From positions 19,055 through 83,054 of IMG/VR virus record IMGVR_UViG_3300043403_000051: a stretch of 64,000 nucleotides of DNA; one strand, given 5' to 3'. Positions 1 through 64,000 of the stretch are shown here, one piece after another. The number at the start of each line of letters is the position of its first letter. The first letter of the stretch is position 1. The translations under genes and the position numbers were made by a program. Under the pieces are notes generated by a model. That model had not been told where the DNA came from and did not search any database. It was given only the letters and a program-made list of their open reading frames with translations. The stretch comes from a virus.

Positions 1-14
1 TTAACGGGGCATCT

Positions 15-87
15 GCTTTCTTAGCTCAACGGTGAGAGCAGGACGCTTATATCGTCAAGGTTACAGGTTCGAATCCTGTAGGAAGTA
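15..87 (+). tRNA. tRNA-Ile(UAU)
   Basis: Acceptor GCTTTCT/AGGAAGT, anticodon arm GACG-CTTATAT-CGTC, T arm ACAGG-TTCGAAT-CCTGT; no encoded CCA. Confidence 0.9.
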
Positions 88-92
88 CATAT

Positions 93-166
93 TGAGATGT
101 AGCTCAATTGGTGAGAGCATATGACTGATACTCATAAGGTTGAAGGTTCGACCCCTTTCATCTCAA
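93..166 (+). tRNA. tRNA-Ile(GAU)
   Basis: Acceptor TGAGATG/CATCTCA, anticodon arm TATGA-CTGATAC-TCATA, GGTTCGAC T loop. Confidence 0.92.
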
Positions 167-171
167 CACAC

Positions 172-245
172 GGGGCAATAGTTTAAGCGGCTTAAAACAA
201 TTGATTTGCAATCAGTAGTTCCGATTTCGAGTATCGGTGGCTCCA
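172..245 (+). tRNA. tRNA-Ala(UGC)
   Basis: Anticodon arm ATTGA-TTTGCAA-TCAGT; G3:U70 alanine identity pair in GGGGCAA/TGGCTCC. Confidence 0.9.
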
Positions 246-259
246 CACAAAGAACAACA

Positions 260-739
260 ATGGACAAATATTTTAAAACTGAGACTGGTAAAATAGTTGA
301 TATAATAGAATACACGGCCCAACAAATAAAAGACAATCCCTCTGTTAAGATATACATAGGTGCTGATAGCCAAGTCTACGGCCCTAAGATTAAGTTTATC
401 TTAGCTATTGTATATAGGGTTGGTAATAGGGGTGGGCACTGTATTCATAAGCTTATAAAGACTGAAAGACCACCCAAAGGGATTCCTGATGAAATTCAGG
501 TTAATAACAGGCTTACAGAGGAAGTTTACTTAACTATGGAGCTTGCCCAATATTTTATTGATAATAGTTCTTTTAAACTGGAGGCAGTTGAATTTGACTT
601 TAATCAAGAGGAAAGTTACCTAAGTAACAAGCTAATAAACTTATCAACAGGTTGGGCTAAAGGACTTGGTTTTAAAGCACGTACTAAGCCTGATGAACTG
701 ATAGCTTGCAAGTATGCAGACCATCTCGTAAGATTTTAA
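260..739 (+). CDS. RNase H-like YkuK/DUF458 family protein
   Basis: IYIGADSQ motif, RLxEEV, C-terminal YADHL; start moved to ATG 260 because the longer ORF overlaps tRNA-Ala. Confidence 0.75.
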   Translation: MDKYFKTETGKIVDIIEYTAQQIKDNPSVKIYIGADSQVYGPKIKFILAIVYRVGNRGGHCIHKLIKTERPPKGIPDEIQVNNRLTEEVYLTMELAQYFIDNSSFKLEAVEFDFNQEESYLSNKLINLSTGWAKGLGFKARTKPDELIACKYADHLVRF

Positions 740-741
740 TT

Positions 742-1338
742 ATGATTGTAATATATAAAATAGAAAATCCAAAAGGTAAAGTTTATATTGGTCAAACCAA
801 AAGACTTATTCAAAGAAAGTCTGCTTACAAAAATTTAAGATGTAAGAAACAAAGAAAACTTTATAGTTCTTTAAATAAATATGGTTGGGAAAATCATACA
901 CTTTGTGTTTTACATGAGTTACCTGATGATATAGAGCAAAGAGTAGTAGATGATTATGAAATTTTTTACTATGAACAATTTATTGCTTGTGGATTTGAAA
1001 TGCTAAACCTAAAAACATGCGGAAACGGCGGAGGATTACACTCGGAGGAAACAAAGAGATTGATAGGAAAACAAAGTAAGGAAAGATTTAAAGCTAAATC
1101 TGGAATGAAAATAGCTCAGGTAAATCTTAATTTGGAAATTATTAATTTTTGGGAGAACGGTTATACACTACAACAAGAAAGAAAGTATTACAATATATCA
1201 AGAAAATGCAGAGAATTTCCAAGTATAGCTTATGGATATTTTTGGTTATACGAAAAAGATTTACATAAATTAACGCAAATAGACAAGCTTAAAATAAAAA
1301 AAGACGGGAATGGTGTTTATAGTTATTTCAAAATGTAA
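742..1338 (+). CDS. Free-standing GIY-YIG homing endonuclease with NUMOD3-like motif
   Basis: N-terminal VIYKI...KVYIGQT, conserved R, E and N residues, HSEETKRLIG motif; likely start ATG 742. Confidence 0.85.
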   Translation: MIVIYKIENPKGKVYIGQTKRLIQRKSAYKNLRCKKQRKLYSSLNKYGWENHTLCVLHELPDDIEQRVVDDYEIFYYEQFIACGFEMLNLKTCGNGGGLHSEETKRLIGKQSKERFKAKSGMKIAQVNLNLEIINFWENGYTLQQERKYYNISRKCREFPSIAYGYFWLYEKDLHKLTQIDKLKIKKDGNGVYSYFKM

Positions 1339-1377
1339 TAATCTCTGTAGAGTTTAGTAATTCATTAACATTATTTA

Positions 1378-1409
1378 TTTGGTAGATTAAAAAAAGATTT
1401 ATACCTTTG
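1378..1409 (+). promoter_or_regulatory. Bacteroidota-type promoter of tRNA operon A
   Basis: TTTG (1378-1381), 20 nt spacer, TACCTTTG (1402-1409) matches the -33/-7 consensus. Confidence 0.85.
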
Positions 1410-1415
1410 TATCCC

Positions 1416-1493
1416 ATGAAGAATTTCAACACATATTATAGTCTCTCATTGTTATCCAGCCTAACGGGTCGGGAGCTAAAGGTATGGGTATAA
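1416..1493 (+). CDS. Attenuator leader peptide A, MKNFNTYYSLSLLSSLTGRELKVWV (25 aa)
   Basis: ATG 6 nt after the -7 box; ten consecutive Tyr/Ser/Leu codons at 1434-1463; contains GGGAGCT complementary to the terminator 5' arm. Confidence 0.8.
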   Translation: MKNFNTYYSLSLLSSLTGRELKVWV

Positions 1494-1522
1494 TAAAGAT
1501 AAACTCTTAAATCAAAACATAT

Positions 1523-1550
1523 AAAAAAGCTCCCTATTGGGGGCTTTTTT
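1523..1550 (+). terminator. Attenuator terminator A
   Basis: AAAAAAGCTCCC-TATT-GGGGGCTTTTTT hairpin plus U tract, 7 nt before the first tRNA. Confidence 0.9.
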
Positions 1551-1557
1551 AGTTTAT

Positions 1558-1630
1558 GGCTCTATGACGTAATTGGAAACCGTCTTGGCTTTAGAACCCA
1601 AGTTTCCGAGTTCGAGTCTCGGTAGAGCTA
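1558..1630 (+). tRNA. tRNA-Leu(UAG), short variable loop
   Basis: Acceptor GGCTCTA/TAGAGCT, A73, loop TTTAGAA, T arm CCGAG-TTCGAGT-CTCGG; C31-C39 mismatch. Confidence 0.8.
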
Positions 1631-1633
1631 CAT

Positions 1634-1706
1634 GCCTTTGTGATGAAACGGAATACATGTCAGACTTAAAATCTGAATTTTACGGGTTCGACTCCCGTCA
1701 GAGGTA
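1634..1706 (+). tRNA. tRNA-Leu(UAA), short variable loop
   Basis: TCAGA-CTTAAAA-TCTGA; acceptor GCCTTTG/CAGAGGT; A73. Confidence 0.88.
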
Positions 1707-1711
1707 CATTT

Positions 1712-1796
1712 GGAAGCACGTAAAGTTGGCGTACTTATCCGTCTTGAAAACGGTGAAGAGGTAACACTTGTGCAGGTTCGACCCCTGCTGTTTCCG
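1712..1796 (+). tRNA. tRNA-Ser(UGA)
   Basis: CCGT-CTTGAAA-ACGG, long variable arm, G73. Confidence 0.88.
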
Positions 1797-1799
1797 CAT

Positions 1800-1883
1800 A
1801 GAGAGGTGACTGAATGGTAAGGTACTGGTTTGCTAAACCAGGGTCAGATAAAACTGGAGTGGGTTCGATACCCATCCTCTCTG
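1800..1883 (+). tRNA. tRNA-Ser(GCU)
   Basis: CTGGT-TTGCTAA-ACCAG, long variable arm, acceptor AGAGAGG/CCTCTCT, G73. Confidence 0.92.
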
Positions 1884-1885
1884 CT

Positions 1886-1940
1886 AAAGGGTTCCTGTAT
1901 CAGGCAAAATATAACCCCCGTTGTGGTATAGGAATCGTTT
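1886..1940 (+). ncRNA. Small non-tRNA hairpin RNA inside tRNA operon A
   Basis: GGTTCCTGTATCA (1890-1902) pairs with TGGTATAGGAATC (1924-1936) over 13 bp including G-U pairs. Confidence 0.45.
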
Positions 1941-1944
1941 ATTT

Positions 1945-2029
1945 GAGATAGCTGTCGTGATGGAGGAACGGCACTGGTCTGTAAAACCAGCACTATGAAA
2001 CACAGTAGGTTCGAATCCCACCTATCTCA
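1945..2029 (+). tRNA. tRNA-Tyr(GUA)
   Basis: CTGGT-CTGTAAA-ACCAG, extended variable region, acceptor GAGATAG/CTATCTC. Confidence 0.9.
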
Positions 2030-2055
2030 CATTAACAATTAATTTTAATTATTTA

Positions 2056-2087
2056 TTTGGTAGTTAGATAAAAAGATACTACCTTTG
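2056..2087 (+). promoter_or_regulatory. Bacteroidota-type promoter of tRNA operon B
   Basis: TTTG (2056-2059), 20 nt, TACCTTTG (2080-2087); near copy of the promoter at 1378. Confidence 0.85.
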
Positions 2088-2091
2088 CTTT

Positions 2092-2172
2092 ATGAATGTA
2101 ACACGTACACATACGCAACAGTTTTGGTTCCCTACAAGGGCTGGGCTTGGTATGTGTGATAATAGAGGATAA
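2092..2172 (+). CDS. Attenuator leader peptide B, MNVTRTHTQQFWFPTRAGLGMCDNRG (26 aa)
   Basis: ATG 4 nt after the -7 box; twelve consecutive Thr/Arg/His/Gln/Phe/Trp/Pro codons at 2101-2136; contains CTGGGCTT complementary to the terminator 5' arm. Confidence 0.8.
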   Translation: MNVTRTHTQQFWFPTRAGLGMCDNRG

Positions 2173-2196
2173 ATTCCCCCAAACACTCACTCATTG

Positions 2197-2234
2197 AAAA
2201 GCCCAGGACATAAAATCCTGGGTTTTTTATTTTT
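2197..2234 (+). terminator. Attenuator terminator B
   Basis: AAAAGCCCAGGA-CATAAAA-TCCTGGGTTTTTT directly before tRNA-Pro. Confidence 0.9.
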
Positions 2235-2237
2235 AAT

Positions 2238-2311
2238 CGGGATGTGGACTAATGGCAAGTCACTTACTTTGGGAGTAAGGCATCATGGAGGTTCGAGTCC
2301 TCTCATCCCGA
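2238..2311 (+). tRNA. tRNA-Pro(UGG)
   Basis: CTTAC-TTTGGGA-GTAAG; acceptor CGGGATG/CATCCCG. Confidence 0.92.
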
Positions 2312-2316
2312 CATTT

Positions 2317-2388
2317 GCCTCGTAAGCATATATGGTGATGCAGCGCACTTGTAATGCGCAGAATAGGTTTCGAGTACCTAACTTGGCT
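2317..2388 (+). tRNA. tRNA-Thr(UGU)
   Basis: GCGCA-CTTGTAA-TGCGC; two acceptor-stem mismatches. Confidence 0.88.
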
Positions 2389-2395
2389 CAGTAAT

Positions 2396-2467
2396 GGAGA
2401 TATAGCTCAGTTGGAAGAGCAACGGATTGAAGCCCCGTGAGCACCAGTTCGACTCTGGTTATCTCCA
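2396..2467 (+). tRNA. tRNA-Phe(GAA)
   Basis: Loop TTGAAGC; acceptor GGAGATA/TATCTCC; canonical D arm. Confidence 0.9.
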
Positions 2468-2474
2468 CATATAT

Positions 2475-2545
2475 TCCCATTTGGCGTAACGGAAGCGTAG
2501 GACTCTTTGAAAGTCTTGGAAATTGTTCGATTCAATTAATGGGAG
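2475..2545 (+). tRNA. tRNA-Gln(UUG)
   Basis: GGACT-CTTTGAA-AGTCT; acceptor TCCCATT/AATGGGA (U1-A72), G73. Confidence 0.9.
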
Positions 2546-2550
2546 CACAC

Positions 2551-2622
2551 GGGTTTATTGATGTAATGGAAGCATGGCAGTTTGTGAAGCTGCTCGTATG
2601 GGTTCGAACCCCATATCTACCC
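2551..2622 (+). tRNA. tRNA-His(GUG)
   Basis: GCAGT-TTGTGAA-GCTGC; G-1:C73 present; two acceptor mismatches. Confidence 0.88.
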
Positions 2623-2627
2623 CTTTT

Positions 2628-2699
2628 ATCCTCTTAGCATAATGGAAGTGCAGCAAGCTACGAACTTGCGTTGTGTGAGTTCGAGTCTCATGGAGGATT
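2628..2699 (+). tRNA. tRNA-Arg(ACG)
   Basis: GCAAG-CTACGAA-CTTGC; acceptor ATCCTCT/GGAGGAT. Confidence 0.9.
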
Positions 2700-2711
2700 C
2701 TTTTTATAACT

Positions 2712-2781
2712 GCGTATGCCTAAAGGAGTAGTAAGCGGTCTCCAAAACCGTGATTTATCAGTTCGAGTCTGGTCATGCGTG
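2712..2781 (+). tRNA. tRNA-Trp(CCA) with reduced D arm
   Basis: GCGGT-CTCCAAA-ACCGT; T arm ATCAG-TTCGAGT-CTGGT; acceptor GCGTATG/CATGCGT; only about 70 nt. Confidence 0.75.
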
Positions 2782-2793
2782 CTTAAATAGTAT

Positions 2794-2842
2794 ACCCAAG
2801 TTAATTATTTGTTAAAAGTAATTGATTTGGGTTATTTTTTTT
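2794..2842 (+). terminator. Terminator closing the tRNA region
   Basis: ACCCAAGTTAATTATTT...AAGTAATTGATTTGGGT hairpin followed by a T run. Confidence 0.7.
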
Positions 2843-2871
2843 GGTAGTGTCATAAATTCTTGTTATTTTTG
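2840..2871 (+). promoter_or_regulatory. Bacteroidota-type promoter for the packaging/head operon
   Basis: TTTG, 20 nt, TATTTTTG. Confidence 0.65.
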
Positions 2872-2886
2872 TATAAATTAATTACT

Positions 2887-3240
2887 GTGAGCAACCAAAT
2901 ACCTTTTATAAAGATTTCAAAGAACACAGACTCTAAAATAGAGATGGTTAAAAAGATTGTTTCTATCTATTGTGTGTTGTCTGATATTAAACTTTCTGAA
3001 ACTGATATTATAGTTGTTTCATATTTCATTCTATATGGAATCAATGAAAAAACTAAAAAATTAATTATTGATAGCAAACTCCTTAATAGTGATAGTATCA
3101 AAAATACAATGTCAAAATTAAGAAAAGCAGGTATAATTAAAAAATCAGAATTCAGGAGAAAAGAAGATTATCTAAATGAAAACTTAAACATACCAATTAA
3201 TAAAGTTGTTGGATTAATGATTAAAATAGATAACTCCTAA
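2887..3240 (+). CDS. Hypothetical protein, possible winged-helix DNA-binding protein
   Basis: Basic ORF with SIKNTMSKLRKAGIIKK; GTG start chosen downstream of the promoter. Confidence 0.5.
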   Translation: MSNQIPFIKISKNTDSKIEMVKKIVSIYCVLSDIKLSETDIIVVSYFILYGINEKTKKLIIDSKLLNSDSIKNTMSKLRKAGIIKKSEFRRKEDYLNENLNIPINKVVGLMIKIDNS

Positions 3241-3560
3241 TGAAAAATATAGATTATGTAACCAAGAAAGTAGCAAAAGAACTACAACTTAATGAAGACA
3301 TTGTATCGAAAATTTATTATGATTTTTATTGGAAGAATGTAGTATTTCCAAAAATAAAATCTTTTGAGTATACGGCAATAACATTACCAAAGCTTGGTAC
3401 ATTATATCTATCATACTATAAACTAAGAAAAGAAATAACAGACATAATATTTAGACTTAGACGAGTTAGAGATAATGACACACTTACAGATGGAAAAAGA
3501 AAACAATTAGATGACCATTATGTAAATTATCTTAGAAAATTATTATTACGTAGAAACTAA
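3240..3560 (+). CDS. HU/IHF-like DNA-binding protein
   Basis: VAKELQL...ITLPKLGTL pattern resembles the HU fold. Confidence 0.5.
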   Translation: MKNIDYVTKKVAKELQLNEDIVSKIYYDFYWKNVVFPKIKSFEYTAITLPKLGTLYLSYYKLRKEITDIIFRLRRVRDNDTLTDGKRKQLDDHYVNYLRKLLLRRN

Positions 3561-3582
3561 TTACTTTTAAAAAAATAATAAA

Positions 3583-3930
3583 ATGTTAAATGCATTAAAA
3601 GAATATGTAAAACTTTTACCCACAGCTATTGAAAATATTGATAGTGTAGCAGAGGGATTATGGAATAAGTTAAATCATGATTCTTTAACAGACCCACAAA
3701 AAGAAGAAATCGTAAAAAGAAAACTAATTTGTTTAGAATGCCCGTATAATAGTAAGAATGCAAGTGATTTATTTAACTACATATCTTATAGAACAGACGA
3801 CCATTGTATACATTGTAGCTGTAATATTGACTTAAAAACAGAATGTTTGTCTTGTAATTGTGGAATAGAAGTTTATAATCAAAACAATCCAACAAAAAAA
3901 TTATCTCTTAACTGGGAAGCCTACAAATAA
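3583..3930 (+). CDS. Cys-rich putative Zn-binding phage protein
   Basis: CLEC, CIHCSC and CLSCNC motifs. Confidence 0.55.
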   Translation: MLNALKEYVKLLPTAIENIDSVAEGLWNKLNHDSLTDPQKEEIVKRKLICLECPYNSKNASDLFNYISYRTDDHCIHCSCNIDLKTECLSCNCGIEVYNQNNPTKKLSLNWEAYK

Positions 3931-3935
3931 TATAT

Positions 3936-4196
3936 ATGAACGACCAACTACAATCAAACAACGCACCGTTTAACAAATACGATGTGAGATTACAAAAACA
4001 TATTTTGTACCTACTTACGCAATCACTGGAATTATTCCCTCAGTACACAATTGCTCAACACCTTTGTCATATCCTTAGAAAAAAAGGTGATGTAAAAGAA
4101 CCTTACTTTTGGGATGACTTAACGCTATTAAAAAAAGTAGAACATTATTATGATGAATTACAAACTGAATTAGTTAACCAAATAGAAGAAGACTAA
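3936..4196 (+). CDS. Hypothetical protein
   Basis: ORF in the operon, TAATG-coupled to the next gene. Confidence 0.6.
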   Translation: MNDQLQSNNAPFNKYDVRLQKHILYLLTQSLELFPQYTIAQHLCHILRKKGDVKEPYFWDDLTLLKKVEHYYDELQTELVNQIEED

Positions 4197-4462
4197 TGGC
4201 CGCAGCAAAAAAAGTGTCTGATAGTTTAATTGCAATTGAGTTATTAAAATTTGAGAAGAAAATTAATGAGTTCTTTGATTATCTTGATAAATCAAAATTA
4301 AACAAAATTGAGGACTTAAAGGAAATTGATACTCAAATAAAAATGATTGATGCTTTGACAAGATGGTTACCAATTCTTGAAAAGTTAAGAGAAAATGAAA
4401 TTTCTAAAAAAATGGAAACTCGTGGTGACCAAGAGGCTGGTGGAGCTTTTAAAGTATTATAA
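4196..4462 (+). CDS. Small helical protein, possible terminase small subunit
   Basis: Position directly upstream of and coupled to terL; function inferred from position only. Confidence 0.4.
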   Translation: MAAAKKVSDSLIAIELLKFEKKINEFFDYLDKSKLNKIEDLKEIDTQIKMIDALTRWLPILEKLRENEISKKMETRGDQEAGGAFKVL

Positions 4463-6471
4463 TGATTACATCAACAGAATTTCTTAGAAATATAAAACAA
4501 ACGCCCCCCAAAGATAGTATTGACTATGAGCAATTTTGGCAAAATGAATTAGCCAAAGTTAAGTATGGTGTAACAATAAACGGAACATATATACACGGAT
4601 GGCTTTATTGGCATAGCAACCTCTGGAATATTTACATGGATGATTTAGACCCTGTAAATAATGAGGTTGTTCGTGTTTTACAGAATCCTGATTTACGTGA
4701 TAATGAATGGATGATTGCAGAAAATTTAAAGTATGCAGAGGATGAGAAAAAAGGTTTATTTATAATCGGTGCAAGACGACTTGGTAAAACTATGTTTATT
4801 GCATCGTATATTGGTAGGTCTGCCACAATATACAAAGGTAGTGACAATATTATTGTAGGAAATAATAAGGATGACATTAACAACATTACTGCTGCTTGTG
4901 ACTTAGGATTAACCAGCATAAATCCATATTTTTACTCACCAAGAGTAGCGGATGACTGGAAAAAACATGTAAGCTTAGGGGTTAAAGAAAAAAGGACAAA
5001 TGTACGTCATATTTTTTCAAACATATATATTAGGAATACAGAAGGGGGTATTAATACAGAAGTTATTGCGGGTCTTACCCCGAAGGCTCTTGTATTTGAT
5101 GAAATTGGAAAAGGCCCTTTTTTAGAGTCATTTAACGCCGCTAAAAAATCTTTTGAATCTCCTTATGGTTGGAGATGTGTTCCTGTTCTGTTGGGGACGG
5201 GAGGTGCCTTTGATAAGGGTGCTGATGCGGAGAAGGTATTCTATGAACCACAGGTGCATAATTTATTGGCTATTGAGTTGAAAGAGGAGCCTGGTAAAAA
5301 AACATCTGTTTTTATAGGTGGTACTTATAGTTTGGAATTTCCAAAAGTAAAACAATCCCTTTCAGATTTTCTATCTGTAGAAAAAGGAACTATCCTTGAT
5401 ACAATAAATATAGGTGTATCAACCCATGAAGAAAATCGTAGAATAATAGAGGAAAAAAGAAAAATAACTGAAAAAAGTTCAGATATAAAAACTCACCTTA
5501 AAGAGATTATGTATCTACCTCTTACACCAAAAGAGGCATTCCTAAAAGATACAGAAAATGATTTCCCTGTTGAAGCTGCTCAAAAACATTTAGAGTATTT
5601 ACTCTCAAATACGGATTCTACAGGAACTGCTGTATCTTTATATAGAGATATTGATGGGTCAATCAAACACTCGTTTGAGAATACTAAAAAACCAATATTC
5701 GATTATCCCGTTGACAAGAATGTAAGTAAGGATGCTCCTATTATGATATATGAGTTTCCTATAAAAAATCCGCCTTACAATCTTTATATTGCGGGGGCTG
5801 ACCCATATAACCAATCAGAATCATCTTGGTCAGCATCGTTGGGAACAGTCTACATCTATAAAAGATTTTACGACCCCCTTGCAGGAACATATCAAAGAAG
5901 GATTGTTGCCTCTTATGCAGCAAGACCTAAAACAATGAAGGAGTGGCATGAGAATGTAGAACTCTTATTAGAGTTTTATAATGCTACGTGTATGCCTGAA
6001 AATGAAGGTGGTACATTTATTCAATATTTTGACCAGAAAAATAAAGGACATTTACTTGCAGATGGCTACAATATGTTAAAGGAAATTAGCCCTAACACAT
6101 CAATTGTTGGTAGGGTAAAAGGATTACCTGCTACACCTAAAGTAAAAGGTTACTGGATGAATCTACTTGTACAGTACACATTGGAAGACATAGTTGTAGG
6201 CCAAGACCCCGTAACAAAGGAACCAATTAAGAAACTTGGCATATATAGAATATCCGACCCTGCTTTATTAAGAGAAATGATTGCATATGATAAAGATGCA
6301 AACGTTGACCGTATCGTTGCGTTTGGTCATGCTTTAGCCTATGATGCATATCTTGAAAAGTATTTTCCTACAGTTGATGTACGACCAGAAAAAGAACAAA
6401 CTAATAAAAAGAACTTTAAAGTAAGAAGCCCTTTTGCTTTAATTAAGTCAAATCCTTTCCGCCTCAAATAA
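4462..6471 (+). CDS. terL: Terminase large subunit
   Basis: Walker A GARRLGKT, Walker B LVFDEIGK, GTGG, nuclease motifs GADPY and NVDRI. Confidence 0.92.
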   Translation: MITSTEFLRNIKQTPPKDSIDYEQFWQNELAKVKYGVTINGTYIHGWLYWHSNLWNIYMDDLDPVNNEVVRVLQNPDLRDNEWMIAENLKYAEDEKKGLFIIGARRLGKTMFIASYIGRSATIYKGSDNIIVGNNKDDINNITAACDLGLTSINPYFYSPRVADDWKKHVSLGVKEKRTNVRHIFSNIYIRNTEGGINTEVIAGLTPKALVFDEIGKGPFLESFNAAKKSFESPYGWRCVPVLLGTGGAFDKGADAEKVFYEPQVHNLLAIELKEEPGKKTSVFIGGTYSLEFPKVKQSLSDFLSVEKGTILDTINIGVSTHEENRRIIEEKRKITEKSSDIKTHLKEIMYLPLTPKEAFLKDTENDFPVEAAQKHLEYLLSNTDSTGTAVSLYRDIDGSIKHSFENTKKPIFDYPVDKNVSKDAPIMIYEFPIKNPPYNLYIAGADPYNQSESSWSASLGTVYIYKRFYDPLAGTYQRRIVASYAARPKTMKEWHENVELLLEFYNATCMPENEGGTFIQYFDQKNKGHLLADGYNMLKEISPNTSIVGRVKGLPATPKVKGYWMNLLVQYTLEDIVVGQDPVTKEPIKKLGIYRISDPALLREMIAYDKDANVDRIVAFGHALAYDAYLEKYFPTVDVRPEKEQTNKKNFKVRSPFALIKSNPFRLK

Positions 6472-6536
6472 CTTATTTTAGTTACTTAATGAGGAATTTT
6501 AACAAAATTCATTTACTTTTACATAAATTCTAATAA

Positions 6537-9212
6537 ATGGCATTATATAACGCTGCTGATAATTTTAATTCTTTAGTTATGCCCCCACAAATGGTATCTC
6601 TTTCTGATAAGATGAAGGATGATAGATTGTGGGGTAAAAAATGTATGGATACTCTTGAACAAGTTGCTTATACACAAATTCAAGGAAACTACAAACTTGT
6701 TGAAAACTATGAGATGGTAAAAGGTCAGTTCATACCAACACATTATTTTGGAGATGAAGGTTACCAAAGTATGTTAACCCAACTATCTTCTGAATTAGAA
6801 CTACCAAATTATCTTAGACACTATGATATTATATCACCTGTATTAAATACATTATCTGGAGAATTTCAAAAAAGACCAGACTTATTTAGAATTAAGGCAT
6901 GGGATGAGAATAATAAAAATGAGTACTTAACTAAGAAAACAGAACTTATAAAAAACTTTATTTCATCTATCATAGAGAAGCAAGTAAACGATAAATTAAT
7001 TGAGCAAGGTATTGATACCAATCAACAATTTCAGAGCCAAGAAGAGGCTGACAAGTACGAAGAATTCAAGAATACCATACGTACTGCACTCACTCCTCCT
7101 GAAATTGAGGAGTATATGACAACTGAGTTTAGAACAGCCGCAGAAATTTGGGCAGAGTGTGTATTAGATATGGATAAGGAAAGATTTTCCTTAGATGAAA
7201 AAGAGAAAGTGGAGTTCGAAGACATGATTATTTCAGATAGATGTTTTCGACATTTTTATATTACAGGTAAAGGTTACGAACAAGAAACATGGAATCCTGT
7301 AAATGTATTCTACCACAAATCTGATGAAACCATATACATCGAAGATGGTGATTATGTGGGTCGTCAATTCTATGGAACTCCCTCGGATATCATTGATAGA
7401 TATGGATTTAGAATGAAAAAGTCTCAAATTGAGATGCTTGAAAAATTTAAAGAAAACAACGATAGACGTTGGAATGAGACACCTGGCTCAGGGTATGTTT
7501 ACCAAAACTACATGTTCCCTTTTAAAGGCTATCAGGGGTGGGATATTGTAAACAAAGGAATGGGGGCAACTGACCCATCATCACCATATGGTATCCCAAA
7601 AATACCTGATAACTTCTTTGATAGCTTTGGTTCAAATATGTATTCAGAGAAACTCGGTATGTTTCTTATTACAGAGGGATATTGGATGTCACAAAAAAAA
7701 ATAGGCTTATACACATACTTTGATGAAGAACTTGGGATAGTAACAAGCACTTTAGTGGATGAAAATGTTATTCTCCCTGATGATATTATAGTTATAGATG
7801 AAATTGAAGAAGGTAGTGAGGAAGAAAATATTAATACAATTGCTTGGACATATGTAAATGAAGTTTGGCAAGGTGTTAAAATAAATGTAAGAAACGCTGA
7901 TGTGACAGATGAGCATAATACGGACGCAATCTATTTAGACTTACAACCGTTGTCTTTTCAATTTAAAGGTGATATAAATCCCTATAATGCTAAACTACCC
8001 GTGTGTGGACAAATATTTAGTGTAAGGAATTCTAAATCTGCATCTCTTGTTGATTTAATGAAACCTTACCAGATTGGTTTTAATGTAGCAATGAATCAAG
8101 TCTATCAAATGATGGAGAAAGAAATTGGTGCATTTATGGTAATGGATGTGAATATGTTTCCTGATAGTAAAGATTGGGGTGGAGAAGATGCTTGGGAGAA
8201 ATGGATGCTTATTGCCAAAAACTTAGGTATGCTTCCCGCAGATACATCACCCGCAAATACAAAAGGGGCAAGTGCCGCAGCAGGTGGTCAATTTCCAAAA
8301 ATTCTTAATCTTGACTTAGCTGCTCAATTTACATCAAGAATAAATTTAGCACAAATCTTTAAAAAGTTTGCTTTAGAGCAAATAGGATTTAACGATTATC
8401 GTCTTGGTAATTTTAATCAAAGTTCTACAGCTACGGGTATTGAAGAAGGGCAACAACGTTCTTTTGCACAAACAGAGAGTTACTTTACAAATTTTTATAA
8501 TTATTTAAAAAGATGTAAAAGAATGAATTTAGATATTGCACAGTTTGTTCAAGCTAAAGATGCTGATATAACTTTTAATTATGTTAAATCAGATTTATCT
8601 ACGGCATATATAAAAATAGCAGGAACCGATTTAATGGGTTCTGACCTACATGTATTTGTTACAAACTCTCAAGAGCATCTAAGACAATTAGAGGCAAGCA
8701 GACAACTTGGTTTACAGAACACAACACAAATGACAGAAGACAACCTTCTTGAACTTATTACATCAAACTCTTTATCATCTATTAAAAAGAAAATTAAAGA
8801 TGGTGTTAAGAAAAGACAAGAGAAAGAGCAACAAGCTTTAGATATGCAGCAACAACAAACAGAAGCAATGAAGGAAGTTGAGACAATGAAACAACAAAAA
8901 GAAGATGAACGTCTTGAAAAGAAACTTGCTTCAGCAGAGTATATTGCACAAATTCAACTTGAAGCTGCAAATGGTGGGGATATCCCTGATTCCATAAATA
9001 TGCAAAATCAGTTAAAGAACCAAGAAATGACAAATAGACAATCTTCTGAATCAACTAAAAATCAGATTGCTAATCAACAACGTATTGATAATAGGCAACT
9101 CAAAGAAAAAGAACTTGCTTTAAAAAATAAGAAAATTGACACAGATTTAGAGATTCAAAATAAAGAACTTGAAAGTGTAAAAATATTAAAAGATAAGACA
9201 GATAAAAAATAA
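6537..9212 (+). CDS. Portal protein (crAss-like)
   Basis: 891 aa after terL; HYDIISP..L.GE and SLVDLMKPYQ..FN motifs; coiled-coil C terminus. Confidence 0.85.
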   Translation: MALYNAADNFNSLVMPPQMVSLSDKMKDDRLWGKKCMDTLEQVAYTQIQGNYKLVENYEMVKGQFIPTHYFGDEGYQSMLTQLSSELELPNYLRHYDIISPVLNTLSGEFQKRPDLFRIKAWDENNKNEYLTKKTELIKNFISSIIEKQVNDKLIEQGIDTNQQFQSQEEADKYEEFKNTIRTALTPPEIEEYMTTEFRTAAEIWAECVLDMDKERFSLDEKEKVEFEDMIISDRCFRHFYITGKGYEQETWNPVNVFYHKSDETIYIEDGDYVGRQFYGTPSDIIDRYGFRMKKSQIEMLEKFKENNDRRWNETPGSGYVYQNYMFPFKGYQGWDIVNKGMGATDPSSPYGIPKIPDNFFDSFGSNMYSEKLGMFLITEGYWMSQKKIGLYTYFDEELGIVTSTLVDENVILPDDIIVIDEIEEGSEEENINTIAWTYVNEVWQGVKINVRNADVTDEHNTDAIYLDLQPLSFQFKGDINPYNAKLPVCGQIFSVRNSKSASLVDLMKPYQIGFNVAMNQVYQMMEKEIGAFMVMDVNMFPDSKDWGGEDAWEKWMLIAKNLGMLPADTSPANTKGASAAAGGQFPKILNLDLAAQFTSRINLAQIFKKFALEQIGFNDYRLGNFNQSSTATGIEEGQQRSFAQTESYFTNFYNYLKRCKRMNLDIAQFVQAKDADITFNYVKSDLSTAYIKIAGTDLMGSDLHVFVTNSQEHLRQLEASRQLGLQNTTQMTEDNLLELITSNSLSSIKKKIKDGVKKRQEKEQQALDMQQQQTEAMKEVETMKQQKEDERLEKKLASAEYIAQIQLEAANGGDIPDSINMQNQLKNQEMTNRQSSESTKNQIANQQRIDNRQLKEKELALKNKKIDTDLEIQNKELESVKILKDKTDKK

Positions 9213-9287
9213 TGCTATAGAAGTCAAAAAAAATTTAACAGTTTTTTTAATTCAAAATAATTACATAACTTTACAAAACAACCAATA

Positions 9288-10496
9288 ATGGATTTTCAAT
9301 CACAAATTGCAACAATCTCACAAGAACAACTCGACAGTCTATTTAACGATACTCCAGAAACAACAGTAACGGTAAATAACTTAGAGGCAACAACTAATCC
9401 TAATGTCCGTGATGAGGATAAAAAGGAAGTATCACCAAGAATAAATATGTCAGACAGAATTGATTTTGTTGACACCGATACAATAGATGTTGATGAGGAG
9501 GAAGAAAAAGAAGAAAAAATAGAGACTCCTATTATAGAGGAGGAGCCAAAACCCAAAAAAGATAAAAAACCAAAACCCGAAGAAGAGGAAATTCCTCCTG
9601 TAACTTCTGATGATGCTAAAGCCATTCTTAAAAATACAGTAGACTTTTTAATTCAATCTGGTAATTGGTCTGATTTTGAAGGACGAGAAGATATGGAGTT
9701 TGATGATGACTCCTTTGGAAAATTAGCACTTGCCCAAGACCAATCAAGAGTTCAAAGTATGTTTAGTGAGCTTCTTGATGAAACAGGTGAATACGGTAAA
9801 GCTATTATATCACATATTAAAAATGGTGGAAATCCAGATGAAGTAATTGATATTTTCAAAGAACAAAAACAACTTGCCACAATAGACACTAATACTTTTG
9901 AAGGACGTGTTGAAAAAATAGAGGCATATTACACTGATGTAATAGGTTGGAAACCAGAAAAGATTAAAAGATATCTTGAAAGAATATCCCAAGACCAAGA
10001 TGAATTCGATACAGAATTTACAGAGGTTGAGGAAAAATATAATGAGTATTATCAGGAAAAGCTTGATGAGATTAATGAAAGAACAAATACTCAGAAAAAA
10101 GAACAAGAGCAAAAAAAACAACAATTTGTTTCTAATATAAAAAATGTTTTAGAAGCAAGAACAGATTTAACTAAAAAAGACCAAGGTCTAATAGAATCTG
10201 CTCTATTTAACTATAAATATAAACTACCTAATGGTCAGCAAGTAAACGAATTTTTTGTAAAATTTGCAGAACTTCAAAAAGACCCACAAGCTTACGTAGA
10301 CTTAGTACTTTACGTAATGGATAAAAAAAGAGTAGTTGAAAAACAAAACCAAACTATTGCAAAAAAAGAATCTATAAAACAATTCAATTTTGTAAAAGGA
10401 AACACCGCAGTTAAGAAAAAAACTACAGGTGGGATAGTTAAAGAGATAGATGATTCTAAGATAAATCGGACAGATTTTTCATCGCTATTTAAATAA
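9288..10496 (+). CDS. Acidic scaffold-like head assembly protein
   Basis: Acidic low-complexity N terminus and coiled coil, between portal and capsid. Confidence 0.6.
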   Translation: MDFQSQIATISQEQLDSLFNDTPETTVTVNNLEATTNPNVRDEDKKEVSPRINMSDRIDFVDTDTIDVDEEEEKEEKIETPIIEEEPKPKKDKKPKPEEEEIPPVTSDDAKAILKNTVDFLIQSGNWSDFEGREDMEFDDDSFGKLALAQDQSRVQSMFSELLDETGEYGKAIISHIKNGGNPDEVIDIFKEQKQLATIDTNTFEGRVEKIEAYYTDVIGWKPEKIKRYLERISQDQDEFDTEFTEVEEKYNEYYQEKLDEINERTNTQKKEQEQKKQQFVSNIKNVLEARTDLTKKDQGLIESALFNYKYKLPNGQQVNEFFVKFAELQKDPQAYVDLVLYVMDKKRVVEKQNQTIAKKESIKQFNFVKGNTAVKKKTTGGIVKEIDDSKINRTDFSSLFK

Positions 10497-10505
10497 TAAA
10501 ATAAA

Positions 10506-12182
10506 ATGACAGATTTCAAAGTACCAAGTTTGAATCAACTGAATAACGGAGTAGTTATTGGTCAATCTCGTTTTGACCCCCGTAAGTTTACAGATTTAAA
10601 CTTCCTTTACACAAACTATTCCAAAGATGCCTTTACAGTATATAAGGGTCTTCTTGCATTGTGGAATCAAAGGAGCATAATTAATACTCCATTGATTAAT
10701 AGCACATTGCTAAAAAACAACGTAATGTATGTTCCTAATCAGGAAGGTAAGTTCCGTTTTGATGTTCCTTATGAATTGGGACTTCCTTATATTGTAGAAA
10801 ATCTTGAGGTTGATACAGACAAGCCTGGTCTTGATGGTCAAAAATTCAAAATTAAACTTAATGAAGATTGTTATACTAACACTGACCGTTTGATTGCAGA
10901 CTATCGTGATGGTATTGAACTTTATATTACGGAAGATGAAATCATTCAAGAAGCTGATGGATTTGTATATACAGTAGAAATTGTAAGTAACAATCGTAGA
11001 GGTACTTTCTATCCTAAAGAATGGTTAGAGCCTGGTACACAATACATGAAACTTTCTAATATCAATGGTGAATATGATACACAAAAATCATCTATTTCAT
11101 CAGAAGGTCTTCGTACTGGTATTATGAATCTTGAAATGGAACTTGGTGGTGGTCACCGTTCCGTAACTCACTGGATTACTGGTTATGCTGATATGGCTCG
11201 TGTTGATGAAAACAAACACCCTAACTTAGCGTTTATTAACCAACGTCTTGAGAGCATGGGTTCAACAATGCTTTACTACAATACTAATCCTAAAACAGGA
11301 GCACCTCTTGCTAAAACTACTACATGGCAACCAACTGTGGAAGTATTGCTTCGTGCAGAGATGGAGATGATGACTGAAAAGGACTTAATGTGGTCTAAAG
11401 GTGGTTTTATTACAGGTTCTGGTAGAAGACAAACTCGTGTAGGCCCTGGTCTTTATGAGCAACTTCGTAATGGTAACCGTTATCAATATAATAAGATTAG
11501 TCTTACCCTTATTGAGCGTGCTGTAGCCAATCTATTCTCTAAGTCAGGTATTCCTCTTGACCAACGTCGTACAAAGATTGTAACTGGTACAGGTGGTCTT
11601 ATTCAAGTTTCGAAAGAAATTGAAGAAAAATACAAACAAGTAGTTCCATTTATGACTCAGGTTTCTGATGTTCCTGGTGGAGTACTTTATGGTGACCAAA
11701 TGAATCTTGGTTATAAGTATCGTTTTACAAAATTCTTCTCTCCAATTGCGGGTGAAATCGAATTCGAAATCAACCCTGCTCTTGATAACCTTAGTTCTAA
11801 TCGTGTACAAGATAACTTCAACGGAGAATATCCTATTGAGTCTTTCACATATATGATTCTTGACGTTACTGATAGTCGTTCTACAAATGCTGCGGCAAGA
11901 GTAAATACAACTAAGTATCGTGTACAAGACGGATTTAATTCAGACGCTAATATCGTTTTAGTTAAACCTGAAAACTACGGTGATTTATATTGGGGTTATA
12001 TTGCAGGTACTCACCACCCACTTGGGCCTTCTTACATGAAGGGAATGATGTCTGCTAACCAGTATGATGGTTATCAAATTTGGATGAAAGCGTTTGCAAA
12101 TCTTTGGGTTAAAGACGTAACACGTACACTACTTATTGAGAAAGCTCGTCCGTTCTATAATGGATTATTTGCTCAACAATAA
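10506..12182 (+). CDS. Major capsid protein
   Basis: 558 aa in crAss-like position; RVGPGLYEQL and VTGTGG motifs; biased codon use (CGT, GGT) suggests high expression. Confidence 0.85.
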   Translation: MTDFKVPSLNQLNNGVVIGQSRFDPRKFTDLNFLYTNYSKDAFTVYKGLLALWNQRSIINTPLINSTLLKNNVMYVPNQEGKFRFDVPYELGLPYIVENLEVDTDKPGLDGQKFKIKLNEDCYTNTDRLIADYRDGIELYITEDEIIQEADGFVYTVEIVSNNRRGTFYPKEWLEPGTQYMKLSNINGEYDTQKSSISSEGLRTGIMNLEMELGGGHRSVTHWITGYADMARVDENKHPNLAFINQRLESMGSTMLYYNTNPKTGAPLAKTTTWQPTVEVLLRAEMEMMTEKDLMWSKGGFITGSGRRQTRVGPGLYEQLRNGNRYQYNKISLTLIERAVANLFSKSGIPLDQRRTKIVTGTGGLIQVSKEIEEKYKQVVPFMTQVSDVPGGVLYGDQMNLGYKYRFTKFFSPIAGEIEFEINPALDNLSSNRVQDNFNGEYPIESFTYMILDVTDSRSTNAAARVNTTKYRVQDGFNSDANIVLVKPENYGDLYWGYIAGTHHPLGPSYMKGMMSANQYDGYQIWMKAFANLWVKDVTRTLLIEKARPFYNGLFAQQ

Positions 12183-12252
12183 TAGAAATACTAAGTTGGG
12201 TGACCAATAACTTTAAGCACAATATTTTTTAGAACAACAACAACAAAATAAT

Positions 12253-13140
12253 ATGATTGCAGAAAAAGTAATAATAAGACAGATATCTGATAAAAATGCT
12301 GAACTAACAGGTTTAGCAAAGTATAAAAGAAGTAAAATGCCTGGAACATCTGATTGGCTACAAGTAGCAGAAGGTTTAGATGGTAGGTATATTACAGGTA
12401 TTGATGAAGATTCTTACGAAATTAATTTAATTACTGACCCTTTAGAAAAAGAAAATAAACGTAATGAAATTAAACAACTTCGTGAATATCTTGAATCAAG
12501 AACAGGTAAAGACTTAAAAGCAAATAGTTCTTTTTGGGAAGAGTTTGGAGTTAGAATACAAGCTGATGAAGATTTGATTTTAAATAAATCAAACCCTATG
12601 CATCAAATTGTATATCATCTCCTTCTTGCAAATAAGTATGCGGCTCCTTCTGAAGAAGCGGCAGGTGACCCAAGATTTTTAGCTTGTAAGTATTATACCC
12701 ACGTAGCAAGTTCTATTACAAAACAAAGTGTTTCATTAAGAAAACTAAGAGATAAAGCAACTAAGAAACTTATAGAAATTTCTGAAAAAGGAAAAGAATA
12801 TATGGTTCTTATCGGACAATATCTTGATGGTAAAAAATTCCATAGTAAACTTAGTGAAGATGATTTGTATGAAATGTTTTCATCATTATATATTGATAGT
12901 AAAGATGAATCTGATATAAACAGATTTATAAAAGCTACTGATAAATCAATTGAAGAAATTCAATTTAAAATAGTAATTGATAAAGCTGTAAGAAGTAAAA
13001 TCATTAAATATGTAAATGGCTACTATCAAAGAGGTCAAGTAACAATTGGAAAGACTCTTGATAACGTATATAACAATTTACAATCACCTGAATTTGCTAC
13101 AGAATTTTTATCAATTAAAGAAGAGATTGAGACTAACTAA
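12253..13140 (+). CDS. Conserved crAss-like protein following the major capsid gene
   Basis: Synteny; FWEEFGVRI...LNKSNPMH and C-terminal IGKTL..V...L..PE. Confidence 0.55.
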   Translation: MIAEKVIIRQISDKNAELTGLAKYKRSKMPGTSDWLQVAEGLDGRYITGIDEDSYEINLITDPLEKENKRNEIKQLREYLESRTGKDLKANSSFWEEFGVRIQADEDLILNKSNPMHQIVYHLLLANKYAAPSEEAAGDPRFLACKYYTHVASSITKQSVSLRKLRDKATKKLIEISEKGKEYMVLIGQYLDGKKFHSKLSEDDLYEMFSSLYIDSKDESDINRFIKATDKSIEEIQFKIVIDKAVRSKIIKYVNGYYQRGQVTIGKTLDNVYNNLQSPEFATEFLSIKEEIETN

Positions 13141-13802
13141 TGACATCACTTGAAGTATATAAAAGATTTCTTTTAAAGCTTAATAAAAATGATACAAACA
13201 CTCGAATAAATATATCAAAAGGTGAATTTGTATTAGTTTTTAATGAGCAAAAAAGAATTTGGTTGAATGATGTATTGGATGAGCCATACTCATTTAAATC
13301 TCAAAATATATTATCTGACTTATATGTTCCTGATGTAGAAATTGAAAAAATAGAAGAACTAAAAGATAAAGACATTTTTAAAGTTCCTGAAAATTTTGAA
13401 GAACTAACATCGTCTTACTCAATAGCTAAACGTAGAGAGTGTATAAGAAAATTATACAACTTTCCAAAAAATCCTCGAAATAGAAATACTGTTCAACAAA
13501 ATACTAATGATAATCCATCATTTGATTTTGAAGAAACATTCACAGAGGAGTCAAAGAAAAAATTAATTGTTTACAAAACAGATTTTTCAATTGACAAACA
13601 ACTAATTAGTTATTATAGAGAACCTATTGATATTGATATAGAGGGATATATAACGATAAGTGGTGAAAAATCTAAAACAATAAATCCTGATATAAAAGAT
13701 GCATCCATAGATGATATATTAAACAGGTGTATTGTAGAAGTATCAATTAATTACGAAAATGCTGAGCAAGCACAAATGTCAGCACAAAGAATACAAAAAT
13801 AA
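13140..13802 (+). CDS. Head-tail ring/adaptor protein
   Basis: Synteny; FNEQ and YYREP motifs. Confidence 0.55.
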   Translation: MTSLEVYKRFLLKLNKNDTNTRINISKGEFVLVFNEQKRIWLNDVLDEPYSFKSQNILSDLYVPDVEIEKIEELKDKDIFKVPENFEELTSSYSIAKRRECIRKLYNFPKNPRNRNTVQQNTNDNPSFDFEETFTEESKKKLIVYKTDFSIDKQLISYYREPIDIDIEGYITISGEKSKTINPDIKDASIDDILNRCIVEVSINYENAEQAQMSAQRIQK

Positions 13803-13833
13803 TTTTTAAAAACAATAAACTAAAATTTTCAAA

Positions 13834-15732
13834 ATGGGTTTAAATCAATCGTTTAGGCAAGTATTTGTTGCAAACAATACAGCCTTACTCGCGCAAGGTA
13901 AAACCGTGGAGACTATTGCTGTTGGACAACTTGGTATCCTTGATATCAGTACGTACAAGGCAGTAACCGCTCCCACTTACGCGACAACAAAAGCCTTACA
14001 ATTCGTATGGGGTACTCCTAACATCGAAGGCAGAATGAGTCTTATGTCGGGTGTGCCGAATGAGAACATCTACTCTAAACCAATTAAGGGTAGAAAAATT
14101 AAAAACTTTAGAGGTAAAGCCGCAAAACGTGGTAGAACTCAAATAGTTGTAGTTGGTAATAGTGGAGATGTTACAGACACAGACACATTATTTGCTTATC
14201 CTGGTGATGTACGTCACGTATTTCTTAATTTATCTGGTGCACCAATTGACAAGTTTTATACAAGACAAGGTCTAATGCGTCAATATTCTTATGAAGTTCC
14301 GTATACAGCAGAATGTGCAGATGATTGCGCAACTGTAAGCTGTGAAGGTATTGTTGATAATATCGTTGCACAAATCAATAGCGACCCACAAGTAAATCGT
14401 TTCGTTAAAGCATCTGTTATTAAAAGTTGCGCGCCAACTGGTGATACAGAAGATTGCTACAGATTCGAGGCACGTCTTTGTGATACTCGTGATGATAATG
14501 CATTAGGTATAGTTCAAGCACAATATCCTGACTTTACAGTTACTCGTATTGGAGTAGAAGGAGCCGTATCAGTTTATCAGATTATAAAAGATACAGATAC
14601 TCTTCCAACAGCAATTTCTAATGAAGGATTTGTAGTAATTCCAAACTGTTCTGTTTGTCCTACAGGTTATACTAAAGAAACTGGTGGTTTTGTTTATGCT
14701 GTTGTAGCAGAAGATGCTAATGCTAATATTTCTGCAACGATTGTTTCAAAAGTTAATACTGCTAATGCTTTAGCCGCTGCATATGCAGTGAAAGTATCTA
14801 ATGATAATTACATTGTAGTTTCACAAGTTGAATTTAGTATTGCTGCACTCGAAGCTGCTATTGAAGCCTCATCAGGCCCAGCAGTATCATCGGTAACATT
14901 TAAATATGAAACAAATAGAGACCTTTGTGTATTAACCTCTGCAACAACAAGTGCATGGGTAGAAGTAGAAACTTTGTTAAAGTATGCAAAAGTATTCAGA
15001 CTTACAGTAGCTGACACAGTTTGTGGTACAACAAGACTTGCTGATATTCAAGCAGCATATCCCGACCTAACTGTTAGTCTTGTAGATGCTGATGGAGACT
15101 GTGTTCACACATATGAAACTACAGTTTATTCACAATGCGTATCAGAAGGTTGTTCGTATAGCCAACTTGTATTCCCTAAACTTGACACATTTGAGCAAGT
15201 TCGTTGGATAGAAGTTCCTACTACACCTACCAATGGTTGTCTATGTGGTATTAAAATTGAAACAGCATTTGTAAATAGAATTACTAATGAATGTACTTTT
15301 GACCACTTCACTTATGAGGCTGACCCTGTACATATCACTGTTTCATGTTTTGACCCGAACTATAATAATTTACCATCAAGACAAGAATGGAATGTTAAAC
15401 AAATTCAAAGTATCCAATACCCTGCTGGACATGGTGTTGAAATTCGTAAACATGAGCAAGTATCTAAAAGCTACAATCTCAGAGAACGTTCTTTCAATCC
15501 TGTTGTAAGAGAGATTGAAGGATATGAATTTATAACAGACCCAAATAAGTTCTATGATGAGTATGTTATAGAGTTTGATTTTGATTACAAAACTGGTGGA
15601 TGGAGTGAAAAATATACAGATAGTTATCATGCGTTCTTCTACTTCCCAGAAGGAATGGGTAAAACGTTTGAGACAGCTATCAACGACTATATTGTTAGTG
15701 CTAACTTACCAATTGACCCTGTTGTTCTTTAA
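13834..15732 (+). CDS. Cys-rich virion structural protein (auxiliary capsid-like)
   Basis: 632 aa, beta-rich, high-expression codon use, followed by a strong terminator. Confidence 0.55.
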   Translation: MGLNQSFRQVFVANNTALLAQGKTVETIAVGQLGILDISTYKAVTAPTYATTKALQFVWGTPNIEGRMSLMSGVPNENIYSKPIKGRKIKNFRGKAAKRGRTQIVVVGNSGDVTDTDTLFAYPGDVRHVFLNLSGAPIDKFYTRQGLMRQYSYEVPYTAECADDCATVSCEGIVDNIVAQINSDPQVNRFVKASVIKSCAPTGDTEDCYRFEARLCDTRDDNALGIVQAQYPDFTVTRIGVEGAVSVYQIIKDTDTLPTAISNEGFVVIPNCSVCPTGYTKETGGFVYAVVAEDANANISATIVSKVNTANALAAAYAVKVSNDNYIVVSQVEFSIAALEAAIEASSGPAVSSVTFKYETNRDLCVLTSATTSAWVEVETLLKYAKVFRLTVADTVCGTTRLADIQAAYPDLTVSLVDADGDCVHTYETTVYSQCVSEGCSYSQLVFPKLDTFEQVRWIEVPTTPTNGCLCGIKIETAFVNRITNECTFDHFTYEADPVHITVSCFDPNYNNLPSRQEWNVKQIQSIQYPAGHGVEIRKHEQVSKSYNLRERSFNPVVREIEGYEFITDPNKFYDEYVIEFDFDYKTGGWSEKYTDSYHAFFYFPEGMGKTFETAINDYIVSANLPIDPVVL

Positions 15733-15747
15733 TATAAAATCCTAAAC

Positions 15748-15792
15748 AAAAAAAAAGGGTAAGTAAGTTTAATACTTACTTACCCTTTTTTT
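15748..15792 (+). terminator. Intrinsic terminator
   Basis: AAAAAAAGGGTAAGTAAGT-TTAAT-ACTTACTTACCCTTTTTTT. Confidence 0.9.
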
Positions 15793-15806
15793 AATATACA
15801 TATATC

Positions 15807-16322
15807 ATGATTAAAAAAACAACACTCACATTTGATTATTTAGATGTAGATGATTTACACACAATTCCCTTATTGGATTTAAGTCAATATCATGAAAATC
15901 CTGATAGTCCTGTATTTATTGTTAAGACACCTGGAATAGAGTCTTCTGTGAAAGTTCCCTATAATCCAAACAAATTAAATATATTGAATTCTCATATTTT
16001 AGGCTTAACTTTGCATAACGGAGATTTTGCAATACTTCAAGATGGAGTATACGAAATTACACAAGCAATTTGCCCATATGAGTCTGTAAATTATACAAAA
16101 TTTATATTTAGAGATTCTACATTAAAGCAAATTTTATATAAAAATCTTGAGCAAAAAACAATATGTTGTGATTGTCCAGATTCAGCAGTAATAGAATCAA
16201 AAGTATCAAAAATTAATTTTTTATTAGCATCTGCAAAAGCAAATGCAGTTTTTGGTAAAAAAGATATAGCAACAGAACTATATCAAAAAGCATTAAAAAT
16301 TGTTAATAGTTTAACAGATTAA
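15807..16322 (+). CDS. Virion protein, possible fibre hub
   Basis: LQDGVYEI motif followed by a helical C terminus; position before fibre genes. Confidence 0.45.
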   Translation: MIKKTTLTFDYLDVDDLHTIPLLDLSQYHENPDSPVFIVKTPGIESSVKVPYNPNKLNILNSHILGLTLHNGDFAILQDGVYEITQAICPYESVNYTKFIFRDSTLKQILYKNLEQKTICCDCPDSAVIESKVSKINFLLASAKANAVFGKKDIATELYQKALKIVNSLTD

Positions 16323-16323
16323 T

Positions 16324-16599
16324 ATGTGTAGTAGTTGTGGAAAAAGTTCAACCCCTTACATTCAAACAATAGTACAACAAACTATTATAGAACCATGTAA
16401 CTATGTATTAAATGATGCAATTTTTTTCTTTAACATATTAAAGTGTATGAAAGAAAAAAGTTTAATTGATTCACAAACATTGAATTCATATAATGGTGTT
16501 TTAAAATCTGTATTTAATTCACCAACATATATATGTTCCTTTAAAAGGAATCTTGATATTATACAAAATCATATTTTAAGTTTAAACGATTGTTTATGA
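16324..16599 (+). CDS. Hypothetical Cys-containing protein
   Basis: Starts MCSSCG; in operon. Confidence 0.6.
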   Translation: MCSSCGKSSTPYIQTIVQQTIIEPCNYVLNDAIFFFNILKCMKEKSLIDSQTLNSYNGVLKSVFNSPTYICSFKRNLDIIQNHILSLNDCL

Positions 16600-16754
16600 A
16601 TAATAGATTAGAAAATTTATCGGTAAACGGCAAAAAACTTTTGGATAATATAAAATATGGTTTGAAAAATAAAATTAACTATTGTTCTATTTATAAAGAT
16701 ATATATCTTGTAGAAAAAAGCAATAAACAAAAAAATAGAAAAGCATTATACTAA
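16596..16754 (+). CDS. Small basic protein (52 aa), not in the ORF track
   Basis: ATGA overlap with the upstream gene and TAATG overlap with the downstream gene fill the gap exactly. Confidence 0.6.
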   Translation: MNNRLENLSVNGKKLLDNIKYGLKNKINYCSIYKDIYLVEKSNKQKNRKALY

Positions 16755-17218
16755 TGGAACCTTTCGTTTTTGCAAAAAATAAAAATACATGTTCTGCTGT
16801 CATATCAGCATCTTGTGTATTATGGCCTGGCTATAAGTTAGAATCTTTTGATTATACTAACGTGCAATGTGTGCTACAAGTAGATGATATTATACTAAGT
16901 ATTGATAAACTATTAAACAAAATAAATAAGGCAATTTCCACAAATGATTTAACAAGACAATGTTTAATTGTTGAAGATACTGAAAAATTAAATTCTTATG
17001 TTAAAAGTTTGGTTTCCAATTATTGTCAATTAAAAGAAGATTTTGATACTTTAAAAGAAGATTTTGATAACTTAGACGTTTTTCAAAAAGTACTAAATAT
17101 AGACTTATCATGTATTTTAGGACAATATAATTGTACTCCTGGTAATGAACATAAACTTTCATTTATTTTGTCAACTCTTGCAAAGGAAATTTGTTCACTA
17201 AAAACACAAATTAACTAA
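16754..17218 (+). CDS. Cys-rich coiled-coil virion protein
   Basis: SASCVLW module similar to N termini of the next two genes. Confidence 0.55.
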   Translation: MEPFVFAKNKNTCSAVISASCVLWPGYKLESFDYTNVQCVLQVDDIILSIDKLLNKINKAISTNDLTRQCLIVEDTEKLNSYVKSLVSNYCQLKEDFDTLKEDFDNLDVFQKVLNIDLSCILGQYNCTPGNEHKLSFILSTLAKEICSLKTQIN

Positions 17219-19119
17219 TGTCAACTACAAACTGTGGATGTCCTGAAACTCCATGTACTGCTACTATTGACCCTTGCACAAACAAAGGTTGTCCAATTCC
17301 GCCAACTGATGCGGAATGTATATATTTTAATTTATTTTCAGATAGTGGATTACCATGTATAGGTGTTACAGGTGGGACAAATTTAAAAACTATTTTAGAG
17401 AAAATAGATGTAAAATTATGTAGTATAAATCCATATGATTTTAGTGCTTATGATTTAAAATGTTTAGATGATACTACTACAATATTAACATTTAAAAATT
17501 TTGCAGAAGCTGTTGCAACACAATTGTGTCAGGCTAAAACAAATATTGCAACTTTAACAAATACATTATCCGCTCTATCAACAACAGTTGACGTAAATAA
17601 TGTTCCTGTTATTGCAGATAATTGTTCTATAGGGATATTACCAAATGACACAGTAAAACAAGTTCTACAAAAACTTGTAAATAAAATTTGTACGTTAACT
17701 CCAACAGATGTCAGTCCATCAATAGGTGTATCAAGTACGAATAGTATTTCATTTTTAGCGTCAGGTACAAAAAATCATAATATATCAGCAAATGTTAGAG
17801 TATCTCCAAATATTGGTAATACTTTACAAACATTAGTAAATGGATTATATGTTGCCACACCTGCGTCAGTAGCTGCACAAACATTAAGTTATAATACACT
17901 ATCAAGAGAATTAGCTATATCGGGTGGTAATTCGATAACACTTCCACCAGACTTAGATAATCAAACACTTTCGTTAAATTTATTAACAAATATATTAACT
18001 ATAAGCGGTGGTAACTCTGTTGATTTTACTCCATTATTTTCTGCAATTTCTATAACAGAAACTGATATAACAGCAAACGATAGTCAAACAATTAATTTTA
18101 CTACATCGGGAACAGCAGACCATACCTTAACAGGAAGTGTAATTGTTGACAATACTCAACCCAACGCTCTTATTGCAAATAGTAATGGTTTATATGTAGC
18201 CCCCGTTTCAGTTCCACTGCAAACAGGACAAAATGGTATTACAACAAATCTTGGATTAATTGAACTTGGCGGAAGCCTTATAAAAGATACGGTATTATCA
18301 GAAGTTACAGGAACTCATGAATTTGCGCTTGAGGCAAAAAATATTTGGTTTGGTAATGATTATCTTACATATCTAAATAATTTTGATATTACTCAATTTG
18401 GGGTTGTGTCAACAAAAAATGTTACAGATTTTTTAACATATAGTAATATGTTAAGCTCATTTGACTTAACTATAGACGGTGGATTTTCAACAGGTAAGGT
18501 ATTTACAGCAAGTAATAATGGATTAGTTTTAAATTTAGATAGTTCATCAACTGTTCCCAACTCTACAGTTGTTGGTGCAAATGTCAGTACAGTTAATCTT
18601 AAAACAAATAACGAAAATTTAACATTTTCTCAAGCTACAGATTTAGTTGGTACATCAGTAAGAGCTTTATATACATCAAGATTATCTTTTCAAATTTTAG
18701 AGGAAACAACAACATCTTCTACAATCAGTCATGCAGCAACCCTTGCTATTGGCTCTCCTTATTATGTACCTGGTGGTGTAGATTTTGCTACAATAACAAA
18801 TTACTATGGAATTTTATTAAATAGGTCTAATTCTTTTAATTTAAGTCTTATTACTAATAGATGGGGTATTTATCAAGAAGGAGAAAGTGATAATAACTAT
18901 TTTGCAGGATTTACAAGTTTTGGAAATACAACTACGCCAACCTCTCAAATAGATATTGCTACAACAAATGGTTATCAAGCCCTTCGTTTAAGAAATGATT
19001 ATACTCCAAGCGCAACAGGTGATACTAACGGAGAAATTGGTAATATTACATGGGATGATAGCTTTATTTATATAAAGACATCCGTTGGTTGGAAAAAAGC
19101 AACATTAGCAGCAATATAA
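17218..19119 (+). CDS. Tail fibre protein
   Basis: Cys-rich N terminus, repeated QTLS...L.ISGGNS, C-terminal GEIGNITWDDSFIYIKT..WKK. Confidence 0.75.
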   Translation: MSTTNCGCPETPCTATIDPCTNKGCPIPPTDAECIYFNLFSDSGLPCIGVTGGTNLKTILEKIDVKLCSINPYDFSAYDLKCLDDTTTILTFKNFAEAVATQLCQAKTNIATLTNTLSALSTTVDVNNVPVIADNCSIGILPNDTVKQVLQKLVNKICTLTPTDVSPSIGVSSTNSISFLASGTKNHNISANVRVSPNIGNTLQTLVNGLYVATPASVAAQTLSYNTLSRELAISGGNSITLPPDLDNQTLSLNLLTNILTISGGNSVDFTPLFSAISITETDITANDSQTINFTTSGTADHTLTGSVIVDNTQPNALIANSNGLYVAPVSVPLQTGQNGITTNLGLIELGGSLIKDTVLSEVTGTHEFALEAKNIWFGNDYLTYLNNFDITQFGVVSTKNVTDFLTYSNMLSSFDLTIDGGFSTGKVFTASNNGLVLNLDSSSTVPNSTVVGANVSTVNLKTNNENLTFSQATDLVGTSVRALYTSRLSFQILEETTTSSTISHAATLAIGSPYYVPGGVDFATITNYYGILLNRSNSFNLSLITNRWGIYQEGESDNNYFAGFTSFGNTTTPTSQIDIATTNGYQALRLRNDYTPSATGDTNGEIGNITWDDSFIYIKTSVGWKKATLAAI

Positions 19120-19130
19120 AATAATATATA

Positions 19131-20726
19131 ATGAATAATTGTGGGTGCAATAACTCAAGTTCTGTGTACAACTTAGATATAAACTGTTCACCATGTACAT
19201 CAAAAAAATGTTCGTATTTTCTTGACTCAGCATGTGTTTACTTTAAATTAGATGAACCATCTATTGCAAGGTTGTCCTGTTTAGATATTGGTGGTAACAC
19301 ATCACTTGAAGACATAATCGTTAAAATAAATACTTTATTGTGTGATGGGGTAGATGTTAATATTCTTACAAGAAATGGAATATCACAGACTGATTCATAT
19401 GTGGAACTTGGGGGTAATCTTACAAAAGATACTACTATAAACACAACAATTTATGATTTTATCATATCAGGAGAGTTATTTAAATTACCCATGTACCCAT
19501 CATCAAGAGATGACTTTGATGAAGATACCGTAAATTTTCTTTTTACTCTACCAGATGGTAATATACAATCAGGTAGTTTATCAGAACTACAAGAAACTTT
19601 TTTTAGTAGTGTTTTAACATTTAATAATGGGTTAACAAGAACAAGTAATACTATAACACTTGGGGGAAATTTAATTGAACCTACTGTTATTGATGCTGCT
19701 ACAGAAGGAGATTTAGTAACAAATACTCTTTGGATTAAGAATAATACTGCCATAGGAGGATTTAATAATACAGATGTAGCAGTATTACAAGTTGTACATT
19801 CTGCAAATGCAACAAGATTTGATGTAAATCCTTTATATGTAAATAAAGTTTATATTGATGATAGTCCTACTGTAGATAGTTATGCTATTCTTGGATTTCA
19901 GTCAATGGCCACTGATGCTACAAATACATTAGACCTAACAGGAGTTTATAATGCCAGTATATCAGGTATTATATCACAACCGTCTAATGCTAATATTGAT
20001 GGTAATATTAATTGCTTTGCAGCAAGATTAGGCGTTAATGCAGCTATAGATGGAGAAGGTGGAGATATAGAATCAGTTACATTATATAGAGCAGTATCAT
20101 CTGTTGATGCATATATACCCGAAAATTATGGGGGAACAATACCTAATATATATGGTTTCTATTGTGAAGATTTATCTACTATTGTAAATAATGATGATAC
20201 AGCAACTATAACTAATAGTTGGGGTATTTATCAAGCTGGAGCAAGTGATGTAAACTATTTTAATGGTAATACAGGATTTGGTACTACTACTCCTTCTGTA
20301 CCAGTAGAAATATATGGAGTAGTTAATACTTCTACATTTACTGGTTTAAGAGTAGTAAATAATGCTCCCTCAAGTGGAAATGCTAAAATTGAAATAGTTG
20401 GTGGAAATGCAATGAACAGAACAGTAAGTATTAATGACCAAGGAATAACTGCCAATCATGGAGCATTATTTATTGGTTCTACTGATAGAGTGTTAATTGA
20501 TAATAGATTAGGAGTAGGAGTTTCATCTTTTCAAACAACTGCCGCACTGCAAGTAGATAGTACAACTCAAGGATTTTTACCACCAAGAATGACAGCAACA
20601 CAAGGTAGTGCAATAGCAAGTCCAGCAGAAGGATTATTAATTTACGTAACGAATACAAATGGTACTTTTACTTCAAAAGGATTTTGGGGATATACAGGTG
20701 CAGCTTGGGAAAAATTAAACAATTAA
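19131..20726 (+). CDS. Tail fibre/spike protein
   Basis: Cys-rich N terminus; NG...LGG.L repeats; C-terminal ALQVDSTTQGFLPPRMT...GLLIY typical of Bacteroidota fibres. Confidence 0.75.
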   Translation: MNNCGCNNSSSVYNLDINCSPCTSKKCSYFLDSACVYFKLDEPSIARLSCLDIGGNTSLEDIIVKINTLLCDGVDVNILTRNGISQTDSYVELGGNLTKDTTINTTIYDFIISGELFKLPMYPSSRDDFDEDTVNFLFTLPDGNIQSGSLSELQETFFSSVLTFNNGLTRTSNTITLGGNLIEPTVIDAATEGDLVTNTLWIKNNTAIGGFNNTDVAVLQVVHSANATRFDVNPLYVNKVYIDDSPTVDSYAILGFQSMATDATNTLDLTGVYNASISGIISQPSNANIDGNINCFAARLGVNAAIDGEGGDIESVTLYRAVSSVDAYIPENYGGTIPNIYGFYCEDLSTIVNNDDTATITNSWGIYQAGASDVNYFNGNTGFGTTTPSVPVEIYGVVNTSTFTGLRVVNNAPSSGNAKIEIVGGNAMNRTVSINDQGITANHGALFIGSTDRVLIDNRLGVGVSSFQTTAALQVDSTTQGFLPPRMTATQGSAIASPAEGLLIYVTNTNGTFTSKGFWGYTGAAWEKLNN

Positions 20727-20738
20727 AGAAGTAATAGA

Positions 20739-21329
20739 ATGGATTTTAATGCAGCAAAGGATATAGGAGAAACATTAACAATTTTAGTAATTGCTATTAG
20801 TGGTTCAATTAAGTGGTTTCAGGAGCACAAAAAGAAAAAAAATAAACCAGATTTAAATGATGATGATTATGATGATATGATAGGTGATATCATGGAAGGA
20901 ATCAAAGAAAGATTAAATTCTTATCGTTGTAGTTATTGGGCATTTAGCAATGGTAGTAAAACAGCAGATGGGTATAGTTTGAAGTATTTTAGTATTATGG
21001 CTGAACGTAATAGAGAAGATGCAGCAAGTGTATTACGTGAAATGCAAAACTTACCAGTAGCTGGATTTAAGAGAAATATGAATAGGTTAAAAGTAACTAA
21101 ACGTTTCATATTTACAGATGAAACAAAAGAAAATGACGAATTATCAAAGTTTCATTTAGCATATAATGTAAAATCTGCTTTGTTTTATAAAATAAATACT
21201 CAAGGAAAATGGAATGGTATTTTAGGTATTACATTTGATGAAGTTATCACTCTATCTGAAATAGATGAAGCGTGGCTTGAAAAACAAGTAGAGAGAATAG
21301 AGTATCAAGTTTCTAAAATGAATAAATGA
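20739..21329 (+). CDS. Single-TM holin-like protein with probable GAF-like domain
   Basis: N-terminal hydrophobic helix, KKKKNK, soluble domain ending WNGILGITF. Confidence 0.45.
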   Translation: MDFNAAKDIGETLTILVIAISGSIKWFQEHKKKKNKPDLNDDDYDDMIGDIMEGIKERLNSYRCSYWAFSNGSKTADGYSLKYFSIMAERNREDAASVLREMQNLPVAGFKRNMNRLKVTKRFIFTDETKENDELSKFHLAYNVKSALFYKINTQGKWNGILGITFDEVITLSEIDEAWLEKQVERIEYQVSKMNK

Positions 21330-21619
21330 AAAAGTTTTTATTAAACCTTTTAAAACCTAATTCAGGTACAAGTAGTAGAAGATTAATAGCATTAAGTTAT
21401 TTAATTCCTTCTATTATTGGTGTTATGATAGGGTACTTTTCTAAGGATTTTAGATATTTTTTAACATCTACAATATATACCTTTTTAGTATTATTTATGG
21501 CTTATTTTTCATTAAGTTGGGAAACTATTGTAAAATTAACAACTAATATTAAAGATTTCTTTAAAAAAGAAGAATCTATTGTTGAGTCTACAACTAATCC
21601 TTTAGAACCTCCAATATGA
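21326..21619 (+). CDS. Two-TM holin-like membrane protein
   Basis: SSRR followed by two hydrophobic segments. Confidence 0.5.
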   Translation: MKKFLLNLLKPNSGTSSRRLIALSYLIPSIIGVMIGYFSKDFRYFLTSTIYTFLVLFMAYFSLSWETIVKLTTNIKDFFKKEESIVESTTNPLEPPI

Positions 21620-22713
21620 GAATAAAAACAATTTCAAGCATTTTTAATAAGTGCTTAATACAATATCCTGATGCAATTTTAGTAAATGAATCAGCAGTAG
21701 TTAATATAGATATTGATTTATCATTAGATATTTATGAATTTAATTTAAGAATAATTAAAGGAATGTGTAATATCAAAGGTGGTTCAGAACAGTCTTGCTT
21801 ATGGGGATATTATGAATACTTAGAAAGATTTTATGGTTATATTTGGAAATCTCCTACTATAACAGTAAAGAATAAAACTATAGTTACTCCTCTTAGAGAT
21901 TTAAATGTTACATATGAGTTACCATATGTAATGTGTGAATGGAAGAAAGTATTAAATAAAGATGTTAGAGAATGGTTAAACATACATAGATGTATTTCAA
22001 GAAGAAATAGGGATACATTTATAGAAGTTTCCCTTCAAAAAGATTGGGCATTAGACCCAAATAACATTAATCTAATAGCAAGAGATACTAATGGAAGCCT
22101 TCAAAAAGTAAATGAAGATGGAGATTTTGTTAAGTTTCAATATGATAATCCAATATTTATTAATAAAGTAATAGAGCAATTAAGTAATATTGATTTAGAT
22201 ATATTAAACTTATTTCCTCCTGATGGTACTAATTTTGATAGCTTTTCAATCCCTGCTAAAAATACACTTTATGTTAAAAGAGGATGGTATTCTTTAACAG
22301 AATATTTTTTACAATACTATACCAAAATAGCAAATGCTATACCAAATAAAAGATTTGATATTTTAGCATATTCATCATATAAACAATTTCCTGATAAAAC
22401 AAATTTTGATGGAAGCAGGTTTAATTGTTTTTTTGTTCCAACAAATGATTATATTAATTATATAAGGTGGATGGAATCAGGATGTGATATGTATTATAGA
22501 CCTAATTATTGGAACAAGCAAATAGATACAAAAGAAGATTTTATTGCTGAAGCAGATGGTTTTAGAAAAATGAAATCAATAGGGTTTAAAGGATATGTAA
22601 TGGATGGATTTGAAAATGATTTTAACAAATATGGGTTAAGATATTATTTACATGCTCGTCAAACATATAAGAACAAAAGCATAGAAGATTTAATAAAAGA
22701 ATATGAGTCCTAG
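21616..22713 (+). CDS. DUF4838/glycoside hydrolase-like protein
   Basis: IKGGSEQSCLWGYYEYLERFYGYIW resembles the N-terminal GH20/GH67-type domain; ILAYSSY motif. Confidence 0.45.
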   Translation: MRIKTISSIFNKCLIQYPDAILVNESAVVNIDIDLSLDIYEFNLRIIKGMCNIKGGSEQSCLWGYYEYLERFYGYIWKSPTITVKNKTIVTPLRDLNVTYELPYVMCEWKKVLNKDVREWLNIHRCISRRNRDTFIEVSLQKDWALDPNNINLIARDTNGSLQKVNEDGDFVKFQYDNPIFINKVIEQLSNIDLDILNLFPPDGTNFDSFSIPAKNTLYVKRGWYSLTEYFLQYYTKIANAIPNKRFDILAYSSYKQFPDKTNFDGSRFNCFFVPTNDYINYIRWMESGCDMYYRPNYWNKQIDTKEDFIAEADGFRKMKSIGFKGYVMDGFENDFNKYGLRYYLHARQTYKNKSIEDLIKEYES

Positions 22714-25108
22714 AGAATTTGATATAGCAATTATGAACTTAAAGCGTAGGTTAAAATGCCTAAGCTGCGAAGACGTTGAGATAAATGCTCAAATTCAAGA
22801 TATTCTTGATAGGTTAACTATTTTAGAAGAAGGTGGAGGTGGAGATTTAACAGAAATCTTACAAAGACTTGATGATTTAGAAGCTGCTGTATCAATTATA
22901 GAAGGAGACATTACAACAATAAACTCTACCTTATTAACCAAGGCAGATTTAGTATTAGGTGTAGTTCCTTTAGCTCAACTTCCAGTTCAAACATTTACTA
23001 CATATGTAAATACATATGCTGATTTACCTGCTGCTAATACAGTAACAGGTCAGAAATATGGAGTAATAAATTCACAAGGTACAAATTGGTTGCCGGGAAC
23101 ATTAGGTGGAACATATTATAGTAAAGGATATTATTATAGTGATGGTGCAGTTTGGATATTTATGGGTTCTTTCCCTTTCCAAGCAACACAAAGCGATGTA
23201 AATGCTGGAATAATAACAGACCAATTTGTTAGTCCTGCTACATTTGAAGGTGCAAGTAAATGGAGTACACATAATCAAGCATGGAGTACAATAATAAGTA
23301 CACCAACTACATTAAGCGGTTATGGTATTACAGATGCTATTGATGGTAGTGGTACAACAAATCAATTATCTTATTGGGTTGATTCAAATACACTTGGTTC
23401 TCTTACTACTGCTACATATCCATCATTAACTGAACTATCCTATATTAAAGGACTTACATCTGCTATTCAAACTCAATTAAATAATAAATGGGGTAATACA
23501 GGAAATGCAGGAACAATAGCAGGTGCAAACTTTATTGGTACAATAGATGATATAGATTTTGTAATAAAAAGAAATAATCAAAGTGCTGCTAGGTTTTATG
23601 AAAATTCACTTAGTTTAATTGCAGCAGGTACAGCACCTTATGGTTCATTTTTTTTAGGTTCTAACTCAGGTAGTGCTGCAACAAATGCTTTATATTCAAA
23701 CTTTTTAGGTTCTAACTCAGGTAATGCTGCAACAAATGCTTCTAATTCAAATCTTTTTGGTTTTAATAGCGGTTATCAAGCAACAAATGCTTCATATTCA
23801 AATTTTATTGGAGCAAATACAGGATTCCAAGCAACAAATGCTTCATATTCAAATCTTTTTGGTTATCAAGTAGGTTATAGTTTTATTTCTAATAACATTG
23901 GTTCTAACAACATTATTATTGGTACAAATATTTCTTTACCTAATGCTACTGCAAATGCTATAAATTTAGGAGGAGTGCTATTTGGTACAGGAACATATGC
24001 AACTACAACAGGTAATCCATCTATTATAGGTAGTAGTGGTGGAAAAATTGGCATTCTTACACCTACTCCCACTTCTACATTTTCTGTAGGAGCATCATCT
24101 CAATTCCAAGTAGATTCTTTAGGGGCTATTGCAGCAGCATTATCTCTTACTTTAACAGGTAATATTTCATCTACAGCATGGACAACTAATGGTATAAGAA
24201 TAAGAGGAATATCCTCAACGTTCACTGACACAAGTTCAAGTGGTACTGTAGCAACAGCATATACAAATGTATTAGGTGGAAACACAATTGCAGCAAGTAA
24301 TTCAACAACCTTTACAAATTATATAACAACTTTTTTAAGAGACCCTGTAGCAGGTTCTTTAGTAACATTTACAAATAAATATGCATTAGGTGCAGAGAGT
24401 GCAATATTTGGAACAAGTAATCAAGTAGCTATATCAAATGCAGGTATAATTACAGCAAACTCTTTAACAGCATCATTATTAATAGCAACAGATGCAAGTA
24501 AGAATTTAGTATCTTTAGCAACAGCTACATATCCTTCTCTAACTGAATTAAGTTATGTTAAGGGTGTTACAAGTGCAATTCAAACTCAATTAAATACAAA
24601 AGCTGCTACATTAAGTGGAACAAATAATGAAATAGCATATTTCAATAGTTCATCTACAATAGCATCTCTTGCAGTTTCTACATATCCAAATTTAACAGAA
24701 CTTTCATATGTAAAAGGTGTAACTTCAGCAATTCAAACACAAATTAACGCATTACCAGCAGCAAGTAGTACAACTACATTTACTAATAAAAGAATAACAA
24801 AAAGAACAGGAACTACAACATCTTCTGCTACACCAACTATAAATACAGATAATGTTGATATGTATTTAATAACTGCTCAAACAGCAGATATTACTTCTTT
24901 CACAACAAATCTTTCAGGAACACCAACTGAAGGCCAAACATTATGGATAGTTATAACTGGTACAGCAGCAAGAGCAATTACATGGGGTACTTCATTTGAA
25001 GCTTCAACAATAGCTTTACCAACAACGACTGTAAGTACTAATAGATTAGATATAGGTTTTGTTTGGAATTCAGTAACATCAAAATGGAGATGTATAGCTT
25101 CAGCATAA
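22703..25108 (+). CDS. Tail fibre protein with internal repeats
   Basis: Coiled-coil N terminus, PTTLSGYGITDA, three TYPSLTELSYVKGVTSAIQTQLN-like repeats, 14-aa ATNASYSNFxG repeats. Confidence 0.8.
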   Translation: MSPREFDIAIMNLKRRLKCLSCEDVEINAQIQDILDRLTILEEGGGGDLTEILQRLDDLEAAVSIIEGDITTINSTLLTKADLVLGVVPLAQLPVQTFTTYVNTYADLPAANTVTGQKYGVINSQGTNWLPGTLGGTYYSKGYYYSDGAVWIFMGSFPFQATQSDVNAGIITDQFVSPATFEGASKWSTHNQAWSTIISTPTTLSGYGITDAIDGSGTTNQLSYWVDSNTLGSLTTATYPSLTELSYIKGLTSAIQTQLNNKWGNTGNAGTIAGANFIGTIDDIDFVIKRNNQSAARFYENSLSLIAAGTAPYGSFFLGSNSGSAATNALYSNFLGSNSGNAATNASNSNLFGFNSGYQATNASYSNFIGANTGFQATNASYSNLFGYQVGYSFISNNIGSNNIIIGTNISLPNATANAINLGGVLFGTGTYATTTGNPSIIGSSGGKIGILTPTPTSTFSVGASSQFQVDSLGAIAAALSLTLTGNISSTAWTTNGIRIRGISSTFTDTSSSGTVATAYTNVLGGNTIAASNSTTFTNYITTFLRDPVAGSLVTFTNKYALGAESAIFGTSNQVAISNAGIITANSLTASLLIATDASKNLVSLATATYPSLTELSYVKGVTSAIQTQLNTKAATLSGTNNEIAYFNSSSTIASLAVSTYPNLTELSYVKGVTSAIQTQINALPAASSTTTFTNKRITKRTGTTTSSATPTINTDNVDMYLITAQTADITSFTTNLSGTPTEGQTLWIVITGTAARAITWGTSFEASTIALPTTTVSTNRLDIGFVWNSVTSKWRCIASA

Positions 25109-25115
25109 TAAAATC

Positions 25116-25802
25116 ATGGCAGTAGAAACATTTACATCAAGTACATCATGGGTATGCCCCGCAGGAGTAACATCTGTTACTGTTGAATTATGGGGAGGTG
25201 GTGGTGGTGGTGCGGGGTCAGGTGCTACCACTAATAGAGGTGGTGGTGGTGGAGCAGGTGGTGCTTATTCAATAAAAGTGATTTCTGTAACTCCAGGGAA
25301 TAGTTATACTATTACTATTGGAGCAGGAGGTAGTGCAGGAGGTGCTAATACAAGTGGGGCAGTAGGAGGAGATAGTTGGTTTTCAGCCGTAGGAACTGCA
25401 TTTGCTCAAGGTGGAGCGTTTGGTGTGGTTGGTTCAGGAACTCAATTGGGTGGAGTAGGTTCATCAGCTTCTTCAATTGGAGACACCGTTTATAAAGGTG
25501 GAGATGGTGCAAATGGAACAAGTGCGTTATCAGGTGGTGGCGGTGGCGGTGCTGGTTCAACAGGTATTGGTAATAGTGCATCTGGTATAACAGCAGGAGC
25601 AGCTAAATCATTAAATGGTGGAGGCGGTGGTAATGGTAGAAATACTCAAGCCGCTGGTATAGCAGGAAATATATATGGTGGAGGCGGTGGAGCAGGATTC
25701 AATGTATCAGCTTCAAGAGGTGGAGCAGCAGGAGCACAAGGTTTTTGCCAATTAACTTATTTTTCAAGTGCAGCTAATAGTAACTTTTTTCAATTTATGT
25801 AA
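25116..25802 (+). CDS. Glycine-rich fibre tip protein
   Basis: PAGVTSVTVELWGGGGGG...VTPGNSYTITIGAGG typical of phage Gly-rich domains. Confidence 0.75.
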   Translation: MAVETFTSSTSWVCPAGVTSVTVELWGGGGGGAGSGATTNRGGGGGAGGAYSIKVISVTPGNSYTITIGAGGSAGGANTSGAVGGDSWFSAVGTAFAQGGAFGVVGSGTQLGGVGSSASSIGDTVYKGGDGANGTSALSGGGGGGAGSTGIGNSASGITAGAAKSLNGGGGGNGRNTQAAGIAGNIYGGGGGAGFNVSASRGGAAGAQGFCQLTYFSSAANSNFFQFM

Positions 25803-25978
25803 TGAGAATAGCATTAATTAAAAATAAAATCGTAGAAAATATTATCATTTGTGATAGTATAGATTTTGCAAAGGTAATATTACCAGATTATGAATATGTA
25901 GATGTAACTAATCTATATGTATCAACTGAATTTATATATGAAAACAACAAATTTACAAATCCTAATGAAGAAGTATAA
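25802..25978 (+). CDS. Small putative fibre-assembly protein (58 aa), not in the ORF track
   Basis: MRIALIKNKIVENIIICD...; TAATG-coupled to the Gly-rich gene. Confidence 0.6.
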   Translation: MRIALIKNKIVENIIICDSIDFAKVILPDYEYVDVTNLYVSTEFIYENNKFTNPNEEV

Positions 25979-26636
25979 ATACATAATATATAGTATCTTA
26001 GTACTATTTTTACTAAATATAGTAAATAAGTGCAATAAAGAGAAATATACAGAACTTGAAGATAAATATAAACTTACACAAATTGATAAACAAAAACTTG
26101 ATTCTATTGTAAACAAACAAGGAGAAGTTATAAAAACTCAAGAAGTTACTATTTTAAGAGATAAGGAATCATTAAAAGAATACACGGATACAATCTTCAA
26201 TCTTAAAAACAAACAGGAAAGAAAGATTAAGGAAGTAATTGCATATTATAATAATAAAACAAGAGTGCAATTAGATAGCTTCTTTGTATATGAAGTGGAT
26301 AGTATTCCATATCCATATGTTATTACAGAGCAATATATTAGTGATTCTATGATAAATGTACCTCGTACATATAGAGTAGATTCTCCTTATTTTAAGTTTG
26401 ATGCTACAGTATTAAAGAAAGGAATGGTAATTAATTCATTAATTCTTCCTGATACAACATATGGAAGATTTATAGAATTAAAGCATGGAAAAATACAATA
26501 TCAAATATTCAATAAAAATCCGTATATTAAGATTGAGAACAGTAATTCAGCAATATACAAACCTAAAAAGAAAAGGCTAAAGTGGTTAATTCCATTGGGA
26601 ATTGGAATTGCAACAGGTATAATAATAGCAAAATGA
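25965..26636 (+). CDS. Spanin-like membrane protein
   Basis: Signal-like N terminus ending in Cys, coiled coil, C-terminal hydrophobic helix; likely start ATG 25965. Confidence 0.5.
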   Translation: MKKYKYIIYSILVLFLLNIVNKCNKEKYTELEDKYKLTQIDKQKLDSIVNKQGEVIKTQEVTILRDKESLKEYTDTIFNLKNKQERKIKEVIAYYNNKTRVQLDSFFVYEVDSIPYPYVITEQYISDSMINVPRTYRVDSPYFKFDATVLKKGMVINSLILPDTTYGRFIELKHGKIQYQIFNKNPYIKIENSNSAIYKPKKKRLKWLIPLGIGIATGIIIAK

Positions 26637-26968
26637 GAGCAGCTAATATAACAGTTGACATATACGAATGCTCTGTAGAATTACATATATTTAATACAGA
26701 AAATGAAATTAAAGATTTTGCTATATCCTTATGTAAAAAATATAAATTGGATTCATCTATTATAGTGGATGCCAGTGGATGGACTATAAAAGGTTTAAAT
26801 AAATATTTTATACTTTTGCATAATTACCAAATATGTAATACTTTCTTTCATGAATTATTTCATACAACAAATAGAATATGTAATGATAGAGGTATTCATA
26901 ATGAAGAAGCAAAATGTTGGCTACATGGATATCTTGGTGAAAAATTAATAAAATTTATTAACACATGA
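26633..26968 (+). CDS. Small zincin-like protein
   Basis: FFHELFH plus NEEAKCWL; ATGA-coupled start at 26633. Confidence 0.55.
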   Translation: MRAANITVDIYECSVELHIFNTENEIKDFAISLCKKYKLDSSIIVDASGWTIKGLNKYFILLHNYQICNTFFHELFHTTNRICNDRGIHNEEAKCWLHGYLGEKLIKFINT

Positions 26969-27891
26969 ATTTAACATATATCAATCAAGTATTAAATAAA
27001 ATACTTTGTGACATAAAAGATTTACAAGTAATCAAAAAACTTCGTATCTTATCGGAAGGGATTATTATTGAAGAGGATACTAAATCTATTAATTTTACAG
27101 GTAATGTAGAGGTATCTACTGATATAAGTGGGAACACTACTGTGAATATTCCACCTAATGATTTTGATGCAAATAGAGTTATCACAAGAGATGTAATAGG
27201 ACTCTTAGGAGAAAATCTTGGTACACAAGGAGTTATTGATACATTAGAACAATTATTATATCCTTACTTGGCCCCAAGTATAGTTTTATCAGCACCTTCT
27301 AATAGCGTATTCGAAAAAACAACAGGGTCAACAAATATTACAATAACAGGAACATCAACAAAAAATAGTTTAAATATTACTGAATTTTTATTCTTGTTAA
27401 ATGATATAGAAATTAGTGATGTTGCTCCTGTTGATATAGGTGGAGAAACTGCTTCATATATTCATTCTACACCTAATACAGATAATACTTCAACAACACC
27501 AATATTACAAACCTTTAGTACAAGTGTATCAGATGGGACTACTACAATAGAATCAAACACAAGAATAAGAACATTAGTATATCCTTATTATCGTGGAGTA
27601 GGAACAGCAGCATTAAATGAAGCTGGTATAAAAGGATTAACAAAACTTGTTCAGACAAGTGGAGATAAAACTGCTACTTTCTCACCTTCAAATCAAAAGA
27701 TATACTTTGCATATCCATCTACATATGGAGCATTAACGCAAATAGATGATGGAGCATTCAATGTTACATCAGCATTCAGTTTAACTACTCCTACATTTAC
27801 AATGTTAGATGGACAAAGTGTACAATATAATGTATATGAATCAAACAATCTACTTACTGTAAGTGGATATATATTAAACTTTATTTTATAA
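26965..27891 (+). CDS. Virion fibre-associated protein
   Basis: LEQLLYPY..P, YPYYRG and IYFAYPSTYG motifs; Thr-rich beta structure. Confidence 0.55.
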   Translation: MNLTYINQVLNKILCDIKDLQVIKKLRILSEGIIIEEDTKSINFTGNVEVSTDISGNTTVNIPPNDFDANRVITRDVIGLLGENLGTQGVIDTLEQLLYPYLAPSIVLSAPSNSVFEKTTGSTNITITGTSTKNSLNITEFLFLLNDIEISDVAPVDIGGETASYIHSTPNTDNTSTTPILQTFSTSVSDGTTTIESNTRIRTLVYPYYRGVGTAALNEAGIKGLTKLVQTSGDKTATFSPSNQKIYFAYPSTYGALTQIDDGAFNVTSAFSLTTPTFTMLDGQSVQYNVYESNNLLTVSGYILNFIL

Positions 27892-30641
27892 TGGCAATAC
27901 CAATAATAGATAGTCTTGAAGTAGTTACTAATAAACCCATAGAAACAAAAATGCAAGTTGCTACACTTGCAGAAAGAGATGCTATTCCATTAAATGAAAG
28001 ATGGGAAGGCATGTCAACTTATGTTTTGGAAGATTCTACTACTTATACATTAGTAAGTGGAATTACAAATGGAAACTGGGCTACACAAGGAGGTGGAAAT
28101 GCTTCTCTATGGTCTACTTTTCCAGCAATACAAGATGTTGATATAAATGATGAAGACATAAATAATATCAATAATGCTACTATAAAAGGTAGTTTATATA
28201 TTGGTAGATATGGGGAAGGTGACCCTGCCAATATAACATTTGACAGAGCAGATACCAAAATATATGTTGGTATGGGATTCCATATTCGTAGTGGAGAAGG
28301 AGTTGTATTAGAAGCACCTGATTTAACTGACCCTGAAGCTCCACTTGAAAGAGGTTTAATTTTTGGTACAGATGCTATAATGGGTGTTTATAATGATAGT
28401 GGTTTATTAGGAACAATTGATTTAGGAGGAGATGGTGGTTCAGTATTGCTTAAATCAGGTGGTACAATGGATTTAAATGCTGCCATAGCATTTAATAATG
28501 GTAGTAGTATTCATCAAGGAACTACAGATGCAGGATATGGTGGTAATGGAGGTATTGAATTAGAATGTAGTGTAGGATATAAGTTGAAATGGGATGCAGG
28601 TAGATTATTTACTATGCAACAAGATGGTTTTACTATACGAGAAGTTGCACACCAAGCTATAGCACCTACTTCAACAGATGATGATACAAAAGGATATGTA
28701 GTAGGTTCAAGATGGATAACTGATGCAGGGGAAACTTATAATTGTATAGATGCTACTACAAGTGCAGCAGTTTGGGAACTTTTTATTCTAAGCTTATCAG
28801 GATGGGATTTAAATGGTAATAATGGAACAGACCCCGATATTAATAGTGCAGGTACTAATGATAATGTAGGATTTAGTATAAAAACAAATGATATCGAAAG
28901 AATATATATTTCCGAAGGTGGTAAAGTTGGAATTGGTAATAGGAATAATACTTTTAATTTAGATGTTGGTGAAGTAGTTAGTGAAGATACTATTGAAGTA
29001 GTTACTGATATTGCTGCTCCTTATTTTGAAGCATATATAGCACCACTTGACGATGCAACTATAGATTTTAGTACACACACTTTTACACCAGATTCATATA
29101 TAAACTATGATTTTAATATTTCCTCTCTTTCACCAGATACAATTAATTGGACAGATTATACTAATTCTGGTTCATTTATCATTACCCCAAATGTTCCTCA
29201 ATTATTAAGTAATGGAGTTAAAGTAACTTTTGCTAACGATACTGGTCATGGCGGTGATGAATATTGGTCATTTGGTATTTCTATTTATAATAATACTATT
29301 ACCACAACAACTCGTGTTAATGGTGTAATAAATGCTACTAATGAGTATAGAATAAATGGTGATTTTTTTGCAACTCAAAAGAATAATTCTCTTTTTATTA
29401 ATAATGAAAATGGAGCTTTATCAAATAATACTACCTATTCAAATTTCATTGGAATAAATGCAGGGAATCTTGCAACAGCAGCAAGTAGTTCTAATTTTAT
29501 TGGTACAGATAGCGGAAATGGTGCAACTAATGCAAATAATTCAAACTTTATAGGAAAAAATACTGGTGTAAGTGCAACTAATGCATATAATTCAGTTTTT
29601 ATAGGCTCTGATGCAGGAAATGGAGCAACTAATGCAGACCATTCACATTTTATTGGAGGAGGTGCAGGTTATTTAGCAACAGGTGCAAATGATTCACAAT
29701 TTATTGGACATCAGACAGGAGCCTATTCAACTAATGCTCACCAATCTCAATTTATAGGAAATGGAGCAGGTGGTGCTGCAACAGAAGCAAATAGTTCAGT
29801 TTTTATTGGTACAGATAGCGGAAATGGTGCAACTAATGCAAGTAATTCAGTTTTTATTGGGGCTGTTTCAGGAACATACGCTACTAATGCTTCATATTCA
29901 AACTTTATAGGTGCATATGCAGCATACGGATTAGATGGATTTGGTAATCAATCAACTAATGCTCATCATTCTAATTTCTTTGGATATTGGTCAGGTGGTT
30001 CTGCAATAGAAGCAAACAACTCTAATTTCTTTGGAAGCCAAACAGGGAATCGAGCAACAAATGCTTCATTTTCAAATTTTATTGGTTCAAGTGCAGGAGA
30101 ATACGCTACTAATGCTAATAACTCAAACTTTATAGGGGCTGGAGTTACTGGAATATATGGAACTGGTTATTTAGCAGTTAATGCAAGTTATTCAAACTTT
30201 ATTGGTTATTCGGCAGGACAAGGAGCGACTAATGCAAGCTATTCAAATCTTATTGGATATAAGGCAGGTATATATAATTATACTAATGCTCATACTATTG
30301 GTTCTAATAATATAATTATTGGTACAAATATTTCCCTTCCTAACACAAGAGCAAATGGTATTAATATTGGAAGTATTATTTTTGGAATAAATACTTATGC
30401 AACTACAACAGGTGACCCTTCAATAGCAGGTACAGCTACAGGTCGTATAGGAATAGGAACTGTAACTCCAACAGCAGTATTAGATTTAAGAGCAAGTACA
30501 ACAGCAGATGCAGCATTAAGATTAAGAGTAGGTTCTGCTCCAACAAGTCCTAATGATGGTGATATTTGGCTAGAATCAAATACAAATACAGGATTAAAAA
30601 TAAGAATTAATGGTGTAACAAAAACAATAACATTAATATAA
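27891..30641 (+). CDS. Tail fibre/adhesin with a long array of 14-aa repeats
   Basis: About 19 S(N/V/Q)FIG..AG..ATNA repeats at about 29430-30270; C-terminal APTSPNDGDIW. Confidence 0.8.
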   Translation: MAIPIIDSLEVVTNKPIETKMQVATLAERDAIPLNERWEGMSTYVLEDSTTYTLVSGITNGNWATQGGGNASLWSTFPAIQDVDINDEDINNINNATIKGSLYIGRYGEGDPANITFDRADTKIYVGMGFHIRSGEGVVLEAPDLTDPEAPLERGLIFGTDAIMGVYNDSGLLGTIDLGGDGGSVLLKSGGTMDLNAAIAFNNGSSIHQGTTDAGYGGNGGIELECSVGYKLKWDAGRLFTMQQDGFTIREVAHQAIAPTSTDDDTKGYVVGSRWITDAGETYNCIDATTSAAVWELFILSLSGWDLNGNNGTDPDINSAGTNDNVGFSIKTNDIERIYISEGGKVGIGNRNNTFNLDVGEVVSEDTIEVVTDIAAPYFEAYIAPLDDATIDFSTHTFTPDSYINYDFNISSLSPDTINWTDYTNSGSFIITPNVPQLLSNGVKVTFANDTGHGGDEYWSFGISIYNNTITTTTRVNGVINATNEYRINGDFFATQKNNSLFINNENGALSNNTTYSNFIGINAGNLATAASSSNFIGTDSGNGATNANNSNFIGKNTGVSATNAYNSVFIGSDAGNGATNADHSHFIGGGAGYLATGANDSQFIGHQTGAYSTNAHQSQFIGNGAGGAATEANSSVFIGTDSGNGATNASNSVFIGAVSGTYATNASYSNFIGAYAAYGLDGFGNQSTNAHHSNFFGYWSGGSAIEANNSNFFGSQTGNRATNASFSNFIGSSAGEYATNANNSNFIGAGVTGIYGTGYLAVNASYSNFIGYSAGQGATNASYSNLIGYKAGIYNYTNAHTIGSNNIIIGTNISLPNTRANGINIGSIIFGINTYATTTGDPSIAGTATGRIGIGTVTPTAVLDLRASTTADAALRLRVGSAPTSPNDGDIWLESNTNTGLKIRINGVTKTITLI

Positions 30642-30677
30642 AACTTCAACAGGAGTATTAATGATAAAATATTAATT

Positions 30678-31262
30678 ATGAATTTACTTAACTTACCAGT
30701 ACCACTTAGTATAAAAGAGGAATTACCCTTTGTAATGAAAACATTTGGTATTAACACAGAATTAAGATTAGCTCATTTTTTAGCACAATGCGCACATGAA
30801 TCAGGCAACTTTAGAATGTTTACAGAAAATCTAAATTACTCTGAACAAGGCTTATTAAATATTTTTAAAAAGTATTTTACACCTGCACAGGCTAAACAAT
30901 ACGCTCGTAAACCTGTAGCAATAGGTAGTAGAGTATATGCTAATAGAATGGGTAATGGAAACGAAGAAAGTAAAGATGGATTTAATTATAGAGGTAGGGG
31001 ATGTATTCAACTAACAGGTAAATCTAATTATGCTGCTTTCAGTAAGTTTGTTCCTGATAATGTAGTAATAAGTCCTGATTTAGTATCAACTAAATACCCA
31101 CTTAGTTCAGCAGGTTGGTTTTGGAGTATTAACAATATTAATGCTCTTGCTGATAAAGATGATATAATTTCAGTTACAAAAAGAATTAATGGTGGAACAA
31201 ATGGAATAGAAGACAGAAAAAAATATTTAGCAATTTATAAAAAACATTTTAATATAAACTAA
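30678..31262 (+). CDS. Endolysin, glycoside hydrolase family 19
   Basis: AHFLAQCAHESG, YRGRGCIQLTGKSNY, SAGWFW, TKRINGG motifs. Confidence 0.93.
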   Translation: MNLLNLPVPLSIKEELPFVMKTFGINTELRLAHFLAQCAHESGNFRMFTENLNYSEQGLLNIFKKYFTPAQAKQYARKPVAIGSRVYANRMGNGNEESKDGFNYRGRGCIQLTGKSNYAAFSKFVPDNVVISPDLVSTKYPLSSAGWFWSINNINALADKDDIISVTKRINGGTNGIEDRKKYLAIYKKHFNIN

Positions 31263-31300
31263 AGCTTGTCCTATTGGCTTACAAATAGGTCATTAAAATT

Positions 31301-31852
31301 ATGAGAGATACAGTAATTCAAAAACACTTAGTAGAAACCGCAGAGGTAGATACTAAAAAATCAGCAAAATTTAACCTTACTAAATGGTTACGTGATTCTT
31401 TTAATAAAAGATTGAATGTTCCTTTTTATGATAAGTGTTGTCCCACATCAAGTCTCAGCCTACCAGTAAAAGCTGTTGTTGCAGACAATGTAGCCACATT
31501 AAAGTATTTTGATTCAACCACAGAAGATTGGGAAGAAGTTTCACCAGTTGTGGCAGCAGTTACAGCTACACAAATAACTTCTAAAACTACAGCCGTAGTA
31601 GCAAATGGTGTTAAAGGAGTAATTACAACAGTTGCTCTTACTGACGCATTAGACACCGCATTTACATTTACACTTACTAATAGTAAAATTGTTAGTACTT
31701 CTGTGATACAACTTACCGCATTAAACAGTGGTAATGGTATTGCGCATGTATCTATTGTATCAATAGCAACAGGTAGTGCAGTAATTAGGGTTAGTAATGT
31801 TGGAGTAGCTGCATTTAATAGTTTGTTAAAAATACACTTTAATATTACTTAA
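31301..31852 (+). CDS. Putative virion decoration protein
   Basis: Thr/Val/Ala-rich beta C-terminal domain TQITSKTTAV...GVITT. Confidence 0.45.
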   Translation: MRDTVIQKHLVETAEVDTKKSAKFNLTKWLRDSFNKRLNVPFYDKCCPTSSLSLPVKAVVADNVATLKYFDSTTEDWEEVSPVVAAVTATQITSKTTAVVANGVKGVITTVALTDALDTAFTFTLTNSKIVSTSVIQLTALNSGNGIAHVSIVSIATGSAVIRVSNVGVAAFNSLLKIHFNIT

Positions 31853-31970
31853 TTTATTTTGTAGCCATATATAAAAAAGAGGTTATTATATTTGATACAT
31901 TATTTAGTATACTATAGTATGTAAATCACAGATTAATAATTTATTTTTATATCAGGCTACTAAATAATTT
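31851..31970. repeat. Long imperfect inverted repeat (about 120 nt hairpin)
   Basis: TTATTT-GTAGCC-ATATAAAAA pairs with TTTTTATAT-GGCTAC-AAATAA; further inner pairing. Confidence 0.7.
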
Positions 31971-32036
31971 GTCGAGCTTATTAATTTGTTGGTTACTATT
32001 TTAGTAGTTATATTTTGTATAGCTTCCTTTGGAACT

Positions 32037-32068
32037 CAAAGTTACGATTTTTTTCGCACATTTCCAAA
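32037..32068 (-). promoter_or_regulatory. Minus-strand Bacteroidota-type promoter with no obvious CDS
   Basis: Reverse complement reads TTTG, 20 nt, TAACTTTG. Confidence 0.65.
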
Positions 32069-32131
32069 TTTATAAACTATACTTAATGTTAAGATTATCT
32101 TAAAACAAGAAATTTGTTGGTTGTTCTATAT

Positions 32132-32168
32132 AAACCTTACTATTCTTAGTAGGGTTTTTATTTTTTTT
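32132..32168 (+). terminator. Intrinsic terminator
   Basis: AAACCTTACTA-TTCT-TAGTAGGGTTTTT plus T run. Confidence 0.75.
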
Positions 32169-32180
32169 AACAAAAAAAAT

Positions 32181-32211
32181 TTCGCCATATCAAATAATAG
32201 TTGTATCTTTG
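32181..32211 (+). promoter_or_regulatory. Bacteroidota-type promoter
   Basis: TTCG, 19 nt, TATCTTTG. Confidence 0.6.
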
Positions 32212-32243
32212 TATTCTATTATTAACAATCAAAAAAATCTGTC

Positions 32244-32411
32244 ATGAAAAAAACATCAATTAGTGCTTTTTTAAAAGCAAATCCTTCATATTTAAAGTGG
32301 GGTGCAGAAAGATTAGCTAACAAATTTAATGTTGAATTGGAAACAATTGAAAGAATTTGTAAGCGTTTACGTAATGTTAAACGTGACTATATAGCAAGTC
32401 TCTCTGCGTAA
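32244..32411 (+). CDS. Small HTH-like protein (55 aa), not in the ORF track
   Basis: MKKTSISAFLKANPSYLKWGAERLANKFNVELETIERICKRLR. Confidence 0.6.
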   Translation: MKKTSISAFLKANPSYLKWGAERLANKFNVELETIERICKRLRNVKRDYIASLSA

Positions 32412-32463
32412 GAGATTTGACTATGGGTGGGTGGGTCGGTTAATTTAAAAACTACAATAATAT

Positions 32464-33729
32464 ATGAATTCAATACAAGAAATAAAAGATTATTTAATTA
32501 GTAATCCTATTGATAGAAGTAAACAATTCTGTTATAAGGATACTGCTGAAAAGTTTGGGGTTTCTACTGAAAAGATTAGGTCTATATATAAAAGATTGAG
32601 AAAGGCTAACTTGGTAGAAACTTCAATTAATTATCATCAAGTTCTTCCAATAGACCATATTCCTTACACTTATACTACAAGTAGTACTGATAATACAATG
32701 ACTATTACTACTGGCACGGATGAAGAGGTACGGAGTCTTGAAGACCTTATCCGAGTTTGTGATATAGATGTTGAAGAGTGGATTATAAAAGGATGGGAGT
32801 GTTCAAACTCAAATGGTAGATATAGGGTATGTGCTAAACTAATTAAACGTGGTATTGATACAGACGCATATGCTCAAAAGAATGAGTTAATTAAGGAGTT
32901 ATATGCAAAATCTCCAAAAGCAGAAAAGATAGATAGAGTTAAATCTACTTCTCCAAAACTTTTGGAAATATCAATTCCTGATATTCACTTTGGTAAAATG
33001 TCACATAGGGATGAAACAGGAGAGGATTATGATTTAAAAATTGCAGAAGCAAGATTTAAAACAGCTATAGATTCTTTACTTGAAAATATTAATATTGCAA
33101 ATGTTGATAGAATTTTATTCCCAATAGGAAATGATTTAATTAACTTTGATAATAAAAATAATACAACTACACAAGGAACTCCACAAGATTCTGATTCAAG
33201 ATTTCATAAAGTTGTAAAAACTGTTAAAAGAATCTTAATTGAAACAATTGATTATCTTTCACAACTTGCACCTGTTGATATTGTAATAGTACCAGGTAAT
33301 CATGATGAAACTATAACTTTTACAATTGGAGAAATATTGGATGCTTACTATCATAACAATGATAATGTACGCATTGATAATTCTGCTAAACTTAGAAAAT
33401 ATTACTGTTACTATAATGTTGGTATACAGTTGACGCACGGTGATAAGGAAGCTCACTCAATGCTTGGTTTAATATTTGCAACAGAGAAGCCTCAAATATG
33501 GGGTTCAACAATTCACAGATATTGTCAACTTGGGCACTTCCATAAAACCAAAAAACTGAATTTTGTATCTGTGGATGAATATCCTGGATTTCAAATTCAA
33601 ATCATTCCTTCTTTATCAGGTACTGATGCATGGCATTATGGTAAAGGATACATGTCAAAGAAAACAGCAAAAGCTTTCTTATTTGACAAGAAGAACGGTC
33701 TTATTGCTGAGTTTAACCACAACATTTAA
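32464..33729 (+). CDS. Calcineurin-like metallophosphoesterase with N-terminal HTH
   Basis: DIHFG, GND, PGNHD, THGD and GHFH motifs; TAEKFGVSTEKIRS HTH. Confidence 0.85.
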   Translation: MNSIQEIKDYLISNPIDRSKQFCYKDTAEKFGVSTEKIRSIYKRLRKANLVETSINYHQVLPIDHIPYTYTTSSTDNTMTITTGTDEEVRSLEDLIRVCDIDVEEWIIKGWECSNSNGRYRVCAKLIKRGIDTDAYAQKNELIKELYAKSPKAEKIDRVKSTSPKLLEISIPDIHFGKMSHRDETGEDYDLKIAEARFKTAIDSLLENINIANVDRILFPIGNDLINFDNKNNTTTQGTPQDSDSRFHKVVKTVKRILIETIDYLSQLAPVDIVIVPGNHDETITFTIGEILDAYYHNNDNVRIDNSAKLRKYYCYYNVGIQLTHGDKEAHSMLGLIFATEKPQIWGSTIHRYCQLGHFHKTKKLNFVSVDEYPGFQIQIIPSLSGTDAWHYGKGYMSKKTAKAFLFDKKNGLIAEFNHNI

Positions 33730-33751
33730 AATTTTCATATTCGTAGTTTTT

Positions 33752-33779
33752 AAGCCCCTGTGTTTTCACAGGGGTTTTT
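33752..33779 (+). terminator. Intrinsic terminator
   Basis: AAGCCCCTGTG-TTTT-CACAGGGGTTTTT. Confidence 0.9.
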
Positions 33780-33853
33780 AATTGTAAAGAATTACTGTTT
33801 TTTATATTTTAACTTTTATGTTTATCTTTGCGTATATTTAATTAAGTTTGATT

Positions 33854-34516
33854 ATGCAAACATATAGAGAAGTGATAAGTGATATTGTATCGGAATTAAA
33901 AGCTGTAAATCTTGATGATAGATATAGCTATAGATTTCTATGCAATAAACTACAAGATGCTGCAAATCAGTTTCTAAAAATTGATTCTGAGTATAGAAAA
34001 ATATTTAAAAATAATTCATTCTTCTATAAAATAGATTGTTTCCCTCTTACCGAAATCCCTTTAATAGACTGTGGGTGTGACCTTAATTACATAGGAAAGG
34101 TAATGAAATCATGTAAACCTTTACCTGTAACATTCGAATCAACTTATGGTAATATTGTCAAAATTTTAACATTAGACTTTTCAAAAGAGTTTACAAAGAT
34201 TGAACCATTTACATATAAGGATTTTAAGAATAGAAAATATGGCCCTAAAAATTTTTATTGGATTATAGATAATTATGTTTATATCCCTGATTCTGAGATT
34301 GAGGATGTTTATGTTCTTGGAGCATTTAAATATAAAAACGATGTTGATGTACTTAATGGTGTGTCAAATGAATGTTTTTCTTTTTTAGATTCTCCTTTTA
34401 ATTTTCCTGATTACATGGTATCATTAATAAAAAATGAAACTATTAAAACTTTAGTTGCTGCAAATAAACAAATTATCGAAGACGTAAAACCTAATCTTAA
34501 TCAAAACGATAAATAA
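33854..34516 (+). CDS. Tail ring/adaptor protein (crAss-like)
   Basis: CFPL.E....C, MKS...LP and YWIIDNYVYI; preceded by a TATCTTTG -7 box at 33823-33830. Confidence 0.6.
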   Translation: MQTYREVISDIVSELKAVNLDDRYSYRFLCNKLQDAANQFLKIDSEYRKIFKNNSFFYKIDCFPLTEIPLIDCGCDLNYIGKVMKSCKPLPVTFESTYGNIVKILTLDFSKEFTKIEPFTYKDFKNRKYGPKNFYWIIDNYVYIPDSEIEDVYVLGAFKYKNDVDVLNGVSNECFSFLDSPFNFPDYMVSLIKNETIKTLVAANKQIIEDVKPNLNQNDK

Positions 34517-34519
34517 TTT

Positions 34520-35011
34520 ATGCCAGCTAAAGGAAGTAAACTAAAAATAAATAATCGAGAATCAACTATATCAAAAGAAATTTATTCTCAATATGTAGAA
34601 AAGTATGGAGACCTTGTAGATTATAAGACCTTTAAAAAAATAATACAAACTTGCAATTTAGAAATTACAAATTGTGTATTAGATGATATATCAGGGTTTA
34701 AACTTCCTTTTAATCTTGGATATATAGTTGTTACAAAGTTTAAAGGTCGTTATACAAAACCCGATTATAAAAATAGTAAAATATATAATAAGACTATTCC
34801 TTTATTGAATCTACATTCTTTTGGTTTTATTTTTAATATTAAATGGTTTAAAACAACAAATGCAAAAGGTATATATAGTAACTCTAAACTATATCCTTAT
34901 AAATTTAATTTTCATAGAGAGTTCAAAAGAGCATTAGCAAAAAAAATAAAGAGTGGGAAAGTTTATGATTCTTGGGTTGCTTCTGATTTTTACTCAAAAA
35001 ATAGATTATAA
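34520..35011 (+). CDS. IHF-like protein of the crAss-like tail module
   Basis: GFKLPFNLGYI...N.HS.G.IF.IKW...F.F.R.FKR.LA pattern; synteny. Confidence 0.7.
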   Translation: MPAKGSKLKINNRESTISKEIYSQYVEKYGDLVDYKTFKKIIQTCNLEITNCVLDDISGFKLPFNLGYIVVTKFKGRYTKPDYKNSKIYNKTIPLLNLHSFGFIFNIKWFKTTNAKGIYSNSKLYPYKFNFHREFKRALAKKIKSGKVYDSWVASDFYSKNRL

Positions 35012-35013
35012 TA

Positions 35014-35895
35014 ATGTCTGTAATTAGTGGTGAACATATTGAATTTGTTTCAGCAACACCTATATTTTCAAAAGTTAAAAGATTTTTGAAATCATACGCT
35101 GGTACAAATATGCTTGATGAGGGTGAATTTCCTACATATTTATATGAGGTTTTAAGTACAATTGGTATAAACGTAATGGATGAAAGTGAAGCTATTATCC
35201 CAATTAATAATTATAAAGGATGTTTACCCAATGATTTTGTACAATTGTATTGTGCTTATAAATGTAAGCCAACACTTTCTACAAAGGGGGAACAACAACT
35301 TCAAAACGTGAGTTCTGTATATTATGAATTATCTAAAGAGTGTTATCTTGCTGAAAAAAATTGTCAACTTAACTGTGACGCAACTGACCCTCTTTGTAAA
35401 TGGACAATGACTACATACGTTAATGAGCTACCTATAACTCATCATTTAGAAAATCCTACACTATTAAGGCTTAGTCCAAATGTAAAAGAGAAAAGCAGTA
35501 AAGACTGTTTAAATCTTTTACATTCATCTCCTTATGAAATGAGATTTTCAGGTAGAGATATACTTGTTAATTTTACAGATGATTGTGTTTACATGAAGTA
35601 TTACTCTATACCTGTAGATGAGGATAACATTCCATTAGTTCCTGATATTATACAATTACATAAAGCAATAGAGTGGTATATAATATATCAAATAAGTTTA
35701 TCTTGGTGGATGAATAATGAAGCACCTGATATACAATCAAAATGGCAAAAAGCTGAACAAGAGTATTATGATGCTTTAGGTGGCATAAGACATAATAGAA
35801 AGCTACCAAGTTTCAGCAGACTTATTAATTACATCAGAAATAAAAGGAAATACAATATGGTATCTGTATTTTCTTCATCGGATAAATTTAGATAA
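35014..35895 (+). CDS. Tail tubular/ring protein (P22 gp4-like)
   Basis: LPNDF, Y.SIPVDEDNIPLVPD and AIEWYI; synteny. Confidence 0.7.
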   Translation: MSVISGEHIEFVSATPIFSKVKRFLKSYAGTNMLDEGEFPTYLYEVLSTIGINVMDESEAIIPINNYKGCLPNDFVQLYCAYKCKPTLSTKGEQQLQNVSSVYYELSKECYLAEKNCQLNCDATDPLCKWTMTTYVNELPITHHLENPTLLRLSPNVKEKSSKDCLNLLHSSPYEMRFSGRDILVNFTDDCVYMKYYSIPVDEDNIPLVPDIIQLHKAIEWYIIYQISLSWWMNNEAPDIQSKWQKAEQEYYDALGGIRHNRKLPSFSRLINYIRNKRKYNMVSVFSSSDKFR

Positions 35896-38800
35896 TGGCT
35901 CAAAATAATCAAATCGTTTCTGTAAGTAAAGGAATGGTTGATGATTTGCATAGTGTACTTACACCAGAATCAAATCCAACTTATGTCTTAAACGGGAATG
36001 TATCTAATTTTAATGGTAATGAATTTTTTATTCAAAACGAACCTTCTAACATTTTAAAAACAAAAATGGAAGAAGGCTTTAAAGTTATTGGCTTTATTGA
36101 AATTCATGAACAAAAAAGAGTAGTTTATTTTCTTGTTAATCCTTTAACAAATGATTCTGAGATAGGTGAAATTAGAGAATGTTTATATAATGACATAACT
36201 GATAAAGAATACATTAGTGGTTGTGAAGATTGCACGGATGTTTATAACTATGAGGCCACACCTTTAGAGGAAAAAGAACAAGTTCCTTTTTGTTCATACA
36301 GAACAATTATTTCAGAAAAATGTTTAAATTTTAATATTAATAACCCTATTGATATTGAATATGAATTAAAAGCGTGTACTGTAAATTTATATTTTACTGA
36401 TAATTTAAGTCAAAGAAGACATATTAGATTTACATATGAAAATAATATTCCTTCAAATGATTTAGAATTAGATATCTATTACAAAAATGTAATCGGTTTT
36501 GTTGATGACGCATGTCGAGAACCTATATACGGTGACTCATTAGATTGTAATAAATTAAATTATCATCCAGATTTTAAAAAACCGTGTATTGATTTAGTAG
36601 GTATAACTACAGGTGGTGCATTAAAAGCAGGAACCTATCAATTTCTTATTTCTTATTGCGATGAAAAGGGTAATGAATTAACTCAATACTTTCCTGCTTC
36701 TCAAAATATACCCATTAAAACAAAAAATGTAACAGTTGCCACAAACTATGTTACAGATTCTTCTATTAATATATTAATAAACAATATTGAAAATGTTGTT
36801 TATGAATATTTCAATATGGTGGTTGCTGAAACAGTTGATGGTATTACTTCTTTTAAACTTATAGGTACTTACTCAACACAATTAGCTGATACAAATAATA
36901 CAATTACTTTTACATATAATGGTATAAACTTCATAAGAGATTATTCTATTACTGATGTAATATACAAAAGACCTTATTACGATACTGCTGCGTCAATTAC
37001 AAAAAGTAATGATTATTTATTCTTTTCAAATTTAAAAGAATTTCCCCAACCAAATCTTCAAAGAGTTGCTAATAACATTAAACTATATTGGCAAACTATA
37101 GCTATTCCTGAATCAGTTTATAATAATCCTAATAACGTATATAAGTATAGAACTTATCAAAGAGATGAGGTTTATGGATTTGGAATAGTATTTGAAACAA
37201 CTCATGGTGAGGATACTTGCGCATTCCATATTCCTAACAGGGAACCTGTGGATAGTGACTTACAATATGTAACAGGTGATGATGTATTTAAAGAGAATGG
37301 TTGTGAAACAGAAACAATTCACGGCATCCCTGTAAATTCAAAACCACGTTGGGAAATTTATAATACTGCATCAGTTCTTGGTCAACCACATAACATATTT
37401 GAAGATTGTAAAGATAATTCTTGTTGGGAGTGGGGTGACTTTGCATATTGGCATTCTTCTGAAAAATATCCAAATGAACCAGAAGTTTGGGGAGACCTTT
37501 GTGGAAAAAATATAAAGTTACATAAATTTCCTGATTCTTGTGTATCTCACATTCATGATGGATTTAATGGTACAAAAGATTATTCTGATGGAAATATTGT
37601 TTATCCTATTGGGGTTAAAGTAGACCATTTAAGTATCACAAACGCTTTAGATTTAGCTGTTCAACAAACTGTTATAACTCAATCACAAAGAGATTCTATA
37701 AAAGGTTATCGTATAGTTAGACTAAATAGATATGGACAAAAGTCTGTTATTGCTAAAGGTCTCTTATATGATATGTGGAAGTATGACAGAAGTGGTAGTG
37801 GTTATTACTATGCTAACTATCCGTTTAATGATTTACGTCCTGATAAGTTTATTTCTACAACAGATAAAACTTATGGTGATAGTACAACATCTGACCCAAG
37901 ACCTATAAGTTTTGTGAAATCAGGTAGATATACATTCCACTCACCCGATACACATTTTAATAGTCCTTCTTTAGGTTCTTATTTAAAACTTGAAACTGAA
38001 GAGTATGGTAAATCTGAAGGTTTCTTTAACTATGCAGAAGAGCAAGCTAAGTACAAAAGACCTTCTACAACAGCAGTAACTATTGCTTTAGGCATTGCAT
38101 TGGCATCGGCTCTCTCACAAGAAAAACATAAAGAATGTAAAACAGTTGTTATTAAATCAGAAACAACCGTTGGTCTTACTGCTGGTACAACAGCAGGAAC
38201 TATCGTTGACCCAATTAATCCATCTTTATACGAAAAAAATACAGGACTACCTATAAGATTTCAACCATTGGTTGGGGAGGTTCATAAAAATACATGTACA
38301 GGTACTCCATACCATATGTCAAGTTTAGCTTCTGCTATACCAGGAACTCCAAACTTTGACCCTTTAATGGCTGCTTTTAAAATAGTATCTGGTGTATTTA
38401 ATCAGATTACTTATTTATTATCTATAGTTCTTAGAGAGCTTGATAGATGGATGAAGTTTTTTGAATCATTAATTCCATATAAAAATTATGCTGCCCAATA
38501 TCAAGCAGTAGGTAAATACAATAATTATAAGTGTGTATCAAATAATCAAGGTATTAAAATTAGAAGACTTGATAGAAGTGCATATCTTGAACCAATAATT
38601 CAGAATGTTGATGAAACAATTCAATCATCTGGTTTATTTTCAACAGTTAATATTAATAATTGGAATAGAGAATCTTCTGTATATTTAAAAACAGACTCTA
38701 AAAAATCATTATTACCAAATACATCAGTGGTAGATAATAGTAGAATTTTAATGAGTGATGTTGGTATAAAAGAAACCGACTCTGATAAATTTACAAAAAA

Positions 38801-40832
38801 ACTTTATAGAGATATATCATCATTTTATGGTTCAATAAAAAGAAATATACCAAATCAATATGGTTCCGTTAATGGATTTGAATATCTTGAAACTGATGGT
38901 TGTGTAACATTATTATCTTCTAATCCATCAGAGTGTACAACTTATTTTGGTGGGGATACTTTTATAAATAGATTTGCATTAAAAAGAAAAATGCCTTTCT
39001 TCTTAGAAACAAGGTTTAGATTTTCAAATGATGCTGATGTTATTTATTCAGAACTTGGTAATGTAGGATATCCTAACTTCTACATGAATACAGAAGAACC
39101 ACTATTCCAAAGACTCGAAGATTTAAATGGGGGTCTTGGTTCAATTTATCAAAAGTTGATTGGTGTTGATAGAGGTCGTCTTGATGGAAGAACATCAAAA
39201 CTGTTTTATCAAAATGGATTTATTCATTTATACAATTATGGAATCCCTTATTTCTTGGTTGAGTCTGATTATAATGTTGATTATCGTCATGCAGAAAACT
39301 TAAAAGAAAAAAGTTATTATCCCTTATCATCTGATATAAAAGAATGGTTACAAGAAAAGAATGTTCCTATTAGTTTTGATAATACATATATTTATAATAA
39401 TACATATTCAAGACAAAATAAAGAAAGCTTTATTTGTACACCCTCATATAATATAAATAGTTTTAAAGATTGTGTTGCAAAATTACCAAATCGTCTTATA
39501 TATTCGGAACCAAATAAATTCTTAGTATTTAAAGCTAACAGTTTTAAAAACTTTGATTTAACAAATGGAACACTTATAAGTGCCGACGGCATAGAATCTG
39601 ATAAAGTACTTGTACGTTTTGAAAATACATCAAAAATATTTAATGCTTACAATACTATTCAAACAAGTTCTGAAACTTTACAAGTAGGTACTGGCGGTAT
39701 GTTCCAATCAAGACCACAAGATTTTTCTACAACTGACCTTGGATATGCAGGAACTCAACATAGAGATATTTTAAAAACAGAGTACGGCCATATTTGGGTT
39801 GATGCAGAAAGAGGTCAAGTATTTAATTTACAAACAGGTGGTGAAGGATTAGATGAACTTACTAAAGAAGGTATGCGTCATTGGTTTAAAAATAATTTGC
39901 CATTTGAAATTAAAAAACACTTTCCTCAAATAGCAAGCGAGGATTTGGATAATAACTTTAAAGGCATAGGTCTTCACCTCGGTTTTGATAAACGGTATGC
40001 AAGATTCTTTATTACTAAACTTGATTATAAACCAATTATAACAGGTATAGTCTATGACACACAAGTAAAAGAATTTTACTATAACAAAGAAAGAATATTT
40101 GTACATGACACAAAATATTTTTGTAATAAATCTTGGACAGTATCGTATAGTTTTTTCCTAAAAGGTTGGTTGAGTTACTATAGTTTTAAACCTAACTTCT
40201 ATGTTGAAAATATAGATAATTTTGAAACAGGTATCCAACAAGACACTTGCTCAATCTGGTCACACGATTTAACTAATAAATCATATCAGGTATTCTACGG
40301 AAAGCTTGAACCATTTACTGTTGAGTATGTAACTAAGTTTAACGCAGCAAATAACTTTGTAAATTCAATTGAATATTTAGTTGATGTAATTCGTTACCAT
40401 AATGATAATGATTATTTTTATAATACTAACATAACATTTAATAAGGGTATAGTATATAACGAGAATCAATCATCTGGTTTATTGGAATTTGTAAAAGAAA
40501 ATCCTGACGACCTTTCACAATTTGTTGAATACCCAATAGCTAAAAAAGATTCTACAGAGATACTAACAAGTAATTCTGAGAATATGTGGAGATTTAATGA
40601 TTTCTATAATATTTGTAAATCTGAAATTAATAATGTTCCTTTATTTTTAAATACTTGCGCAAACGACAATAAATTTATAAATGAAAAATCTGTTAACTAC
40701 TACACATCTGACTTTAATAAAAGTAGAATTCGTTCACGCCAAACAAGAGTACGTTTAACAAATGATAAACATTCTAACTATAAATTCATTTTCCTTCTTA
40801 GTTTACTCAATCAAAATATTAGTTTTAGATAA
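35895..40832 (+). CDS. Tail stabilization/muzzle protein (P22 gp10-like)
   Basis: 1645 aa; GGALKAGTYQF, YQRDEVYGFGI, AFHIP, FHSPD, GGDTFI and WTVSYS motifs typical of crAss-like muzzle proteins. Confidence 0.8.
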   Translation: MAQNNQIVSVSKGMVDDLHSVLTPESNPTYVLNGNVSNFNGNEFFIQNEPSNILKTKMEEGFKVIGFIEIHEQKRVVYFLVNPLTNDSEIGEIRECLYNDITDKEYISGCEDCTDVYNYEATPLEEKEQVPFCSYRTIISEKCLNFNINNPIDIEYELKACTVNLYFTDNLSQRRHIRFTYENNIPSNDLELDIYYKNVIGFVDDACREPIYGDSLDCNKLNYHPDFKKPCIDLVGITTGGALKAGTYQFLISYCDEKGNELTQYFPASQNIPIKTKNVTVATNYVTDSSINILINNIENVVYEYFNMVVAETVDGITSFKLIGTYSTQLADTNNTITFTYNGINFIRDYSITDVIYKRPYYDTAASITKSNDYLFFSNLKEFPQPNLQRVANNIKLYWQTIAIPESVYNNPNNVYKYRTYQRDEVYGFGIVFETTHGEDTCAFHIPNREPVDSDLQYVTGDDVFKENGCETETIHGIPVNSKPRWEIYNTASVLGQPHNIFEDCKDNSCWEWGDFAYWHSSEKYPNEPEVWGDLCGKNIKLHKFPDSCVSHIHDGFNGTKDYSDGNIVYPIGVKVDHLSITNALDLAVQQTVITQSQRDSIKGYRIVRLNRYGQKSVIAKGLLYDMWKYDRSGSGYYYANYPFNDLRPDKFISTTDKTYGDSTTSDPRPISFVKSGRYTFHSPDTHFNSPSLGSYLKLETEEYGKSEGFFNYAEEQAKYKRPSTTAVTIALGIALASALSQEKHKECKTVVIKSETTVGLTAGTTAGTIVDPINPSLYEKNTGLPIRFQPLVGEVHKNTCTGTPYHMSSLASAIPGTPNFDPLMAAFKIVSGVFNQITYLLSIVLRELDRWMKFFESLIPYKNYAAQYQAVGKYNNYKCVSNNQGIKIRRLDRSAYLEPIIQNVDETIQSSGLFSTVNINNWNRESSVYLKTDSKKSLLPNTSVVDNSRILMSDVGIKETDSDKFTKKLYRDISSFYGSIKRNIPNQYGSVNGFEYLETDGCVTLLSSNPSECTTYFGGDTFINRFALKRKMPFFLETRFRFSNDADVIYSELGNVGYPNFYMNTEEPLFQRLEDLNGGLGSIYQKLIGVDRGRLDGRTSKLFYQNGFIHLYNYGIPYFLVESDYNVDYRHAENLKEKSYYPLSSDIKEWLQEKNVPISFDNTYIYNNTYSRQNKESFICTPSYNINSFKDCVAKLPNRLIYSEPNKFLVFKANSFKNFDLTNGTLISADGIESDKVLVRFENTSKIFNAYNTIQTSSETLQVGTGGMFQSRPQDFSTTDLGYAGTQHRDILKTEYGHIWVDAERGQVFNLQTGGEGLDELTKEGMRHWFKNNLPFEIKKHFPQIASEDLDNNFKGIGLHLGFDKRYARFFITKLDYKPIITGIVYDTQVKEFYYNKERIFVHDTKYFCNKSWTVSYSFFLKGWLSYYSFKPNFYVENIDNFETGIQQDTCSIWSHDLTNKSYQVFYGKLEPFTVEYVTKFNAANNFVNSIEYLVDVIRYHNDNDYFYNTNITFNKGIVYNENQSSGLLEFVKENPDDLSQFVEYPIAKKDSTEILTSNSENMWRFNDFYNICKSEINNVPLFLNTCANDNKFINEKSVNYYTSDFNKSRIRSRQTRVRLTNDKHSNYKFIFLLSLLNQNISFR

Positions 40833-41638
40833 TGGCAAAGTATAAAATATATCCAGAAGGTGGTTATGTTCAAAATGATGAGTGGCAGAATTACGACCAC
40901 ACATCTCCTTATATGGATATTTTAAATTCATTACAAGAACAAAACTCAATTGACCCTTATGAACAACAGGCTTATTATAACCAGCAAGTTCCTTCACAAG
41001 AACAGGCTGATGAATATAATTATAATGATACTCGGTATGAAGAGTTACAAGACCAAATAAAAGATTTAGAGAGTAGATTAAGTGAATCTTATCAAAGTTC
41101 TGATACTCAAAATTCTGATGAATTAATGGATTATATTCTTGGTGGTTCAGAACCTGGACAACCTATTGATTGGTCAAATATTCAATCAATGATTCCTACA
41201 TCACAAGTACAAAGTAGTGAACCTATATCAAATCCTGCTAAGCATGCTTACCAGTTTTTTATAAATAAAGGATACACTCCTGCACAAGCAGCAGGTATTG
41301 TAGGGAATATAAAACATGAATCATCATTTAATACTTCTATAAAAGGTGATAATGGTCAAGCACAAGGTCTTGTTCAATGGCATCCTGATAGACGTAATAG
41401 AGTTTTCTCTTACTTAGAGAGTAGGGGTTTAAATCCAAATGATTTCAATTCACAACTCGAAGGTATAGATTATGAATTAAATACATCTGAACAAAGTGCA
41501 TTATCAAAATTAAAGACAGCACGAACTCCCGCAGAAGCTGCACGACTATTTGATAAACATTATGAAAGAAGTGCAGGTAAAACAACAGGGTCAAGAGAGG
41601 CATACGCAGAAAAGTTATATAATGAATTAAATGGTTAA
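40832..41638 (+). CDS. Virion protein with C-terminal phage tail lysozyme domain
   Basis: GYTPAQAAGIVGNIKHESSFN...GLVQW...R...AARLF...YER. Confidence 0.85.
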   Translation: MAKYKIYPEGGYVQNDEWQNYDHTSPYMDILNSLQEQNSIDPYEQQAYYNQQVPSQEQADEYNYNDTRYEELQDQIKDLESRLSESYQSSDTQNSDELMDYILGGSEPGQPIDWSNIQSMIPTSQVQSSEPISNPAKHAYQFFINKGYTPAQAAGIVGNIKHESSFNTSIKGDNGQAQGLVQWHPDRRNRVFSYLESRGLNPNDFNSQLEGIDYELNTSEQSALSKLKTARTPAEAARLFDKHYERSAGKTTGSREAYAEKLYNELNG

Positions 41639-43562
41639 AATGAAACGTAGAATAAAAAAATATCAAACCGCAGGTGATAATAATCCTCCATCAAGTGACT
41701 TAGAAAAACTTGTTCGTAGTATAATGGAAGAGTATAAGATTGACCCCAAGAATAAAATTCCTGGTGTTTCACAAACTGAAGCTCCTGATGGTGCATTGTT
41801 AAAATACAACTTTGACAATTCTCTTAACAGGCAATCAAGAAGACAAGGTGGGCCAGAATTTGATAACTTACTTTACTACGGTAACGATAAAAACACAGGC
41901 TCTGATATTTTTAGTTACGACGTAACAACAACAACAAAAGGAGATTATGGTAGTGGAAATATAGGACAAGCTGTTGACGCTATTAGTCCGTTAATTGATG
42001 CAACAACCTTTACTGCAAACAGTATTACTGATATGAAAAATAGAAAACAAAACATGAATAAAAGGTACGAACTTGCACGTACTAATTCACAATACTCACA
42101 AAATGAAAGTGGGTTAAACAACATACCTGCTTATTTTAAAAAAGGTGGTAAAAATAAAAAAGAACCACAGGCTGATGAAACAAACTTCTATGATTGGAAA
42201 AGACCTGGAAATGTAAATAAGGGAACTTGGCAATACGAAGTTGGTAAAATGCCTAATGCAACAGAGGGAAGTTTTGGACAGCAATTAAACATGTTGCAAG
42301 ATATGTATGGAATTAGTGAAAACGATGCGGGTTTTAGAGGTCTTGTTAATGCACAAACATTTGCAGGAACAGATTACGCTAAAGACCCTTACGCACCAGT
42401 TATGACTGCTGACGCACAAGGTAATCAGAAATATAGACCTGTTACAAGAACTATTGATTTCCATAACGCCGACGAAGACATTCAAGAGTATATCAGGCAA
42501 TCAACAGCAGCAAGACTTGGCACTAACAGTAACACAACAGGATTTAGTAAAGTAGGGGAATACAGCAATGGTCAACCTATTGACATGTCACAGTTTGATT
42601 TAAGCAATCAATACTACCTAAGAGATTACGCAGAAAATCCTGATTATAATATGCCTGACCTTTCAGCAGGTATGCCTCTTGATGGTATTACCGATAGATA
42701 TCAACCTATTGATATTCCTTTACACCGTCCTAAAGTACCTATTAAACAAAGAGTACCTGTTCCTCGTAAGCCCACAACACCTGAAAAAACAGCTTCTCCA
42801 ATGAATGTGGATAACGGTTTAATGCCGCCTAACTTACCAACACGAGACAATACGCTAAATAGAGGAAGTGACCTTTACGCTCCAGATGGTTCACTGATTC
42901 CAAAAGAACTTTTAGCAATGGGTAAATATAAAAATGACCCTTCTACATATAATACGGAAATTATGAAACCTGTTTACGATGAAAAAACAGGTGAGGTTAT
43001 TGATATGAAGCCAACTAAAGTATGGAATGGTCAATACAAACAAGATAGATTGAACTGGGGAGATGATTCTGCTCCTTGGCGTGATAAGGACTCAGAAGGA
43101 ATGGCTGTTGATATTGCTTTACTTATTGCAACAGGTGGTATTATGAGTGGCTTAGCTCGTTTGAGTGCAGCAGGTATTCGTGGTGCCGAAGCTGCAAATC
43201 TAATGCAAAAAGCAAAATCTATAAAACTATCAAAAAAGGTAATTGATAACTATTCTAAAATGTCAAAAGGAAGTAAAGTTTGGAAAAGTGGAATCAATGA
43301 ATTAAAAAAATTACCAAGTGAAATAAAAAATATAGCCCCAAAAGTTCCAATAAAACAAATAGGAAATGGTAGAATAATACCAACACCTACACCTATTGGT
43401 AATCTACCTATAGCTAATCCTCAAAAAGGACAATGGATACTTGATAGATTAGGTGTATCAGGTTATCAACAAGGTGGTCATAATATTGGAGATACTATTG
43501 ATGTTTCACCAGATGATATTGCTTATTTAATAGAACAAGGGTACGATTTTGAAATAGACTAA
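41631..43562 (+). CDS. Putative internal cargo/ejection protein
   Basis: Low-complexity, Pro/Gly-rich, with YQxGG-like motifs; position after the muzzle gene. Confidence 0.5.
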   Translation: MVKMKRRIKKYQTAGDNNPPSSDLEKLVRSIMEEYKIDPKNKIPGVSQTEAPDGALLKYNFDNSLNRQSRRQGGPEFDNLLYYGNDKNTGSDIFSYDVTTTTKGDYGSGNIGQAVDAISPLIDATTFTANSITDMKNRKQNMNKRYELARTNSQYSQNESGLNNIPAYFKKGGKNKKEPQADETNFYDWKRPGNVNKGTWQYEVGKMPNATEGSFGQQLNMLQDMYGISENDAGFRGLVNAQTFAGTDYAKDPYAPVMTADAQGNQKYRPVTRTIDFHNADEDIQEYIRQSTAARLGTNSNTTGFSKVGEYSNGQPIDMSQFDLSNQYYLRDYAENPDYNMPDLSAGMPLDGITDRYQPIDIPLHRPKVPIKQRVPVPRKPTTPEKTASPMNVDNGLMPPNLPTRDNTLNRGSDLYAPDGSLIPKELLAMGKYKNDPSTYNTEIMKPVYDEKTGEVIDMKPTKVWNGQYKQDRLNWGDDSAPWRDKDSEGMAVDIALLIATGGIMSGLARLSAAGIRGAEAANLMQKAKSIKLSKKVIDNYSKMSKGSKVWKSGINELKKLPSEIKNIAPKVPIKQIGNGRIIPTPTPIGNLPIANPQKGQWILDRLGVSGYQQGGHNIGDTIDVSPDDIAYLIEQGYDFEID

Positions 43563-43572
43563 TTTAATTAAA

Positions 43573-44931
43573 ATGAGGATAAGAATTACTGCAATACCAA
43601 AAGCTCAAATGGGATTAGATAATCAAGGAGTTCCACCTGCTGAATTAGAGGCAGGTGAAATCTATTCATCTACGGAAGGAACTATTAACAAAATTTCTGA
43701 TAAGGGGAATACCCATGAAGATGGTGGAGAGATTGTGCTTGATGCAGATAGAATTTTAGAGGATACTTCTGATAAAAGAACGGATGTGGCATCTAAAAAT
43801 TTAAAAGTATTACCAGAAGAACTTAAAGATTCTTTTGGAGTAACTGTTAAAAAACCAGTAACCCATTCAAAAGCATTTGAAATTGTTTCTGCATACTATG
43901 AAAAGAAAGCAAAAAAGATTGAAAATGTTTTAAAGAAAAATAAAAAATCAATAAATTGGAATGATAAATATGCAGAGAATAGCTTAAATATAAATGCAAA
44001 AAATCTACAATCTATCCCAACAGACCAAAGTATTTTTGATACATTGTTTGAAATACAAGAGGCTAAAAAAGCACCTGTTAGTCAAGAAGGTATGCCTATG
44101 GCTCAATATGGTTGGAATAACAAAGTTCTTAATAGTGCTGTTGACTATGCAAAGAAACATCCAAAAGGTGTTGGTATGCAACCATCTTATCAAGCACCCC
44201 CTCCAATATTAAATGACTATAACGCAGATTTGCAATGGTTTAATACTGCTGGCCCATTAATGGGTATTATGGATTCTGCAAGACGTGGGTCTACTCAATA
44301 TTTTGGACAGGAGTCATCCCCCTACACACCGAAGTACGCAACAGCAGAACCTTATCTGCAACGCAATCAATCTGACTATAACGCAGCTATGCAGGGTCTT
44401 GATGGAACAGGTATAGGTAACGCTAACAGAGCAAATTTATATGCTCAAAAATGGTTAGCTAATCAGCAAGCTTTTGGACAAGTTGACCAAATGAATACCT
44501 CTATTGGTAATACTGCTGCCGCAGCAGAAGCTACTCGTAGAACAAATCAATCTGTAAATAACCGTATTAATATGGGTGATTTTGATAATAGATTCCTTAG
44601 TTCTATTGAGGCACAAAGATTACAAAAGAATACATCATGGGATAATCTTTTCTCAACTATTGGCGCACATAATAAGCATCTTACAGAAGGAGATTTGATA
44701 ATGTCAATGTACCAATACTTTAACCAACAAGGTGACTATAATGGAAATCAAGTAAGGTTTAATAATGGTTTTGGTAAATCTAATAAGTCATCTTCTGACG
44801 TAGAGACAATCCCTATAAGAAGTAAATACAATGCATTAGATGCCTATGTAACAACTTTACGTGACCAAAGAGGTAATAGACGAGCAATTCGTACAGAGCA
44901 ACCCCCTAAAAAAACAGCTACTTTTAGATAA
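43573..44931 (+). CDS. Putative internal cargo protein
   Basis: AELEAGE...THEDGGE motif; Gln/Asn/Ala-rich helical C terminus. Confidence 0.55.
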   Translation: MRIRITAIPKAQMGLDNQGVPPAELEAGEIYSSTEGTINKISDKGNTHEDGGEIVLDADRILEDTSDKRTDVASKNLKVLPEELKDSFGVTVKKPVTHSKAFEIVSAYYEKKAKKIENVLKKNKKSINWNDKYAENSLNINAKNLQSIPTDQSIFDTLFEIQEAKKAPVSQEGMPMAQYGWNNKVLNSAVDYAKKHPKGVGMQPSYQAPPPILNDYNADLQWFNTAGPLMGIMDSARRGSTQYFGQESSPYTPKYATAEPYLQRNQSDYNAAMQGLDGTGIGNANRANLYAQKWLANQQAFGQVDQMNTSIGNTAAAAEATRRTNQSVNNRINMGDFDNRFLSSIEAQRLQKNTSWDNLFSTIGAHNKHLTEGDLIMSMYQYFNQQGDYNGNQVRFNNGFGKSNKSSSDVETIPIRSKYNALDAYVTTLRDQRGNRRAIRTEQPPKKTATFR

Positions 44932-44949
44932 TCATATCTCATTATCTCT

Positions 44950-44980
44950 TTTGCATTCATTTTAATTATCCGTATCTTTG
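44950..44980 (+). promoter_or_regulatory. Bacteroidota-type promoter upstream of the giant cargo genes
   Basis: TTTG, 19 nt, TATCTTTG, 21 nt before ATG 45002. Confidence 0.75.
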
Positions 44981-45001
44981 CATTAATTATTTTCAATTAT
45001 T

Positions 45002-47521
45002 ATGATTTCTAACGTATCACAAGTATATAAATCAAATCCTTATATTCCACCAGTAGATTTAAATCTATTAAACTCTGTGTTGGCAATTAAGGAAAACTCA
45101 TTCAAAACAAATGCTGCACAAATACAGCAAGATATTGATACGTTTTCTGGTCTTGACGTTATAAGGGATGTTGATAAAGAATATTTATCTAAAAAAGTTA
45201 ATAATGTTGTATCACAAATTAATGGTCTTGGGGGTGTAGATTTATCAAATGCTGCTGTATCTTCACAGCTATCTTCAATGGCATCTACAATAGGACAAGA
45301 TTCTAATATCATTAATGCATCAACTTCCACTAAACTTATAAGAGGTCTTACTACAGCTTATGATAAAATGAAGACTGACCCTAAGATGAAAGGGATATAT
45401 AGTGATGTTAATTATCAATATGATATGCAAAATGTAAATTCTTATTTACAAAGCACAGATATAAATGCTTCATATAATGGCACATCTACACCAACTCCTT
45501 ATACTGATATTGATAAGAAAATAGCGGCTGAATTAAAAAGCATGAAAGCTAACCTTGTAAAAGATATTAGTAATCCTGGAATGTATATTGAAACAACTAC
45601 AAACAAAAGACTTTCATATGATGACGTTTTTGAGGCTGCAAAACAAAGAGTTCTTACTGACCCCGCATCATTAGGACAAGCGCAAAGAAACGCTTGGTTC
45701 TTTGGTAAAGATAGAGACCCTCAACAAGTTGTCGGAGAATTATATCAGGTTGGTGACCAAAAAATACAAAGAGCAGAAGAACAACTAAAAATATTTCAAC
45801 AAAGAAAAGCATTATCTGTTAATGACCCTACTACACAAAAAGATGCAGAAGAATCAATAACAAAATTAAACTCCTTTATTAAAAACCAAAAACTTTATTT
45901 AGAGGATTTAAAAACAAATGGTATAAAGAAATATCAAGAAGCTCCTGAACAATATCACATGGATGCTTACTTAAATAATTTTGCTGATGGTATGGCTCGT
46001 TTATATTCTTTTAACGAAAGTTCAAGAGATGTTAAAGCTGATACTGCAAAACTAATGCAAGGTAGACTGATGATGGAAGGTTTAAAAAGCGGATACGCTG
46101 TAAACTTTGACCCTATAAGTGGTTTACCTGTATTTACATTTGACCCGAAATTAAAAGCACAAGCTGGTAAAGGTTCAGGTGATGGTAAAGGTGGAGCAGG
46201 GAATACAGGATATATTGATACAACAATATCTAATTATGGATATGATATATCATCTGACCCCGAAGGTACATTTAGAGTAACCCCTGAAAAACTTGCAGAA
46301 GAAACAAGCATGCTTGCTACAAAAAAACAAGATTTAATAACAACATACTTAAAAGAAATAAGTAATTACCGCCCTGAATTAAAAGATATGTTTACCAAAG
46401 ACCTAATTGACAAACTTGTTAATTATGGTAAAGGTAAAAATTCAAATGATACCTCACTGGGAGTAGAAGATTTGGAGATGATAAATGACCCTTCTGCTAA
46501 AGGATTAACTGAAGCACAAAGAACATTTGTTAAGACTGCATGGGAAGGATGGAAGACAAAAGCTCTTGGGGGAGTAGGGGGTGTTAAAAATCTACCCGAA
46601 GGTATGAATGAAGTATTCGACCAAATACAAGAGATTGATAACAGGCAAAACTTAAATACTGTTGTAATTAAAAAAGGTGTTAATGAACTTGGTTCAAAAA
46701 TTGGATTAACAAAAGAAGAACAAAAAGCATATGAAGACTTTTTAGTTACTCGTCCTGACGCATGGGAAATATCGGCAGGTAGAGCATTAGGTGAAGCTAA
46801 CTTTGATTTTTTAGCAAGTATATTTACAGGACTTTCTCCAAGAGTTTCAGCAAATTTGCAAAATGTATTTGAGAAGTTGGATAAATCTAAAAAAGAAGAT
46901 AAAGAAGAATTTTGGAACAACCTATCGAAAAGAATGATTCCTAAATCAGCATCAGTTGTTAATTTAGAAAATGACCAAGGCTTTCAAGATTATATAATTT
47001 CACAATATACAAAAGAAAAAGGTAACGAAGCATTTCCTGGAACACCAGGCCAAATCAAAAGTGGGCAATTAATAAAAAATTATGCAGGAAAACCTGGTGG
47101 AGAGTGGATGTTTGTTTTTACACTACCTGTTGGTAAAAAAGGTGAACAATCTACAAGTGCTCCAATATATGTTCCTGTTAGTAATGAAACAGCAAAAAGA
47201 TTTGGTATGCAAACATTAAGTCCTAAATATGAAAATATAGAGAGGGAAATTGATTATAATGAAGGAGTATCTTTTGATAGAGTTCTTTCAAATTCAAGAG
47301 GATTCTCTGGGACATTCAGAGTTGCACGAAGACCAGGAGTAGGTGGATATGATGTTCAGGTAAAATACCTTGACAGTTCAGGAAAACCCGCTACAAGGGT
47401 ACTCGTAAGCTCATTACAAACACCCTCTGATGCATTATCAACAGCCGAGAAGTTTGTTTATGAATTTCAAGGAACAAGAGAACAACTTTTAGAAGAGTTA
47501 AATAAGAAGTTAAATCAATAA
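45002..47521 (+). CDS. Putative cargo/ejection protein
   Basis: N-terminal YxSNPYIPPVD and long helical body; synteny. Confidence 0.55.
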   Translation: MISNVSQVYKSNPYIPPVDLNLLNSVLAIKENSFKTNAAQIQQDIDTFSGLDVIRDVDKEYLSKKVNNVVSQINGLGGVDLSNAAVSSQLSSMASTIGQDSNIINASTSTKLIRGLTTAYDKMKTDPKMKGIYSDVNYQYDMQNVNSYLQSTDINASYNGTSTPTPYTDIDKKIAAELKSMKANLVKDISNPGMYIETTTNKRLSYDDVFEAAKQRVLTDPASLGQAQRNAWFFGKDRDPQQVVGELYQVGDQKIQRAEEQLKIFQQRKALSVNDPTTQKDAEESITKLNSFIKNQKLYLEDLKTNGIKKYQEAPEQYHMDAYLNNFADGMARLYSFNESSRDVKADTAKLMQGRLMMEGLKSGYAVNFDPISGLPVFTFDPKLKAQAGKGSGDGKGGAGNTGYIDTTISNYGYDISSDPEGTFRVTPEKLAEETSMLATKKQDLITTYLKEISNYRPELKDMFTKDLIDKLVNYGKGKNSNDTSLGVEDLEMINDPSAKGLTEAQRTFVKTAWEGWKTKALGGVGGVKNLPEGMNEVFDQIQEIDNRQNLNTVVIKKGVNELGSKIGLTKEEQKAYEDFLVTRPDAWEISAGRALGEANFDFLASIFTGLSPRVSANLQNVFEKLDKSKKEDKEEFWNNLSKRMIPKSASVVNLENDQGFQDYIISQYTKEKGNEAFPGTPGQIKSGQLIKNYAGKPGGEWMFVFTLPVGKKGEQSTSAPIYVPVSNETAKRFGMQTLSPKYENIEREIDYNEGVSFDRVLSNSRGFSGTFRVARRPGVGGYDVQVKYLDSSGKPATRVLVSSLQTPSDALSTAEKFVYEFQGTREQLLEELNKKLNQ

Positions 47522-50500
47522 TGGCATATCAACCACAATATCCAAATACGGTAGAACCAAGTGTATCAAACATTAATCTACCACAAGCTCCAAGTCAACC
47601 AACCAGTTTGGTTGATTCTGCATTAAATAAAGCCTTGTATGCTACAGGGCAGGATATGTCCTTATCTACAAATAGATTTCTTCAACCTTTAAAAGTTGAT
47701 TTAATCCCCACATTAAGATATGATAGCGCAGACATAGGTTATAATCCATTTGACCAAAACCTTGAGAATAAATATGCCGAAGAACAAGGCGTAATTAAAT
47801 ACGTGGGTTCAAACCTTGCAAAGACAGTAGGTGATTTTGGTGGTGCATTTATTAATTCAATTGCATTTATTCCAACAGCAGTTGGTTCACTTGCAACAGG
47901 TAATGGTTTGGATTGGTTAAAAGATAATGAATTAAGCAATTCAATAAATGACTGGAGTGACTCGCTTGACCAAATGCTTCCCACATATAAAACGCATTAC
48001 CAAGAAGATAATCCTTTCTTGTCAACTTTTACTTCGTTTAGAGGGTTTAGTGATTTTACAAGAATTATAGGTTATACAGCAGGTGCACTTGTCGGAGCAT
48101 CTGTGGCTGCAAGTTTAACAGGTGGGGCAGGTCTTACTTCTCTTGCACAAGTACCTTTAAATATATCAAGAATCGCATCATCATCAGGTAGATTTTTATC
48201 AGGTGGTTCTAAAGCATTAAATTTATTTAATGAATCTGTGGCAGCAGGTAAAACCTTACCAAAAGCTATATTGGATGGAGCTAAGGCCATTAAAGCAATA
48301 GATAAACTTAAATATGAGTTTATTATGTTTAACTCGGCAGGTGCTGAGGCTATGATGGAAACTACTCGTGGGTATGGTTCTACAATGTCAAGGCTTAAAG
48401 AAGACTATAGGAATAAATATAACTTAGAGCCAACAAAAGCAGAGATAGAGCAAATGGAAGAACTTGCTCAAAGTGCTCACAATGCACAGTTCCTTGGAAA
48501 CATGGCTTTACTCTACACAACAAATAAATTAACATTTGGTGAATTCTTTAAACCAACATCTGTTGTAAAAAATGAAATCACTAAAGATATAGGTGGAAAG
48601 CTATCATTAAAAGTTTCAAAAGAAAATCTTAACTTAGTAGAAGCAGTTGTTAAAGAACCTAAGACAGGGTTTAAAGGATTTATTCAAAAAGGTAGAGGTG
48701 TTACACAAACTGTTGGAAAAGCTTTGTGGAAGAACGCACCAGAAGCTATTGAGGAAGGTGTACAGTATGGTTTGGAAACAGGTGTAACTGATTACGCTAC
48801 TCGCAAGTACAATAAAGATGATATATTATTTGTAGATAATTTATGGAAGTCATCTGCAACTGGTGTTAAAAGTGCCCTCTTTACAGAAGAGGGTCAACAA
48901 GGAATGTTCTATGGATTATTACTTGGTGGTGTTGTTGGTGGATTAAAGAGTATGCGTAGAAGAAAATCGGGTGCTGCTAATGATGCACAAATAGCTGCAC
49001 AAACAGTAAGTGAATTAAATGCTTATAATCCTGCAAGTTTATTTAATATTAAACACGAAGAAGCTGTTGTAGGTACATCATTAAAGAATTCTATGAGGGA
49101 TGCTTTAGAGAATGATGATATGTTTAGATATAGAAACTTGAAACACCAAGCTTTATTTAATTATGTTAACGCAGGGTTAAAATCTGGTCACTTTGATTTA
49201 CAACAAGATAGATTAAAGATGGCAAAAGAGTTGGAGGGTGAAGCTTTCCAAGAAATGTTTGGATATGAGTTTACAAATTCTAATAGAAGAACAGCTAACG
49301 AGTATATAGATAAAATTGTTGCTGAAACAGAGATTATTAAAACTAATATTGAAAATGTAGATACAATATTTAAAAATCCCCACAATCCTAATAAAGAACC
49401 GATAAAATATAAAATATACGAAGATTATAAAGATTCGTTAAAACTTTCCTTATCAGAAATAAAAGATAAGAAGAAAAGAATAGACCAACTTAAATCAGAA
49501 CTATCTGATACCTATCCAAATCTATCTCCTAATGATGCTTTACATTTTACAAATAATGTTGGGTATCTTACAAAGATGCAGGAAATAAGTGATAGAATAT
49601 CTGAGTTAAAAGAGTTAGAACGTGAAACATCTACATCAAAAATACTATCAAAAGATTTTGAAACAGAGAGAGAGTTTTTAGAAAAACAATGGGAGTTACT
49701 TAATGAAGGTAAAGAAAAACCTGAACCTAAGCACCTAAAAGATATTTTTAATTACTACACCAATGGTAAAAAAGTTCCACAATCAGGACTTGAATCTTTA
49801 AATGATGATGATATTTCAAATATTTATAATACTGCTTATGATATAGAAAAGTTATCTATTGGCGCAGAGCTTGGCACAGTGGCTTATAACTATCTTCGTA
49901 ATGGAGAATCTTATCTTGACTTTCAGGATAAGATTATGTCAAGAATGAATAGTCTTGATAAATCTGTTAAAGAACTTCCTGATGGAACTATGGTTGTTGA
50001 TGATGATGAAAAAATCAAACAGCAAGATAAGGAAGTAAGAGAAGCAATTAAAGAAAAAAAGATTATTGCTGAAGCTGAAAATTTAATAGAAGCGATAGAG
50101 AGCGACCCTACTTTGAAAAAAGAAGGTACTACAAAAGCTGATATTGAGAAACTTATTCAAATTGCTAAAAAAGAAGAAGCAGGTACTCCCTTAACAGAGG
50201 AAGAAAAAGATGTAAAAGAAGAAAAACCTAAATCTTATGAGGCTGTAAAAGTAGCTAAGGATATAGTTGAGGAAGAGGATACAAAAAAAGCAGATAAAAA
50301 AGCAGCAGACGAGGAAGATATTAATACTCCTACAGAGGAAGAATTAAAAGCTCAAGAGGATTTATTTGAAGATATTAGAAGTACAGGCCCACAACAAAAA
50401 GGAAATATTGAAAATCCTGTAAGTATTAATCCTGATACAAATACAAATATTAAAGGGGGTGAGCTTGATATCAGAACGGTGCTTACAAAAGCATATACTG

Positions 50501-52056
50501 CTGCATGGGATAATCAAACTGAAAATCTTTGGGATTATATGTTTAAAAGACAAAGACGTGGATTTGCAGATACTATTAAAATAGGTGTATCTAAATCAAC
50601 TAAGGGTCGTTCAGAAAAAGATAAAAATCCAATTGTACCTGGAAAAAATATATATAAATCTGGCTATGCAACAGACGTAGTTATTTATGATGGAACTAAG
50701 CCAATGGGTTACATGGTTCCTGCAAATTCCTTATTCTTTAAAAGGGGAACAGAACTATTACCATTTATACAAATAACTGAAGAAGAATTTTTAGAATCTT
50801 TTCCAAACACTGATTACAATTCTTTTATGGCTACTTTAAATAGCTATACTACAATGTGGAATGAGTTAATGAATAAAGTTGATAAAGATATATATGAGGG
50901 AGAAAAAGAAACTTTATTTACTGGTAAATCCCTGCAACCACTTTTTAGGATAAAACCTATATATGGTTCACAACATACTCATACTGATAATACAATTACA
51001 AATACTATTGGTGATTTAAAATATCAGAATAGAGGTTCTGCAATTATATCTATACCAGGTGGGTGGGATTTTAAATCACAAAAACCAATTCGTATAGGTA
51101 CACCTTTTGTAGTTGAGGAATCACGTTATACAAAAGATGAATTAAATGATATTTATAATCATATAAATAGTCCATCTTTTCAAAAATTATCAAATATATT
51201 AAATAGTAGATATTTATATCTTGATAAGTTACCAAATGGTAAGTTTACTATTTTTAGAGCAAGACCTATTACACAAATAGAGGGTGATAAGAAAAAAATA
51301 TTTGAAGTTTTAAAAACAGGAACACCCGCTGAGTTTATGACTCTTATGGGTTCTACTTATATTACTGATAGTAGGAAAACTCACTCTGGTACTTCTATAA
51401 AGTTTAGTATGATAGAAGATGGTTCAACCCTTCAATTAAAAGTAATTAATAGTACAGTACGTGCTAATCCTGTGTATTTTGATATATTTATCAGTAGAGA
51501 TGAGATAGGGGAGATGGGTAATCTTAATGATTTAGTAGCTGTTGTAAATCAAAAAATAAATGAAATTAAGCAAGATAAATTAAATAGTCAAGCTGTGGCT
51601 GCTACTTTATTAAATGTAAGATTACAAGAATCTGATTTTAGAGTAAATATTTTAAATGACGATTCTGCTAAATTTGATAAGTTAAAAACACAACTAACTG
51701 TACCTACATATAAATATCAGTATCGTTATTTTGGTATGGAGATTGTTCCAACAAATTCTGGTAATATCACTCCTGATACAAACAATGATGTTGAACAAAC
51801 AGAGGAAACCGAAGAACCAAAAGCTCCCACAGAAGCTTTTACCGCTACAAAGATTATGGAATACATGGAAGTTATAAATAAGTTAAAATCTATGAACACT
51901 AAAGATAGTCTAAAGAAAGCAAAAGAACTTGATGAAAGATTAGATAAGACAACAGATGAATATAAGAAGGCTGAATTCATCCATAAGAAATTTGATAATA
52001 TTATAGAACAACTAAAAGGACTTGGGTCAAATGGCCAAGTACAAGTAAAATGTTAA
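47521..52056 (+). CDS. Large cargo/ejection protein with membrane-channel-like N terminus
   Basis: 1511 aa; Gly/Ala-rich hydrophobic helices, AEAMME and EAIEEGVQ motifs. Confidence 0.6.
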   Translation: MAYQPQYPNTVEPSVSNINLPQAPSQPTSLVDSALNKALYATGQDMSLSTNRFLQPLKVDLIPTLRYDSADIGYNPFDQNLENKYAEEQGVIKYVGSNLAKTVGDFGGAFINSIAFIPTAVGSLATGNGLDWLKDNELSNSINDWSDSLDQMLPTYKTHYQEDNPFLSTFTSFRGFSDFTRIIGYTAGALVGASVAASLTGGAGLTSLAQVPLNISRIASSSGRFLSGGSKALNLFNESVAAGKTLPKAILDGAKAIKAIDKLKYEFIMFNSAGAEAMMETTRGYGSTMSRLKEDYRNKYNLEPTKAEIEQMEELAQSAHNAQFLGNMALLYTTNKLTFGEFFKPTSVVKNEITKDIGGKLSLKVSKENLNLVEAVVKEPKTGFKGFIQKGRGVTQTVGKALWKNAPEAIEEGVQYGLETGVTDYATRKYNKDDILFVDNLWKSSATGVKSALFTEEGQQGMFYGLLLGGVVGGLKSMRRRKSGAANDAQIAAQTVSELNAYNPASLFNIKHEEAVVGTSLKNSMRDALENDDMFRYRNLKHQALFNYVNAGLKSGHFDLQQDRLKMAKELEGEAFQEMFGYEFTNSNRRTANEYIDKIVAETEIIKTNIENVDTIFKNPHNPNKEPIKYKIYEDYKDSLKLSLSEIKDKKKRIDQLKSELSDTYPNLSPNDALHFTNNVGYLTKMQEISDRISELKELERETSTSKILSKDFETEREFLEKQWELLNEGKEKPEPKHLKDIFNYYTNGKKVPQSGLESLNDDDISNIYNTAYDIEKLSIGAELGTVAYNYLRNGESYLDFQDKIMSRMNSLDKSVKELPDGTMVVDDDEKIKQQDKEVREAIKEKKIIAEAENLIEAIESDPTLKKEGTTKADIEKLIQIAKKEEAGTPLTEEEKDVKEEKPKSYEAVKVAKDIVEEEDTKKADKKAADEEDINTPTEEELKAQEDLFEDIRSTGPQQKGNIENPVSINPDTNTNIKGGELDIRTVLTKAYTAAWDNQTENLWDYMFKRQRRGFADTIKIGVSKSTKGRSEKDKNPIVPGKNIYKSGYATDVVIYDGTKPMGYMVPANSLFFKRGTELLPFIQITEEEFLESFPNTDYNSFMATLNSYTTMWNELMNKVDKDIYEGEKETLFTGKSLQPLFRIKPIYGSQHTHTDNTITNTIGDLKYQNRGSAIISIPGGWDFKSQKPIRIGTPFVVEESRYTKDELNDIYNHINSPSFQKLSNILNSRYLYLDKLPNGKFTIFRARPITQIEGDKKKIFEVLKTGTPAEFMTLMGSTYITDSRKTHSGTSIKFSMIEDGSTLQLKVINSTVRANPVYFDIFISRDEIGEMGNLNDLVAVVNQKINEIKQDKLNSQAVAATLLNVRLQESDFRVNILNDDSAKFDKLKTQLTVPTYKYQYRYFGMEIVPTNSGNITPDTNNDVEQTEETEEPKAPTEAFTATKIMEYMEVINKLKSMNTKDSLKKAKELDERLDKTTDEYKKAEFIHKKFDNIIEQLKGLGSNGQVQVKC

Positions 52057-52057
52057 T

Positions 52058-55000
52058 ATGGCAAGCTGCGTTTTTACATACAACGAAAAAAATTATTCAG
52101 AGCAAGAGTTTAAAAATCTACTTGCTAATGGTTTATTAGAAACTTTAGAAGGAGCAAGACAGCTTAAAACTAAAGATAGATTACCTGTAACTGTATCCAA
52201 TAAAGAGGATGTAGAGCAAGTGATGAAAGATATCTTTTTGCTTGAACCAGAAATGGCAAATGCTGTAGCAGGTATTTATGATGCTATGGGTAATGCGTGG
52301 GTTAAAGATGCAGGAGAAGGTGCTACTAAAGAAGACTATTATAAGACTATGGGTTTTGATAGAGCAATGCTTGAGGACTTATCAAAGAAATCTGGTTTTT
52401 TACTACAAGACCCTTTTGTGAGAATGAGTATTGCCATAGGATATGCTTTTAAAGAAAATACTGGAAAGGTAGCAAGGGAATTATATGACATAAAGAACTT
52501 AAAAATGTTAAGCATTAAAGGTTCTGATAGAGATGTATATGATTTAGAGAATGGTAAAGTTTTAAAAATTGCAAAGCACCCAAGAGGTTTAATGCAAAAT
52601 ATGCACGAGGGTTATGCAGAACTTGTCGAACAAAATCTTTTACCTAAAGTATATGAGAGAGGATTAAATTATGTTGTAGTAGATAAAGCAGAAAAATTAG
52701 ATATTATTAAACATAAATGGCTACTTGATAAATTATCTGCGATGTATAACAATATTAATGAGTTACACGACGCATATGCAAATAACGATTTAGATAGAGT
52801 TGATAAAACAACAGCAAGTTTAATAGAGCAGTTAATAGGTGCAAGTTTTGGTACCTATTCAGAGTATGATATATTATGGGGTGACATAGTTAAAGAGGAT
52901 AGTTGGGGTGTAGACTCAAAAGGTAATGTAATGCTTGTTGATGCAGGTGTTCTTGCTGGCCCCGCTGCGTTTGAAAAGTTTGATGGGGTTAATACATTAG
53001 ATGATGCCGAATTTGTAAAAATAAAAACACGCTCAGATGCAGCCGCTGCAAAATATGGTGATGTTCTTACTTTACCAAGAACTCTTATGTATCAAAATAG
53101 TCAACTTGATAGAACTATTAATTACTTTAAACTACAACCAAAACAAGTAGGTGTAAACATAACTGGTTACACAACTAAAGCTGACAAACCTACACCAGAA
53201 TTCATCAATCGAATTCATACATGGCTACAAGAACAAAAGATAAACGACATAGGTGTAAGACTTGACATGACCCACAAGGTCATTAAGTTCTACCCTAAAC
53301 CAAATCAAAACAATTTACTGTTTCAAGATAATTTTGAAAGACTTTTTGATGCTGCATTTATTTTAGCAGACATGGATACGAGTAAACTTAGTGGAAATTT
53401 AAAATTTGTAGATTTAATTAGTGCACTACATAAAACAAATGAATGGATTGATAAATATGTAGGTTTTAGAAAGTATTATAATATTGTTACTGATATAGAA
53501 ACAATGATTGGCACTTACGGTAAAGTAAAAAATGAAGAAGGTTATACACAATCCGAGTCAGTATTACAAGAACTTCTTAAATTAGCTAAAACTTATTTAA
53601 ATGAAAGTTCTTTATACAACCAAGGACCAAAAGCAGCTATACAACTTGGTGATACATTTGATATTATCTATGCATTAACAAATCCAAACGTAAGTTCCCC
53701 TATACACGAATTAGCACATAAATGGGAAAGAAACTTAACAAAGGATGAGAGGAAGATTGTAATGGATTGGGCTGAGGATAAGAAGTGGACAAGAGAAACT
53801 TCTGAAAAATTTGCAAGAGGTTTTGAAAAATACTTGGCGGAAGGTAAAGCACCGTTCCCTGAGCTACAAGCTATCTTTGAAAAGTTTAAAGAGTGGCTTA
53901 CACAAATATATAATGGTATTACAGGTTCAGATATTGATGTTGAACTTAATGATACTATGAGGCAAGTTTATGCCCGTATGTTGGGTGCAGAAGCAAAACA
54001 AGCTATTAAAGAAAAAGTTACAAGACCTTTACAGTTTCTTGTACCAAATCCTAAAGCTAAAAATTATATTCCTCATAAAATGGCTATTACTTCCTTTTAT
54101 AAGAAAGGTGGATATGAGGAAGCTCTACAAAACTATGAGATTCAACCAGATGAAGTAAGAGCAATCTTAAAACAACTTGGTTATAATACTATACAAATTG
54201 AGGCAGTTATATGGAGAGGTGATGCGGATAATCTTGCATCTCTACAAGATATTTCTACATGGGCAGCAGTACCATTAGAGATGAACGACTATGCATTTAT
54301 GGCAGCAGTTGACCAAGCTGAGAAAACAGGCTTACTTGAGGAAGCTATTGTAAATGACATGATTGACCCCGCAACTGTTAAAGACATTAACGAATACTTA
54401 AAGAAACACAATAATTCTTTAGATGGCCTTACTATGCTTACGGCTAACCAAAAAATAGCAGAAAACATAGAATTAGATGACAATCAGTTAGAGGTAGCTG
54501 AACAATTAATTAACGAAGAAATTCAAAAAGAGGAACAAAATGAAGAAGAAAGGCAAGAAGAAGGGTTGTTAGAAGAAACACCCTCAGAAGAAACACAGGA
54601 AGAGCCTAAACAGGAACCAACAGAAGAAAGAGCTCCTGTTGAGGTTCGTCCCAAACCTATACGTAAAACTGTAAATAAAAAAGAAGCAGTAAAACAAGAT
54701 AAAGAGGAAAAAGAACTTGAAGTTCGTGAAAGAGCTTCTGATAAATTTAAAAAATCAGTTACTTATGGTAATGTTTATGCAGAGGATATTATTAAATTCT
54801 TTAAAACAAAATTAAAGATAAATAAAAGTAATGGTGATAAACCATATTTACTTTCTTATTGGGTTGATGAAACTTATGCGAGCACACCAAAGGCTGAAAG
54901 ATTCAATGAAATGTTTAAAGACTTTTCAGAGAAAAATAAAAATGACGAGGATGTAGTAAACTTTGAGGATATATATGCAGAGGCATCTGCTGAACTATAC

Positions 55001-58000
55001 AATATGCTTAGTACAACTGTATCAAATCCTACAGAGTTTGAGGTTGCTTTTAGAGATATGATTGAACTTTCCGACCTTGTTGATAAAGTTGACACTCTTA
55101 TTACGTATGAGGGGCTTGACTCTGCAAAACAAAACATTGATAAAGCAGCTACAAAAAAAGAAGAAAAGGTTAAAGAACTAAAACAAAAAGCTATTGCCGC
55201 AGAAAAAGCAGCAGACGAAGAAAAAGTAAAAAGACAAACCCTTGCTGAACAAGAGGCTGAAACTACAAAAGAACCTATTGAAAAAGATTTAATTAATGAG
55301 TTTGATGAAATTGAATTTGTTAAAGGAGATGACGTTAAGTTTGAGAACAAGAAGTATCAAATTGAAGATATCAGTGTTACAGGTAGAGTAACGCTTACTC
55401 CCATATATCCAAATGGTAATCATGGATTTGTTAGTAAAAACGAAGCAGAGTTTGTATACACTATAGAATCTAAATTAAAGAAAGTTCCCAAACCAAGAAC
55501 TTATCAAGAGCATCTTGTAGGTATAGCAGAAAGAATGCAACAAATATTCCCTAATATTCCTTTTGAAATAGGTAACTTTAAGGGTGATTTTATCGGTAGA
55601 TTCTACCAAGGTAAAGTATATATTAATAATAGAACTGCTGATGCTGAAACTCCAATCCATGAATTTTTACACCCTTTTGTGTACATACTTGATAAAGATA
55701 ATCCTACACTTTATAATAACTTAATGGATGAACTTCAGTCAGTTAAACTTGGTCAAACTATTATTAATGAAGTTAAGAGTGATAAAAGTTATAATGACTT
55801 GGATGAAAAAGAACAAATGAATGAGGCTTTGACAAGATATTTATCAAAATTGATTAAAGAAGTATTTGATACTAATGGTAAAATAATTGCAGAAAAACTT
55901 GAAGAGAAAAGACAAACTCTAAAAGATTTCATTTCATATTGGTGGAATAAGCTTCGTGACTTTATATTTGGAGAGAAAACTGGAGCTACATTAGATTCTT
56001 TTGTTAAAAAGTTGCAAGACTCTGAACTTGGTTCAAAATATAAATTTAATATTATTGATACATTAAAAGATGATAAAGTTTTTACATTAGACCAAAATGG
56101 TGTTAAAAATATATTTTTTAATAAATCTAAATTTAAAAAAGATAAAGCTGGTCGTGCATCATTAATTGACACTACTCCGGAAATTTTATTTGAACCAATA
56201 AAAGATGACTTGGACGTAGAATCAAAAGAGTTTGTAAAAACAAAACTTGCTGATTACACCCAATCTACAACATCTACAAATTCTTTAACAGATGATGAGA
56301 AAACTGTTCTTTTTGATTTTAAAGATAGTGCATTAGAGATTGAAGATATCAAACCTGATATGGTTGTAGAGGTAAAAAATAAAAAAGGTGAAGTTGTTAA
56401 TAAAGGTGTGTTTATTAGATTTTCAGTTGAGGGCGGTAGAGATACTTATGTTATTGTTCCAGAGGGAAAGAAGGATGAGAAAAAATATATGTATAATTTT
56501 GTTACTCTTCATGATACTTTAGACAATCATATTTTTGCAAAATACTATCCTGTTGGAGATAAAATTCAAACAACATATGCTTATGATAGAATAGAATTTA
56601 AAAATAAAATTTCTAATGAGATAGAGGGATATCTTTATGATTATAAATTACCAAATGGTAATAAAAAATATACATTTCTTGATTTAAAAAATCAAATATA
56701 TGAAAATTATAACAGTAAAGATACTGCAATAAATTCATTTTTGGATATAAGGAGTACAGAAGTTTCTGTTAACGATTATAACAAACTTATTACTGTTGCA
56801 TCAAATGAAGCCAAAGGTAGAAATAATATTAAAGCTACTGTATCAGAATATACTCAAATTAATTATCAACCTGATAATAATAAGTTAATATTTAAAAAAC
56901 CAAAACTTGGTAGCAAAGTTTCTTCTGAAAAAACTATCTCTAATGTAACACAAGACAATCTTGCTTCTTACGTTGGAGAAACTCATGCTGCGCTTATTAA
57001 TGATGAAATTAAAAAAGGAATATTCAGTGAAGCAAATACAACAGTTAACGGTCAACCCATTATAATAAAATATATAACTATTCCTATTAATCATAAGGCT
57101 TTAACTGCGGAAGGGCTTAGTGATAGAGAGAAGGGAAAAATGTATATTAGTTCTTTTCCTGCTAACATGGGCTTACAAGGACTTGCTGACTTTATAATCA
57201 CTATGGAGAATGTTGCTTACTCGACTGAGGGACATGACGCAGCATTTAAAAAAATGGATTTATTTCTTAAAGCAGCATCTATAAATAAAGTGGATGTAAA
57301 ATCATGGATGGAGAGAGAGGCTAAAAAAGCTAAAGTAATGAAGGATACTGGTGAACGTAGAGTTGCTGGTGGTTCAGGTTTTTTAATTAACGAGGCTAAG
57401 GATATTCTTGAAAACATATTTGATAGATATGAGAAAAAAGAAATAGATGAAGCTACTGCGGTATTGGAATATATTCGTGGGGCTATGGTTGCTTTGAGAC
57501 AAGCTAACTCAATTCTACGTACAGAAGTTCAAACTAAACTTGGAAAAACTCTTACTCCATTAGAGGTAAAAGAAATGAATACTAAGTTTTTTGAGATTAG
57601 TACTTTATACTCTCACTACGCAAGTATTGGAACACTTATCAATAAACACTCTGATTTAATAAGATTGGATGAAAAAAATAAATTTAAATTAGTTATTGCT
57701 GAAGTTGCAACATTAAAAGCTGAAATGAATGGAATGGCTTTAAGTTTAGTTACTGAATGGTTATATCCTAAGTATGAGCAACAGATGAGAGGTTTTGAAA
57801 AATCTGAAAACTTTAAAGAAGGAGATATTCTTACTAAAGATGATTTTAAAAATAAACTTAAAAGCGGGGATGAAGATTCTTCAATATTTACTTATTGGAT
57901 GGGAGCTACTATAAATACTCGTGACCCTATTGCAGCTATTTCTAAACTTGCAATGGTTGATGCTATACAGGAAAATCATAGAAAAGATGATGAAACCATG

Positions 58001-60331
58001 TATAAGATTAATGTGGCTTATTCTAACTTCTTATCATCTAAGGGAATTGCTAATGAAAGAAAAGCACTTGAAGAATACTACAAGGCTAACTACATGCGTA
58101 AAGCATTCTCATACGAGCAAGTTGATTATGATGAAACTAAGAAAGAAATCATATATGACTTTGTTGAGAGATGGGCTTTCCATACTGAATACCTTGATGA
58201 TGTAAGAGCTAAAGAAAGAATTGAGTACTATAAATCAAAAGTATCACAAGCTAACTCAGCAGATAGAAGTGCCTTAATGGATATGTGGGATAAAAAAAAT
58301 CCTTTAAGTTCACCAAAGTATAAGAACTCTAAATTTGATGCATTAAAATCTGATAGTTATTTTAATTTACTTTATACTAACTACAAAGATTCAAATGATA
58401 AATTTGGTGAACGTAAGTTAAAATTTGGTATTATTCCACAAGCTAAAAAGAATAATGTATGGGTATCTGATTTGAAAAAAAGAGTTACTACTTTGAAAGA
58501 TAAAATAAAGAACTCTAAAAAATCTACAGGTAATAGTTTTAAAGATATTATATATAACGCAAAAGAGAAAGGTATTGTAATTGCTGATGAATTACTTGGG
58601 GCTGATTATTATGACCGTTCTTTAATTAACTTAACAAATACAGAATACTATAATATTCGTACAAGTTTTGTTATGCCTATTGAGGAATCAGATTTAGACT
58701 TTACTTTAAATGAAACTATTGTAGCTTTTTCTGCTGATGCTAATTCTTATTATACATTACGTTCAAATCAATCTTCCGCAGAAAATTTAAAATTACTTAT
58801 ACAAGGTAACCCATCACTAAATATAAATGCTCGTACTATTGTAAAGAAAAACAAAGGAGAAATCATTTGGGATTCAGTTTATAAGATGCCTAAAGTTAAA
58901 AGAGGTATTGATGCAAAAGTAAACAAACAAATCATACAAGACTTAAATGATATTTTTTATGGGGAATCTGAGTTCCAATCAGATAATATAGGCCCCATAA
59001 ATATAAATTTAAATAAACTTGCTAATAAAGTTGGTTTTTTTACTGCTATTAATAACATGACTCTTAACATTCCTGCATTCTTTAGGAATATGGGTATTGG
59101 TAATATAAATAATTTAGGAGCAGCTATTGGGGGTAGATATTGGACACCTACTGATTGGAAGAATGGATTAGCCGAATATAATAAATCTTTATTAAGAGGA
59201 GATTTTTTCAAAGATATGGCTACTGTAAGAAAAAGTAAAATAACTCAAATGGCTATGAGGTATGACGCTATTCAAGGTGAATATCGTGATGACTTAGGTC
59301 GTAAGGTTGTTGGTGGTTTTACAGATAAACTTTATAGTAAAGGTTCTTTATTCTTTTTACAACATGCTGCCGAACACCAAATTCAAATTACAGGTATGCT
59401 TTCCTTAATGAAAAATACAAAAGTAGATATTATTAAGAATGGTAAAACTGTTGACCAAGTAAGTTTATTTGATGCATACGTTGAGGATAAAGATGGTACA
59501 TATAAACTACGTGGAGATGTAATGTGGACACAAGAGCAAGATTTAAGGTTTACTAACCGCTTGCATAACATCTCTCGTGAGTTAAACGGTAACTACTCAC
59601 CTTTACATAAATCAGTTGCTCAAAGATACGCTCTTGGTAAACTTATGTTGCAATACCGTAAGTACATGTACGAACAGTTTAGAGCAAGATATGGTAGTAG
59701 AAGATTGGATTATGAACTTGGTGATGTTAAGGTAGGATACTATAGAAGATTCTTTAAGAAACTTACTGAGGAATTTAAAGATGGTTACTTTACTAACTTT
59801 ACTAAAAATTATAATAATGAATGGACAACTGTGGATAAAGATGCCGTTAAAAAAACAGCATACGAATTTGCAGTAATTGCAGGAACGGCTGTACTTGCCG
59901 TAATGATTGCCTCAATGGAGGATGATGATGACGATGACCTAATTCAGGACTACTCGCTTCTATTGCTTGTGGGAGCATATTCAGATATGTCCATGTATAG
60001 TTTTAATATTGGGCCTGAAATGTACAGACAGTTTAACAATCCTACAGCTTCATTGTTTACTATAAAGAAATCAATGGATGTAATGTTCCAATTGTTTACT
60101 TCCCCAGGTGAAGAATACGACCAGAGCGGATTTGGTTATGAAGCAGGAGAAAATAAACTATTAGTTAAATCAAGAAAACTAATACCTATTTATAATCAGT
60201 TACATAGGGCTATGAGTCCTGAACAAGTTTTAAAATTCTATGCATTAACTAAGAAAACTCCTTTGGACTCAAAGGATGAAACAAGTTTCACAGAAAGAAT
60301 TGTTGAAGGAATGTTTAAGGCAGATAATTAA
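52058..60331 (+). CDS. Giant polyvalent cargo protein with kinase-like and two zincin-like domains
   Basis: 2757 aa; GSDRDVY..VLKIAK...GD...WG...VDAG; PIHELAH; PIHEFLH; helical hydrophobic C terminus. Confidence 0.65.
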   Translation: MASCVFTYNEKNYSEQEFKNLLANGLLETLEGARQLKTKDRLPVTVSNKEDVEQVMKDIFLLEPEMANAVAGIYDAMGNAWVKDAGEGATKEDYYKTMGFDRAMLEDLSKKSGFLLQDPFVRMSIAIGYAFKENTGKVARELYDIKNLKMLSIKGSDRDVYDLENGKVLKIAKHPRGLMQNMHEGYAELVEQNLLPKVYERGLNYVVVDKAEKLDIIKHKWLLDKLSAMYNNINELHDAYANNDLDRVDKTTASLIEQLIGASFGTYSEYDILWGDIVKEDSWGVDSKGNVMLVDAGVLAGPAAFEKFDGVNTLDDAEFVKIKTRSDAAAAKYGDVLTLPRTLMYQNSQLDRTINYFKLQPKQVGVNITGYTTKADKPTPEFINRIHTWLQEQKINDIGVRLDMTHKVIKFYPKPNQNNLLFQDNFERLFDAAFILADMDTSKLSGNLKFVDLISALHKTNEWIDKYVGFRKYYNIVTDIETMIGTYGKVKNEEGYTQSESVLQELLKLAKTYLNESSLYNQGPKAAIQLGDTFDIIYALTNPNVSSPIHELAHKWERNLTKDERKIVMDWAEDKKWTRETSEKFARGFEKYLAEGKAPFPELQAIFEKFKEWLTQIYNGITGSDIDVELNDTMRQVYARMLGAEAKQAIKEKVTRPLQFLVPNPKAKNYIPHKMAITSFYKKGGYEEALQNYEIQPDEVRAILKQLGYNTIQIEAVIWRGDADNLASLQDISTWAAVPLEMNDYAFMAAVDQAEKTGLLEEAIVNDMIDPATVKDINEYLKKHNNSLDGLTMLTANQKIAENIELDDNQLEVAEQLINEEIQKEEQNEEERQEEGLLEETPSEETQEEPKQEPTEERAPVEVRPKPIRKTVNKKEAVKQDKEEKELEVRERASDKFKKSVTYGNVYAEDIIKFFKTKLKINKSNGDKPYLLSYWVDETYASTPKAERFNEMFKDFSEKNKNDEDVVNFEDIYAEASAELYNMLSTTVSNPTEFEVAFRDMIELSDLVDKVDTLITYEGLDSAKQNIDKAATKKEEKVKELKQKAIAAEKAADEEKVKRQTLAEQEAETTKEPIEKDLINEFDEIEFVKGDDVKFENKKYQIEDISVTGRVTLTPIYPNGNHGFVSKNEAEFVYTIESKLKKVPKPRTYQEHLVGIAERMQQIFPNIPFEIGNFKGDFIGRFYQGKVYINNRTADAETPIHEFLHPFVYILDKDNPTLYNNLMDELQSVKLGQTIINEVKSDKSYNDLDEKEQMNEALTRYLSKLIKEVFDTNGKIIAEKLEEKRQTLKDFISYWWNKLRDFIFGEKTGATLDSFVKKLQDSELGSKYKFNIIDTLKDDKVFTLDQNGVKNIFFNKSKFKKDKAGRASLIDTTPEILFEPIKDDLDVESKEFVKTKLADYTQSTTSTNSLTDDEKTVLFDFKDSALEIEDIKPDMVVEVKNKKGEVVNKGVFIRFSVEGGRDTYVIVPEGKKDEKKYMYNFVTLHDTLDNHIFAKYYPVGDKIQTTYAYDRIEFKNKISNEIEGYLYDYKLPNGNKKYTFLDLKNQIYENYNSKDTAINSFLDIRSTEVSVNDYNKLITVASNEAKGRNNIKATVSEYTQINYQPDNNKLIFKKPKLGSKVSSEKTISNVTQDNLASYVGETHAALINDEIKKGIFSEANTTVNGQPIIIKYITIPINHKALTAEGLSDREKGKMYISSFPANMGLQGLADFIITMENVAYSTEGHDAAFKKMDLFLKAASINKVDVKSWMEREAKKAKVMKDTGERRVAGGSGFLINEAKDILENIFDRYEKKEIDEATAVLEYIRGAMVALRQANSILRTEVQTKLGKTLTPLEVKEMNTKFFEISTLYSHYASIGTLINKHSDLIRLDEKNKFKLVIAEVATLKAEMNGMALSLVTEWLYPKYEQQMRGFEKSENFKEGDILTKDDFKNKLKSGDEDSSIFTYWMGATINTRDPIAAISKLAMVDAIQENHRKDDETMYKINVAYSNFLSSKGIANERKALEEYYKANYMRKAFSYEQVDYDETKKEIIYDFVERWAFHTEYLDDVRAKERIEYYKSKVSQANSADRSALMDMWDKKNPLSSPKYKNSKFDALKSDSYFNLLYTNYKDSNDKFGERKLKFGIIPQAKKNNVWVSDLKKRVTTLKDKIKNSKKSTGNSFKDIIYNAKEKGIVIADELLGADYYDRSLINLTNTEYYNIRTSFVMPIEESDLDFTLNETIVAFSADANSYYTLRSNQSSAENLKLLIQGNPSLNINARTIVKKNKGEIIWDSVYKMPKVKRGIDAKVNKQIIQDLNDIFYGESEFQSDNIGPININLNKLANKVGFFTAINNMTLNIPAFFRNMGIGNINNLGAAIGGRYWTPTDWKNGLAEYNKSLLRGDFFKDMATVRKSKITQMAMRYDAIQGEYRDDLGRKVVGGFTDKLYSKGSLFFLQHAAEHQIQITGMLSLMKNTKVDIIKNGKTVDQVSLFDAYVEDKDGTYKLRGDVMWTQEQDLRFTNRLHNISRELNGNYSPLHKSVAQRYALGKLMLQYRKYMYEQFRARYGSRRLDYELGDVKVGYYRRFFKKLTEEFKDGYFTNFTKNYNNEWTTVDKDAVKKTAYEFAVIAGTAVLAVMIASMEDDDDDDLIQDYSLLLLVGAYSDMSMYSFNIGPEMYRQFNNPTASLFTIKKSMDVMFQLFTSPGEEYDQSGFGYEAGENKLLVKSRKLIPIYNQLHRAMSPEQVLKFYALTKKTPLDSKDETSFTERIVEGMFKADN

Positions 60332-60334
60332 AAT

Positions 60335-60363
60335 AAAAAAAGGGGGATTAATTTCCCCCTTTT
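60335..60363. terminator. Bidirectional terminator between convergent blocks
   Basis: AAAAGGGGGA-TTAATT-TCCCCCTTTT with A run upstream and T run downstream. Confidence 0.88.
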
Positions 60364-60371
60364 CTTTTAGT

Positions 60372-60599
60372 TTATGTAGGTATTTCTACTTTTTTAGGTT
60401 GTGGTCTAATTGCATCAGGATTTTGTTTTGGTGCTTCTGCTTTTGGTTGTAACTGTTCATTAATTTGAGCAGTTATTTTTGTTAATAGGGGGTGCATTGT
60501 TTGGTAAGGTACACCAGTAGTTGTCATTAACACACTAACCAATAGGTTAATTTCATTTTCATTTAGAGTTACTCCGAACTCCCGTAATTGTTTTTCCAT
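60372..60599 (-). CDS. Hypothetical protein
   Basis: Last ORF of the minus-strand operon. Confidence 0.6.
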   Translation of the reverse strand: MEKQLREFGVTLNENEINLLVSVLMTTTGVPYQTMHPLLTKITAQINEQLQPKAEAPKQNPDAIRPQPKKVEIPT

Positions 60600-60600
60600 T

Positions 60601-60897
60601 TTATTTAGTATTTTTAAGTTTTATAATTTCAGCAGCTTCTTCATAATCTTCACGCTCAACAGCATCTTTCAGAGAATCCTCTAACCCATGCTCAATCATC
60701 AGTGTAAAGTCAGTAGGTATAATTTGTGAATAACTTATTACATGGAGCATATCCATTGACGTAAAATTAAGTGTTTTCACAATGATACCTTCATCGGGTT
60801 TTTCATCTATGTTTATTTCTACAATACCTTCTGTAGAAAACTTCTCTAACAAGGCATCATTAATTTCTGGTAATTTCGTAACTAATTGTTCTATCAT
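60601..60897 (-). CDS. Protein with C-terminal UVR (UvrB/C) motif
   Basis: LKDAVEREDYEEAAEI. Confidence 0.65.
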   Translation of the reverse strand: MIEQLVTKLPEINDALLEKFSTEGIVEINIDEKPDEGIIVKTLNFTSMDMLHVISYSQIIPTDFTLMIEHGLEDSLKDAVEREDYEEAAEIIKLKNTK

Positions 60898-60902
60898 ATT
60901 TA

Positions 60903-61247
60903 TTATTTTAATTGTTTTGTAAATGGTGTAATAAACTCATTACCTGTTGTTTGAAAAGGTATAACTTCCATCAATTCATCTTCAACTTCAAAGAACACAT
61001 CTGATTCTCTAATCATAAAGTATGACTCTCCTTTATACATCACTCCCATCGGTTGTCTATCGTTAAACGCTATTATAGCCCCTTCCTGAACTGTTGTATC
61101 AGGCCCTGCACAGATTACTTGACCATACCCTGTATCCCGCTTATCAGCCTCTGCTGTGTGCGTACCAAGGATAATTCCTCCTTGTGTCTTTGCTTGGATG
61201 TCTACTTTCTTAAATAGAATCCTGTTTTGTTTCATTTTAAATTCCAT
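60903..61247 (-). CDS. groES: Co-chaperonin GroES-like protein
   Basis: NRIL...KTQGGIIL...GQVICAGP...Y.MIRESDV. Confidence 0.85.
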   Translation of the reverse strand: MEFKMKQNRILFKKVDIQAKTQGGIILGTHTAEADKRDTGYGQVICAGPDTTVQEGAIIAFNDRQPMGVMYKGESYFMIRESDVFFEVEDELMEVIPFQTTGNEFITPFTKQLK

Positions 61248-61270
61248 ACTATTTTTATTTTAATTGTTAA

Positions 61271-61711
61271 TTACTTTCCTGTCGAGCCAAAGCCCCCTGT
61301 TCCACGCTCAGTTTCACTTAATTTATCAACTTCACTAAAGCTAAATCTTGGGGCATATTTAATAAGAAGTTGTGCAACTCTGTCCCCAACCTCATACATA
61401 GTATTATGACTTATTTTAGAATGTCCTCCCTGAATGGTTTTAAATTTTAAAATAATTTCTCCCCTGTATCCACTATCAATAGTACCAGGAGAATTAACCA
61501 ACATTAACTCATACTTGGATATAGAACTTCTTGGTCTAATTTCTCCCTCAAAACCATCAGGTATTTCTATTGCAATATCTGTACCATAACACACATTACC
61601 ATAGTCATCATAAAACATGCGTGTTGCTACCAAATCCATTCCTGCGTCCCCTTCCTTACCATACGCAGGAATTACTCCGCTTTCTGATAATCTTTTAATT
61701 TTTACATCCAT
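61271..61711 (-). CDS. dut: dUTPase (trimeric)
   Basis: AGMDL, RPRSS, GTIDSGYRGE, RVAQL, RGTGGFGSTG. Confidence 0.96.
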   Translation of the reverse strand: MDVKIKRLSESGVIPAYGKEGDAGMDLVATRMFYDDYGNVCYGTDIAIEIPDGFEGEIRPRSSISKYELMLVNSPGTIDSGYRGEIILKFKTIQGGHSKISHNTMYEVGDRVAQLLIKYAPRFSFSEVDKLSETERGTGGFGSTGK

Positions 61712-61950
61712 TTTTTAATTACATTTTTATATTGTGATTCAATTTCTTTTTGGTCATACACCAAACTTTCCCATAAACTTGATACGTCTGTAGGGTTTCT
61801 GTCAAATAATAGTTGTATGTATTCATAGACTGCTAATTTACTTGCAGCCTTAGCATCAAAGTAACTTAATACTTCAAACGCTTCTTTTCCCATTACGGGT
61901 AAGTCAAATGAATGCCCATCAATGTAGGCTTGTGTTTTATTTAGTTCCAT
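61702..61950 (-). CDS. Hypothetical protein
   Basis: In operon, overlapping the dut start. Confidence 0.55.
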   Translation of the reverse strand: MELNKTQAYIDGHSFDLPVMGKEAFEVLSYFDAKAASKLAVYEYIQLLFDRNPTDVSSLWESLVYDQKEIESQYKNVIKKWM

Positions 61951-62066
61951 AATTAATATTTTTGTTTTTAGCTAATAAGAAACATTTCAAATACTCTTTA
62001 TCTATAATTTTTATTAATGGGTTATTTTTCTTTATCTCTTTTTTCCATTTTCGTGGAATTCTTAAT

Positions 62067-62408
62067 TTATTTTCCATAATTTATATATTGTTTAAATTTT
62101 TCTACTTGTTCATCAATATTATGCGCACTAAGAGTCATTATCTGAAGATGTCCTGCTCTATCTTCTCTATCTGATAAAGTGAGAAGAGCATAAGGAATAT
62201 CGTTAATATGGTCATCAATTGATATCCATATTCCTTTATAAGGATACAACTTTCCTACACCTTCTAAAAGATGTATAAAATGGTCAGTTGATATTATGTT
62301 ACCTTTAAAGGCTATTTCAAACTTTGGTGACTCTTGAATTATTAAAAGTTCTGAATCATCTTTAGACACTATGGCAAGGGCATATCTTGTTAATATATTA
62401 TTTTCCAT
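62067..62408 (-). CDS. Hypothetical protein
   Basis: In operon. Confidence 0.6.
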   Translation of the reverse strand: MENNILTRYALAIVSKDDSELLIIQESPKFEIAFKGNIISTDHFIHLLEGVGKLYPYKGIWISIDDHINDIPYALLTLSDREDRAGHLQIMTLSAHNIDEQVEKFKQYINYGK

Positions 62409-62838
62409 ATTTTTCTTTTATGTGTAAATATTTTGTGTAGGTGTTTGGCATTAACATTTCTCTACGTTTATCTGTTAAGTGATGCCACAGACTGTGTTGT
62501 TCTAATGTAAGAAGTACGCAATTATCAATATCAAAAGCTGCTTCGGGGTGTTTGTCTTTTTCTAATAGGTGGTGTATATGCCACTTATGAAAGGTGTATA
62601 ATTTTTCACCACTCTCCCAACAAACTTTGTTTTGAGAATCCCATACCTCTTTATAGAATTTATTTAATCTATTATAATCTAAAGCTTTTCCTTCCTTAAC
62701 TTTCTTTTCCATGCGTAATTTTGATTGATTAACTAATCGAATAGTGTTACATCGTGGACATAACTTTTTACTTTTATTATAGATTATCTTTGTTTCTCCA
62801 CAACCTGCACAAATTCCTTCTTTATATTTAATTATCAT
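62398..62838 (-). CDS. Zn-finger plus HNH-like nuclease
   Basis: CAGC...CPRC; CWESG...HIHHLL...DNCVLL...H. Confidence 0.7.
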   Translation of the reverse strand: MIIKYKEGICAGCGETKIIYNKSKKLCPRCNTIRLVNQSKLRMEKKVKEGKALDYNRLNKFYKEVWDSQNKVCWESGEKLYTFHKWHIHHLLEKDKHPEAAFDIDNCVLLTLEQHSLWHHLTDKRREMLMPNTYTKYLHIKEKYGK

Positions 62839-63820
62839 TTGCTAAGCTTTGTAAAACAAGTTCTTTAATTTCCTCTCTTAGTTCAGGATTTGTATTCATT
62901 AACTCTTGAAATTTAGGAGAACCTTGTATCTTCAAATCTTTGTAAGCAAGCCATGCACCACCTTTATGCACGATATCTCTTTCAATAGCAATCTCTAAAA
63001 TTTCACCATCTTGGTCAATACCTCTACCGAAGTAAATATCAAACTCTGCTGATTTAAATGGCCTACCTACTTTATTTTTACGAACAGATACTTTAACCTT
63101 AATACCCACAGCTTCATCTTTTACTTTAAGAACATCTTTCCTGCGAATATCAAGACGAACTGATGCTGCAAACTTTAACGCATTACCACCTGGAGTTGTT
63201 TCAGGACTACCATACATTACCCCAAGTTTATCCCGTAATTGATTCACATATATAACCAAAGTATTAGATGCTGCTGCATAGGGAACAATCTTACGTAACC
63301 CTTGCCCCATAAGCCTTGCATTAACACCCATTTTAGAGGCACCAACCTCATCGTCAAGCTCCTCTTGTGGCACCAAAGCAGCTACAGAGTCTATAACTAT
63401 AACATCAAAGGCATTACTCTTTAAAAGCTCAATAACAATGTTCAAAACTTCTTGTGTACTATTGGGTTGTGCTAAGTGAAGCTCATCTATATTAACACCT
63501 AATGTTGTTGCATATTCAGAATCAATACTGTGTTCAACATCAATATACGCACAGATACCGTCGCGCTTCTGCGATTCAGCTATAATGTGTTGGCAAAGGG
63601 TAGATTTTCCACTTGATTCAGACCCATATATCTCAACAATCCTGCCTTTTGGTAATCCGCCAATACCAAGAGCAATATCTAAACCAAGAGAACCTGTTGG
63701 GATAGCCTCATATTTACCAAAGTTATTTTTAGACATATCAATTATACTACCCTCACCATGCGTCTTTCTTACCGTAGCTACCGCAGCATTTGCTTTTTTT
63801 AATTTCTCTTCTTTTGTCAT
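62828..63820 (-). CDS. recA: RecA recombinase
   Basis: TGSLGLDIALGIGGLPKGRIVEIYGSESSGKST, VIDSVAAL, NQLRDK.GVMYGSPETTPGGNALKF. Confidence 0.97.
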   Translation of the reverse strand: MTKEEKLKKANAAVATVRKTHGEGSIIDMSKNNFGKYEAIPTGSLGLDIALGIGGLPKGRIVEIYGSESSGKSTLCQHIIAESQKRDGICAYIDVEHSIDSEYATTLGVNIDELHLAQPNSTQEVLNIVIELLKSNAFDVIVIDSVAALVPQEELDDEVGASKMGVNARLMGQGLRKIVPYAAASNTLVIYVNQLRDKLGVMYGSPETTPGGNALKFAASVRLDIRRKDVLKVKDEAVGIKVKVSVRKNKVGRPFKSAEFDIYFGRGIDQDGEILEIAIERDIVHKGGAWLAYKDLKIQGSPKFQELMNTNPELREEIKELVLQSLANDN

Positions 63821-63825
63821 ATTTA

Positions 63826-64000
63826 TTATTTAAAGTTTTTCTTCCAATTAATAATTTTACGTAAATCACCTTGGTTGAGGATAATTATTTCCTCTAACAC
63901 TTGATGAGAAACTCCTTTTAAAATAGCTTCATTTTCTATATCAGAAAACAGCTTAAAATAATTATCTCTATTTGTAGCTAAATAATTATCATTAAGAGGG
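63826..64000 (-). CDS. 3' end of a CDS truncated by the window edge
   Basis: Open frame PLNDNYL...GDLRKIINWKKNFK ending in TAA just before recA. Confidence 0.55.
   Translation of the reverse strand, partial: PLNDNYLATNRDNYFKLFSDIENEAILKGVSHQVLEEIIILNQGDLRKIINWKKNFK

What the first reader, a model, noticed from the sequence alone, without database searches (positions are those of the whole stretch)
1378..2781. Leader-peptide attenuators that sense the very tRNAs they control: on-demand phage tRNA supply
Seen: two cassettes share one architecture: promoter, 25-26 codon leader ORF, intrinsic terminator, tRNA array. In each, a block of consecutive leader codons uses only amino acids whose tRNAs lie downstream, and every downstream tRNA is covered (A: 10 codons, 5 tRNAs; B: 12 codons, 7 tRNAs). 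The two amino-acid sets do not overlap, and the leaders differ in sequence. Each leader also carries a perfect 7-8 nt complement to its own terminator 5' arm just after the codon block. Established: this is the logic of trp/his/thr/ilv attenuators and of E. coli pheST. Inference: stalling on any depleted, uncharged or cleaved tRNA gives read-through into replacement tRNA genes, a multi-input OR gate with negative feedback. It could counter host anticodon nucleases (PrrC, RloC, PARIS AriB, VapC types). I know of no description of translation-coupled attenuation of phage tRNA arrays, but could not search the literature.
Basis: partly seen in the sequence, partly recalled or inferred. Interest (0 to 1): 0.97.

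Follow-up and report, generated by a model that had tools for sequence, protein, structure and literature searches.

The report
Leader-peptide attenuators gating phage tRNA arrays
In this freshwater crAss-like phage each block of tRNA genes sits behind a tiny test gene, spelled in the amino acids those tRNAs carry and wired to a switchable transcription stop, so the phage probably makes a tRNA set only when ribosomes read its codons slowly.

Summary
Cassettes A (window 1378-2030) and B (2056-2782) each hold a Bacteroidota-type promoter, a 25- or 26-codon ORF, an intrinsic terminator and a tRNA array. Each codon block is the longest run of its amino-acid set in all six frames of the 83-kb genome. 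A third cassette lies 1.4 kb upstream of the window, and the three tRNA sets together cover all 20 amino acids.

I compiled 32 such cassettes from 15 sources: this genome, Leptolyngbya phage Lbo-JY46, 12 metagenome contigs and the unrelated Tenacibaculum phage Gundel_1.
- Leader composition tracks array content.
- Where tRNA-Cys sits in another array, Cys codons sit in that array's leader (19 of 19 leaders).
- Arg codons are AGA before tRNA-Arg(tct) and CGT/CGC/CGA before tRNA-Arg(acg).
- A complement to the terminator's 5' arm lies at codons 16-24 in 32 of 32 leaders, in different sequences.

The best reading is trp/ilv-type ribosome-mediated attenuation that gives feedback control of tRNA supply. 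This rests on sequence only; I found no RNA data. A role against anticodon nucleases is untested. Ten literature searches found no description. This scan has reported the same architecture before on other DNA; those are AI notes, not independent evidence.

The parts
15..246 (+). Last three tRNAs (Ile-tat, Ile-gat, Ala-tgc) of unit C. Its promoter, leader (genome C1:17565-17669) and terminator (17692-17725) lie upstream of the window.
   Evidence: ARAGORN; leader C
260..739 (+). DUF458/YkuK RNase H-like gene (PF04308). It follows the unit C tRNAs with no promoter box in between, and it is embedded in the tRNA region of all relatives.
742..1338 (+). GIY-YIG-like (homing endonuclease-like) ORF between unit C and cassette A.
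   Evidence: 22.2 bits, just under the Pfam cut-off of 22.6
1378..1409 (+). Promoter A: TTTG (-33) and TACCTTTG (-7), Bacteroidota type. The leader ATG follows 6 nt later.
1416..1493 (+). Leader ORF A, 25 codons plus TAA.
1434..1463 (+). Sensor block A, YYSLSLLSSL: two codons for each of the five downstream tRNAs.
1470..1478 (+). Region 2 of A, the 5' half of the antiterminator (CGGGAGCTA). It pairs with the terminator's 5' arm.
1524..1550 (+). Intrinsic terminator A (hairpin plus T run), 8 nt before tRNA-Leu.
1558..2030 (+). tRNA array A: Leu-tag, Leu-taa, Ser-tga (1712-1797, weak), Ser-gct, Tyr-gta.
2056..2087 (+). Promoter B: TTTG and TACCTTTG. The leader ATG follows 4 nt later.
2092..2172 (+). 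Leader ORF B, 26 codons plus TAA.
2101..2136 (+). Sensor block B, TRTHTQQFWFPT. The next codon is AGG, which is not read by the array's Arg-acg.
2140..2149 (+). Region 2 of B (GCTGGGCTTG). It pairs with the terminator's 5' arm.
2195..2232 (+). Intrinsic terminator B (14-pair hairpin plus T run), 6 nt before tRNA-Pro.
2238..2782 (+). tRNA array B: Pro-tgg, Thr-tgt, Phe-gaa, Gln-ttg, His-gtg, Arg-acg, Trp-cca.
2794..2840 (+). Terminator-like hairpin closing unit B. The next promoter box starts at window 2840.

Best explanation
These are ribosome-mediated (leader-peptide) transcription attenuators, and the genes they regulate are the phage's own tRNA arrays.

Proposed mechanism:
1. Host-type RNA polymerase starts at a Bacteroidota-type promoter. 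The transcript begins at or a few bases before the leader AUG, so the mRNA is leaderless or nearly so in A and B.
2. A ribosome translates the leader while the polymerase moves through a 50-60-nt A/U-rich spacer towards the terminator.
3. If all codons of the sensor block are decoded quickly, the ribosome runs over region 2 (codons about 17-23). Region 2 is either covered, or refolds with upstream leader sequence after the ribosome has passed. The terminator hairpin then forms and transcription stops 6-13 nt before the first tRNA.
4. If the ribosome waits at any block codon for a charged cognate tRNA, region 2 stays free and pairs with the terminator's 5' arm. The polymerase reads through and the whole array is made.

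The sensed tRNAs are the products, so each unit is a multi-input, OR-type negative-feedback loop on supply of its tRNA set.

Shown: the anatomy, its statistics, its conservation and its covariation.
Inferred: translation of the leaders, stalling, conditional read-through, the transcription start site and which polymerase acts.
For: 1. Anatomy in three units of this genome. A both-strand scan of the genome for this signature finds only these three, each 9-13 nt before a tRNA.

2. Codon blocks. Blocks A and B are the longest runs of their sets in all six frames. Block C, VIDNIRNAEGCKKA, is the only one of 166,026 six-frame 14-codon windows that lies wholly within its 11-residue set and has at least 10 different residues.

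3. Frame specificity over 32 leaders. The in-frame run averages 11.3 codons. In the other two frames it averages 2.4, with a maximum of 6.

4. Match to own array. The 32 cassettes come from 15 sources. In loci with two or more cassettes, the run under a leader's own tRNA set (mean 12.0) beats the run under the neighbouring arrays' sets (mean 2.25) in 27 of 27 leaders. The order of residues is scrambled between relatives while the composition is kept.

5. Cys. Cys occurs in the first 18 codons exactly when tRNA-Cys is in that array, in 19 of 19 B- and C-type leaders.

6. Arg codons in the blocks.
- Before Arg-tct: AGA in 10 of 10.
- Before Arg-acg: CGT, CGC or CGA in 8 of 9.
- CGN makes up 27% of Arg codons in the phage's long ORFs.
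This points to sensing of isoacceptors, not of the free amino acid.

7. Wobble. Of 361 block codons, 310 are readable by the array's tRNAs under strict wobble. The figure is 357 if U34 reads all four codons of a family box.

8. Antiterminator.
- The best duplex between leader and terminator 5' arm lies at codons 16-24 in 32 of 32 cassettes, with p <= 0.05 in 23 of 32.
- The paired sequences differ between cassettes. One pair shows a T-A to C-G compensatory change in 3 of 6 aligned C-type leaders.
- With a ribosome masked at block codons 6-12, region 2 pairs with the 5' arm in the minimum-energy fold in 32 of 32.

9. Close strains in three freshwater runs show 0 differences in leader A codons 1-16 and 0 in leader B. 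They show 13 single-letter differences in 1471-1526, the tail of leader A, the spacer and the terminator flank.

10. An independent lineage, Tenacibaculum phage Gundel_1, has two cassettes of the same design with other sequences and other tRNA sets.

11. Leader B of relative L005 gives a sub-threshold match to Rfam Trp_leader: 33.9 bits against a gathering score of 41.
Against: - There are no expression data of any kind.
- Leader A and leader B on their own do not fold better than shuffles (z = -0.47 and -0.64). Only leader C does (z = -4.36). A protector (1:2) hairpin is therefore not established for the two cassettes of the finding. Without a ribosome, region 2 pairs with the 5' arm in the truncated transcript in 22 of 32 cassettes.
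- The stop codons lie 5-7 codons past region 2. A ribosome waiting at the stop would not cover region 2 as in trpL, so termination must depend on ribosome transit timing or on refolding.
- 51 of 361 block codons (TCC, CTC, CCC, ACC, GGY and others) are not read by the array's tRNAs under strict wobble.
- Exceptions to the match:
  - Lbo-JY46 leader A keeps two Tyr and two AGT codons, but no Tyr or Ser-gct tRNA was detected in that genome.
  - Gundel_1 leader 2 has a His codon without a detected tRNA-His.
  - The tRNA-like sequence in front of Gundel_1 array 1 is not supported by ARAGORN or Rfam as tRNA-Tyr.
  - In L004 the positional homologue of Gln-ttg is called Lys-ttt by ARAGORN.
- Seven tRNAs in relatives were added by eye or from Rfam hits after I had seen the leaders. 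The tool-only table gives shorter runs for L004 B (3), L004 C (6) and L011 B (9).
- The relatives are related to each other. The Cys shift may be a single event, and counts of leaders are not counts of independent events.
- Two Bacteroides phages with tRNA arrays, cr111_1 and DAC19, showed no such cassette by eye.
Confidence: 0.8

Rival explanations
1. The cassettes are real attenuators, but the signal that matters is amino-acid starvation or general translation stress rather than shortage of particular tRNAs. On this view they tie tRNA output to the host's nutritional state.
For: Stalling reports the level of charged tRNA, so the sequence alone cannot separate low tRNA from low charging. The nearest published case, the Anabaena trn operon, is induced by general impairment of translation (passages read).
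Against: - Arg codons split by isoacceptor between two leaders: AGA in 10 of 10 against CGN in 8 of 9. Arginine starvation would hit both alike.
- Leader A gives two codons to each of its five tRNAs, covering both Ser boxes and both Leu boxes.
- Making more tRNA does not relieve amino-acid starvation.
Confidence: 0.1
2. The terminators are constitutive insulators or processing signals before the arrays. The short ORFs are either not translated or encode small peptides with a function of their own, and the match in composition is incidental.
For: There is no evidence of translation. Leaders A and B start 4-6 nt after the -7 box, so initiation would have to be leaderless. The folds of leaders A and B alone are no better than shuffles.
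Against: - The genome-wide rarity of the blocks.
- Frame specificity.
- Composition is kept while residue order is scrambled across relatives.
- Indels between relatives are in frame.
- The Cys and Arg covariation.
- The complement to the terminator arm sits at a fixed position in 32 of 32 cassettes.
Confidence: 0.05
3. The element works without ribosomes: the leader RNA pairs directly with tRNA anticodons, in the manner of a T-box, to control the terminator.
For: The block is a string of codons complementary to the anticodons of the downstream tRNAs, and it sits upstream of a terminator/antiterminator switch.
Against: - No T-box or other riboswitch hit in the region even at E <= 1.
- An ATG-to-stop frame is kept in 32 of 32 leaders.
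- Substitutions respect amino-acid sets, including changes across codon boxes such as Leu to Ser and Thr to Gln.
- No conserved structured platform: z is about -0.5 for leaders A and B.
Confidence: 0.03

Closest known systems
Multivalent leader-peptide attenuators of enterobacterial amino-acid operons (ilvGMEDA, thr; also trp, his, leu, pheA). Recalled from textbooks, not read here.
   Same: A short translated leader with a block of regulatory codons, an intrinsic terminator, and an alternative pairing that blocks the terminator when the ribosome stalls. Several amino acids are sensed by one leader.
   Different: - The regulated genes are tRNAs, not biosynthetic enzymes, so the sensed molecule is itself the product.
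- Up to 11 amino acids are sensed in one 14-16-codon block.
- The start is leaderless or nearly so.
- The stop codon lies well past region 2.
- A 1:2 protector hairpin is supported only in unit C.
- There is no Rfam leader-family match above threshold.
E. coli pheST attenuator (recalled).
   Same: Leader-peptide attenuation of a gene of the translation apparatus that serves the sensed codons.
   Different: It regulates a synthetase, senses a single amino acid and is a cellular gene.
Leaderless polycysteine short ORFs acting as Cys-responsive attenuators in mycobacteria (bioRxiv 10.1101/834739; I saw only the search listing and the start of the abstract).
   Same: A leaderless short ORF whose codon content senses the supply of one amino acid and controls downstream genes.
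   Different: It senses Cys only and its downstream genes are protein-coding. I did not read its mechanism.
T-box riboswitches (recalled).
   Same: A terminator/antiterminator switch that reads the state of a specific tRNA through codon-anticodon pairing.
   Different: A T-box binds uncharged tRNA directly without a ribosome, has a conserved stem I and T-box sequence, and regulates synthetases and amino-acid genes. No T-box hit was found here.
Anabaena sp. PCC 7120 trn operon (PMC8421152, passages read; PMC10272220, passages read).
   Same: An accessory tRNA array that is silent by default and is induced when translation is impaired.
   Different: Its control is at the promoter, through direct repeats and the TrcR repressor. 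The words 'attenuat', 'leader' and 'terminator' occur 0 times in PMC8421152. It is cellular, not viral.

Membership tests
Leader-peptide (ribosome-mediated) transcription attenuator | A short ORF with start and stop codons between the promoter and the regulated genes | tested here: met
   Leader A is 1416-1493, leader B is 2092-2172 and leader C is genome 17565-17669. The frame is kept in 32 of 32 cassettes.
Leader-peptide (ribosome-mediated) transcription attenuator | A block of regulatory codons for the amino acids or tRNAs tied to the regulated genes | tested here: met
   Blocks A and B are the longest runs of their sets in the genome, and block C is unique among 166,026 windows. The own-set run beats the other arrays' sets in 27 of 27 leaders.
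Leader-peptide (ribosome-mediated) transcription attenuator | An intrinsic terminator between the leader and the regulated genes | tested here: met
   Hairpin plus T run 6-13 nt before the first tRNA. z = -3.05 and -3.12.
Leader-peptide (ribosome-mediated) transcription attenuator | An antiterminator pairing that excludes the terminator and is freed by a ribosome stalled in the block | tested here: met
   The duplex lies at codons 16-24 in 32 of 32 cassettes, with p <= 0.05 in 23 of 32. It forms in the minimum-energy fold with a ribosome masked at codons 6-12 in 32 of 32. One compensatory pair is seen.
Leader-peptide (ribosome-mediated) transcription attenuator | An anti-antiterminator (1:2) pairing that gives termination when the block is not occupied | tested here: inconclusive
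   Full-length minimum-energy folds show such stems. The leader-alone z-scores are -0.47 (A), -0.64 (B) and -4.36 (C). Upstream pairing of region 2 occurs in 10 of 32 truncated transcripts.
Leader-peptide (ribosome-mediated) transcription attenuator | The leader is translated, and read-through responds to the supply of charged tRNA | not testable with these tools
   No RNA run is listed for this DNA. This needs Term-seq, Ribo-seq or reporter assays.
Rfam leader families (Trp_leader, Phe_leader, His, Thr, Leu) | A covariance-model score at or above the gathering threshold | tested here: not met
   In the window the only hits are Phe_leader at 25.0 and 24.6 bits against a threshold of 55. In relative L005, Trp_leader scores 33.9 against 41.
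T-box riboswitch | A match to the T-box covariance model (stem I, specifier loop, T-box sequence) | tested here: not met
   No T-box hit in window 1-3000 at E <= 1.

The most novel reading that the evidence does not exclude
Phage tRNA arrays are self-regulating modules. Each carries a leaderless multi-codon sensor ORF that measures, through ribosome speed, the cell's working pool of exactly the isoacceptors the array encodes, and it opens a terminator when any of them runs short. The design recurs with unrelated sequences in separate phage lineages: this crAss-like family and Gundel_1 here, a similar layout in phiCbK, and more according to this scan's earlier unchecked notes. On this reading it lets a phage detect and replace host tRNAs lost to depletion, codon mismatch or cleavage by defence nucleases.
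Probability: 0.5. Interest if true: 0.93.

Novelty: new variant of a known kind. Interest (0 to 1): 0.88.

Why it matters
How phages control their tRNA genes, and why they carry them, is largely open. A sensor that turns a tRNA array on only when its own codons are read slowly would be the first attenuation system in which tRNA is both signal and product.

It would explain why the arrays are split into fixed sets. It would give a direct readout of which host tRNAs become limiting during infection.

It also makes testable predictions:
- Each cassette should respond only to loss of its own tRNAs.
- Each cassette should be shut off by its own array supplied in trans.

The parts are compact, about 140 nt, and could serve as tRNA- or codon-specific biosensors.

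Cultured systems exist for testing. Lbo-JY46 carries the same three cassettes. Tenacibaculum phage Gundel_1 and Caulobacter phage phiCbK have similar layouts.

Tried and rejected
RNA evidence: the look-up of sequencing runs listed no RNA holder for window 1300-2900. All 20 rows are DNA metagenomes, mostly freshwater and leaf litter, so expression could not be examined.

More relatives:
- The search for related loci in viral contigs found no relative of the DUF458 protein in three tries: the single protein, a 2-sequence alignment and a 30-sequence alignment.
- An exact 23-nt leader A pattern found nothing in viral contigs.
- The 'phages' collection holds one close relative, Lbo-JY46.

tRNA repair genes, as a test of the anticodon-nuclease idea: RtcB (PF01139) and RNA_ligase (PF09414) gave no match in G000. 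The record is 57% complete by CheckV, so this says nothing.

Other Bacteroidota phages: by eye I saw no promoter-ORF-terminator cassette with a matching block before the tRNA arrays of crAss-like cr111_1 or Bacteroides phage DAC19.

Isoacceptor-level tracking beyond Arg: extra tRNAs in some relatives (Lys-ctt, Gln-ctg, Leu-caa, Leu-aag, Gly-gcc) are not clearly mirrored by extra codons in the leaders (read by eye).

Literature: ten searches found no paper on leader-peptide attenuation of tRNA genes and no paper on Lbo-JY46. Supplementary files were not consulted. Subscription journals are mostly outside the library.

Rows dropped before the counts:
- L002 is a copy of part of G000.
- L012 is identical to L011 over the shared part. 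No A-type leader was found in L011 or L012 upstream of the HNH ORF that precedes Leu-tag.
- L009, L013 and L018 are fragments of 2491, 4547 and 1194 nt with no cassette start.
- The C-type leaders of L007 and L008 are cut off by the contig ends.


Full report
WHAT IS THERE

The window is bases 19055-83054 of an 83,054-bp virus record. CheckV rates the record 57% complete. It has 32% G+C and a crAss-type major capsid gene at window 10506-12179 (Pfam Crass_capsid, E = 5e-33). The Bacteroidota promoter pattern TTTG-N17-23-TAnnTTTG occurs 14 times on the + strand, against 1.9 on average (maximum 6) in 50 shuffles. Near-identical DNA occurs in freshwater metagenomes. I infer a crAss-like phage of a Bacteroidota host. 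The host is not shown.

THE TWO CASSETTES OF THE FINDING

Cassette A:
- promoter box 1378-1409;
- ORF 1416-1493, MKNFNTYYSLSLLSSLTGRELKVWV;
- terminator 1524-1549 plus a T run;
- tRNAs Leu-tag, Leu-taa, Ser-tga, Ser-gct and Tyr-gta, spanning 1558-2030.

Cassette B:
- promoter box 2056-2087;
- ORF 2092-2172, MNVTRTHTQQFWFPTRAGLGMCDNRG;
- terminator 2195-2229 plus a T run;
- tRNAs Pro, Thr, Phe, Gln, His, Arg-acg and Trp, spanning 2238-2782.

Three of the tRNAs are weak. Ser-tga appears only at a relaxed ARAGORN threshold, and in Rfam only as a sub-threshold hit to the tRNA-Sec model. Tyr and Trp score 23.8 and 25.0 bits, below Rfam's tRNA cut-off of 29.

The ten block codons of A give exactly two codons to each of its five tRNAs: TAT TAT, AGT AGC, CTC CTA, TCA TCC and TTG TTA.

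IS IT MORE THAN CHANCE?

In all six frames of the genome the A block is the longest {L,S,Y} run (10 codons; the next is 8). The B block is the longest {P,T,F,Q,H,R,W} run (13 codons; the next is 9). These sets make up 19% and 25% of the residues in the phage's long ORFs. A signature scan of both strands for promoter box, 12-45-codon ATG ORF and terminator returns three cassettes and nothing else.

A THIRD CASSETTE OUTSIDE THE WINDOW

At genome 17515-17725 there is a promoter box, the ORF MNSRTVIDNIRNAEGCKKALVGNVCFYDGGCGCN and a terminator. They are followed by these tRNAs: Lys, Cys, Val and Arg-tct; then a DPBB-domain ORF; then Asn, Met, Gly, Glu, Asp, Ile-tat, Ile-gat and Ala. The last three tRNAs are window 15-246.

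Codons 6-19 use only amino acids of that set and cover 10 of its 11 members. Met, the eleventh, is the start codon. This is the only such window among 166,026 six-frame 14-codon windows.

The three sets do not overlap and together cover all 20 amino acids.

RELATIVES

One close relative is in the phage collection: Leptolyngbya phage Lbo-JY46, about 78% identical across the region and syntenic, with all three cassettes.

The DUF458/YkuK gene that sits inside the tRNA region (PF04308) led to 16 metagenome loci.

I compiled 32 cassettes from 15 sources: 11 of type A, 9 of type B, 10 of type C and 2 from Gundel_1. The rows I dropped are listed under Tried and rejected.

- Composition. The residue order of the block differs between relatives (YYSLSLLSSL, SLYYSSLSLLS, LSYSSLYYLS, LYLLSSLSYSL) while its composition is kept. 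The in-frame run averages 11.3 codons, against 2.4 in the other two frames.
- Own set against neighbours. Under a leader's own array the run averages 12.0. Under the other arrays of the same locus it averages 2.25. The own-set run is larger in 27 of 27 leaders.
- Caveat on curation. Seven tRNAs in relatives were added by eye or from Rfam hits after I had seen the leaders. The tool-only table is. No by-eye additions were made for G000's three cassettes; only Ser-tga needed ARAGORN's relaxed 90% threshold.

COVARIATION

In G000, L001, L005 and L006, tRNA-Cys lies in the C-type array. There the C-type block contains Cys and the B-type block does not.

In L004, L010, L011, L014 and L016, tRNA-Cys lies in the B-type array. 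There the B-type leader reads ...CPQCP..., and the C-type leader has no Cys at all.

The rule holds in 19 of 19 leaders. This may reflect a single relocation event.

Arg codons inside the blocks:
- AGA in 10 of 10 cases before Arg-tct.
- CGT (5), CGC (2) and CGA (1), plus one AGG at the edge of a block, before Arg-acg.
- CGN makes up only 27% of Arg codons in the phage's long ORFs.

Of 361 block codons, 310 are readable by the array's tRNAs under strict wobble. The figure is 357 if U34 reads whole family boxes.

THE SWITCH

The strongest duplex between each leader and its terminator's 5' arm lies at codons 16-24 in 32 of 32 cassettes, and p <= 0.05 in 23 of 32. The values are:

| Cassette | Energy (kcal/mol) | p |
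|---|---|---|
| G000 A | -13.3 | 0.002 |
| G000 B | -15.1 | 0.007 |
| G000 C | -16.7 | 0.005 |

Fisher's combined p for these three is 1e-5.

The paired sequences differ from cassette to cassette. In six aligned C-type leaders one pair changes from T-A to C-G in three of them.

I then folded each transcript cut just after the 5' arm.
- With a ribosome masked at block codons 6-12, region 2 pairs with the 5' arm in 32 of 32.
- With the ribosome at codon 16, the pairing is lost or partly lost in most.

The full-length transcripts fold into a leader hairpin plus the terminator.

The weak point is the protector hairpin. Leaders A and B alone fold no better than shuffles (z = -0.47 and -0.64). Only leader C does (z = -4.36).

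The ATG lies 4-7 nt after the -7 box in the 5 B-type and 4 of the 6 A-type leaders for which the scan measured it, and 17-31 nt after it in the 8 C-type leaders measured. If I recall the position of the -7 box correctly, this implies leaderless or nearly leaderless mRNAs for A and B.

POPULATION DATA

Contigs of a close strain in three freshwater runs differ from the window at 19 letters in 1601. None of the differences lies in leader A codons 1-16 or in leader B. Thirteen single-letter differences lie in 1471-1526, the tail of leader A, the spacer and the terminator flank. They include R19Q (in region 2), V23I and W24C. The block is conserved while the peptide's tail is free to vary.

OTHER LINEAGES

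Tenacibaculum phage Gundel_1 (Pachyviridae) has two cassettes with unrelated sequences.
- The first is MKTKLYSYSCFSSWFKNRAG plus a terminator. It precedes a tRNA-like sequence that no tool supports, then Trp (weak), Phe, Ser-tga, Cys (Rfam 42 bits; I read the anticodon by eye) and Ser-gct.
- The second is MKTNNLHIQQNNLPVFLEGFLYM plus a terminator. It precedes an HNH ORF, then Pro, Gln, a CAT-anticodon tRNA, Asn and Leu.
- Their antiterminator complements are 8 and 11 nt long, with p = 0.005 and 0.001.

In Caulobacter phage phiCbK the depositors annotated rho-independent terminators directly before three tRNA blocks. The ORF before Phe-Val-Ile-Ile-Val-Gln-Gln contains QFVRQIQVVRNIR. This is suggestive and I did not analyse it further.

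Two Bacteroides phages showed no such cassette by eye, so the design is not universal.

EXCEPTIONS

- Lbo-JY46 leader A keeps YY and AGT codons. Its array ends after Ser-tga, where a promoter and an ORF replace Ser-gct and Tyr. The only tRNA outside the cluster in that genome is a Leu.
- Gundel_1 leader 2 has an unmatched His codon.
- In L004, ARAGORN calls the tRNA in the Gln position Lys-ttt.

WHAT IS KNOWN

The logic is that of the trp, his, thr and ilv attenuators and of pheST (recalled). No Rfam leader family or T-box matches above threshold.

Ten full-text searches found no report of leader-peptide attenuation of tRNA genes. The nearest case in print is the stress-induced Anabaena trn operon. 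It is controlled at its promoter by direct repeats and the TrcR repressor. The words 'attenuat', 'leader' and 'terminator' do not occur in PMC8421152 (passages only).

This scan's own notes describe the same idea on many other DNAs and on this genome. They are unchecked AI notes. I used them as leads only, and they do not change the scores.

VERDICT

The attenuator reading is strongly supported by sequence statistics, conservation and covariation. Function is not demonstrated, and the anti-defence purpose is open. I rate it a new variant of a known kind of control, of high interest.

Noticed in passing
G000 C1:18073-18405 (upstream of the window); window 260-739; window 742-1338: Three protein genes lie inside or directly after unit C with no promoter box between them and leader C: a DPBB/RlpA-like ORF (Pfam 1.4e-13), the DUF458/YkuK RNase H-like gene and a GIY-YIG-like ORF. 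They may therefore be co-regulated by the attenuator. DUF458 is embedded in the tRNA region in all 16 metagenome relatives.
   Followed up: partly
L011:4900-5050, L014:4050-4470, L011:3330-3570, L012:8700-8940, L007:1-340, L003:5502-6008: HNH-type homing-endonuclease ORFs are repeatedly inserted between an attenuator's terminator and its first tRNA, or between tRNAs. This places them downstream of the switch.
   Followed up: no
tail of leader C (genome 17643-17666); L010:3904-3951; L017:1413-1451; L019:282-347: A Gly/Cys-rich motif, DGGCGC, recurs. It forms the C-terminal tail of leader C in G000 and Lbo-JY46, and it appears as separate mini-ORFs just upstream of other leaders in three relatives. 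Its meaning is unknown.
   Followed up: no
L010:8056-8128; L016:5439-5510: Two relatives carry a tRNA with anticodon CTA, which is amber-suppressor-like (ARAGORN labels it 'Pyl'; Rfam tRNA 67.4 bits in L010). This hints at TAG recoding in those phages. No such tRNA is seen in this window.
   Followed up: no
L001 (PP438436.1): The only cultured close relative is recorded as infecting the cyanobacterium Leptolyngbya boryana. Yet it carries the same Bacteroidota-type TTTG/TAnnTTTG promoter boxes before its leaders, and the window's phage has a crAss-type capsid. The host assignment may deserve a check.
   Followed up: no
G000 C1:10254-10328 (- strand): A second tRNA-Arg(tct) stands alone on the opposite strand, far from the arrays, with no leader cassette in front of it.
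   Followed up: partly
G000 C1 about 5290-8536 (- strand): An earlier first-reader note (e1-6129270) describes a DUF2828/TROVE-like gene followed by four structured RNA repeats. I saw only the 558-aa ORF at 6860-8536 and did not check the claim.
   Followed up: no
window 1434-1463 and homologous blocks: For the family boxes served by a U34 tRNA, most leaders pair an NNA or NNG codon with the NNC codon (TCA+TCC, CTA+CTC, ACA+ACC, CCA+CCC). The NNC codon may be the most concentration-sensitive reading of these tRNAs.
   Followed up: partly

Follow-up and report, generated by a model that had tools for sequence, protein, structure and literature searches.

The genome examined here is that of an 83-kb phage, and the coordinates given below refer to a window of 64,000 nucleotides, that is, the whole stretch of DNA that was analysed, which corresponds to positions 19,055 to 83,054 of the record IMGVR_UViG_3300043403_000051; all features given with coordinates lie on the + strand. 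The phage carries three tRNA cassettes, named 0, A and B, which jointly cover all 20 amino acids. Cassette A is composed, in this order, of a promoter-like module, a 25-codon open reading frame (ORF), an intrinsic terminator and five tRNA genes, those for Leu-UAG, Leu-UAA, Ser-UGA, Ser-GCU and Tyr-GUA. The promoter-like module, ATTTGGTAG-N16-TACCTTTG (1377-1409), was found by pattern search, and the same pattern has four matches in the 83-kb genome, all of them on the + strand, and none in a reversed control; three of the four matches precede the three leader ORFs. We take the module to resemble the Bacteroidota -33/-7 consensus, and a transcription start site is presumed close behind it. With its 3' end 6 nt upstream of the leader ATG, the module would give an mRNA that is leaderless or almost leaderless.

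The leader ORF begins with the ATG at 1416 and consists of 25 codons and a stop (1416-1493; MKNFNTYYSLSLLSSLTGRELKVWV). Its codons 7-16 (1434-1463) form an unbroken series of ten codons for Tyr, Ser or Leu, comprising nine different triplets, which is called the sensor block hereafter. In the minimum free energy (MFE) fold, the 5' arm of a protector hairpin, region 1, lies at 1439-1454 within this block. Region 2 follows at 1462-1478, and on folding its core GGGAGCT (1471-1477) takes either region 1 or region 3 as its partner; region 3, AGCTCCC (1528-1534), is both the core of the terminator 5' arm and the 3' arm of an antiterminator. The terminator itself, the 3:4 hairpin (1522-1551), has a 13-bp stem, a TATT loop and a T-run at 1546-1551, with a folding energy of -17.5 kcal/mol; a separate terminator detection gave a stem at 1531-1543 plus the T-run. 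It ends 7 nt before the first tRNA gene.

Four of the five tRNA genes expected from the original prediction were found by ARAGORN at its default setting: tRNA-Leu(UAG) (1558-1631, 74 nt, short variable loop, 47.1 bits in Rfam), tRNA-Leu(UAA) (1634-1707, 74 nt, short variable loop, 58.3 bits), tRNA-Ser(GCU) (1800-1884, 85 nt, long arm, 51.2 bits) and an atypical tRNA-Tyr(GUA) with a long arm (1945-2030, 86 nt), whose 23.8 bits lie below the 29-bit cut-off. The fifth, an atypical tRNA-Ser(UGA) with a long arm (1712-1797, 86 nt), was obtained at the relaxed threshold (-ps80) only, and in Rfam it scored 33 bits as a tRNA-Sec, below the cut-off. The idea that the operon groups the class II tRNAs is therefore right for the amino-acid families and for the long arms of both Ser tRNAs and the Tyr tRNA, but not for the two Leu tRNAs, which at 74 nt and with variable loops of 4-5 nt are not class II in form.

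The sister cassette B (2055-2229) repeats the arrangement with a promoter module at 2055-2087, a leader ORF at 2092-2172 (MNVTRTHTQQFWFPTRAGLGMCDNRG) and a terminator at 2195-2229, followed at 2238-2782 by tRNA genes for Pro, Thr, Phe, Gln, His, Arg(ACG) and Trp. The same layout, with three cassettes each, was also found in the Leptolyngbya phage Lbo-JY46 and in a metagenome phage, L006, so that the design recurs in nine of nine cassettes of three phages; this comparison comprises three phage lineages, two of which are close relatives. A tblastn search against phage records gave only Lbo-JY46 and five distant records at 29-31% identity, a scan of metagenome contigs gave one locus, and 13 protein relatives were found in other assemblies. 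Scans of viral contigs with single proteins, one protein alignment and DNA patterns yielded no further relatives.

Codon content of the leaders

In frame with the ATG at 1416, the stretch 1434-1463 reads TAT TAT AGT CTC TCA TTG TTA TCC AGC CTA, as had been predicted, and the amino acids of these codons are those of the downstream tRNAs, which is the design of a leader-peptide attenuator. The Leu/Ser/Tyr run of ten is the longest in the six frames of the 83-kb genome, the next being eight, and none of 200,000 windows of the same length drawn from the long ORFs of the phage reaches it; Leu, Ser and Tyr make up a fraction of 0.20 of the residues of this phage. Similarly, the Pro/Thr/Phe/Gln/His/Arg/Trp run of 13 in cassette B is the longest of its kind in six frames. 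When each leader of this phage was set against each tRNA set, the matching pairs on the diagonal gave run lengths of 14, 10 and 13 and no other pair exceeded 7, and in the two other phages the diagonals were 17/7/11 and 13/11/15 with off-diagonal values of at most 4. The run of cassette 0 is unexceptional when taken alone (P = 0.0085), and 13 runs in six frames equal or exceed its length.

In addition, the synonymous choice in the sensor block favours codons that are rarer than those of random synonymous draws (P = 0.005). The original prediction had gone further and stated that there are exactly two sensor codons for each downstream tRNA. Counted by codon box, cassette A does show 2:2:2:2:2, but this did not hold up as a rule, because it has P = 0.094 given the peptide and the codon usage of the phage (P = 0.012 under a uniform model only) and because the relatives break it, with 2:2:2:2:1 in Lbo-JY46 and 2:4:1:2:2 in L006. 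The related claim of isoacceptor-specific sensing is not supported in the form given: any stalling at single codons brings such sensing with it, but no statistical support comes from the counts of the Ser and Leu boxes, and by arithmetic from the phage codon usage more than half of random draws would contain the two boxes of Ser as well as the two of Leu. The sole hint of isoacceptor resolution is the split of Arg codons between cassettes, in which six of the seven Arg codons in the blocks agree with the Arg tRNA encoded in the same cassette (AGA with UCU; CGT or CGA with ACG), the exception being an AGG in leader B, which does not fit its cassette.

Alternative hairpins and ribosome position

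The predicted 1:2 pairing was reproduced as 1439-1454 with 1462-1478 in the MFE structure of 1416-1552, which also includes the terminator as 1522-1534/1539-1551; this fold has z = -3.05, and one of 200 shuffles folds equally well. The predicted alternative, in which GGGAGCT (1471-1477) pairs with AGCTCCC (1528-1534) through seven perfect pairs, appears once region 4 is withheld. The 2:3 structure alone has -16.1 kcal/mol, and none of 1000 leader shuffles reaches its duplex energy. When the duplex test was applied across the cassettes, seven of nine had at most 19 of 1000 shuffles as good. In two phages cassette 0 failed it, with 355 and 387 of 1000 shuffles, because the 8-nt core missed the true partner, which is seen on folding.

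The effect of ribosome position was modelled by folding transcripts cut before region 4 under six footprint models. The P of the 2:3 pairing was 0.99 for stalls at 1434-1455 (sensor codons 1-8), 0.54-0.99 at 1458 and 0-0.84 at 1461, and it was 0 for a ribosome at 1467 to 1488 in all six models; with the ribosome at the stop codon it was 0.62-0.63 with the -15 footprint and 0 with the -18 footprint. As had been supposed, the sensor block thus ends at the last stall position that still frees the antiterminator. The supposed edge of the ribosome needs correction, however: at the last sensor codon a standard footprint ends at about 1473-1474 and not at 1470, so region 2 is partly covered. In each of the eight cassettes that were folded, at most a few codons separate the antiterminator boundary from the end of the matching block, and in nine of nine cassettes region 2 begins -2 to +10 nt after the block.

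Two results of folding limit how the switch can work. With region 4 withheld and no ribosome on the RNA, 2:3 prevails over 1:2 at equilibrium (P 0.99; -16.1 versus -11.4 kcal/mol), and most of the sister cassettes likewise favour 2:3, so the untranslated state is not clearly an "off" state. Furthermore, the original prediction was to be given up if the terminator were favoured whichever region is masked, and in constrained folding of the full-length RNA the terminator is indeed the MFE structure under 25 of 26 ribosome masks, which taken literally is that outcome. Since the terminator nearly always wins at full-length equilibrium, the switch must be kinetic, and within the folding model the masking test is meaningful only in kinetic terms, that is, with region 4 still untranscribed. 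The Leu/Ser/Tyr cassette of L006 is, under such modelling, like a textbook attenuator in its behaviour: P of 2:3 is 0.06 on the ribosome-free RNA, rises to 0.9 for block codons 5-14 and then drops to about 0.1.

The proposed attenuator and its rivals

Cassette A has a short ORF with clustered cognate codons between the promoter-like module and the tRNA genes, an intrinsic terminator before these genes and an antiterminator that uses the terminator 5' arm, and, in silico only, by folding, a stalled ribosome frees the antiterminator and an advancing one masks it. The attenuator reading draws on this anatomy, on the alternative pairings and the statistics, and on what is conserved or re-sorted in relatives, and on these grounds cassette A is quite likely a multivalent, ribosome-mediated leader-peptide transcription attenuator that gates the Leu/Ser/Tyr tRNA operon. 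From the sequence we infer the start site, the translation of the ORF, the stalling, the leaderless initiation and the kinetic competition of the following scheme. Transcription would start a few bases upstream of the 25-codon ORF. When charged tRNAs are plentiful, the ribosome would pass codon 17 and cover region 2, the terminator (1522-1551) would form and RNA polymerase would halt ahead of the tRNA genes. When any of the sensed tRNAs is scarce, the ribosome would stall within the block and cover region 1, and the freed region 2 could pair with AGCTCCC before the terminator 3' arm is synthesized, so that read-through would allow the Leu, Ser and Tyr tRNAs to be transcribed and processed. The phage thus probably makes these tRNAs only when its ribosomes are short of them, and it would obtain tRNAs on demand; because the product sensed is the product made, the feedback would be direct and negative. 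Candidate triggers may be a mismatch of codon usage with the host, the loss of host tRNAs during infection and host anticodon nucleases.

The same attenuator might answer to another signal, namely amino-acid starvation, felt as uncharged tRNA, or a general slowing of translation, the tRNAs being induced by translational stress. A stalled ribosome is blind to the difference between a missing and an uncharged tRNA, and stress-induced spare tRNAs do exist, since the trn tRNA operon of Anabaena is induced when translation is impaired, where control lies in promoter repeats according to the available text of PMC8421152. A general stress sensor, however, needs no match of each leader to its own tRNA set, yet the matrix diagonal shows one, nor does it need Cys codons that track the cassette of the Cys tRNA. 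In L006 the tRNA-Cys gene is located in the Pro/Thr cassette, whose leader has two Cys codons in its block, and the leader of the cassette that lost tRNA-Cys has none; the Cys share of residues is 0.9%. Moreover, amino-acid starvation is not cured by extra tRNA, and this choice of signal therefore seems unlikely.

A different view is that the hairpin terminates partially and constitutively, marks a processing site or is acted on by an antitermination factor of the phage, and that the ORF is untranslated and its codon content a by-product. The terminator is highly stable and wins at equilibrium, translation of the ORF is itself deduced from the sequence, and a near-absent 5' UTR is unusual, all of which such a view would accommodate. 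Against it stand the Leu/Ser/Tyr and Pro/Thr/Phe/Gln/His/Arg/Trp runs, which are longest in six frames, with 0 of 200,000 windows equalling the former, and the coincidence of block end and antiterminator boundary in the eight folded cassettes. It is also at odds with what is kept in relatives. In L006, where a neighbouring protein has 57% identity, the counterpart of leader A is re-written and re-ordered (MHIRSLYYSSLSLLST) and its composition is retained despite this, and regions 2 and 3 read ACTGGAA/TTCCAGT, so the sequences differ and the layout is the same. Leader B differs between the window and Lbo-JY46 by an in-frame 3-nt indel, a Thr to Gln replacement within the set and synonymous changes, and this too speaks against the view. 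This view is accordingly judged a poor candidate.

Other comparisons within the close relatives are as follows. In Lbo-JY46 leader A is kept as MKNFNTYYSLSLSLSQ..., which favours the attenuator reading. It retains TAT TAT and two AGT codons, yet tRNA-Tyr and tRNA-Ser(GCU) were not found among the 21 Rfam hits of the whole Lbo-JY46 record, by ARAGORN on its tRNA region or in the annotation of the regions examined, and this counts against the reading. Also in its favour, a contig of a strain variant has no difference in 1416-1470, and 15 of its 19 substitutions fall in 1471-1526.

That the small ORFs encode functional micropeptides, with the tRNA match secondary, is very improbable: the Cys/Gly-rich tail of leader 0, DGGCGCN, is identical in this phage and Lbo-JY46, with three synonymous and no replacement changes over seven codons, but these changes also preserve a predicted hairpin and so are no proof of selection on the peptide, and the peptide of leader A is not conserved in L006, where composition and position relative to the hairpins are kept.

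If the attenuator reading is true, it would explain why a nearly complete tRNA set in a large phage need not flood the cell, and phage tRNAs would be induced by codon-specific decoding stress, including that caused by tRNA-cleaving host defences; such leaders would also offer compact, programmable, codon-specific sensors. The attenuator is directly testable, because the close relative Lbo-JY46 has a named culture host on record. A wider and tentative proposal, which may well prove wrong, is that phage tRNA operons are self-titrating supply circuits, each reading through a multivalent leader the decoding capacity of the cell for the operon's own codons, down to the isoacceptor, and firing only on a shortfall. 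In favour of isoacceptor resolution, the leaders sample the two boxes of Ser, the two of Leu and the AGR/CGN split of Arg, and the rare codons read by wobble, CTC and TCC among them, appear to act as the most sensitive probes. Such circuits would be a built-in answer to codon mismatch, host tRNA decay and host anticodon-nuclease defences.

Comparison with known systems

Leader-peptide attenuation has been textbook knowledge for fifty years and, to our knowledge, has always concerned genes for amino-acid biosynthesis, transport or aminoacyl-tRNA synthetases. What appears to be new here is the application of this known logic to the tRNA genes themselves, with the consequence that the ribosome would directly measure the molecule being made. 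A literature search, which did not extend to supplements or to older papers behind subscription, turned up no description of trp-operon-style attenuation of tRNA genes. The passage on a "tRNA operon" in the available part of PMC3082878 concerns proM supercoiling. A possible Phe-rich leader of an E. coli tRNA-Phe gene was also checked. The yqgA-pheV gap of MG1655, of about 105 nt, holds no such leader: it shows only a stretch resembling a promoter and two tiny ORFs, neither with more than one Phe codon. Papers retrieved on pheV and pheU dealt only with genomic islands and viruses.

Multivalent leaders are known from the enterobacterial operons ilvGMEDA (Ile/Val/Leu) and from thrL (Thr/Ile), and further leaders are trpL, hisL, leuL and pheL. 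Cassette A shares with the amino-acid leaders a short ORF behind the promoter, regulatory codons for several amino acids, the 1:2, 2:3 and 3:4 hairpins, an intrinsic terminator and an antiterminator chosen by a stalled ribosome, the last being a prediction here; the general principle is described in the available text of PMC1183508. Whereas the enterobacterial leaders control biosynthetic enzymes, that of cassette A would control tRNA genes, so that the molecule sensed would itself be the product. It is, furthermore, phage-borne and has a leaderless-like start behind a Bacteroidota-like promoter. Among the Rfam leader families, only Phe_leader matched positions 1-3600 of the window at E up to 1, but its 25 bits fall short of the cut-off of 55, and this match spans the terminator stretch only.

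In E. coli, the pheST attenuator with its leader pheM resembles the proposed one of cassette A in that leader-peptide attenuation sets a component of the translation apparatus by the supply of charged tRNA. There the target is an aminoacyl-tRNA synthetase and a single amino acid is sensed, whereas cassette A would control tRNA genes and sense three amino acids in five codon boxes. The T-box riboswitch needs neither a ribosome nor an ORF, and uncharged tRNA binds to it directly. It shares with the proposed mechanism of cassette A a terminator/antiterminator switch that answers to the state of a specific tRNA, and the T-box covariance model of Rfam had no hits in 1-3600 at E up to 1.

Lastly, the trn operon of Anabaena sp. 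PCC 7120 is a long tRNA array that is induced under translational stress, according to the available parts of PMC8421152 and PMC10272220. The stems "attenuat" and "leader" do not occur in the available text of PMC8421152. As described there, the trn operon is, like the cassettes of this phage as proposed here, a supernumerary tRNA array that is silent until translation is impaired, but it is controlled at the promoter level by direct repeats and a repressor, and it is an array of a bacterial megaplasmid and not of a phage.

The leader, promoter-like module and tRNA genes of cassette A

The virus record is 83,054 bp long and 57% complete according to CheckV; the window is its right-hand 64 kb, and a dense tRNA region occupies the window's left end. 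Cassette A in this region is probably a leader-peptide attenuator of a tRNA operon, a reading that anatomy, statistics and comparison support well. Leader ORF A (plus strand, ATG 1416, TAA 1491-1493) encodes the peptide MKNFNTYYSLSLLSSLTGRELKVWV, and the ten codons TAT TAT AGT CTC TCA TTG TTA TCC AGC CTA stand at 1434-1463 in frame with the ATG, exactly as in the original prediction; these Tyr, Ser and Leu codons form the sensor block, that is, the codons for the amino acids of the downstream tRNAs. A promoter-like module, ATTTGGTAG-N16-TACCTTTG (1377-1409, plus strand), ends 6 nt upstream of the ATG. The pattern has 4 copies in the whole genome, all on the plus strand (0 matches for the reversed control), and three of them precede the leader ORFs, one per leader. 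These modules resemble TTTG...TAnnTTTG, which we take to be the Bacteroidota promoter consensus of the -33/-7 type, and the predicted start site would make the leader mRNA of cassette A leaderless. Sites with the Bacteroidota-like look are found at 1377-1409 and 2055-2087 of the window and at 3025-3056 of L001, a stretch of Leptolyngbya phage Lbo-JY46, whereas this closest cultured relative is recorded from the cyanobacterium Leptolyngbya boryana; either the host assignment or the Bacteroidota reading of the promoter deserves a check.

A terminator-like hairpin with a T-run (1522-1551, plus strand) lies 7 nt upstream of the first tRNA gene. Leu-tag, Leu-taa, Ser-gct and Tyr-gta are called by ARAGORN at default settings, and the fifth gene, Ser-tga (1712-1797), only at a relaxed threshold; the Rfam scores of Ser-tga and of Tyr, an atypical tRNA with 23.8 bits, are both under the cut-off. 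Bacterial tRNA-Leu usually has a long variable arm. The Leu-UAG and Leu-UAA genes (1558-1707) are 74 nt each, with variable loops of 4-5 nt and no long arm, so the statement that the operon groups the three class II families applies to the amino acids and not to the form of all five genes. In L006, a metagenome phage locus, the tRNA-Leu gene for UAA is 87 nt and that for UAG 75 nt. Ser(GCU) and Tyr are separated by a 60-nt spacer without any call (1885-1944), the other cassette A tRNAs being 2-4 nt apart.

Further upstream, at 251-738, is the gene of a DUF458/YkuK RNase H-like protein (PF04308, E 9e-17), which lies inside the tRNA region of each of the three phages and might act in the processing or repair of tRNAs. 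Between its gene and promoter A is a GIY-YIG-like ORF (742-1338; Pfam 22.2 bits, cut-off 22.6), probably a mobile insertion; Lbo-JY46 has nothing at this place and an annotated homing endonuclease elsewhere in the tRNA region (L001 1235-2062).

Alternative hairpins and modelled ribosome stalling

The minimum free energy (MFE) of 1416-1552 is -33.0 kcal/mol (z = -3.05; equalled by 1 of 200 shuffles), and this structure contains, as predicted, the terminator as well as a 1:2 or protector helix formed by 1439-1454 and 1462-1478. The 2:3 or antiterminator partners, GGGAGCT (1471-77) and AGCTCCC (1528-34), are perfectly complementary, with a duplex energy matched by 0 of 1000 leader shuffles. When ribosome footprints were masked on the full RNA, the terminator was the MFE structure in 25 of 26 masks, which, read literally, refutes the original prediction by its own criterion; an attenuator, however, takes its decision before region 4, the terminator 3' arm, is made. 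With the transcript ended at 1538, seven 2:3 pairs and six footprint models, the mean 2:3 probability was 0.99 for stalls at 1434-1455; over the six models it was 0.54-0.99 for a stall at 1458, 0-0.84 at 1461 and 0 at 1467-1488. Full competence therefore extends over the first eight sensor codons, the ninth and tenth being borderline; in these models the end of the sensor block is the end of antiterminator competence. The standard footprint of a ribosome at the last sensor codon reaches 3-4 nt beyond the "about 1470" originally proposed. Ribosome-free RNA to 1538 favours 2:3 (-16.1 kcal/mol) over 1:2 (-11.4 kcal/mol), so a leader that is not being translated is not clearly in the off state. 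A ribosome at the stop codon gives 2:3 at 0.62-0.63 with the -15 footprint and 0 with the -18 footprint.

Two sequencing runs, X2 and X4, contain DNA contigs matching the window, the former covering all of 1300-2900 and the shorter latter 1441-2063. Between the X2 contig and the window there are 19 differences, with none in 1416-1470, in leader B or in the leader B terminator. The 56 nt between sensor block and terminator core (1471-1526) are a strain-variation hot spot with 15 of the 19 substitutions of the 1.6-kb contig, several of which, e.g., G1471A, give the Lbo-JY46 state; recombination between alleles is a possible cause. G1471A is accompanied by a T insertion after 1534; six of the seven 2:3 pairs are kept and a further A-U pair may form over a bulge, which does not amount to a clean compensatory change.

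Sister cassettes and related phages

Codon runs were compared with 200,000 random same-length windows from the 46 long ORFs of the phage, in which Leu, Ser and Tyr account for 0.20 of residues. None of these windows matches the Leu/Ser/Tyr run of 10, and the run at 1434 is the longest of its kind in six frames of the 83 kb (runner-up 8). Leader B (2092-2172, plus strand; MNVTRTHTQQFWFPTRAGLGMCDNRG), upstream of Pro, Thr, Phe, Gln, His, Arg(ACG) and Trp tRNAs, has a matching run of 13, also the longest for its set in six frames (runner-up 9). Leader 0 (MNSRTVIDNIRNAEGCKKALVGNVCFYDGGCGCN), just left of the window at 17565-17669 of the whole genome record (C1), is followed by tRNAs for Lys, Cys, Val, Arg(UCU), Asn, Met, Gly, Glu, Asp, Ile, Ile and Ala; because this set takes in 59% of residues, the length of its run (P = 0.0085 against the control windows; 13 runs equally long or longer in six frames) tells little by itself. 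A matrix in which each leader is scored for each tRNA set has a sharp diagonal, with runs of 14/10/13 on it and of at most 7 elsewhere. The three sets jointly comprise all 20 amino acids, with Arg divided by isoacceptor. Also left of the window, but far away from the three cassettes, a second tRNA-Arg(UCU) gene stands alone (C1 10254-10328, minus strand).

A blastn search of 50,697 phage records gave one real relative, Lbo-JY46 (77.8% identity, 47% of the query), and a search with aligned sequences of the DUF458/RNase H-like protein encoded nearby gave one metagenome locus, L006 (57% identity); each has three cassettes built like those of the window. Leader A of Lbo-JY46 is MKNFNTYYSLSLSLSQPTQELYLCAY, and regions 2/3 are changed on both sides (CAGGAG/CTCCTG versus GGGAG/CTCCC in the window). 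Leader A of L006, MHIRSLYYSSLSLLSTTSTGIVLH, is a re-written peptide, and its cassette, with TTCCAGT, ACTGGAA and TTCCAGT as regions 1, 2 and 3, switches most cleanly of all, with an antiterminator probability that rises from 0.06 in ribosome-free RNA to 0.9 when the stall is at block codons 5-14 and drops to about 0.1 at later positions. The block end and the start of region 2 occlusion by the stalled ribosome lie within a few codons of each other in 8 of 8 cassettes folded, and region 2 starts at -2 to +10 nt from the block end in 9 of 9. Genes for Tyr and Ser-gct were not found in Lbo-JY46 (21 Rfam hits in the record as a whole; ARAGORN and annotation over the stretches examined), where leader A precedes only Leu, Leu, Ser-tga and then a protein gene that has a separate promoter; despite this, TAT TAT and two AGT codons are retained, so the match of leader to tRNAs is not perfect here. 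Lbo-JY46 also has an extra 86-nt gene (2501-2587), which is annotated as Leu. L006 has two odd tRNA-like genes: the one at 6853-6929 can be aligned as tRNA-Ile(GAU), its D region being reduced and a long insert present (32.3 bits), and the one at 6766-6848 is called Lys-ctt by relaxed ARAGORN only and is without an Rfam match.

Leader composition appears to follow tRNA content, and the strongest evidence for this is the re-sorting of Cys, seen on both sides. In L006, the Cys tRNA is grouped with Pro, Thr, Phe, Trp, Gln, His and Arg(ACG) (identities checked), and the leader of this cassette, MKRFTHTWFTFCPQCPTGG..., has two Cys codons inside its block, while the leader of the cassette that lacks this tRNA has zero; in the window phage and Lbo-JY46, the Cys tRNA is in cassette 0 and the Cys codons are in leader 0. 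Cys constitutes 0.9% of residues. Leader 0 of both phages continues about 15 codons past the sensor block, again mostly from its own tRNA set, and its tail DGGCGCN is the same in the window phage (C1 17565-17669) and Lbo-JY46 (stretch L007, reverse strand 1839-1949), its 7 codons showing 3 synonymous changes and 0 replacements.

Codon choice and known systems

Exactly two codons per tRNA, as originally proposed, holds in this sequence, but the relatives have 2:2:2:2:1 (Lbo-JY46) and 2:4:1:2:2 (L006). The 2:2:2:2:2 split has P = 0.094 given the peptide and the phage codon usage, and 0.012 only with a uniform model; this refinement is not supported beyond the single sequence. All boxes are represented in all three phages, as arithmetic from phage codon usage predicts for more than half of chance draws. 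Isoacceptor-specific sensing is plausible in principle because stalling acts codon by codon, but it is not demonstrated by the counts for Ser and Leu. Six of the seven Arg codons inside blocks fit the Arg isoacceptor that their cassette encodes (P ~0.04 by arithmetic for two independent lineages); the sole misfit is an AGG codon in leader B, at the edge that lacks competence. In addition, the cassette A sensor uses nine different codons, sensor synonyms are rarer than random draws (P = 0.005 in the window, 0.09 in Lbo-JY46 and 0.07 in L006), and the rare codons CTC and TCC are present in the sensors of all three phages. The Arg match and the rare, varied sensor codons point towards isoacceptor resolution.

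The mechanism of cassette A is presumably that of the classical multivalent attenuators. Leader A falls in none of the Rfam leader families and no T-box match was found in Rfam, nor was a report of leader-peptide attenuation of tRNA genes found in the literature searched; a supposed precedent, an E. coli tRNA-Phe leader, did not hold for pheV. Cassette A is of interest because the genes regulated would be those of the tRNAs sensed. The trn array of Anabaena is induced under translational stress via promoter repeats (PMC8421152), and "attenuat" and "leader" have 0 occurrences in that paper.

Follow-up and report, generated by a model that had tools for sequence, protein, structure and literature searches.

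We analysed a 64,000-nucleotide window of an 83,054-bp phage genome, and give coordinates in that window unless stated otherwise. Cassette B lies on its plus strand and consists of a promoter, a short leader open reading frame (ORF), an intrinsic terminator and seven tRNA genes. The promoter (2056-2087) is a motif match whose transcription start has not been mapped; it reads TTTGGTAG, 16 bases, TACCTTTG, elements that we take to be of the Bacteroidota -33/-7 type. Its -7 element ends 4 nt 5' of the leader ATG, so the mRNA would be leaderless or nearly so, and a Shine-Dalgarno sequence is absent before the leader ORF. The extended motif, TTTGG-N17-22-TANNTTTG, has seven occurrences in the window where 0.96 would be expected, a count reached in none of 100 shuffles; it also stands at the head of a sister unit, cassette A (at 1378-1409), and of the gene that follows cassette B (at 2840-2871). 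The leader ORF, taken from the ORF list and confirmed by direct reading, has 26 codons and a stop (MNVTRTHTQQFWFPTRAGLGMCDNRG; 2092-2172), running from the ATG at 2092 to the TAA at 2170-2172 and specifying a product of 26 aa. Thirty-six ORFs of 20 aa or more overlap the interval 1300-2900.

Past the leader, a terminator scan and folding placed an intrinsic terminator at 2195-2234: a 14-pair stem with a 7-nt loop, then the T tract TTTTTTATTTTT. The stem-loop (2195-2229) has an energy of -19.0 kcal/mol and is present in both the minimum-energy and the centroid folds. Four nucleotides separate the end of this terminator from the first of the seven tRNA genes, which together span 2238-2782: tRNA-Pro(tgg) at 2238-2312, tRNA-Thr(tgt) at 2317-2389, tRNA-Phe(gaa) at 2396-2468, tRNA-Gln(ttg) at 2475-2546, tRNA-His(gtg) at 2552-2623, tRNA-Arg(acg) at 2628-2700 and tRNA-Trp(cca) at 2710-2782. 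All seven are on the plus strand and were called by ARAGORN and by the Rfam tRNA model, the Rfam match being weak for Trp (25 bits). The unit closes with a terminator-like long hairpin of 17 pairs and a T run (2794-2842, plus strand), found by the terminator scan; it overlaps the next promoter and is conserved in the related contig L001 at about 6793-6840.

Codons 4-15 of the leader form a block (2101-2136), identified by a codon-run scan, that reads ACA CGT ACA CAT ACG CAA CAG TTT TGG TTC CCT ACA in frame with the ATG at 2092, a letter-for-letter match to the codon reading in the preliminary description. The block encodes Thr four times, Gln and Phe twice each, and Arg, His, Trp and Pro, with no other residues, and thus represents seven of the seven downstream tRNAs. 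CGT is the Arg codon inside it; AGG (2137-2139) and AGA (2164-2166) fall outside, as that description also had it. Searching six frames across the whole genome, we found no longer run of codons for this seven-member set, the next longest having nine codons. Such codons have a background frequency of 22% (in the 58 ORFs that reach 100 aa), which gives 0.22^12 = 1.4e-8 for a 12-codon run; on the strength of this figure, of the background and of the run being the longest in six frames, we exclude a chance origin of the block. That the ORF merely happens to occupy the spacer between promoter and terminator, without regulatory meaning, is scarcely credible: AT-rich DNA does contain many short ORFs, but the longest class run of the genome lies exactly here, and the design occurs three times in this genome and again in 13 other loci.

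The three leader-tRNA units of the genome together cover all 20 amino acids, each leader using its own set. Cassette A (whole unit 1378-2030, plus strand), defined by ARAGORN, Rfam, codon runs and folding, has behind its own motif-matched promoter a leader ORF (1416-1493), a block YYSLSLLSSL with two codons per tRNA (1434-1463), an antiterminator arm (1470-1478), a terminator (1526-1550) and genes for tRNA-Leu(tag), tRNA-Leu(taa), tRNA-Ser(tga) (1712-1795), tRNA-Ser(gct) and tRNA-Tyr(gta), all on the plus strand. Its block, too, is the longest run of its class (Leu/Ser/Tyr) in six frames of the whole genome, with 10 codons against 8 for the next. The third unit is of the Lys (K) type. The promoter, 34-codon leader and terminator of this unit occupy genome positions 17513-17732, 1.3-1.5 kb before the window, and its last three tRNA genes, for Ile(tat), Ile(gat) and Ala(tgc), lie on the plus strand at 15-246 of the window; its run length alone is unexceptional, since the genome has 29 runs of 12 or more codons. 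The preliminary description had called seven inputs unusually broad, and this proves an understatement, for the upstream sister unit samples 10/11 of its own categories. A strain variant present in three other metagenomes has no differences in block A or block B, and 13 of its 19 substitutions fall between block A and the cassette A terminator.

The block of cassette B doubles as region 1 of an attenuator. Region 2, the 5' arm of the antiterminator (2140-2159, plus strand), begins 3 nt past the block, within the ORF, and contains CTGGGCTT (2141-2148) and ATGTGTGA (2152-2159). Region 3 (2187-2208, plus strand) consists of TCACTCAT (2187-2194) and the terminator 5' arm, including AAGCCCAGGA (2199-2208), and has two possible partners, region 2 or region 4. 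The base pairings proposed from a first inspection of the locus all hold: in the 1:2 pairing, TACACATAC (2106-2114) joins GTATGTGTG (2150-2158) through eight Watson-Crick pairs and one G-U pair; in the 2:3 pairing, CTGGGCTT is exactly complementary to AAGCCCAG (2199-2206; 8/8); and the antiterminator is extended by ATGTGTGA with TCACTCAT, which pair at seven of eight positions. The duplex of region 2 with its own terminator arm has a predicted energy of -15.8 kcal/mol.

Folding with parts of the RNA masked gave the alternatives expected of such a switch in two states. The antiterminator was the minimum-energy fold (-25.6) when the 5' part was masked and the RNA ended at the terminator loop; with the mask standing for a ribosome that has reached the stop codon, the minimum-energy fold combined the 1:2 pairing with the terminator. 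The antiterminator was also the minimum-energy fold for RNA ending at the terminator loop with no ribosome on it, so an 'off' default depends on folding kinetics. The 1:2 hairpin had been put forward as a 'protector'. It exists in cassette B, at -16.7 kcal/mol and within the minimum-energy fold, but is no better than in synonymous-codon shuffles (z +0.54); over all 31 leaders compared below the effect is modest (mean z -0.66, with 12/31 below -1).

We consider it likely that cassette B is a ribosome-mediated (leader-peptide) attenuator exerting feedback control on a seven-gene phage tRNA operon, a reading that has no experimental or RNA evidence behind it. Transcription would begin at the Bacteroidota-type promoter a few bases 5' of the ATG, and a ribosome would translate the 26-codon leader as the polymerase approaches the terminator at 2195-2234. 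Fast decoding of all 12 block codons would bring the ribosome across region 2 (2140-2159) to the stop, with region 2 either covered by the ribosome or re-paired with the block behind it; regions 3 and 4 would form the terminator and transcription would stop before tRNA-Pro. Were any one of the seven cognate aminoacyl-tRNAs scarce, the ribosome would stall in the block, masking region 1 and leaving region 2 free; region 2 could then pair with the terminator 5' arm once this had been made, so that no terminator would form and the polymerase would read through into the seven tRNA genes. Because the operon yields the very molecules whose scarcity it would sense, the circuit would be a negative-feedback supply controller; the phage probably makes these tRNAs only when their codons are read slowly. 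We infer that the ORF is translated, that stalling leads to read-through and not the reverse, and that the usual signal is tRNA abundance and not amino-acid supply. Sensing of Pro is doubtful, because the sole Pro codon of the block lies 7 nt before the antiterminator arm, close enough for a stalled ribosome to be expected to overlap it in part; in addition, tRNA-Pro(UGG) would decode CCT only by four-way wobble.

We compared 31 leaders of three types (12 Leu/Ser/Tyr, 10 Lys or K-type, and 9 Pro or P-type) from 14 loci, comprising the present genome (G000), phage Lbo-JY46 and 12 metagenome contigs. Relatives came from a related-locus search of metagenome contigs, the source contigs of 30 homologues being left out. 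L009 was omitted as a near-duplicate of L010 (one exact 60-nt probe match, and a tRNA map that agrees apart from a shift in position), and L007, L011 and L016 were omitted because no leader lay within the recovered part of the contig. Viral contigs searched with a single protein, two DNA patterns and a protein alignment gave no matches; blastn against phages returned 18 records, among which only Lbo-JY46 was covered beyond the tRNA genes, and tblastn with two flanking proteins returned six records and one record, Lbo-JY46 being the only close one. The crAss-like phage cr111_1 has a tRNA-Gln gene behind a 13-codon ORF and a promoter of the type found in cassette B; it lacks a T-run terminator, the ORF shows no clear correspondence to the tRNA set, and the case carries no weight here. 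Several tRNAs escaped ARAGORN at its default setting; lowering the threshold recovered true ones along with false minus-strand ones, which were dropped, and Rfam combined with reading of the anticodon loop added Phe (L002, L012), Trp (L010) and Ser(tga) (L003, L010). The gene at 5948-6018 of L002 is ambiguous, being called Lys(ttt) by ARAGORN yet standing at the Gln position. A MAFFT alignment of the nine P-type leaders left the terminator arms out of register, and duplex energies of own versus swapped arms were used instead. The leaders are kin to each other, and p-values overstate their independence.

All 31 leaders, across the 14 loci, have at the equivalent position a short ORF whose translation is inferred, and all 31 carry an unbroken block of 8-17 codons from their own set; between them the blocks represent 205 of the 208 unit categories. 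In the P-type leaders the block consists only of amino acids of their own downstream tRNAs (9/9). The ORF of cassette B itself is kept in relatives with synonymous changes and one 3-nt indel, L001 for example having TTT for TTC and CCC for CCT. A terminator of -13 to -24 kcal/mol stands 19-53 nt past the stop in 31/31 leaders, and the best-pairing antiterminator arm begins 0-10 nt past the block, again in 31/31. Duplexes of an arm with its own terminator average -13.5 kcal/mol, versus -8.7 for permuted partners (0/20,000 permutations; 31 leaders), and none of 20,000 derangements within each leader type reached the observed arm-terminator pairing. The seven-amino-acid sensor named in the preliminary description is thus supported by anatomy and by relatives, though not by experiment.

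The arm that co-varies with the terminator lies within the ORF, which argues against functional micro-peptides for which the tRNA match would be secondary. Recurrent Cys-rich motifs (CxxC...CCxC in some P-type leaders and a ...DGGCGCN tail in the K leader of this genome) and a stand-alone GGCGC-type micro-ORF in relatives could be read in favor of such peptides. However, residue order in the block is shuffled among relatives and composition is kept, a combination that fits a codon sensor and not a folded peptide; and in the strain variant the tail changes at 1471, 1482 and 1487 alter the amino acid (translated by hand) while the block is unchanged. We give the micro-peptide explanation very little credence.

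Codon choice follows the downstream genes more closely than amino-acid identity alone would require. All five codon boxes are present in 12/12 Leu/Ser/Tyr leaders, and ATA and ATY are both present in 10/10 Lys-type leaders. P-type units have a downstream tRNA-Arg(ACG), and Arg in or beside their block is CGN in 9/9 leaders (in L014 an Asn codon intervenes between the Arg codon and the block); K-type units have a downstream tRNA-Arg(UCU), and Arg in their block is AGR in 10/10. CGN makes up only 30% of Arg codons in the genome background. The gene for tRNA-Cys lies in the Lys unit in four loci, and Cys is present in the block of those four K leaders; it lies in the Pro unit in five, where the five P blocks contain CPQCP and the five K leaders are Cys-free. 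This relocation entails at least two changes on the tree of an RNase-H-like gene located inside the array. As leader and tRNAs are physically linked, the Cys co-variation could reflect whole-module exchange, perhaps in few independent events. Lbo-JY46 is an exception: its leader keeps TAT TAT and AGT, and tRNA-Tyr and tRNA-Ser(GCU) were absent anywhere in that phage among 21 Rfam tRNA matches. Where a codon box occurs at least twice in a block, 70 of 109 cases use at least two codons against 50.7 expected from G000 usage, a weak tendency to which we give no weight; contrary to such synonymous-codon diversity, Tyr is TAT TAT in 12/12 blocks.

Two further explanations accept that the leader is translated. 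In one, it is a general translation-coupling or processing element, for example one that loads ribosomes to shield the nascent transcript or that times expression over the infection, and not a codon-specific sensor. The own-unit amino acids and codon boxes of 31 leaders would then be unexplained, as would the tracking of tRNA genes by Cys and by the Arg boxes; such an element would accommodate a leader placed directly behind the promoter with a near-leaderless start, and a geometry that is not rigid, the stop-to-arm distance ranging from 0 to 35 nt. We regard it as distinctly improbable. In the other, the same hardware would respond physiologically to the supply or charging of amino acids and not to how large the tRNA pool is; there would be no real feedback through tRNA abundance, and tRNA output would rise whenever translation generally slows. 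Classical attenuators do read aminoacyl-tRNA, the amount and the charging of which are inseparable from sequence alone, and both amino acids and codon boxes are represented in the blocks. Such a starvation sensor would, however, bring no benefit, since amino-acid starvation is not relieved by extra tRNA, and the blocks distinguish boxes of one amino acid (Arg CGN/AGR, Ile ATA/ATY, both Ser, both Leu), which points to a property of isoacceptors and not of amino acids. We think starvation sensing unlikely, and retain feedback through tRNA abundance as the preferred reading.

On that preferred reading the three attenuators may amount to a complete self-measuring tRNA supply system, in which all 20 amino acids are probed, down to separate codon boxes (Arg CGN/AGR, Ile ATA/ATY, two Ser, two Leu), and each attenuator turns on only the tRNA block that has short members; we see the case for this larger proposal as evenly balanced. 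To our knowledge the control by phages of their own tRNA genes is largely unknown, and we have not found control of tRNA genes in the style of the trp operon in print. If our interpretation is correct, ribosome-mediated attenuation would here be seen acting on tRNA genes for the first time, giving a textbook mechanism a new class of target and raising the inputs per attenuator from the textbook two or three to seven or more. Phages would then gauge host decoding capacity codon by codon, and could replace exactly the tRNAs lost, for example, to host shut-off or to anticodon-nuclease defences. The natural variation (Cys relocation, Arg boxes, co-varying arms) supplies ready designs for mutants that would probe the mechanism. 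The element might also be put to use as a small, programmable device for sensing tRNA availability.

T-box riboswitches bind uncharged tRNA directly, without translation, and read one tRNA; in them, as in cassette B, tRNA status sets the choice between terminator and antiterminator. A T-box covariance model found no match in window positions 1-3200 at E values up to 1. No Rfam leader family reached its gathering threshold for 2092-2236, where the only match was to an sRNA at chance level (14.9 bits, E 0.58); the cassette A terminator scored 25 bits with Phe_leader, whose gathering score is 55. The trn operon of Anabaena PCC 7120 is an inducible supernumerary tRNA array (PMC8421152, PMC10272220) and resembles cassette B as a horizontally mobile tRNA array kept low and induced by impaired translation; direct repeats and the repressor TrcR control it at its promoter. 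These texts contain no instance of 'attenuat', nor of 'leader' in one search and 'leader peptide' in the other. Classical attenuators also precede aminoacyl-tRNA synthetase genes, namely pheST in gamma-proteobacteria and trpS and leuS in Streptomyces (PMC1262725). Like cassette B, these regulate a component of the translation apparatus and sense the cognate charged tRNA, but there the target is a protein gene for one amino acid and not tRNA genes.

We found no published case of leader-peptide attenuation of tRNA genes, with supplements and most subscription journals outside the scope of the search. The multivalent attenuators of enterobacterial amino-acid operons include thrL, which reads Thr and Ile, and ilvL of ilvGMEDA, which reads Ile, Val and Leu. 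Cassette B has in common with them a short promoter-adjacent ORF in which regulatory codons are concentrated, and predicted 1:2, 2:3 and 3:4 hairpins that exclude one another; in both, an intrinsic terminator precedes the regulated genes, and ribosome position would set the outcome in cassette B as it does in them. Unlike them, it has a Bacteroidota-type promoter and a near-leaderless start without a Shine-Dalgarno sequence. Attenuators of the thrL/ilvL type act on genes for amino-acid biosynthetic enzymes and respond to between one and three amino acids, whereas cassette B precedes tRNA genes and would read seven, and its sister units five codon boxes and 10-11 categories.

Cassette B lies in a virus record of 83,054 bp and 32% G+C, of which bases 19055-83054 form the window. 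Its 26-codon leader ORF (2092-2172) carries at codons 4-15 (2101-2136) the sensor block T R T H T Q Q F W F P T, a block being a run of leader codons restricted to the amino acids of the unit's own downstream tRNAs; directly 3' of the leader, ARAGORN identified genes for tRNA-Pro(tgg), Thr(tgt), Phe(gaa), Gln(ttg), His(gtg), Arg(acg) and Trp(cca) (2238-2782). A terminator of 14 pairs followed by a T tract (2195-2229) is present in minimum-energy and centroid folds alike. The predicted promoter, TTTGGTAG, a 16-base spacer and TACCTTTG, ends 4 nt upstream of the ATG, and its motif (TTTGG-N17-22-TANNTTTG), which we take to match the Bacteroidota -33/-7 promoter consensus, has seven occurrences in the window where 0.96 would be expected. 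All coordinates and pairings that a preliminary description had given for cassette B agree with the sequence: TACACATAC (2106-2114) forms eight Watson-Crick pairs and one G-U pair with GTATGTGTG (2150-2158), CTGGGCTT (2141-2148) pairs at 8/8 positions with AAGCCCAG (2199-2206), ATGTGTGA (2152-2159) pairs at 7/8 with TCACTCAT (2187-2194), and the block's Arg codon is CGT, with AGG and AGA both outside the block.

The same description interpreted cassette B as a codon sensor, an interpretation now supported by strong comparative evidence. The best-supported reading is that of a classical four-region attenuator; it is experimentally untested and lacks evidence from RNA. Stalling within the block would keep the ribosome over region 1 and leave region 2, the antiterminator 5' arm, free to capture the terminator 5' arm (part of region 3), so that polymerase would continue into the tRNA genes. 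Without a stall, the ribosome would translate through region 2 as far as the stop codon, allowing the terminator to form. Because the output is the sensed species, the loop would be a homeostat. Which way the switch acts and what signal it reads are both inferred.

We searched the complete genome in all six frames for runs of the seven-member codon set, counting Arg as CGN only. The set makes up 22% of codons (58 ORFs of at least 100 aa), and the 12-codon run of cassette B is the genome's longest, the runner-up having 9 (0.22^12 = 1.4e-8). The block of cassette A, the sister Leu/Ser/Tyr unit, is YYSLSLLSSL (window 1434-1463), with two codons per tRNA; its 10 codons form the longest Leu/Ser/Tyr run (runner-up 8), and 3' of it lie Leu(tag), Leu(taa), Ser(tga), Ser(gct) and Tyr(gta). 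The Ser(tga) gene (window 1712-1795), a type-II tRNA with anticodon loop CTTGAAA that completes this five-tRNA set, was missed by default ARAGORN and found at a lower threshold; Rfam returned for this interval only a weak tRNA-Sec match (33 bits, below threshold). The third unit begins 1.5 kb upstream of the window; its 34-codon leader contains VIDNIRNAEGCKKA and is followed by tRNAs for Lys, Cys, Val, Arg(tct), Asn, Met, Gly, Glu, Asp, Ile(tat), Ile(gat) and Ala. Combined, the three units cover all 20 amino acids.

The region is shared with one sequenced phage, Lbo-JY46 (locus L001), and 16 metagenome loci were fetched using the RNase-H-like (PF04308) gene inside the array as anchor. After leaving out L009 (a near-duplicate of L010) and L007, L011 and L016 (no leader on the recovered contig part), we retained 14 loci with 31 leaders: 10 of type K (Lys to Ala), 12 of type L (Leu/Ser/Tyr) and 9 of type P (Pro to Trp). 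In each of the 31, the block runs without interruption for 8-17 codons, all from the set of its own unit; taken together, the blocks sample 205 of 208 unit categories. Each of the 12 L leaders represents Tyr and the two boxes each of Ser and Leu, each of the 10 K leaders has ATA plus ATY, and Arg is CGN in 9/9 P leaders and AGR in 10/10 K blocks (genome background 30% CGN). Block composition is kept across relatives; residue order differs. An exception is Lbo-JY46, whose whole record is without tRNA-Tyr and tRNA-Ser(GCU), yet whose leader retains TAT TAT and AGT; a promoter and 74-codon ORF (L001 5780-6060) occupy the position of this window's tRNA-Ser(gct) and tRNA-Tyr. Within the tRNA region of the window, 260-736 encodes the RNase-H-like PF04308 protein, a gene retained in every relative's array, and 742-1335 is an ORF with a GIY-YIG domain (22.2 bits, slightly below the Pfam cut-off of 22.6).

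Block content also follows tRNA-Cys between units. Where tRNA-Cys belongs to the K unit (four loci: this genome, L001, L003 and L004), Cys is found in K blocks and is absent from P blocks; where it belongs to the P unit (five loci: L002, L008, L010, L012 and L014), every P block contains CPQCP and the K leaders have no Cys whatsoever. Reconciling the two states with a maximum-likelihood tree of the RNase-H-like protein takes at least two changes, and a single change is allowed by 0% of 200 bootstrap trees. This tree rests on one gene only, and exchange of whole modules is possible.

A terminator (-13 to -24 kcal/mol) follows 31/31 leaders, 19-53 nt past the stop codon, and in all 31 the segment pairing best with the terminator 5' arm starts 0-10 nt past the block. 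Duplexes between own partners average -13.5 kcal/mol, versus -8.7 (sd 0.45) when partners are permuted; none of 20,000 permutations reached the observed value, nor did any of 20,000 derangements within each leader type, and for 28/31 leaders the real arm did better than the average of its shuffled versions. Because the leaders are related to each other, permutation counts overstate independence. The arm falls within a stretch of Gly-rich codons, and third positions there change in step with the terminator (CTGGGCTT/AAGCCCAG in this genome, AGGGCTAAC/GTTAGCCCT in L004, AAGGCTGC/GCAGCCTT in L014).

With the 5' part of cassette B masked, as by a stalled ribosome, and the RNA ending at the terminator loop, the antiterminator is the predicted minimum-energy fold (-25.6); in the full RNA the terminator state is ahead by only 2.9 kcal/mol (-28.5). 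Placing a ribosome at the stop codon gives a minimum-energy fold that combines 1:2 pairing with the terminator. Since the antiterminator is likewise favoured in ribosome-free RNA ending at the terminator loop, the off state would rest on kinetics. The 1:2 hairpin of cassette B is no stronger than in synonymous recodings (z +0.54); across all 31 leaders the mean z is -0.66, with 12 below -1. The block's lone Pro codon lies 7 nt 5' of the arm, and a ribosome stalled there would therefore partly cover it.

A strain variant in three freshwater metagenomes (DNA contigs) carries 19 substitutions across 1340-2800. Both blocks and the whole of 2092-2236 are free of them, 13 lie in the stretch from block A to its terminator, and three alter amino acids in the leader A tail (frame read by hand). 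Among the changes at window 1471-1534, G1471A alters the first base of the cassette A antiterminator arm, and in and before the terminator 5' arm three bases are changed and one T is added.

A Gly/Cys micro-ORF or tail that is conserved (...DGGCGCN, MKKLYGGGCGCGGKK, MTIIKDGGCGCK and similar) is fused to the K leader end in this genome (17650-17669 of the genome, before the window) and L001, and in relatives is free-standing, immediately 5' of a leader's promoter; further sites are L010 4486-4533, L012 4327-4383, L015 1413-1451, L017 282-347 and L008 about 7910-7950. ARAGORN placed a tRNA with anticodon CTA (amber-reading suppressor type) between K and L units at L008 12056 and L014 5439, and found none in this window. 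Homing-endonuclease-like ORFs (L010 4740-5297 and 6623-6781; L012 4590-5012 and 7705-8218) are inserted so as to separate an attenuator's terminator from its first tRNA gene, and the junction holds tRNA-like fragments; behind the L012 insert comes a second copy of the terminator 3' part. Their HNH label comes from reading translations by eye, with no family search behind it. The crAss-like phage cr111_1 (NC_055880.1; L018 2868-3010) has the same promoter type, a 13-codon ORF (MVKTIREGQSVEG), a hairpin without a T run, and then tRNA-Gln.

Literature searches aimed at the mechanism found no publication on leader-peptide attenuation of tRNA genes. The nearest published inducible extra tRNA array is the Anabaena trn operon, where control is exerted through repeats at the promoter together with the repressor TrcR (PMC8421152, PMC10272220); the terms "attenuat" and "leader" are absent from the former paper and "attenuat" and "leader peptide" from the latter. 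An Rfam search placed cassette B in no leader family and gave no T-box match. The thr and ilv attenuators are multivalent, and as an attenuator cassette B would work as they do. It would likewise resemble the classical attenuators that precede the aminoacyl-tRNA synthetase genes pheST, trpS and leuS (PMC1262725).
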